A DNA stretch of 28,690 nucleotides from Myxococcota bacterium (GCA_040752415.1 JBFMGU010000136.1:1-28690), one strand, 5' to 3'; positions 1 through 28,690 are shown, numbered from the stretch's first letter. Numbers and translations: made by a program. The notes: generated by a model not told the origin, from the sequence alone.

Positions 1-164
1 TAGACGCCACCTCAATTCTCCGCCTGTGCCCACGTCGAAGATCAACATGGCTGCACAGGTCCAGCCAAACATGCGGCGAATCGGCAGGGCGGACGTCACC
101 TCCCTATGATGCCTGCGAAACGGGTCCCACGGCCTCGTGGTGAGCAGGACTTGTCGTTTTGTTG

Positions 165-185
165 CCTGCCAATCTCATTGGCAGG
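165..185. repeat. Perfect palindrome CCTGCCAAT-CTC-ATTGGCAGG (REP-like, 9-bp stem, 3-nt loop)
   Basis: 165-173 is the exact reverse complement of 177-185. The same core recurs at 18025-18037, 18642-18654 and 25137-25149, and as a variant in the array at 208-395. Confidence 0.9.
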
Positions 186-207
186 GAGTCCGTCCCAGGA
201 GAGCCGC

Positions 208-395
208 GCTCAATCTCATTGGCGGGAACCAGCTCAATCTCATTGGCGGGAACCAGCTCAATCTCATTGGCGGGAACCAGCTCAATCTCATTGGCGGGAA
301 CCAGCTCAATCTCATTGGCGGGAACCAGCTCAATCTCATTGGCGGGAACCAGCTCTCATTGGCGGGAATCAGCTCAATCTCATTGGCGGGAACCA
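208..395 (+). repeat. Tandem array of eight copies of GCTCAATCTCATTGGCGGGAACCA (24 bp)
   Basis: Six identical units at 208-351, one 20-bp unit with a 4-bp deletion and a C>T change (352-371), and one more perfect unit (372-395). No spacers. Confidence 0.97.
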
Positions 396-460
396 GGAGC
401 GTCGTGGCTCGTGTTCGCCCTCGTACACCGGGGCCGGCCCGGCGTGTTACTCGTCATCGG

Positions 461-1321
461 GTGAGCACGCAGTCCTTCCCAGACTGGTTGGAGCCCATGG
501 CGGCCACTCTCACGGAGGAGCGGTTCGCCGGTGCCCAGTGGAGCTTCGAGCGCAAGATCGACGGCATCCGCCTGCTGGCGTTCAAACAAGGCCAGCACGT
601 CAAGCTGTTCTCCCGGACGCGCAGGGAGCAGCAGCTGCCGCACATTGCGCACGCCGTGGCCTCCCTCCTCCCGCATGACCTGATTCTCGACGGAGAGGTG
701 GAATGGGATGGCAGTGCCTTCCACGTCTTTGACGTGCTGTGGATGGACGGTCAGGCCAGCACCGCGGAGCCGCTGGAGCAACGGCGCGCCCGACTGAGCC
801 AACTGGACCTGCAGCCGCCGCTGCTCCGCGTGCCCGTTCTCCACGACGACAAACCCTGGGAACGCGCCGCCGCCGAGGGCTGGGAAGGCGTCATCGCCAA
901 GCGCGTTGGGTCCCCGTATGAGCACCGTCGCTCGCGCCTGTGGCTGAAGATGAAGTGTGAGGCGTCGCAGGAGCTGGTGGTGGGGGGATTCACCGAGCCG
1001 CAAGGGAAACGCGTGGGCCTGGGGGCATTGCTCGTGGGGTATTTCCAGGGCGGGGACTTCGTGTTCGCGGGGAAGGTTGGAACCGGGCTGGACACCCGGA
1101 TGCTCCTCGAGCTGCGCGCGCGCCTCGACGCCGCGGCCATTCCAGGCTCGCCGTTCACCGTCGCCACCGGGCTTCCCCGCGACCGTGTGCGCTGGGTGCG
1201 ACCCGACGTGGTGGTGCAGGTGGCCTTCCTGGAGTGGACCGGTCACGGAAAGATGCGCCATCCCAGGCTGCTGGGCATCCGCAACGACAAGCCGGCGCGC
1301 GCCGTGGTGAGGGAATCGTGA
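461..1321 (+). CDS. ligD: ATP-dependent DNA ligase, stand-alone LigD-type ligase domain (~286 aa)
   Basis: Ligase motifs ERKIDGIR (KxDG), LDGEV, FHVFDVL, WEGVIAK, WLKMK; OB domain VVGGFTEPQG...GKVGTG and RHPRLLGIRNDK. Start placed at GTG 461 because the longer ORF from 137 runs through the tandem repeat. Confidence 0.9.
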   Translation: MSTQSFPDWLEPMAATLTEERFAGAQWSFERKIDGIRLLAFKQGQHVKLFSRTRREQQLPHIAHAVASLLPHDLILDGEVEWDGSAFHVFDVLWMDGQASTAEPLEQRRARLSQLDLQPPLLRVPVLHDDKPWERAAAEGWEGVIAKRVGSPYEHRRSRLWLKMKCEASQELVVGGFTEPQGKRVGLGALLVGYFQGGDFVFAGKVGTGLDTRMLLELRARLDAAAIPGSPFTVATGLPRDRVRWVRPDVVVQVAFLEWTGHGKMRHPRLLGIRNDKPARAVVRES

Positions 1322-2202
1322 TCAGCCACCCGGAGAAGGTGTTGTTCCCCGACGCCGGCATCACCAAGGGTGAGCTGGCCACGTACTACGAGCAGATTGC
1401 GCCCGGGCTGCTGCCGCACCTCGCGCGGCGGCCGTTGACGATGGAGAGATACCCGTCGGGGATTGCGAAGAAGGGCTTCTGGCAGAAGGACGCGCCCAAG
1501 GGGACGCCCGCGTGGGTGGAGCGCGCCGCGGTCCCGCATCGGAGCGGCGTGGTCCACTACCCGCTCATCACCGACGTACGCGGTGTGCTCTGGACGGCGA
1601 ATCTCAACGCGATCACGCATCACGTGTGGACCACGCGCGCGCCCGACCTCTTTGGGCCGGACATCTGCGTCTTCGACCTCGACCCCTCGGAGAATGAGAA
1701 GCCGGAGCAGCTGCGCTCCGCCACGTTGCTGCTGCGCGACCTCCTCGAAGAGCTTCAGCTTCCCAGCTGGGTGAAGACGACGGGCTCGAAGGGATTCCAC
1801 GTGGTGGTCCCGCTCGACGGGCAGACGGATACCGCCCAGTCCGCTGCCTTTGCGCACACCGTGGGCGCGTTGCTGGTCAGGCGGCACCCACACATCTTCA
1901 CGCAGCAGTTCCTGAAGGCAGACCGCGCGGGCCGGATTCTCGTCGACACCGGCCGCAACGAGCCGGGAGCGACCTTTGCCACCGCCTACACCGTCCGCGC
2001 CCGTGCAGGTGCCCCGGTGTCCGCGCCGTGCACGTGGGAAGAGATTGAGCGCGGCGAGGTGAGCCCGGCGTCATTCCACGTTCGCAACATGGCGCGGCGC
2101 ATGGACGCGGTGGGCGAGCTGTGGTCGGGGTTGCACGCGCGCGGGGCGTCGCTGCGGGAGGCGATGCCCCACCTGGAACGGTTGGCCGCGAGCGTTGCGT
2201 AG
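1318..2202 (+). CDS. LigD-type polymerase domain (AEP primase-polymerase), stand-alone (~294 aa)
   Basis: N-terminal ISHPEKVLFP..ITKGELATYY; AEP motifs VFDLDP, KTTGSKGFH, ILVD; GAPVSAP.TWEE. GTGA overlap with the ligase stop codon. Confidence 0.92.
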   Translation: MISHPEKVLFPDAGITKGELATYYEQIAPGLLPHLARRPLTMERYPSGIAKKGFWQKDAPKGTPAWVERAAVPHRSGVVHYPLITDVRGVLWTANLNAITHHVWTTRAPDLFGPDICVFDLDPSENEKPEQLRSATLLLRDLLEELQLPSWVKTTGSKGFHVVVPLDGQTDTAQSAAFAHTVGALLVRRHPHIFTQQFLKADRAGRILVDTGRNEPGATFATAYTVRARAGAPVSAPCTWEEIERGEVSPASFHVRNMARRMDAVGELWSGLHARGASLREAMPHLERLAASVA

Positions 2203-2237
2203 CGTCGGATGGTGACGGCGGGACCGCGCCGGATCCC

Positions 2238-3434
2238 TCACGCCGGCGGGACGAAGAGCCACTTGCCGTCGCGGGCGAACGCCAGCAGCGGGTGGTAGCG
2301 CGGCTGACCAGCGGTGTCGACGACGTCCTCGACCTTCCTGGCGGAGGTGTTGAGGTTGTCCAGGATGTACTCCCCGTCCGGCATCTTCACGGACAGGACG
2401 GCGTGAGCCCGGCCGGTGGACTTCTCGATGACGACGAGGAGCTTGAACTGGTCTTCGGTGAAGCCCAGGCGCTTGAGGGCCGCGTACTTCACCATGCAGT
2501 AGTCTTCGCAGTCGCCGCGCTGCTTGGCCATGAACTCCAGCGGGCTGGCCCAGTAGTCCTCGACGCCATAGTTCGACGCGTCACTCGCGAAGAGCCAGCC
2601 GTTGACGAGCGAATTGACGCGCTGCAGCTGGAAGGCCGGCGACTGGTTGCGAATCCCCTCGAGCTCGTTGCGCAGGTAACGCGCGGCGGGCGAGAGCGTG
2701 CTGGGCGTGTCCCACTGCGGCATCTCGGCGTCCGTCTTGGCCAGCACGTTGGTCCACTTGCCATCCAGGCCCGTCACCGACGTGGGAATCATCTGCCGGC
2801 CCCAGATCACCGGGTCAGGTTGCGTGGGCGCCGGCGGGGGCGTGACAACGGGGGTGGACGGCGGAGGAACGTTGATGAGCGAGGGGTGGAGAATGCGCGG
2901 CGTGGTTGCGAGCAGCCCGTCGATGACCTCCGCCACCTCCCAGCTCATGAGGTCCGTGGGGGCGGAAACGGTGAGGTCCGTGCGACCCGCGATGGCGAGC
3001 GCGGCGTTGATGGCGGCGACGGTGGCGTTGCCGAGCGACCCGTCGGCGCCCCAGGGGAGCATGAGCAGCTCCGGGCGGTTGCGCGCGTCGGGATGGTGCG
3101 CGCCGATCTTCATCAGCGCACGCTGGACGAGCTGGATGAGCTCACGGGGAGAGGTCTTGGTGAGCTCCACGTTGCCGTCGAGCCAGTCCCGGGTGGCGGG
3201 GTGATCCCGCAGCGCACTGATGGGGCCTGGTGACGGGGTGGCCGGCGTGGTGCCAATCAGCTTCTCCAGCGCGCTCCCGTCGGCAACGACGTCCAGCGCC
3301 TGGTTGCGCAGCGTTGTCACTTCTTCCGCGGGCGCGGTGGGCAGGGCCTGCTCGAGCTCCTGCACGGAAAGCCGGGCGCCTCCGTCCGACGTCACCGAGA
3401 GGAAGGGAGCGAAGCGCGCGGGGATACGGGGCAT
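2238..3434 (-). CDS. Transglutaminase-like cysteine peptidase (BTLCP/LapG, C93) with a putative peptidoglycan-binding domain and Pro-rich linker (~398 aa)
   Basis: C-terminal YGVEDYWASPLEF..RGDCEDY..KY, AHAVL and YILDN give a Cys-His-Asp triad. Mid-protein LVQRALMKIG...GADGSLGNATVAAI resembles PG_binding_1. ATG 3434 has an upstream GGAG. Confidence 0.82.
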   Translation of the reverse strand: MPRIPARFAPFLSVTSDGGARLSVQELEQALPTAPAEEVTTLRNQALDVVADGSALEKLIGTTPATPSPGPISALRDHPATRDWLDGNVELTKTSPRELIQLVQRALMKIGAHHPDARNRPELLMLPWGADGSLGNATVAAINAALAIAGRTDLTVSAPTDLMSWEVAEVIDGLLATTPRILHPSLINVPPPSTPVVTPPPAPTQPDPVIWGRQMIPTSVTGLDGKWTNVLAKTDAEMPQWDTPSTLSPAARYLRNELEGIRNQSPAFQLQRVNSLVNGWLFASDASNYGVEDYWASPLEFMAKQRGDCEDYCMVKYAALKRLGFTEDQFKLLVVIEKSTGRAHAVLSVKMPDGEYILDNLNTSARKVEDVVDTAGQPRYHPLLAFARDGKWLFVPPA

Positions 3435-3558
3435 GGGCAGTTTCTCCGGGGCGCACAATGCGCCGGGAGGCCACGTCGAGGCAATCCCACGAGGTGGGCG
3501 GTGCGCTGGTGTCCGGCGGAGGCGGATCAGCGCGGCCTCCGTGTTGCCCTGCGTTCCT

Positions 3559-5985
3559 TCACCGCACGCGCAACGCACGTCGAGAGCGGCTGCGCAACAG
3601 CACCAGGAACGTGGCCAACGCGAAGAGCGCGGGGCCGGGTGAGCTTTCGTCCGTGGCGCCACAGGCGCAACCGGATGTGTCGGAGCCGTTGTCGCCGTCG
3701 TCGGAAGTGGCGGGAGCGCCGGAGGTGGAGGACCCGCTGGGCGCTCCCGAGGAGCTGCTGCCGCCGGAGGACGAAGACACCGAACCCGAAGTTGCACTGG
3801 AGGAGCTGCTGCTCGAAGACCCCGTGCCCGAGCTTGCACCGCCGGAGGACGACGACGAAGCGGACGAAGACGAGGACGCCGCACTTGACGTGGTGGTCTG
3901 GGAGGACGTTCCACCCGAGGACCCGCTGCTGGACGCCGCCCCGCTGGACGACGCACCGCCGGTCGATGATGTGCCACCCACCGAGGACGAAGCGGTGGCG
4001 GCGGACGAGCCGGTGGCCGACGAGGTGGACGAACTGGCGCTGGAGGTTGCTCCCGTGACGCTGCCCGAAGTCCCGCCGGTGGACGCCGACGAAGACGACG
4101 TGCTGGACGACGAGGAGGAGCTGCTGCCTCCCCCGCCGCCGTATTCCGCGAGCACCTCGACCGCGGTGAGCGCGCGTGGGTAGATGATGACCTCGTCGAG
4201 TGCGCCCTGGAACGTCCCGAAGTCAAACTGGCTGTGACGACCAATCCAGAGGTCGTTGCTGGTGAACGCAATGCTGGACGAGTTGGCGCCCGAGGCAACC
4301 TGCGCTCCGTCGATGAAGAGCGCATGGGTCTGCGCGCTGGCGTCGAAGGTGTAGGCCACGTGATGCCAGGTCCCCGCGTTGCCCGTGGCGTAGAAGTCGA
4401 ACGTGTTGTCCGTCAGCGACGTGCCCCCGGCGAGCCCGCTGAGAAAGCCGTTTCCGTCGATGCGGAAGTCATACGTGGCGTTGTTGGCGTTGAGGATGAT
4501 GCTGTCCGCGCTGTTGTTGGCTTGCGCGTTGACCCACGCCATCAGCGTCAACGACGTGGGCGGCGCGAAGTTGGCCACCTGCACATGACCCTGGGTGCCG
4601 GTGAAATCCAGTGCCCCACCCACCCTGCCCGTGATCCAGGTGGGACCACCCACCAGCGTCCCGGTGTGACCGTTGCCGGAGGAGTCCACCGCGGTGGTCC
4701 CGGTCCCGTCGTCGAGGCGCCACCAGGCCATGGGGCCGGTGGGAGGGCTCCCTGCGTCGGGAACGCCGCCGTCGGGACGGGGCGCGCCATTGAGGTCACG
4801 ACGTCGGTAGTAGATCTGGTAGGACCCACCCCGGTTGTCCAGCCACATGACGTGGGCGTATCCCGGCGTCACCGCGTTGAGTGGCGTCGAGGAATCACCG
4901 GCCGCGCCGGAGGAGACCTGCTCCTCGTCGTCCCAGGTGAGGCCGCCGTTGGGCGTGCGACGGTAGTAGATCTCGCGATTCGCCGGGTTCCGGTCGTCGT
5001 GCCACACCAGGTAGGCGGCGTCGCCCGCGCCGATGATGGAACCGTGGTCGGACGCGTTGGCGCTGAAGGTCAGGCGAATGGGTGTGCCCCAGGTGGCGCC
5101 GTCATCCGTGGACGCCACGGCGAACAGCTTGGAGCCCGTCTCACCCGGCACGTCCACGTTGTAGTTGATGACGACGTTGGAGGTTCCTGCGACGGCGATG
5201 TCGTTCCGGCCCGCGAAGTAGGTGCCGCCGTTGGCGACGTTGGTGATGGTCCCCCAGCTCTGTCCTCCGTCGAGGGAGCGGATGTGGAAGACGTCCGGAC
5301 ACTTGGGGAAGTTGTAGCTGCCCGGCATGCAGGCGCCGTTGTTGGCGCGGTCATCCCAGATGGTCACGTGAACGCTGTCTCCGCGTGCGGCAACCTGCGG
5401 GCGCTCGGCGCCGAACGGCCCCGTCGACGACGCAATCACCACCTCCGGCTCCCAGGTGGTGCCGCGGTCCGGCGAGCGCCGGTAGTACGTGTCCCAGGCA
5501 CCGGAGCGGTAGTCCATCCACACGACGTGGAGGCGATTCGCGGCGTAGGCGATGGAGAGGCGGAATGCCGTGCTGGGGCTGCTGAGCTGGACCGGGGCGT
5601 CCCACGTGGCGCCCCCGTCGCGGGAGCGACGCAGCCAGATGTTTCCGCCATCACGCGCGCAGCACCAGTCCGAGAAGACCTGGATGTTGTCCAGGTAGAT
5701 GACCCACACGTCATCGCCGTCGGCAACCAGCGGATCGGTGAGGTGGAGCGTGCCGCTGCCCAACACCGTCTCCGCGCTCCAGGAGGCGCCTTCGTCGAGG
5801 GAACGGCGGTAGCGGATGTCACTCGTTCCGTAGACCATGTGCACCGTGTTGCCAGTGGCAGCGATGCCCTCGCCGTAGAGGTCACCGCCGCCGGCACTCA
5901 TCAGTCTTTCTTCTTCCCACTGGGCAAGGGCCGGACGGGCCAAACCAAGGAGAAACACCGTGACGACGAGAAATGAGCGGCTCAT
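3559..5985 (-). CDS. Secreted Asp-box/BNR beta-propeller (sialidase-like) + LamG-like lectin domain + Ser/Gly/Thr linker + MYXO-CTERM-like anchor (~808 aa)
   Basis: Signal peptide [21 protein letters not shown]; six S/T-x-D/N-x-G-x-S/T-W boxes; LamG motifs [33 protein letters not shown]-terminal GCACGA...hydrophobic helix...RSRSRR. Confidence 0.85.
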
Positions 5986-6087
5986 GTCCCGCTTGTTCCA
6001 CGTCCCTTCACATCCCGCAAGGCGACCCATCCCGTTCAGATCTCCTGATCCCGACGCCGTCGCGGAGGACGAAACGGCGATCTTGGC

Positions 6088-6510
6088 TTGGGTGGGGCGG
6101 GACTCCGTGGCGCGACGCCGTGGGCGATTCAGCACGGCGACGTCGGCGGGAACCGGCTGGAGCTGCTGGGCTACGCCTTCACCGGCAAGGTGTGGCTCTT
6201 CGGGGCGGCGGGCGCGCCCATTCCGGTGTGGGGCCTGGGTGCGCTGGCGGCTCCGCTGGTGCAGGCGATCATCCTCGTCGTGCAGGGCACTGAGCGGCCC
6301 GCTTCCGTGGAAGCCCGGCCGCCAGGGCTGTTCGGTCCGCACGAGGAGCCGCCGTCGTTCCCGCGGTGGATTCCGCGCGCGCTCCTCGGCGGGAAGCCGT
6401 CGGACACCGCTACCGACGAGGCGCTTGAGACGCCGTCGCGGGGTAAGCATGAGGCTCCCGCTTGTGCTACGGCGTGCCACGGCCCGGCACACGTTGTCGC
6501 CGGGGGCTAG
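6088..6510 (+). pseudogene. Possible gene remnant or small membrane protein
   Basis: Codons at about 6120-6310 are strongly G/C-ending and encode a hydrophobic stretch ([17 protein letters not shown]...[11 protein letters not shown]). There is no convincing start and the flanks do not look coding. Confidence 0.25.
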
Positions 6511-6532
6511 ACATGGTTGCGAGGTTGGTTGC

Positions 6533-7423
6533 TTGAAGCCTGTCCACGAGCACAACGAGGAAGCGGAAGCCGAGGTTGCAGCGGGTCCACGGTTGGCGCT
6601 GCGCGCGCCGGGGCAGCCCGACAAGGTGGTCCGCGTGGGTCCCGTCTCCGTCGGTGGAGGGCCCTTCGTGGTGATGGCGGGACCGTGTGCCGTGGAGAGT
6701 GCGTCACAGCTGGAGACCACGGCGGCCTCCGTGGCGACGAGCGGGGCGCATGTGCTCCGCGGTGGCGTCTACAAACCACGCACCAGCCCGTACGCGTTCC
6801 AGGGTCTCGGTGAGACCGGCCTCAACATGCTCCGCGACGCGGGCGCACGCCATGGCCTGCCGATTGTCGCCGAGGTGATGAGCGAGGAGCAGGTCCGGCG
6901 CATGGCCACCGACGTCGACCTGCTGCAGGTGGGCGCGCGCAACATGCAGAACTTCTCGCTGCTCAAGGCGGTGAGCGCGGTTCGCAAGCCGGTGCTGTTG
7001 AAGCGCGGATTCGCCAACACCGTCGGGGAGTGGCTGCTGGCCGCGGAGTACATCCTGGACGGAGGGAATCCCGACGTCATCCTGTGTGAGCGCGGCATCC
7101 GGACCTTTGACAACGCCGTCCGTTTCACGCTGGACCTCTCCGCCGTGGCGCTGGTGAAGGAGCGCAGCGCGCTTCCCGTTCTCGTCGACCCGAGCCATGC
7201 CACGGGCAACCGTTCCCTCGTCACGCCCATGGCGTTGGCGGCGGCGGCGGCGGGAGCGGACGGGATCCTCGTCGAGGTGCACCCCGACCCCGAGCACGCA
7301 TTGTGCGACGGACCGCAGGCGCTCACCCCGGAGATGTTCGCCACGTTGATGCGGCGACTGAACGCGTTGATGCCCGCGCTCGGCCGACGGATGGCGCCTT
7401 CCGTGCGAGGCGACGCGCCATGA
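6533..7423 (+). CDS. aroF: DAHP synthase, type I-beta, no N-terminal regulatory domain (~296 aa)
   Basis: Motifs [67 protein letters not shown] start chosen for GAGGT at 6521-6525; ATG 6449 is an alternative. Confidence 0.92.
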
Positions 7424-8010
7424 TGCCGTGGGCGGAGTGGAAAGAGGAGGAACTGGCATTGTGCCTCCATTTCGTCGACCCACTGCTGCGCCCGTCGTTG
7501 CTGCAACAGTGGTCCGCGAGCCTGGGCCAGCCGCCGTTTCGCCTTCCGTATGCTGGAAATGTGGTCCTGGTCGGGCACAGGGCTGCGGGAAAGAGCACGC
7601 TGTCGTCGCTCATCGCGGGACGTCTCGCGTGCACGGGCTATGATCTCGACCACGAGATTGAGCTGCGCACCAAGGAACCCTTGCGTGATCTCTTTGCGCG
7701 GGACCAGACCGCGTTCCGACGTCTTGAGCGTGACGTGTTCCGCAGTCTCCCAGGCGGCACGGTGGTTTCCGTCGGGGGCGGGTTCCTGAGTCACCACGCG
7801 GACCTGTTGGAAGGACACCTCGCGGTGCTGGTTCCCATTTCTTTCACGACGTACCGCGAGCGACTGCTCAAGGACGCGACGCGCCCACGACTTCGACCGG
7901 AGCTCTCGCTGGAGGACGAGATTCGCGTCGTCTACGACGAGCGGGAAGCGCTGCATGCGCGAATTCCCACCGTGCCGCTCGCTGACTTCCTTGCGCGGGG
8001 GGTGGTGTGA
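7420..8010 (+). CDS. aroK: Shikimate kinase with a ~45-aa N-terminal extension
   Basis: Walker [40 protein letters not shown] overlap with aroF. Confidence 0.88.
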
Positions 8011-9224
8011 TGCGGCCTGCGCTCGTCGTCACGTTGCCTCCGATGGGGTCACTGGATGACGCGTTGGCGTTCGCGCACCGGGCGCGTGAGCTTGGTGCGG
8101 ACTTCCTTGAGCTGCGCACGGACCTGCATCCGCTCGACCGGTGGAGTCCGGCTGGGCTTCGCGCGTGGATGCCGCTGCTGGTAGCGCAGCGCGGTGACGT
8201 CGGGATCCCGGCTTCGTGGGAAGGTGCGGCAACCTTGGTGGATCGGCCGCTAAGCACCACTGGCAGGACGACACTTGCCTCCGTACACACCGCTAGGCCG
8301 CTCACCACCGAAGAGGCCGTGGCGTTGTGGGATGGCGTCGACGAGAATGCGCGCATCAAGCACGTGGAACCTCTGGGTGACCTGTCATCCACGCAGCGAC
8401 TGTTCCGCACCCAGGCTGCCTTGCGTGAATTGCATGGTGACCGCGTGACGGTGTTGGCCATGGGCGAGTTGGCCCTGCCGTTCCGCGCCGTCCTCGCCGA
8501 GAACAATGACCTGGACTACGTGGCGCTCAGTGATGCGTGGCGTTCCGCCCCCGGGCAGCGGTTGCTCCAGGATGCGCGGCGGACGCGGGATGCGCGCGAC
8601 AAGACGTCGAGGAGACTGGGCATTCTCGGCAGCCGAATCGCAAGCTCCCGGTCTCCACGCATCCATCCGCAACCGTTCGACCGACTCGAGCTTCCCGACG
8701 ACACCGACGTGGTGGCGCTGTTGCCGCAGTTGCACCCGCACTACGCGGGATTCGCCGTGACCAGCCCGTTCAAACGCACCGCGGCGCGCGCGGTGGGTGC
8801 TGATATGCCCGCGGTCAACACGCTGGTGCGCCTCAGGAACGGCTGGAAGGGCGCGAACACCGACGTGGAAGGCGCGCGTGTGGCGCTGCGGAAGCTCCCC
8901 GACGGTCCACTCACGGTGTTGGGAAACGGCGGCGCCGCGGATGCCATCCGGGCCGCGTTTCCCGAGCGGGACATCCGCGTGGTGCGGCGTGCGGAGGTGG
9001 GCGTGGTGTCGGGTGTCGTCGTGTGGACGTGGCCCGCGCACGTGGCGCCGCCGGACGGGCTTCGGTTCGACCACGCCACCGTCGGGGTGATTGCGTATGG
9101 TCCGCCGGCGTGGAGCATTGCAGCGGACGTCCGCGCGCGTGGTGGCACGCCGCGGATGCTCGGGCCGGCTTGGTTTGTTGCCCAGGCGCGCGCGCAGCGA
9201 CGTCTGTGGAGCGAAGCAGCATGA
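8007..9224 (+). CDS. aroE: Fused type I 3-dehydroquinate dehydratase / shikimate dehydrogenase (AroD-AroE)
   Basis: AroD-like ADFLELRTD, ASVH, RIK, LAMGE, SAPGQ, followed by AroE-like SSRSPRIH, AVTSPFK, AVNT, NTDVEG, GNGGAA, FVAQARAQRRLW. GTGA overlap. Confidence 0.82.
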   Translation: MMRPALVVTLPPMGSLDDALAFAHRARELGADFLELRTDLHPLDRWSPAGLRAWMPLLVAQRGDVGIPASWEGAATLVDRPLSTTGRTTLASVHTARPLTTEEAVALWDGVDENARIKHVEPLGDLSSTQRLFRTQAALRELHGDRVTVLAMGELALPFRAVLAENNDLDYVALSDAWRSAPGQRLLQDARRTRDARDKTSRRLGILGSRIASSRSPRIHPQPFDRLELPDDTDVVALLPQLHPHYAGFAVTSPFKRTAARAVGADMPAVNTLVRLRNGWKGANTDVEGARVALRKLPDGPLTVLGNGGAADAIRAAFPERDIRVVRRAEVGVVSGVVVWTWPAHVAPPDGLRFDHATVGVIAYGPPAWSIAADVRARGGTPRMLGPAWFVAQARAQRRLWSEAA

Positions 9225-10246
9225 GCATGAACACGTTTGGCCGCATCTTCCGCATCACCACCTTTGGCGAGAGCCATGGTCCCGCCATGGGCTGCGTCGT
9301 CGACGGGTGTCCCGCGGGAGTGCCGCTTCCACTGGAGCGCATCCAGGCGGCGCTGGACCGTCGGAAGCCGGGTCAGTCCGCGCTCACCACGTCGAGGCGG
9401 GAGCCGGACCAGGCGGAGATTCTCTCGGGCGTCTACGAGGGGAAAACGCTGGGCACGCCCATCGCCGTCATCGTGCGAAACCAGGATCAGCGACCGCAGG
9501 ATTACGAAGCGCTGAAGCGCGTCGACCGTCCCGGTCATGCCGATGCGGTCTGGCGCGAGCGTTACAAGCACCGTGATCCTCGAGGAGGCGGGCGCACCAG
9601 CGGGCGTGAGACGTTGTGTCGCGTGGTCGGTGGTTCCATTGCGGAGGCGCTGCTGGAGCGGGAGGCTCCCGACGTGAAAGTGGTGGGGTGGGTCTCCCAG
9701 GTGGGCCCGCTTCGCGCCGCCTCGCCCGCCTTCACACTGACGCGCGCGGAGGTGGATGCGCATCCCACGCGGTGTCCGGATGCGTCGGTGTCGACGACGA
9801 TGGCGGAGCGCATTGCCGAAGCGAAGCAGGCGGGTGACAGCCTGGGCGGCACCGTCGACGTGAGGGTCACCGGCCTTCCGGTGGGGCTGGGTGAGCCTGT
9901 GTTCGGGAAGCTCAAGGCGCTCTTCGCGTCCGCGCTCGGGAGCATTGGCGCCGTCAGTGGCGTGACGTGGGGCGCGCCGGACTGGCTGGAGCATCTCTCA
10001 GAGCCGGGCAGTGTGTTCCACCAGCGCAAGGACAACTACGGCGGCATCCAGGGCGGGCTCTCCAACGGCGAACCCGTGTTGTTGCGCGCGTACTTCAAAC
10101 CGCCAGCCACGCTTGGCGAACACGCACGAGCCGGTCGACACGACCCCTGCATCCTTCCGCGCGCGGTTCCCGTCGTGGAGGCCATGGTGTCCCTGGTGCT
10201 GGCCGACCTGTGGCTGCAGATGCTCGCGCAGCCGCACCGGGAATGA
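9221..10246 (+). CDS. aroC: Chorismate synthase
   Basis: MNTFG..FRITTFGESHG, RPGHAD, RGGGRTSGRET, GGIQGGLSNG, FKPPAT, GRHDPCILPRAVPVVEAM. ATGA overlap. Confidence 0.96.
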   Translation: MSMNTFGRIFRITTFGESHGPAMGCVVDGCPAGVPLPLERIQAALDRRKPGQSALTTSRREPDQAEILSGVYEGKTLGTPIAVIVRNQDQRPQDYEALKRVDRPGHADAVWRERYKHRDPRGGGRTSGRETLCRVVGGSIAEALLEREAPDVKVVGWVSQVGPLRAASPAFTLTRAEVDAHPTRCPDASVSTTMAERIAEAKQAGDSLGGTVDVRVTGLPVGLGEPVFGKLKALFASALGSIGAVSGVTWGAPDWLEHLSEPGSVFHQRKDNYGGIQGGLSNGEPVLLRAYFKPPATLGEHARAGRHDPCILPRAVPVVEAMVSLVLADLWLQMLAQPHRE

Positions 10247-11313
10247 ACATGGCCCAGGCACCGACGCCGCCGGGAGCGTACGTTCCCGCGCAGGATGTGT
10301 GGGGACGCTTCGAGGACCTCGTCGCGGAGCTGCCCGAGGGGACGTTCGTTCTTGTCGACGAGCGCGTACAGCGTCTGCACCCGAAGGTGACGCGCGCGTT
10401 GAAGAAACGCAAACCGCTGCGGGTCGTGGCGTTGAAGGCGGGTGAGAACGTCAAGACCGTCACGCGACTGCAAACGGTGGCGACGGCGGCGCACGCGCTC
10501 AAGCGCAGCGGGTTGATGCTCTGCATTGGCGGCGGGACGGTGGGAGACCTGGGAACCGTGGCGGCGCATCTCATCAAGCGCGGCGTGCCACTCATCCACG
10601 TTCCCACGACGTTGCTCGCCGCCGTCGACAGCAGCGTGGGAGGGAAGGGCGCATTGCACGTGGGGCGTGTCAAGAATGCGCTGGGGGCATTCCACTACCC
10701 GGTGAAGACGTGGATCTGCCCCGAGCTGTTCGAGACGCTCGCGCCCGCGCAGATTCGGGAAGGCATCACCGAGGCGTGGAAGATGTTCGCGTGTCTGGAT
10801 GCGGCGCGTTTCCAGCGTTTCCGCGAGGCGGCGCCGGCGCTTCCCGAGCTCATCCGTGACGCGCGCTCGGTCAAGGAGCGTGTCTGCGCGGTGGACCCCT
10901 ACGACGCCACCGGTGTCCGCGCGGTGCTCAACTTCGGGCACACGTTCGGTCATGTCATTGAGACGTTGTCGCGGTTCCGGGTCTCTCACGGCGACGCGGT
11001 GGGGCTGGGCATCCGCTGCGCGCTGGATGTTGGGCACGCGCTGGGTGTCACCAACGGACCTGTGCGGGATGACGTCGAGGGCACGCTGGAACGCTGTGTG
11101 GGCATCTTGCCGCGCGAACGCCTGGCGCGGGTCCTCAGCAGCGCTTCCGCCGCCGACATCCGTCACGTCCTCCTCGCGGACAAGAAGGGTGCGGACGCTG
11201 CCGCGGTGAAGATGGTGCTGTTGCGGGATGTGGGAGCCACCGTGTCCATGAACGTGCCGACGACGACGTGGATGGCATTGCTTCCTGCGTGGCGGAAGGG
11301 TGTGCGCCCGTGA
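10243..11313 (+). CDS. aroB: 3-dehydroquinate synthase
   Basis: GENVKT, IGGGTVGDLG, VPTTLLAAVDSSVGGK, KNALGAF, LNFGHTFGHVIE, HGDAV, DKK. ATGA overlap. Confidence 0.95.
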   Translation: MNMAQAPTPPGAYVPAQDVWGRFEDLVAELPEGTFVLVDERVQRLHPKVTRALKKRKPLRVVALKAGENVKTVTRLQTVATAAHALKRSGLMLCIGGGTVGDLGTVAAHLIKRGVPLIHVPTTLLAAVDSSVGGKGALHVGRVKNALGAFHYPVKTWICPELFETLAPAQIREGITEAWKMFACLDAARFQRFREAAPALPELIRDARSVKERVCAVDPYDATGVRAVLNFGHTFGHVIETLSRFRVSHGDAVGLGIRCALDVGHALGVTNGPVRDDVEGTLERCVGILPRERLARVLSSASAADIRHVLLADKKGADAAAVKMVLLRDVGATVSMNVPTTTWMALLPAWRKGVRP

Positions 11314-12527
11314 GAGTGGACGCGCGGGTCCTCCATGCGGGTGTGCTCACCGCGCCGCCTTCCAAGTCCGACGCGCACCGTGCGCTCGTGCTGGCGGACA
11401 TCCTGGGTCTCCCGGTGGAGGTTCCCGACGACGCTCCCCATGACATGCACGTCCTGCGTCGCGGCTTGCGGGCGATCCACGGCGCCACCGGTACGGTCGA
11501 GGTGGATTGCGAGGACGCGGGTGCGCCGTTCCGTTTCCTCCTCACCTACGCGGCCATTCAGCCGGGACTGCGCACGCGCTTCACGGGAACGTCGCGCCTG
11601 GGGGAGCGGCCGCATGGTCCGTTGTTGGATTCCCTGCGCGCGGCGGGTGTGAGCATTTCGGTGGGAGAGCCCTGGCCCGTCGTCGTTGATGGAGGTGCGT
11701 GGGAGGGCGAGCCGGTGGTGCGGGTGGATGGCACCGTCAGCAGCCAGTACGTGAGCAGCCTCCTGCTCGGAGCGGCGGCACTGCAGTTCCGTCAGCGTCG
11801 CGCGTGGACCGTGGAGTTGACCGGAACACCGACGAGCGTGGGCTATCTCGACCTCACGCTGGGCTGGATGCGACGTGCCGGTTTCGTCGTCGACGGGGCG
11901 GGGACGCGCATCATCGTGAGTGGTCATCAATCCGTGACGCGCATGCCGCCCATCCCCGCGGACTGGTCCTCCCTGGGTTACCTGCTGCTGTGCGCGTGGG
12001 CGTCGGGAAGCACGGTGCAGAACGTCGACGTGGAATCCGAGCACCCGGACGCGGCGCTGGTGGGCGTGCTGCGCCAGGTGGGACTCTCCCTGACCGTGGA
12101 CGTCGAGGGAAACGCGCGCGTGGACGGAATGCCGACGAAGGGAATTGTCGCGGACGCCAAGGTCTGCCCGGACCTGGTTCCGACGCTGGCGGCGTGGTCT
12201 TGTGTGCTGCCCGCTCCCTCGATGTTTCACAACGTGGGCATCCTGCGCGGCAAGGAAAGTGACCGCGTGGAGGGTATCCGGCAGCTGGCACGCTCCGTCG
12301 GGGCTCACGTGGTCATCGACGGAGAGCTGCTGGAGGTCCACCCCACCAGGAAGCTGCCCGGGGTGTTCCACGTCGAGAGCGCGCACGATCACCGCCGGGT
12401 CATGAGCGCGGTGACCCTGGCGGTCCTCACCCGCTCCGAGGTGGACGTGGACGACGGAGCGTGCGTACGCAAGAGCTTTCCCGGATTCTGGGACCAGCTG
12501 CGTGGCCTGGGCGTGACGACGAGCTAA
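11310..12527 (+). CDS. aroA: EPSP synthase (3-phosphoshikimate 1-carboxyvinyltransferase)
   Basis: PPSKSDAHR, RLGERP, SSQYVSSLLL, DWSS, CPDLVP, LRGKESDR, DHR, KSFPGFW. GTGA overlap. Confidence 0.93.
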   Translation: MRVDARVLHAGVLTAPPSKSDAHRALVLADILGLPVEVPDDAPHDMHVLRRGLRAIHGATGTVEVDCEDAGAPFRFLLTYAAIQPGLRTRFTGTSRLGERPHGPLLDSLRAAGVSISVGEPWPVVVDGGAWEGEPVVRVDGTVSSQYVSSLLLGAAALQFRQRRAWTVELTGTPTSVGYLDLTLGWMRRAGFVVDGAGTRIIVSGHQSVTRMPPIPADWSSLGYLLLCAWASGSTVQNVDVESEHPDAALVGVLRQVGLSLTVDVEGNARVDGMPTKGIVADAKVCPDLVPTLAAWSCVLPAPSMFHNVGILRGKESDRVEGIRQLARSVGAHVVIDGELLEVHPTRKLPGVFHVESAHDHRRVMSAVTLAVLTRSEVDVDDGACVRKSFPGFWDQLRGLGVTTS

Positions 12528-12530
12528 GCC

Positions 12531-12800
12531 TCACCCCACCTTGCCGCGACTGTCCTCCAGGATGGCGTCCAGGACGGCTTCCACGAGACTCCCTGGGACC
12601 CCCAGGGCCTGCCCGTGCTCGACGAGCGAGCGTCGCATGGCGGCTTCCCGTTCCGGGTCACGGAGGGGCAGCGCGTGGGCCTGTTTCACCTCGCGCATGC
12701 GTCGCACCACGTCCCTCCGACGGGCGAGGAGCTCCACCAGCTCCTGGTCCAGGCGGTCAATGTCACGCCGCAGCGAGAGGATCTCCGGAGGCAGGGCCAT
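12531..12800 (-). CDS. Monofunctional AroQ-class chorismate mutase (~89 aa)
   Basis: LRRDIDRLDQELVELLARR....K....RDPERE is the AroQ signature. Adjacent to the aro operon. GTG 12815 is an alternative start. Confidence 0.88.
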   Translation of the reverse strand: MALPPEILSLRRDIDRLDQELVELLARRRDVVRRMREVKQAHALPLRDPEREAAMRRSLVEHGQALGVPGSLVEAVLDAILEDSRGKVG

Positions 12801-12862
12801 GGCATCCAGTACCACGCTGAAGCGGTACCACTCGACCTGCCCGTGCGTTAAATGGGCTCTCC

Positions 12863-15337
12863 ATGCGCCCTGAAGTCCTTGCCCCCGCCGGAGATGAGGC
12901 TGCCATGCGTGCGGCCGTCCGCGCTGGCGCCGACGCTGTCTACTTTGGCCTGCAGGCCTTCAACGCCCGTGCTCGCGCCACCAATTTCGACTCGGCGGGC
13001 CTGCGCAAGGTCATGCATGAGCTCCACGCCTGGGGCGTGAAGGGTTACGTGGCGCTCAACACGCTGGTGTTCGACCACGAGCTGGCGGCGCTGGAAGAGG
13101 CGGTGCGGGCGTGCGCGTGCGCGGGCGTCGACGCCGTCATTGTGCAGGACCTGGGCACCGCGCGCCTCTGTCACGCCGTGGCGCCGGGCCTGCCCATCCA
13201 TGCCTCCACGCAGATGACGTGCACGGATGCCGGCTCGGTGGAGCTGGCGGCGGAGATGGGAGCGCGGCGCGTGGTGCTGGCCCGTGAGCTTTCCCTGGAC
13301 GAGATTGCGCGCATCCGCGCCAGCACCGGGACCGAGCTGGAGGTGTTCGTCCACGGCGCGCTCTGTGTCTCCTACTCGGGACAGTGTCTCACCAGTGAGG
13401 CCATTGGCGGGCGCAGCGCCAACCGCGGTGCGTGCGCGCAGGCGTGCCGTTTGCCGTATGAGCTCGTCGTGGATGGGCAGGTGAAGGACCTGGGTGAACG
13501 CGCCCACCTGTTGTCTCCGGGTGACCTTGAGTCCTCGCATCTCGTCGGACGGATGGCGGAGCTGGGCATCTCGTCGCTGAAGATCGAGGGACGGCTCAAG
13601 TCGCCGGACTACGTGGCGGCGGTGACGCGGTTGTATCGCGCCGCGGTCGACGAGACAGATGTGCCTCGCGAAACGCTTCGTCGGGAGGCGTTGATCACCT
13701 ACTCGCGTGGGTCCGGGCCGGGCTTCCTGGAAGGGGTGAACCACCAGGTCCTCGTCGAGGGGCGGACGTGTGAGCACCGGGGCCTGCTTGCCGGTGAGGT
13801 GGAATCCGTCGTCAACATCCGTGGCAAGCCGTGGCTGCGACTGACCTCCCGTGAACCGCTGGCGCGCGGTGACGGGTTGATGGTGGAGGGCGGACGTGCC
13901 GGCGCGGGAGAGACGGGCGGACGCATCTGGGACCTCCTCGTCGACGGAGAAGCGGTTGCGCGGGTGGACCCCGGCGTGGAAGCGCTGGTGTGGATGGGCC
14001 CCGACACCGACGTGCGCGGCGTGGTTGTTGGCCGTCGCGTGTTCCTCAACGGCGTGAACAACCTGGAAGCGCGCATCCTGGAGATGGTGGAGCGCGCGCC
14101 GCACCGCGAGCCGGTGGACATGGTCATCCGCGGCGCGGTGGGGAATCCGTTCACGCTGGAAGCGCACAGCGCGCGGGGGCTCGAGGCTTCCGTGACGTCG
14201 GATACGCCGGTGCAGAGCGCCGAGGGACGTCCCACCGAGGTCAGCGTGCTGCGCGAGAAACTGGGCCGGCTGGGTGACACGCCGTACGTGCTCCGTGAGC
14301 TGCGCAATGAGCTGGCCAACGACGCCATGGTCCCGGTGAGCGCGCTCAACCGCGCACGTCGCGGCCTGGCCGACGCGCTGCGGGCATCCGGGTCCCGTTC
14401 CCACGCCACCACCGACGTCACCGCGAAGAAGCTGCTGGACGCGGTACGCATGGATGACCGCACGCCGCCACCCGCGGGGCTGTTCGTGTTGTGTCGGACG
14501 CTGGAGCAGGCGGTGGCCGCGCACCAGGCGGGCGCCGACGGCATCTACCTGGATTTCCTGGCGCTGACCGGGATGAGCCGGGCCATGGAGCAGCTGCGCG
14601 CCATGGGAGTTCCCTTCGTGGGAGTGGCGCCGCCGCGCATCCGCAAGCCGGGCGAGGAGAAGATCGACCGTTTCCTGACGTCGCTGGAACCGGACGCGTT
14701 CCTGGTGCGCGGGCTGGGCGCGCTGCGCGAGGGCGCGATGACGCCGCCGGAACCCGGGCCTCGTCGGGCGCTGCGCATTGGCGACTTCTCCCTCAACATC
14801 ACCAACCGGCTCAGCGCCGCGGAAGTGTTGAAGCGCAACCTGGACGCGTTCACGCCTTCGTTCGACCTGGACAGCGCGCAGCTCTCCGCATTGCTCTCGA
14901 CGAGCGTGGGCCCGTTCGCGGAGCTGGTGGTTCATCACCCCATGCCGCTCTTCCACATGGAGCACTGCCTGTTCGCGGCGCTGCTTTCCGAGGGACGCGA
15001 CTACCGCACGTGCGGCCGCCCGTGTGAACAGCACGTGGTGTCCCTGCGCGATCGCGTGGGGTTGGACAACCCGGTGGAGGCGGACATCGGCTGTCGCAAC
15101 ACGGTGTTCCACGCCAAGCCGCAGAGCGCGGCAGGGCAGGTGCCGGGAGCGGTGCGCGCTGGTTGTCGACGTTTCCGCGTGGAGCTGGTGCGCGAGAAGC
15201 CCTCCGACGTGGAGCGCATCGTGCGGGCGTACCAGTCGCTCATTGCCGGACGGACGACGCCGGCAGAGGTGTTCCGCACGTTGTCGACGGAAGAAGGCTA
15301 CGGCGTGGTGCGCGGTTCCTTGCGCGTGCTGGGTTAG
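12863..15337 (+). CDS. U32 'peptidase' family Fe-S hydroxylase, long RlhA/YdcP-like form (DUF3656-like segment and second Cys-rich C-terminal module)
   Basis: PEVLAPAG, GADAVYFG, HASTQM, ELEVFVHGALC-x6-C-x15-C-x3-C, SLKIEGR; LGRLGDTPY; C-terminal EHC...CGRPC...GCRNTVF. Confidence 0.9.
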   Translation: MRPEVLAPAGDEAAMRAAVRAGADAVYFGLQAFNARARATNFDSAGLRKVMHELHAWGVKGYVALNTLVFDHELAALEEAVRACACAGVDAVIVQDLGTARLCHAVAPGLPIHASTQMTCTDAGSVELAAEMGARRVVLARELSLDEIARIRASTGTELEVFVHGALCVSYSGQCLTSEAIGGRSANRGACAQACRLPYELVVDGQVKDLGERAHLLSPGDLESSHLVGRMAELGISSLKIEGRLKSPDYVAAVTRLYRAAVDETDVPRETLRREALITYSRGSGPGFLEGVNHQVLVEGRTCEHRGLLAGEVESVVNIRGKPWLRLTSREPLARGDGLMVEGGRAGAGETGGRIWDLLVDGEAVARVDPGVEALVWMGPDTDVRGVVVGRRVFLNGVNNLEARILEMVERAPHREPVDMVIRGAVGNPFTLEAHSARGLEASVTSDTPVQSAEGRPTEVSVLREKLGRLGDTPYVLRELRNELANDAMVPVSALNRARRGLADALRASGSRSHATTDVTAKKLLDAVRMDDRTPPPAGLFVLCRTLEQAVAAHQAGADGIYLDFLALTGMSRAMEQLRAMGVPFVGVAPPRIRKPGEEKIDRFLTSLEPDAFLVRGLGALREGAMTPPEPGPRRALRIGDFSLNITNRLSAAEVLKRNLDAFTPSFDLDSAQLSALLSTSVGPFAELVVHHPMPLFHMEHCLFAALLSEGRDYRTCGRPCEQHVVSLRDRVGLDNPVEADIGCRNTVFHAKPQSAAGQVPGAVRAGCRRFRVELVREKPSDVERIVRAYQSLIAGRTTPAEVFRTLSTEEGYGVVRGSLRVLG

Positions 15338-15465
15338 CCTGGCTCACGCGGAACAACAACGTTTCATCGGGATGTGACGCTGGCGGCGGGCAGTGCTTCG
15401 TCCCGCGTGCGCACGGAGTGCGTCCGCACGCGGGAACGCCGGGAGCAGGCGCTGTTGCTTCATGA

Positions 15466-15489
15466 CACTGGTAGATATATCTTGAAGTG
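15466..15489. promoter_or_regulatory. Candidate PadR operator: CACT-N3-AGATATATCT-N3-AGTG
   Basis: Dyad-symmetric AT-rich island directly upstream of the hydrolase-padR pair in GC-rich DNA. Confidence 0.5.
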
Positions 15490-15503
15490 GTATGGAGATG
15501 GTC

Positions 15504-17165
15504 ATGCGCCTGCTGTTGGGTCTCGTGGTGTTGTGGGGGATGGGATGCGCCGCTGGCCGCAGCGTCACGGTGCGAAGCGTTGGTGTGCCGATGGAGGATG
15601 GGGTCCGCCTGGCCGTGGACGTCATTCTGCCGTCGGAAACGGAAGGGGCGCGGGTGCCGGCGGTGCTCCTCCAGACGCGGTACTGGCGCAGCTTTGCGCT
15701 GCGGATTCCCGATCCAAAGGGTCAGCCTCCGCCGGCGCCGCGCGAGGACATCGCCCAGAAGTTGACGGACGCGGGTTATGCCGTGGTGGTGGCGGACGTC
15801 CGTGGGACGGGCGCGTCGCAGGGACGCTGGGAGCGACCGTTCTCACGGCAGGAGGTCGCGGACTCCTCGGCGCTGCTGGATTTCATTGCGGCCCAGCCCT
15901 GGTCCAATGGAAAGGTGGGGACCTACGGCGTTTCCTATGAGGGAAGCACGGCGCTGCTCACTGCCACGCATCCCCATCCCGCGCTGAAGGCCGTGCTCGC
16001 GCGGCAGGTGGAATGGGATCTCCTCGATGAGCTCCTGGCACCCGGTGGTGTCCGGAATGTCACGTTCCCCGAGGACTGGGGCCGCGCCGTGGCGGCGCTG
16101 GACCGCAATCAGTACCCGGACTTCTTCCCGCAGATGTTCCGCTGGCTGATTCGCGGCGTGCGTCCGTTGGATGATGATTCTGGCGGCGTAACCCTCTCCG
16201 CGCTGGTGACGGCTCGGAGCGTGGCCAATGTGGCGTCGGACGTGGCCACCATCCGCCGCCCCGAGGATCCGTTTGGCGTCGGCGGTCCCCCGGTGGCGAG
16301 CCTGTGCCCGGCCGGTCACGTCGACGAGCTGAGAAACACCACCGCAGCGGTGGCCATCTGGGGCAGCTGGTGGGACGCCGCCACCGCGGACGCCGTCCTG
16401 CGCGCCGTCGACGCCATGCCCATCCGCGAAGCCATGATTGGTCCCTGGAATCACGAGGGGACGGCGAATGCCAGCCCGTTCGCACGTGGCAACAGTCGTG
16501 ATCCCACCGTGGCCCTGGAGGACGTGGTGGCGTACTTCGACCGTCACCTGAAAGGGAGTGGCTCGTCGACATCGCGGTTCCGCTGGTTCGTGGGCGGCGC
16601 GGAGGCGTGGGATGCGGGGGAGTCCTGGCCTCGGACCCGGGAGGCGCGGCTTCATCTCGTCGACGGCGGTGGGCTGCTTGGTAGCAGCGGCGCGCTGCGT
16701 GAGATCCTCGACGTGGACTTTCGGGCATCATCCGGATCCACGAACCGCTGGGTGGCGGGTCTGCTTCGGCCCGTGGACTACGGTGATCGTCGACAGGTAC
16801 GCGGGACACGCGCCTGGTCCACGGCGCCATCCGCGGAACCGGTGTCGATCTTCGGCGCGCCCACGTGGGATTGCGTCGTGGAGCTGGATGGTCCGGAGGC
16901 GGCGCTGCACGTGTACCTGGATGCGGTGGAGGCCGACGGGAGCACCCGCTACGTGACCGAGGGCGTTGCGCGCGTCTCCTCTGGCGTCGTCACGGTCCGC
17001 ATGCGCCCGGTGGCGGTGTCCCTGGGGACCGGAGCCCGCTTGCGCGTCGCCGTGGCGGGCGCGGATGCAGGCAACTTCGAGCGCGTCCCGGCGGAGGCAG
17101 CGCGTCGCATCACGTTCACGTCGGGGGGCGCCCGCGGGTGTTCCCTGGGAATCCCGGTGCGGTAG
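15504..17165 (+). CDS. CocE/NonD family alpha/beta hydrolase, probable lipoprotein
   Basis: PMEDGVRLAVD, QTRY, DVRGTGASQG, nucleophile motif GVSYEG, IGPWNH; lipobox-like LWGMGC. Start 15504 follows GGAG; 15492 and 15498 are alternatives. Confidence 0.88.
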   Translation: MRLLLGLVVLWGMGCAAGRSVTVRSVGVPMEDGVRLAVDVILPSETEGARVPAVLLQTRYWRSFALRIPDPKGQPPPAPREDIAQKLTDAGYAVVVADVRGTGASQGRWERPFSRQEVADSSALLDFIAAQPWSNGKVGTYGVSYEGSTALLTATHPHPALKAVLARQVEWDLLDELLAPGGVRNVTFPEDWGRAVAALDRNQYPDFFPQMFRWLIRGVRPLDDDSGGVTLSALVTARSVANVASDVATIRRPEDPFGVGGPPVASLCPAGHVDELRNTTAAVAIWGSWWDAATADAVLRAVDAMPIREAMIGPWNHEGTANASPFARGNSRDPTVALEDVVAYFDRHLKGSGSSTSRFRWFVGGAEAWDAGESWPRTREARLHLVDGGGLLGSSGALREILDVDFRASSGSTNRWVAGLLRPVDYGDRRQVRGTRAWSTAPSAEPVSIFGAPTWDCVVELDGPEAALHVYLDAVEADGSTRYVTEGVARVSSGVVTVRMRPVAVSLGTGARLRVAVAGADAGNFERVPAEAARRITFTSGGARGCSLGIPVR

Positions 17166-17186
17166 GGTGGCGCCCGGAGCCGGGGC

Positions 17187-17801
17187 ATGATCAGGAAGAA
17201 GGCAGCGCGGAGAACGTCGACGGAGCAGGCTGCGAGCCGCACCAACCGCAGCCAGTTTGTCATCCTGGGAATCCTCTCCATCCGTCCCGCCAGCGGGTAC
17301 GACATCCAGAAGGCCATTCAATCCAGCACCTCGTTCTTCTGGACCGAGAGCTACGGGCAGATCTACCCGACGCTGGAACGGCTGCTGGAGCAGGGACTGG
17401 TGCGTGCGCGGAAGGATGTCGGGTCAGGTCGTCGTCGGACCACCTACAGCATCACCGCGGAGGGGCGGCGCGCGTTCGACGCGTGGATTCGCGCTCCGTA
17501 CCAGCCCACCGTCGAGCGGAATGAGCTGCTCCTCAAGGTGTTCTTCGGACGTCTGGCCGAACCCGCGGTCACCGCGGCCCACTTGCGTCGAGCGCGCCAG
17601 GAGGCGGAGGTGTACCTGCATACGCTGCAGGGCATCGCGGAGCAGTTGAAGAAGCTGCTGCCCACGCGCAAGGAACGCATCCATACCGCCGCCACCGTGA
17701 AGCTCGGAATCGCCGCTGCGCGGGCGCAGATGGCGTGGTGTGACGAGGTGCTGTCGGAGCTGGAAGAAGAGTTTGGCAAGCGCTTGTTGCGGGAGAAGTA
17801 G
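17187..17801 (+). CDS. PadR family transcriptional regulator (AphA-like C-terminal domain)
   Basis: SGYDI, FFWTESYGQIYPTL..L, RRTTYSITAEGR, RNELLLKVFF. Confidence 0.93.
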   Translation: MIRKKAARRTSTEQAASRTNRSQFVILGILSIRPASGYDIQKAIQSSTSFFWTESYGQIYPTLERLLEQGLVRARKDVGSGRRRTTYSITAEGRRAFDAWIRAPYQPTVERNELLLKVFFGRLAEPAVTAAHLRRARQEAEVYLHTLQGIAEQLKKLLPTRKERIHTAATVKLGIAAARAQMAWCDEVLSELEEEFGKRLLREK

Positions 17802-17938
17802 TACGGTGGCCAGAAGTCCTTTCGCACGACGAGAGCTCCGTTCAGCCGGAGATTCATCCGCGGTGCCGGCATCCGACGAAAGCGGTCCGAGCGGCGCCCG
17901 CACCTCTGGGAGTGCGGTCTGCAATACCGCTTTGCATT

Positions 17939-18713
17939 GGGCGTGGCTCTCATCCTGACGCCTCATCCCGACGACGGTCCGCCAGTAGCGCCGTGCCGCT
18001 TCCTTGGGTGACCCGCGCTCCCTGCCAATGAGATTGGGTGCGGCTCATTTGAGACGACGCTTGGCCGCAGGCGTCAGCACATCCGCGTGGCCGGCAATGG
18101 TCAGCCCGGGGCCGCGCCGTCACGACGACGGATAAACCGCACGCGATGCGACCGGACCGACGGGTTCAACGCGACGGAGGACCGGCCAGCAATGTAGGGG
18201 CTGCCCGTTGCCGCTAGCGCGTGAGCGGTGAAGGTGGCCGGCAATGGTCAGCCCCGGGGCGGCGCGGTCATGACGACGGAAAACCGGTCCATGCATGCCC
18301 CGTTCACGCTGTCGAAGCGACGGCGAAGCGGTCAGCCCCTACATTGCTGGCCATTCTCCGTCGTCATGAAACGCTGGGCCGACGTTGCACGCCAGTTTCC
18401 GTCGTCATGAACCACTCGGCCCGGGGCTGACCATTGCCGGCCACCTTCACCGCTCACGCGCTACCGGCAACGGGCAGCCCCTACATTGCTGGCCGGTCCT
18501 CCGTCGCGTTGAATCGGTCGGTCCGGTCGCATTGCGTGCTGTTATCCGTCGTCATGACGGCGCGGCCCCGGGCTGACCATTGCCGGCCACCTGCGGATGT
18601 GCTGACGCCTGCGGCGAAGCGTCGTCTCAAATGAGCCGCACCCAATCTCATTGGCAGGGACTTCGCTACCGGAGGGCCCTCGTCGGCAAGGCGTCAGGAT
18701 GAGAGCCACACCT
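17939..18713. mobile_element. 775-bp non-autonomous foldback / MITE-like element
   Basis: Terminal inverted repeats match at 23 of 25 positions. Exact 8-bp direct repeat TTTGCATT at 17931-17938 and 18714-18721. Inner inverted arms 18019-~18258 and ~18420-18660 are about 95% identical by manual alignment. No credible ORF. Confidence 0.72.
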
Positions 18714-18794
18714 TTTGCATTCGGTCCTCCTGGCTCACCGGACCTTCCCCGCGTGTGAGAAACGTTGGCCATCTGCTTGCGCGTTGGAGGCACG

Positions 18795-20309
18795 TCACCA
18801 GCTCACCAGCACCCAACTCGTGGCGCTGACCGTGGGCGGAATCCCGAGCGTGTCGTGAGCTTGCACGGTGACGGCGGTCTTCAATCCCACCGTCTCCCGC
18901 GCCAGGAGCTGCCCCCGGACACGCGCGGGACCGCGGATCGCGATGTCGTCACCGGAGAGGACCGCGCCCTCCAACGTCACATCCGCCCCAGCGCAGACGT
19001 CGCCGCTCGAGAACACGCTGCCCAGGACCTTCGCGCCGTCCTGGATGCACACCCCAGGGTCGTCGCAGTCAAAGCCTTGCAGCGGGCTGCTGCACACGCG
19101 CCACGACGACGGCATGGGCCGCTCCGCGCCACACTCGTGGGCGGAGCACCGCATCCGTGAAGTCAGCTGACCGCGGACTTCTCCCGCCACCACGACCGTG
19201 GCGCAGTCGACGTCCCCCTCGACAATGCCCTGCACCCTGCAATGTCCCGCGGAACGGACCACCGTCCGAGCCCGGAACGTTCCGTCGATGTCGACGTCAC
19301 CGTCGGATAGCAGCGTGATGGTGGTCGGCGTGGGGCAGGACCTCAGGCGAGCGGGGGCGGCGCGCCTTCCGGTCAAGAACACGACGGGTGCGTCCCGCCC
19401 GTTGCACGGCGCCCGCAGCTCCACGTCGTCATCCTTCTGCACGATCCATGGCACGTCGGTCGGGCTCCAACAGGGGTCACGTGGGTCGGGTCCTGAGGCA
19501 GCGGCACTCCTCTCCGCGCACGCCCAGCGCCTCGTTCCCTCCCTCGTCACCAGCAGGACCTCCGACGACGGAAGGATGTCCGCGCTCCACCACGGCCGCT
19601 CCGCCACGGATACGTTGAGGAACATGGGTGGGTCGTGGCGTTTTGGCGGCGTGCATGTCGGGGAGGCGCAGGCCGATGCACAGGAATCGCAGCCGCACAG
19701 CGCGGGTGCACCACCGTCGGGCTGGGCAAGTGACGACGTCATAAGCAATGCATCGGACCCGCACAACGCCACCGCGCTCTCCACCATGACCTGCACCGGC
19801 GCGGCAATCACGGCGCGCGGAGGTGGGAAGACACGGTGGGCCACCGGCACCTGTGCGCGGGCCCCCTCCAGTGCCAGCGCCGCGTCACCCTGGATGCCGA
19901 GTGGATAAAGCCCCACCACGCGCACCACGTTGTCCGCATCCGCGCGGATGAGGCAGCCCAGCTGCGCATCCAGCGACACCAGGTGAAACGGTGCATCCCC
20001 CGCGCCCAGCGAGGGGAGTGACGCCGAGGGGGCCTGCTCCCACCACGTCTGGCGGGTCAGCTCGTGAAGCGCGTCCGGGAGGGAACGCCCCTGCTGCAGC
20101 TGGATGTGGAGCTGCGCGTCGATCTTGTCCAGGCACCGGCGTGCGGCTCGCCACGCCAGGCGCTTGGGAACCACCACGTCGGGATCATCGCCCGTGATGA
20201 CGTGCTCGGACGTCCCCAGGCCCACCAGCCACCAACCCACGCCCAGAGTCACGGCGAGAAGCAGGAGCAGCGGTACGCAACCGGAGGTGCCATCCCGTCG
20301 ACGTGCCAT
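18795..20309 (-). CDS. Hypothetical Cys-rich protein with an N-terminal membrane anchor and C-terminal beta-helix-like repeats
   Basis: MARRRDGTSG followed by a hydrophobic helix; C-terminal repeats such as GDVDIDG, VQGIVEGDV, VLGSVFSSGDV, LEGAVLSGDDI. ATG 20342 is an alternative start. Confidence 0.6.
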   Translation of the reverse strand: MARRRDGTSGCVPLLLLLAVTLGVGWWLVGLGTSEHVITGDDPDVVVPKRLAWRAARRCLDKIDAQLHIQLQQGRSLPDALHELTRQTWWEQAPSASLPSLGAGDAPFHLVSLDAQLGCLIRADADNVVRVVGLYPLGIQGDAALALEGARAQVPVAHRVFPPPRAVIAAPVQVMVESAVALCGSDALLMTSSLAQPDGGAPALCGCDSCASACASPTCTPPKRHDPPMFLNVSVAERPWWSADILPSSEVLLVTREGTRRWACAERSAAASGPDPRDPCWSPTDVPWIVQKDDDVELRAPCNGRDAPVVFLTGRRAAPARLRSCPTPTTITLLSDGDVDIDGTFRARTVVRSAGHCRVQGIVEGDVDCATVVVAGEVRGQLTSRMRCSAHECGAERPMPSSWRVCSSPLQGFDCDDPGVCIQDGAKVLGSVFSSGDVCAGADVTLEGAVLSGDDIAIRGPARVRGQLLARETVGLKTAVTVQAHDTLGIPPTVSATSWVLVSW

Positions 20310-20638
20310 CCGCGCTCCCGCGTCCCGACGGGAATGTACCATGCCAGGAGCTGCGTCAGAACAAGGCGTTCACTGGCAAGATGGACGTCGTGAGCGGGCC
20401 ACGACCTGGAGTGCGGCGGGCCCGCGGCGCCCTGGTCAGCGCCGAGCGGGTGGCAACCTCGTCAGCGGTCGACGGTCGCCGAGGCGTCGACGCACCGGCG
20501 CGATCAGGTTGGGGACCGTTGCACACGTTGATAACGCGCTTGGCGCTGACCAGGGCGGCGACGGGCCGCCGCACTCCGGGTTGTGGTCCGCTCGAGAGTG
20601 TCACGGACGCGATGGACATCTTGTTCTGACGCTGCCCC

Positions 20639-22339
20639 TCAGACGGTCCGGGCGGGCCTGGGCAGCACCACCTGCAAGGCCAGGCCCAGCACCACGACGA
20701 GCGCGCACCCGATCACGTTGTACCAGAGGTACCCCACGTCGGAGAACAGGAACAGCGCAACCACGGCGGACTGCGAGAGGACCGCCGCCACGAACACCGC
20801 GTGGCCCGCCACCCGACGGAAGAAGAACGCCACCAGGAAGATGCCGAGCACGGTGCCGTAGAAGATGGACCCCAGGATGTTCACCGCCTGGATCAGGTTG
20901 TCCAGCAACGACGCCATGGCGGCGAAACCAATGGCCACCAGGCCCCAGAAGATGGTGAACCCCTTGGAGGCCATGAGCACGTGCCGGTCACTGGCGTCGC
21001 GGCGGAGGAGGCGCTTGTAGAAGTCCACCGTCGTCGTGGCGCCCAGCGCGCTGAGCTCGCTGGCAATGGAGCTCATGGCCGCCGCCAGGATCACCGCAAT
21101 CAACAATCCAAAGAGGCCGCTGGGAAGCCAGTTCTTCACGAAAGTGATGAAGATGTAATCCGAGTCCTTGGTTTCCGCTCCCGGCAGCGCCTTGCCCACC
21201 ACCGTCTTGGCCTCCTTGCGGATGGTGCCCGCCTCCCGCGCGTATTCCAGGAGCTTCCGTCGAGCGCTCTCCTCACCCACCACGTCCGCCGACGAGCGCG
21301 CGGCAAGATAACGGTCCACCTCCGCGTGCTTCTCCGCCTGCACCCGTGCCCAACGGGCCTCCAGGGTCTCAAGCTCCGGGGCCTGCGCGGTGGCCTGGAC
21401 GCGCGCACGCAGGGAGTCATTGAAGAGCAGCGGCGGGGTGTTGAACTGGTAGAAAACGAATACCAGGACGCCCACGAACAGGATCATGAACTGCATGGGA
21501 ATCTTCAGCACGCCGTTGAAGAGCAATCCCAGGCGGCTCTCGGTGATCGACTTTCCCGAGAGATAGCGGCCCACCTGGGACTGGTCGGTGCCGAAGTAGG
21601 AGAGCGCGAGGAACAACCCGCCCGTGATGCCGGACCAGAAGTTGTAGCGGTCCTTCACGTGGAAGTCGAAGCTCACCACGTTGAGTCGCCCGAATGCGCC
21701 CGCCACGTCGACGGCGTGGGAGAACGTGACGTGCTCCGGGAGACGCCAGACGATCACGAACGCGGCGACCACCATGCCGCCCATCATCACCACCATCTGC
21801 TGCTTCTGTGTCTGACTCACCGCCTTGGAGCCACCCCCGACGGTGTAGAGGATGACCAGGCCACCCATGGCAATCACGGTGGGCTCCAGCGGCCAGCCCA
21901 GGATGGTGGAGAGGATGATGGCCGGCGCATAGAGCGTGATTCCAGATGCCAATCCGCGCTGCACCAGGAAGAGGAACGCACCGAACAGACGCGTCTTCAG
22001 GTCAAAGCGTGACTCCAGGTACTCGTACGCGGTGACGACGTTGAGCCGATAGTAGATCGGCACGAACACCGCGCTGATGATCACCATGGCAATGGGCAGT
22101 CCGAAATAGAATTGCACAAAGCGCATGCCGTCCTCGTACGCCTGGCCGGGGACGGAGAGGAACGTGATGGCGCTGGCCTGCGTGGCCATGACCGAGAGGC
22201 CGATGGTGGTCCATGGCAGCTCACGCTGGCCGCGCAGGTACTCGTCGGCGGTGGCGTTGGCGTGGCGCGTCTTCAGGATGCCCCACAGCACAATGGAAGC
22301 GGTGGTCCCCACCAGGACCAGCCAGTCGAGCGCCGTCAC
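20639..22339 (-). CDS. Sodium:solute symporter (SSS/SLC5 family)
   Basis: LSVMATQASAITFLSVPG, TAYEYLESRF, YTVGGGSKAV, GTDQSQVGRYL, AAAMSS; many transmembrane segments. Confidence 0.95.
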   Translation of the reverse strand: MTALDWLVLVGTTASIVLWGILKTRHANATADEYLRGQRELPWTTIGLSVMATQASAITFLSVPGQAYEDGMRFVQFYFGLPIAMVIISAVFVPIYYRLNVVTAYEYLESRFDLKTRLFGAFLFLVQRGLASGITLYAPAIILSTILGWPLEPTVIAMGGLVILYTVGGGSKAVSQTQKQQMVVMMGGMVVAAFVIVWRLPEHVTFSHAVDVAGAFGRLNVVSFDFHVKDRYNFWSGITGGLFLALSYFGTDQSQVGRYLSGKSITESRLGLLFNGVLKIPMQFMILFVGVLVFVFYQFNTPPLLFNDSLRARVQATAQAPELETLEARWARVQAEKHAEVDRYLAARSSADVVGEESARRKLLEYAREAGTIRKEAKTVVGKALPGAETKDSDYIFITFVKNWLPSGLFGLLIAVILAAAMSSIASELSALGATTTVDFYKRLLRRDASDRHVLMASKGFTIFWGLVAIGFAAMASLLDNLIQAVNILGSIFYGTVLGIFLVAFFFRRVAGHAVFVAAVLSQSAVVALFLFSDVGYLWYNVIGCALVVVLGLALQVVLPRPARTV

Positions 22340-22485
22340 GAGTAGGCCCGCGTCAGCGCCCAGAACAGGATGACCAGGAGCGCCAGGTTGCCAAGCACCA
22401 GGAGATAGATGTTGCGCCAGGAGCCCAGGAGGGGCGGTGCGTCGTCGAGCTCAGGGCGTTCCGGGGAGTTCTGGGGGGTGTTCAT
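22336..22485 (-). CDS. 49-aa single-pass membrane protein (absent from the ORF track)
   Basis: Translates as MNTPQNSPERPELDDAPPLLGSWRNIYLLVLGNLALLVILFWALTRAYS*. ATGA overlap with the upstream deacetylase and GTGA overlap with the symporter; G/C-ending codons. Confidence 0.85.
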   Translation of the reverse strand: MNTPQNSPERPELDDAPPLLGSWRNIYLLVLGNLALLVILFWALTRAYS

Positions 22486-24956
22486 AGCGCCAGGATGTTG
22501 GCCAGCAGCCGGTACGCGCCGGGAACGCCGGCGGGCAGCTGACGGAAGAATGCAATGCCGGTGTACACAAAGGCCCCCTTGCCATGCTTCGCAATGAGCA
22601 ATCCGCCCTGCAGCGGCGGTTCTCCCGGGTCATTCATGGTGAAGACCGGCCGATAGTGCTCATCCCACTTCGACGAGAAATACAGCCCGCGCTCCTGCAC
22701 CCACCCCTCGTAGTCCGTGGGGGTGAGCCGGTTGGGCACGGTGAGCACGGGGTCCTTGGGGTCCACCGGCGTCATGGCCGCGGTCTCGTCGGTGACGCGG
22801 TCCCGACCAATCTCAAGCGGGAACGGACCGAAGGAGACGGTGAGCGGTCCCACGCGGCTGTTGGTGTTGTACTGCACGACCACGCGGCCACCCTGCTCCA
22901 CGTACTGCATGAGCCGCTCCCGGTGCAGCGCAAGGCGCGGATTGGCGTTGAACGCGCGCACTCCGACGACGATGGCCTCGTATTGCTCCAGCCGCTCCGA
23001 GGCGAGGCGCTCCTCGGGAACCAGCGTGACCTCGTACCCCACGGCCGCCAGGCTCTCCGCCACGCGGTCACCGGGGCCGGGAATGTAGGCAATGCGTCGG
23101 ATGCGCGTGTTCAGCTCCAGCGGCACCAGCGCGGCCTCCGAGGCCTGGCGCACCGTCAGCGGTGGAATGTGCTCGTGATTCACCCGACGCACGCGCCAGG
23201 ATTCCTGCCGTCCCTCCACGTCGACGACCACGCGCAGGCGTGAGCGGGTTGCGCCCTGGGGTGGCGTGACCTGGAAATGGACCGTGCGCTCGTCGCCAGG
23301 CGCGGCAAGCTGGAAGGCGTGCGACGCGGGTTCCACGCGCCATCCTGCCGGGACCTCCAGGCGCACCTGCCCCTGGGCTTGGGCCTTTCCGGCCGCGAGC
23401 TGCACCGCCACGCTCTGCGCGCTGCCGTTGGGGAACATGATGACGTCGCGGCTCAACGTGGCGCTGACCAGGGGAGCAATCTCGAATGAGCGGTACAGCT
23501 CGCCGCGCACCGGGTCGGTCCAGGCGTGGACCACCTCTCGCTCGACGGAGAACCGCTTCCCGCCCACGTCGTAGGTGAAGGTCACGCGCAACGCGGGGTC
23601 GCCCACGGGTCGGCCAATCAGCGCGCGGTCGGCCACGTCGTGGCGGCCCCCGTCGGCGGGTTTGCGCAGCCAATAGGGCGTGCTGATCTCCGCGTCCCTG
23701 GGAGTGGTCACGGCCCTGCTCAGCTTCAGCGGCACGTTCTCGACGAGAGGCACATCCACCGCCACCGGCGCGCCGCCCGGCACGGTCACCGAGACGAGCT
23801 TCACCGTCGCGGGGGAGCGGTTCAGCGCCACCAGGCTCAACGACACTTCCTCGCCCGGAACCGCCGCGGCCTGGGGCGCACGCGCTTCCAGGAAGAGGCC
23901 CGCGCAGTTGGCAATGAGCTCGTCGGTCTCGCGCAGCTTGATGGCCTTCCACGGGTTGTCGTCGGGAAGTGCGGTGAGCTGCTGGTGCACCTTGAGGAGC
24001 GCGGGGATGCTGCGATGGGGAGCGCGGAGGTCAAAGCCCTTCGCCGCGTCGTCAATGGCGGCAATCAGCTTGGCCGTGCCCGGGTAGCGACGCCACGAGA
24101 AATCCAGGTCCGCGAACACATCACCCTTGGGCGCGGTGCCCGCCACCGGCGCGAAATACTCGAGGAGCGGACCGCGCTCGGGCGCAACGCCAAAGCCCTG
24201 GCTCTTGTGCTGGCTGCGGCTTCTCGCCGCCACCTCGCCCCAGGAAAGGCCCAACAGCGGCTCATAGGTGCCCACGTCCAGCTTGAGGTAGGCGGACATG
24301 TCGGCGTCGGGCTTGAGGTTCCACGTCGAGACGTTGTGAAGGAGGCGGTTGACCTGCCACGGCTTCACGTCGGTGAGCTGCTCCGGGAACCGCTTGGGAT
24401 CGGCCGCGGCGACAAAGGCCTCCTCGGCCAGCAGGGCGGAAGCGGTGTGGTGCCCGTGGTTGGGCGGCCGGGTGGTGAAGCGCGTCACCACGACGTCGGG
24501 ACGGAAGCGTCGGATGGCCAGCACCACGTCGGAGAGGGCCTCTTCCCTGCCCCAGGTGCGCAGCGTCTCGTCGGCGCTCTTGGAGTAGCCAAAGTCCCGC
24601 ATCCGCGTGAAGAGCTGCTCCGCCCCGTCGATGTTGCGGGCGGCCAACAGCTCATGCGTGCGGATGAGGCCCAGCAGCTCGTCCTGCTCCGTGCCCACCA
24701 GGTTCTGGCCTCCGTCGCCACGGGTCATGGACAGGTAGCCCGCACGCAGGCCGCGCGCGCCCACCAGCCAGGCCAGCAGGCGTGTGTTCTCGTCGTCAGG
24801 GTGCGCGGCCACGTAGAGCACGCTGCCCACCACGCCCAACCGGCGGATTCCCAGCGCGATCTCACCGGGGTGTGACGGGCCCGGGGGCTGGGCCATTGCC
24901 GTCGAGAAACCAGGGAGCATGGACAACACCATTGCGCAGCAGACCGTCTTCCTCAT
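22482..24956 (-). CDS. Secreted multidomain PIG-L/LmbE family deacetylase (Ig-like middle, class I GATase-like C-terminal domain)
   Basis: Signal peptide; AAHPDDEN, TRGDGGQN, DFGYSKS, RPDVVVTRF, HGHH, HKSQGFG; C-terminal YVEQGGRVVVQYN, WVQERGLYF, FFRQLPAGVPGAYRL. Confidence 0.9.
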   Translation of the reverse strand: MRKTVCCAMVLSMLPGFSTAMAQPPGPSHPGEIALGIRRLGVVGSVLYVAAHPDDENTRLLAWLVGARGLRAGYLSMTRGDGGQNLVGTEQDELLGLIRTHELLAARNIDGAEQLFTRMRDFGYSKSADETLRTWGREEALSDVVLAIRRFRPDVVVTRFTTRPPNHGHHTASALLAEEAFVAAADPKRFPEQLTDVKPWQVNRLLHNVSTWNLKPDADMSAYLKLDVGTYEPLLGLSWGEVAARSRSQHKSQGFGVAPERGPLLEYFAPVAGTAPKGDVFADLDFSWRRYPGTAKLIAAIDDAAKGFDLRAPHRSIPALLKVHQQLTALPDDNPWKAIKLRETDELIANCAGLFLEARAPQAAAVPGEEVSLSLVALNRSPATVKLVSVTVPGGAPVAVDVPLVENVPLKLSRAVTTPRDAEISTPYWLRKPADGGRHDVADRALIGRPVGDPALRVTFTYDVGGKRFSVEREVVHAWTDPVRGELYRSFEIAPLVSATLSRDVIMFPNGSAQSVAVQLAAGKAQAQGQVRLEVPAGWRVEPASHAFQLAAPGDERTVHFQVTPPQGATRSRLRVVVDVEGRQESWRVRRVNHEHIPPLTVRQASEAALVPLELNTRIRRIAYIPGPGDRVAESLAAVGYEVTLVPEERLASERLEQYEAIVVGVRAFNANPRLALHRERLMQYVEQGGRVVVQYNTNSRVGPLTVSFGPFPLEIGRDRVTDETAAMTPVDPKDPVLTVPNRLTPTDYEGWVQERGLYFSSKWDEHYRPVFTMNDPGEPPLQGGLLIAKHGKGAFVYTGIAFFRQLPAGVPGAYRLLANILAL

Positions 24957-25104
24957 GGTGCGCGCACCCTAACAAGGTGGCCGCGGTCGACGGAACGCCA
25001 AAGTGCGGGACCCAGCGTGGCCCCGGACGCAACCGTGATCACTGTCCTCCTGAGACGTGATTGCCTTCGGATTGGGTTTCACAAGGACATGCGCGCTTCT
25101 TCGG

Positions 25105-25190
25105 GGAGCCCAGAGCGTCGTTCCAGGAGACCGCGCCCAATCTCATTGGCGGAGCCCAGTGCGACGTCGTACGGGAGCCGCACCCAACTC
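25105..25190 (+). repeat. Two degenerate ~46-bp tandem copies of the CCAATCTCATTGG repeat family
   Basis: CCAGGAGACCGCGCCCAATCTCATTGGCGG closely matches 196-225; GAGCCGCACCCAA (25175-25187) matches 18633-18645. Confidence 0.75.
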
Positions 25191-25246
25191 CCTTTCGTGC
25201 AAAAACACTTGGCCGAGCACAACCCCGACCGCTATCACCGCGCCCC

Positions 25247-26863
25247 GTGGCGTCCTCCTTCTCCGCAGCCTGGCTCTCCGGCGACCCGCGCGCCGTGGCA
25301 TTCCTCCCGGACCGTTTCCGTCGAGCGGAATCACGCGCGGAGGCGGCGGCGGCCGCACGGAGACCCGTCTCCCCGACGCTGCTGGACGTGCTGCACGAGC
25401 GCAACGCGCGCTGGTCCCCAAGCGACGCCCGGCTGCGCAACGTGGAGCTGCTGGGACGCCCCGGCACGGTTGCCGTCGTCACCGGGCAGCAGATGGGCCT
25501 GTTCCTGGGGCCGCTGTTCACCATCTACAAGGCGGCGTCCGCCATCCAGACCGCGCGCGCGCTGACGGCGGAAACGGGCATCCCCGCCGTGCCGGTCTTC
25601 TGGCTCCAGACGGAGGATCACGACCTTCCCGAGATTGACCACTGCGTGGCTCCCCTCGGCACGGGCGAGTCCTTGCGGGTGGCGCTGAACCTGCCGGGCG
25701 CGGCCACGTCGCGGGTCCCGGTGGCCCACTGCTGTCTCCGTGACGACGTCAAAGATGCGCTTGCCACCCTCGCCGCCGAGCTGGGAACCCAGCCCCACGC
25801 CGCGGAGCACCTGGCGCTGTTGTCTGCCGCATACCAACCCGGTCGCACGCTGGTGGACGCATTCTCCAACGTCATTGCCACCATCTTCGCCGACGAGGGG
25901 CTCATCATCCTGGACCCCCGTGATGCGCGCCTGGCGTCGTTGGCTGCGTCCCTGCACCGTCGGGCGCTGGAGGACGCGGCGGCCATCTCGACAGCGTTGG
26001 AGGCGCGGGGGCATGCGCTGACGGAGGCGGGATTCAGCGAGCAGGTCCACATCCGTCCCGGCGCGCCGCTCAGCTTCTACAGCCCGGATACCGTGGACGG
26101 GCCGCGCTACCGCGTGGATCCGGCCGGCCCGGGGGCCTGGTCCTTCGTGGGTCATCCCCACGGGCGCACCGTGACGACATCACAGCTGCTCACCTGGCTG
26201 GAGGCCGAGCCGCTGCGTGCCACCACCTCCGCGCTGTTGCGCCCCATTCTGCAGGACACCCTGCTGCCCACCGCGGGCTACGTCGGTGGTCCCGGGGAGA
26301 TCGCCTACTTCTCCCAGCTTGGCCCTTTGTATGCGCATTTCGGGATTCCCATGCCGTTGATCATTCCGCGGGCGCGCTTCCGCGTGCTGGATGACCGGAC
26401 GCGCGGCCTGCTTGCGAAGCTTGGTCTCTCCGCGGACGAGGCGCTGGGTCCCCGGGAGGAGGTCCTGGCGCGACTGGCCCGTCACGACGAGAAGTACGAG
26501 CCGCCCGAGCGTGTGGAGGCGCGCCTGGTGGATGCGGTGATGCCAGAGCTGACGCGCCTGCGTGAGTCGATGGTTTCGCTGGATCCCAGCTTCGCCCGCG
26601 CGGCGGCGCGCACGGAGGAAACCATCAAGGAATCGGTTTCCAAGCTGGTGGCCAAGTATGGTCGCGCGCTGGCCCAGCGGGACCAGGTCACCGTGGAAAG
26701 ACTGGACCGCGTCCGCTGCTACCTGGCGCCCGGCGACGTTCCCCAGGAGCGCGTCCACGGACTGCCGTACTACGCTTGCCGCTTTGGCACGCGCGCTTTC
26801 GTGCGGATGGTGCTGGACGCGTGTGAGCCGTTCTCGGGCCGGCTCAAGGACCTCACGCCATGA
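25247..26863 (+). CDS. bshC: Bacillithiol biosynthesis cysteine-adding enzyme
   Basis: [64 protein letters not shown]. Start moved to GTG 25247 because the upstream in-frame part overlaps the repeat. Confidence 0.92.
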
Positions 26864-27660
26864 CCCACAGCGTGGAATACGGACTGCATGTCCTGGCCTT
26901 CGGGCCCCATCCTGACGACGTGGAGCTGTTCTGTGGCGGTCTGATGATCCGCATGGCGGAGCTGGGCTACCGCACCGGCGTGGTGGACCTGACGCGGGGC
27001 GAGAAGAGCTCGCGCGGTACGCCGGAGACCCGCGCGGCGGAGACGGACGCGGCCACACGCGTGATGGGGCTGGCCGTGCGCGAGAACCTGGGCCTTCCCG
27101 ACGGATGGGTTGACCCCATGGCCGGTGCGCACCTGACCGAGGAGGAAAGGGAGAAGCACGCGCCCGTGTCCCGCGTGGTGGAGGTGTTGCGTCGGCTCCG
27201 GCCGGAACTGGTGGTGATTCCCTGGGAGCGCGAGCGGCATCCCGACCACGAAGCCTCCAGCGCCGTGCTGACCCGTGCGTTGTACTTCTCGTCGGTGCGG
27301 AAGTTCGCCGCGCTGCCCGGGAGCGAGCCGTTCACGCCACGCCAGGTGCTGCTCTATCCCATGCGTCACCTCGGTGAGCCCACCTTCGTCGTCGACGTGT
27401 CCTCGGTGCACGCACGGAAGATGGAAGCCATCCGCTGCTATGCCAGCCAGGTCCAGCCGCGCGCGGATGCGCCGGTCACGCTGGTGGGGTCGCAGCTGTC
27501 GCTCTCGTCGCTGGAGGCCCGCGACCAGTTCTACGGCGCGCAGATTGGCGTCTCACACGGAGAACCGTACATCATCCGTGAGGTGCCCGGCCTGGCCGAC
27601 CCCGTCGACCATTTCCGGCGCAACAGCTTTGCCCGACCCCTCTTCTTCCCAGGACGTTGA
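26860..27660 (+). CDS. bshB1: Bacillithiol biosynthesis deacetylase
   Basis: [42 protein letters not shown]; lies between bshC and bshA. Confidence 0.92.
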
Positions 27661-28592
27661 TGAGCGCTCCCCTGAACATTGGCATCACGTGTTTTCCCAC
27701 CTGGGGCGGCAGCGGGGTGATTGCCACCGAGATTGGCGTGGCCATGGCGGAACGCGGCCACCGTGTGCATTTCATTGCGCGGGACCTGCCCGTCCGTCTC
27801 CGTCACACCAGCGGCAACGTGATGTTCCACGAGGTGACGGAGAGCGGCTACCCCGTGCTGCAGGATTCCAACACCTATCCCATCGCGCTGGCGTCCAAGA
27901 TCATCGACGTGGCGTCCCACTCCCGGCTGGACGTGGTGCACGTGCATTACGCCGTGCCGCATGCCACGTCGGCGTGGATGGCGCGGGAGGTCCTGGGGCA
28001 CCATGCGCCGCGCGTCGTGACCACGTTGCATGGCACCGACATCACGCTGGTGGGCAATGACCCGAGCTACCTCCCCATCACGCGCTTCTCCATCCTGAAG
28101 AGTGACCTCGTCACGGCGCCCTCCGCGTTCCTGCGCAAGGCCACCTGGGAAAACCTGGGAATCCCCAGCAGCTTCCCCATCGAGGTGATTCCCAACTTCG
28201 TCGACACGGACCTGTTCGCGCCACCGGCCGCGCGTGACCACAGCCAGCTGCGTGTGCCGTTCCCCACCATGGCGCCGGGAGAGGCGGTGCTGTTCCACAC
28301 CTCCAACTTCCGCTCGGTGAAGCGCATCTGCGACGTGGTAGCCATCTTCAACGAGGTGTCACGACGTCGTCCCTGCCGCCTGGTCATGATCGGCGACGGG
28401 CCCGACCGCTCCGGCGCGGAAAGGAAGCTGCGCGAGCTGGGCCTGGGCGAACGCGTGGCGTTCCTGGGAAAGCAGGATGGTTTCTCGGAGCTGCTGGCGA
28501 ATGCCGACGTGTTCCTGCTCCCGAGCGAGACGGAGAGCTTTGGCCTGGCGGCGTTGGAGGCACTCAGCCTGGATTTCGGGCGACTTGGTTAG
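27660..28592 (+). pseudogene. bshA: N-acetyl-alpha-D-glucosaminyl L-malate synthase, apparently truncated at the C-terminus
   Basis: IGITCFPTWGGSG, HVHYAVPHA, TTLHGTD, HTSNFRSVKR, LLPSETESFGLAALEALS, then the unrelated LDFGRLG* where GT4 enzymes continue with G.PV...GG..EV. Confidence 0.8.
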
Positions 28593-28690
28593 CCGACCGT
28601 AGCAGCGGGCATGAGGGCGCAAGAACCGCCTTCTCGAGGCCTTCAGACGCTCTGAAGACGGTTTGAGCGCAGACCTCCCCCTTTCCCCCG
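28568..28690. mobile_element. Possible end of an insertion sequence interrupting bshA
   Basis: BshA similarity stops abruptly at about 28568, where CCTGGATTTC begins. No transposase is visible in the window. Confidence 0.35.

Follow-up and report, generated by a model that had tools for sequence, protein, structure and literature searches.

A nested composite MITE, probably with ISKra4-family ends, in the genome of a Myxococcota bacterium

We propose that a 775-bp non-coding element in the genome of a Myxococcota bacterium is, most probably, a composite, nested non-autonomous transposon (MITE) with ends of the ISKra4 family, and thus of DDE type within the Mutator superfamily. Together with its flanking duplications it occupies positions 17931-18721 of the window, by which we mean the whole stretch of 28,690 nucleotides that was analysed (GCA_040752415.1 JBFMGU010000136.1:1-28690). 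The window lies on contig C42 of a host assembly of 11.0 Mb in 520 contigs, with 68.9% G+C and 96.8% completeness.

Architecture and genomic setting

The element lies between two copies of TTTGCATT (17931-17938 and 18714-18721), an exact 8-bp direct repeat that extends to 9 bp if one mismatch is allowed. Its terminal inverted repeats, 17939-17963 and the reverse complement of 18689-18713, are identical at 23/25 positions. An earlier note on this DNA had described a non-coding 775-bp element with these termini and this exact flanking duplication, and the sequence reads as claimed; among six submitted internal ORFs of 57-83 aa, none matched a Pfam family. An outer shell, here called A, encloses an inner foldback element, B, and the parts are arranged as follows.

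17914-17930 (+): terminator-like hairpin downstream of the PadR-family gene; a 5-bp stem, then TTTGCATT, the T-rich tail being the target 8-mer
17931-17938 (no strand): left target-site duplication TTTGCATT, 8/8 with 18714-18721
17939-18035 (+): left arm of the outer A shell; 25-nt tip at 17939-17963, A-specific stretch, degenerate inner shell, palindrome half
18022-18035 (in the left A arm): first REP-like palindrome half, CTGCCAATGAGATT
18036-18643 (no strand): inner B foldback element, 608 bp, with ISKra4-type tips at 18036-18060 and 18619-18643
18087-18380 (+): left B arm, with one 147-bp unit at 18087-18233 and a second in tandem at 18234 to ~18380; direct-repeat spacing 146-148, unit orientation ++--
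18283-18395 (no strand): asymmetric centre between the long inverted arms; a 113-nt gap with partial units and a 41-nt tandem pair
18396-18590 (-): right B arm, with its 147-bp units inverted
18644-18713 (-): right arm of the outer A shell; palindrome half, A-specific stretch from which 25 nt present in the left arm are deleted, 25-nt tip at 18689-18713
18644-18657 (in the right A arm): second REP-like palindrome half, AATCTCATTGGCAG
18714-18721 (no strand): right target-site duplication TTTGCATT, 8/8 with the left copy

The symmetry continues inward from the tips. A repeat finder returned inner inverted arms of 68 nt (99%), 49 nt (98%) and 148 nt (93%), together with direct repeats spaced 146-148 nt apart, and alignment of the arms pairs 18019-18290 with 18660-18395 at ~95%, giving an inner palindrome of roughly 270 nt. 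When the two 400-nt halves are compared, 322 of 368 aligned positions are identical. The inner arms, put at about 95% identity around an asymmetric centre in the earlier note, therefore hold at that value on re-alignment, with the centre at 18283-18395; the weaker symmetry described beyond the tips is likewise present, interrupted by a 25-nt indel that separates the left and right outer arms, whose outermost 80-97 nt are more diverged. The motif CCAATGAGATTGG stands at 18025-18037 and CCAATCTCATTGG at 18642-18654. How many 147-bp units the interior holds is a provisional count, taken from a short-read-type assembly.

As also described earlier, the element sits in the gap between convergent genes, which encode a PadR-family regulator (17187-17801, +) and a bactofilin-domain protein (18795-20342, -). 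Folded as single-stranded DNA it reaches -437 kcal/mol against -183 +/- 4.7 for 20 shuffles (z = -54). The sole match in Rfam was to a plant miRNA-precursor model at 81 bits against a threshold of 268, which we dismiss as a sub-threshold artefact of the long hairpin. Lack of SbcCD was considered as a possible reason why such palindromes are tolerated; models of SbcD and SbcC found only C110:1286-1561 (34.7 against 77.65 bits) and C486:40315-40458 (28.5 against 478.5 bits), on different contigs and far below cut-off. Two public sequencing runs, each holding a tenth of the sampled words, yielded contigs of 210 nt and 243 nt, both on the coding flanks and none over the element or its joints. Thirty relatives that were searched had no DNA in common with the locus or the element, and a metagenome scan with the neighbouring 515-aa protein returned a single relative at 33% identity.

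Sibling copies carry different target duplications

Within its own genome the element has matches at 164 places. The 18-nt core of the A tip occurs at 44 places with up to three substitutions, and for 20 of these we judge from the flanks that they are genuine ends of the A family. Searching with a strict pattern at either tip gave 42 candidate end pairs, 60-6000 bp apart, and flanking octamers agreed at 8/8 positions in four of them, namely the four true A pairs. Since the best non-A candidate reached 5/8 and a control register (the next 8 bases outward) never exceeded 4/8, the flanking 8-bp repeat is not a matter of chance. The duplicated octamers all differ: TTTGCATT in the window, TTTTGAAA in C6, TTTCGTTT in C94 and TTTTGTTT in C317. 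The earlier note had proposed looking for other copies with different duplications, and that search succeeded, with a perfect 8-bp repeat in 4/4 strict A copies and four different octamers. Two further A-type pairs, spotted by eye in C479 and C103, are without a duplication.

Across all shell types, 18 end pairs were curated. Nine have exact direct repeats of 8 or 9 nt, one agrees at 8/9, three have none, and the remaining five, including the window's B element, C71 and C479, have inverted flanks that match at 9/9 or 8/9 as reverse complements. One 278-bp sibling with a shell of type G splits the left palindrome hairpin of a Y1 gene on contig C24 and has a 9/9 duplication, AATGAGATT.

The canonical A copies, in C94 and C6, are 336-337 bp long and consist of A tips, one REP-like palindrome per side (CTGCCAAT-GAG-ATTGGCAG) and a core. 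The A copy of C6 interrupts a B terminus precisely at TTTTGAAA, an octamer that is single in intact B termini, and from these alignments we read the site, like the hairpin split by the 278-bp sibling, as a paralogous empty site. Nesting of this kind, with an A element at TTTTGAAA in a terminus of B or G type, was seen at two loci, C6:26474-26840 and C106:20301-20446, whose outer flanks differ; either the whole composite was copied or the locus is present twice in the assembly. End to end, the window's composite is ~78% similar to that of C479, which suggests that the composite may have spread as one unit, and the two may also have formed independently.

Ends shared with ISKra4-family insertion sequences

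Of the DDE families that might supply a transposase, PF01610 (ISL3), PF00872 (IS256) and PF12762 (IS1595) have no match in the host genome. Two DDE_Tnp_1 loci, one rve locus and an IS66 fragment (C101) are present, none with the tip nearby. A candidate IS end at several contig ends proved to be another abundant, gene-less repeat of ~290 bp. A copy of such a ~290-bp repeat, different from the element, lies in the window at 20393-20646, between the bactofilin-domain gene and an SSF transporter gene; BLAST places it at well over 100 loci of the genome, and many of these are contig ends.

The link to a transposase came from other phyla. In a scan of one genome per species, the 24-nt tip pattern was found at 54 loci of other phyla, most of them ~30 nt from a contig end, a placement that would be that of the ends of multi-copy ISs. 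The metagenome-assembled genomes (MAGs) that bear the tip are Syntrophobacter-like, Chromatiaceae, Blastocatellia, Gemmatimonadales, Calditrichaceae, alphaproteobacterial, cyanobacterial and others. At locus L040, a complete element of 1674 bp, bounded on either side by the tip and with its right flank cut by the contig end, contains a single ORF of 523 aa. The encoded protein scores 338.5 bits on the NCBIfam model NF033572, 'ISKra4 family transposase' (cut-off 205); its one Pfam match, to UPF0236, is weak, and it hits neither PF01610 nor PF00872. Relatives of this transposase were recovered by tblastn at 18 of the 54 tip loci (30-100% identity, the near-full-length ones 42-56%). Four more complete autonomous elements have both flanks, bringing the range of autonomous sizes to 1658-1865 bp; two of these four have 9/9 duplications (AAAGCCTTT and AAATGATTT), one agrees at 6/9 and one has none.

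When 16 ends were aligned, the tips of the window's B element proved identical at 24/25 positions to the left inverted repeat of an autonomous IS (L027). The A tips agree with the autonomous inverted repeats over their first 11-13 positions and in a GACGA box downstream, and because the match is limited to those first 11-13 bases, we infer rather than observe that the A tips are mobilised by the ISKra4 family. Among Myxococcota genomes, 6/151 have ISKra4-family genes over the cut-off and 31/151 at E <= 0.001; the tip stands convincingly beside such a gene in three of ten loci examined (L081, L083 and L089), and in L090 at the last bases only. In the host assembly itself no ISKra4-family transposase was found, either with the HMM NF033572 (0/18 candidates) or by tblastn, a result about an assembly that is binned, fragmented and 96.8% complete, and so not evidence that the organism lacks the gene. 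As a side observation, the ~24-nt tip is nearly unchanged across many phyla (L024-L077) while the linked transposases are 42-56% identical, which is unusually strong conservation for IS ends.

In the account of Guerillot et al. (2014, PMC3942029), ISKra4 falls in the p-MULT 4 group of the Mutator-related prokaryotic DDE transposases and belongs to the same superfamily as IS256. The prokaryotic elements related to Mutator are described there as having inverted repeats of 18-39 bp in which the terminal C is conserved, and as duplicating 8 or 9 bp of target in direct orientation, and the duplicated target of the related ISH6 family is given as AANATNTT (PMC3942029). The earlier note had read the element as a product of DDE transposition, with ISL3 and IS256 as examples. 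Mobility of the DDE type is borne out by the inverted tips and by the differing duplications of the siblings; the examples are not, as PF01610 and PF00872 are without a match and the ends match ISKra4-family ISs. An autonomous transposase with the same ends, which the note had suggested seeking, was absent from searches of the element's own genome (HMM and tblastn) and present in other phyla for the B tips, at 24/25.

The inner foldback element and stacked shells

Besides A, further shell types were named G, E, D and B, and all open with the 11-nt tip GGGYGYGGCTC; in most cases the 14 nt after it are shared as well. The 147-bp unit from which the B arms are built gave 127 BLAST pieces in 41 loci, 24 of which are at contig ends. 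Of the 17 internal loci, 14 are arranged head-to-head, with one to four plus-strand units followed by one to four minus-strand units (2-4 per arm in all of them except C6); the reverse order was seen in none, and the other three are fragments. The variable number of units and the head-to-head layout together identify B as a foldback family. In the window's B copy there are two units in each arm, together with partial units at the asymmetric centre.

The two arms of the window's B element are 94% alike and at most 91% identical to any other copy. Arm homogenisation as a general rule was considered and rejected, as the arms of other elements are not each other's best match (0.58-0.80). In the window's B element, and in three other B copies, the flanks are inverted and not direct; the inner part of the window's element therefore did not arise by a straightforward recent insertion.

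Each 147-bp unit has a copy of ACGACG, the inner box of the inverted repeats, which hardly varies among ISKra4-type ends of different phyla. By analogy with eukaryotic Mutator and Foldback elements, we tentatively suggest a bolder reading, which we hold to be rather doubtful: B may be a true bacterial foldback-transposon family in which the 147-bp units (2-4 per arm), each with its ACGACG box, would form arrays for transposase binding, and the system might grow by targeting the AT-rich loop of its own REP-like hairpins, producing Russian-doll stacks that hairpin-driven deletion would trim into ever longer palindromes.

Elsewhere in the window, at 25100-25185 (-), two shell ends are stacked (tip, palindrome half, second tip) with no core and no partner end, forming a solo half of a nested element.

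A REP-like palindrome and its Y1 genes

The REP-like palindrome, CCAAT-GAG-ATTGG, belongs to a second repeat system of this genome. The sequence CCAATNNNATTGG has 111 copies where about 2.2 are expected, a ~50-fold excess, and 99 of the copies have a GAG or CTC loop. The host genome encodes two Y1_Tnp genes, in C24 and C12. The gene at C24:5889-6292 is bracketed by inverted copies of the palindrome, each of which is followed by another conserved stem (GTCCTGC ... GCAGGAC) whose loop varies, and the blocks that flank it also make up the cores of G, E and A elements. These cores are gene-less doublets of the Y1 flanks and are therefore REPIN-like. In the C24 protein an HVH motif and a downstream Tyr are readable, which we take to be the catalytic HUH/Tyr pair. 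The two Y1 proteins score 25.4 and 33.9 bits on the RAYT model (cut-off 80) and 51.7 and 55.2 bits on the IS200 model (cut-off 55), the C24 protein having the 25.4 and the 51.7. The second Y1 gene (C12:36-377) stands at a contig start and is followed by two copies of a different, G+C-rich hairpin pair; it may belong to another REP family.

The window's element retains two 14-nt palindrome halves, at the joints between the outer shell and B; it has neither the conserved core blocks nor the inverted palindrome doublet, which is present in its siblings. Two proposals of the earlier note are affected. That of a foldback transposon carrying the REP-like family stands as to a non-autonomous foldback element of DDE type and falls as to its cargo, which amounts to two 14-nt halves and no REP or REPIN unit. 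The other, a REPIN captured between transposon ends, fails for the window's copy and describes its siblings in C94, C6 and C317.

Near the start of the window (213-400) there are ~8 tandem 24-nt units (CAATCTCATTGGCGGGAACCAGCT), each with the second palindrome half, after a G-like shell end at 150-211.

Target choice and a proposed history

Of 74 shell-like termini, 36 abut a palindrome half. Among the other 38, at least three of which look like chance matches, an A or T stands at -1 in 33 and at -2 in 34, in a genome of 69% G+C. The copy in C317 lies in a T-tract after a G+C stem of 7-8 bp, similar to the terminator-tail target of the window. Palindrome loops account for roughly a fifth of the 508 AAWNNNWTT sites, yet take about half of the insertions. 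Because they are already about a fifth of such sites, a preference for AT-rich 9-mers may suffice for the pile-up; structure-specific targeting of hairpins was set aside, the excess being too weak to tell structure from sequence preference.

We propose that a transposase supplied in trans would bind the ~25-bp tips, that a staggered cut would be made in an AT-rich target of 8-9 bp and the element joined to it, and that gap repair would duplicate the target. For the window's copy, the target would have been the T-rich tail of the terminator-like hairpin behind the PadR-family gene. The nested structure would then have been built up in steps. An A-family MITE would first have enclosed a REPIN-like core, as the copies in C94 and C6 still do, and a B foldback MITE would subsequently have inserted into the AT-rich loop of one REP-like hairpin of that A copy. 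An element in C317 has an A shell with its core kept, B in the right palindrome and an 8-bp direct repeat, and is presumed, from its arrangement, to represent an earlier stage of the window's composite. Finally, the palindromic core would have been lost, for which the simplest route would be slippage from one 5-nt repeat to the other (CCAAT and ATTGG), promoted by the hairpin; B would then stand between hairpin halves that are inverted to each other. Inverted flanks could also have arisen by conversion of a 3-nt mismatch in the long hairpin or by recombination through the Y1 enzyme. As the outer ends would still be a valid substrate, the whole composite could move as one unit.

Alternative explanations

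Four other readings were weighed against a nested MITE with ISKra4-family ends. It is most unlikely that the element is a REPIN- or BIME-type repeat moved by the genome's Y1 (IS200/RAYT-like) transposase, its flanking 8-mer being chance or a property of the target. Such a repeat would explain the ~50-fold over-representation of the palindrome, its inversion around the C24 Y1 gene and the recurrence of the same blocks as sibling cores; but 10 of the 18 end pairs have 8-9-nt duplications of differing sequence, and the Y1 transposition of IS200/IS605 is not known to duplicate its target. The window's copy, moreover, has two 14-nt hairpin halves without a core, and on the RAYT model both Y1 proteins stay below the cut-off of 80 bits, at 25 and 34. 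The ends could instead be those of another DDE family (ISL3, IS256, IS66, IS1595 or other) whose match to the ISKra4 tip is coincidental, a reading we regard as comparably improbable. An 8-bp duplication is also produced by several other DDE families, the A tip agrees with the autonomous inverted repeats over 11-13 bases only, and there is an IS66-like fragment at C101. However, the inner B tips agree at 24/25, the same 11-nt tip opens all shell types, ISL3, IS256 and IS1595 have no match in the genome, and no transposase locus that was found has the tips nearby.

That the foldback is only apparent, the result of a chimeric assembly path through a high-copy repeat, has very little probability. 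The 147-bp units exceed the usual assembly word length, and 24 of their 41 loci are at contig ends, so assemblers do break there. Yet the contig extends 17.9 kb and 10 kb past the element, a precise 8-bp duplication marks its ends as in three other copies, and 14 of the 17 internal loci have the same head-to-head layout; because the window's arms differ from all other copies, being at most 91% identical to any of them, a specific assembly path exists. Slight, too, is the chance that the host keeps the element for its structure, for instance as a two-way terminator or a transcript stabiliser, the transposon features recording its origin only. Its position between convergent genes, directly after a terminator-like hairpin, and its extremely stable fold would agree with such a role, although AT-rich targets are rare in a genome of 69% G+C, and the tails of terminators are simply where they occur.

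Comparison with known systems

With ISKra4-family ISs the element has in common the inverted repeats (24/25 for the inner ones and the 11-nt tip for all shells), duplications of 8-9 bp and AT-rich targets. It differs from them in having no transposase gene, in its length (775 bp against 1.66-1.87 kb), in its long arms built of repeats and in being nested. Part of the group is described as targeting promoter-proximal sites (PMC3942029), whereas the window's family inserts into the loops of hairpins and the tails of terminators.

That ISs insert into REP palindromes has been described (Tobes & Pareja 2006, PMC1525189). The element resembles MITEs and ISs associated with REP palindromes in that a shell of DDE type encloses or enters the palindrome of a second (Y1) system; the window's shell differs in being of ISKra4 type, its layers are stacked like Russian dolls and its REP core has been lost. 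Resemblance to the REPIN-RAYT system as presented by Bertels & Rainey (2011, PMC3116915) lies in a single Y1 gene with inverted palindrome flanks and in dispersed gene-less doublets. Unlike that system, the Y1 proteins here are nearer to the IS200 model, most doublets are in DDE-type shells with duplications, and the window's element has no doublet.

Among eukaryotic transposons, the arms of Foldback and long-TIR Mutator-like elements (MULEs) contain a variable number of tandem subrepeats. Eukaryotic MULEs are also reported to make 8-9-bp repeats (PMC3942029). The head-to-head arms of tandem units and the 8-9-bp duplications resemble these elements by analogy only; the host is bacterial, the scale is far smaller and homology is not shown. 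A literature search of titles and abstract openings returned no description of ISKra4-derived MITEs, of MITEs in Myxococcota or of REPINs or RAYTs in myxobacteria.

Implications

The element is of an ordinary kind; what distinguishes it is the stacked architecture, the foldback arms made of tandem units and the conservation of the tip across phyla. It gives a concrete and testable partner family, of ISKra4 type within the Mutator superfamily, to many of the orphan repeats that fragment this 11-Mb assembly. For annotation, such elements should be masked as MITEs and not recorded as regulatory hairpins or CRISPR-like arrays. In this G+C-rich genome, two mobile systems are interlocked: a Y1 gene with its palindromes, and a DDE family that targets the AT-rich loops of those palindromes.
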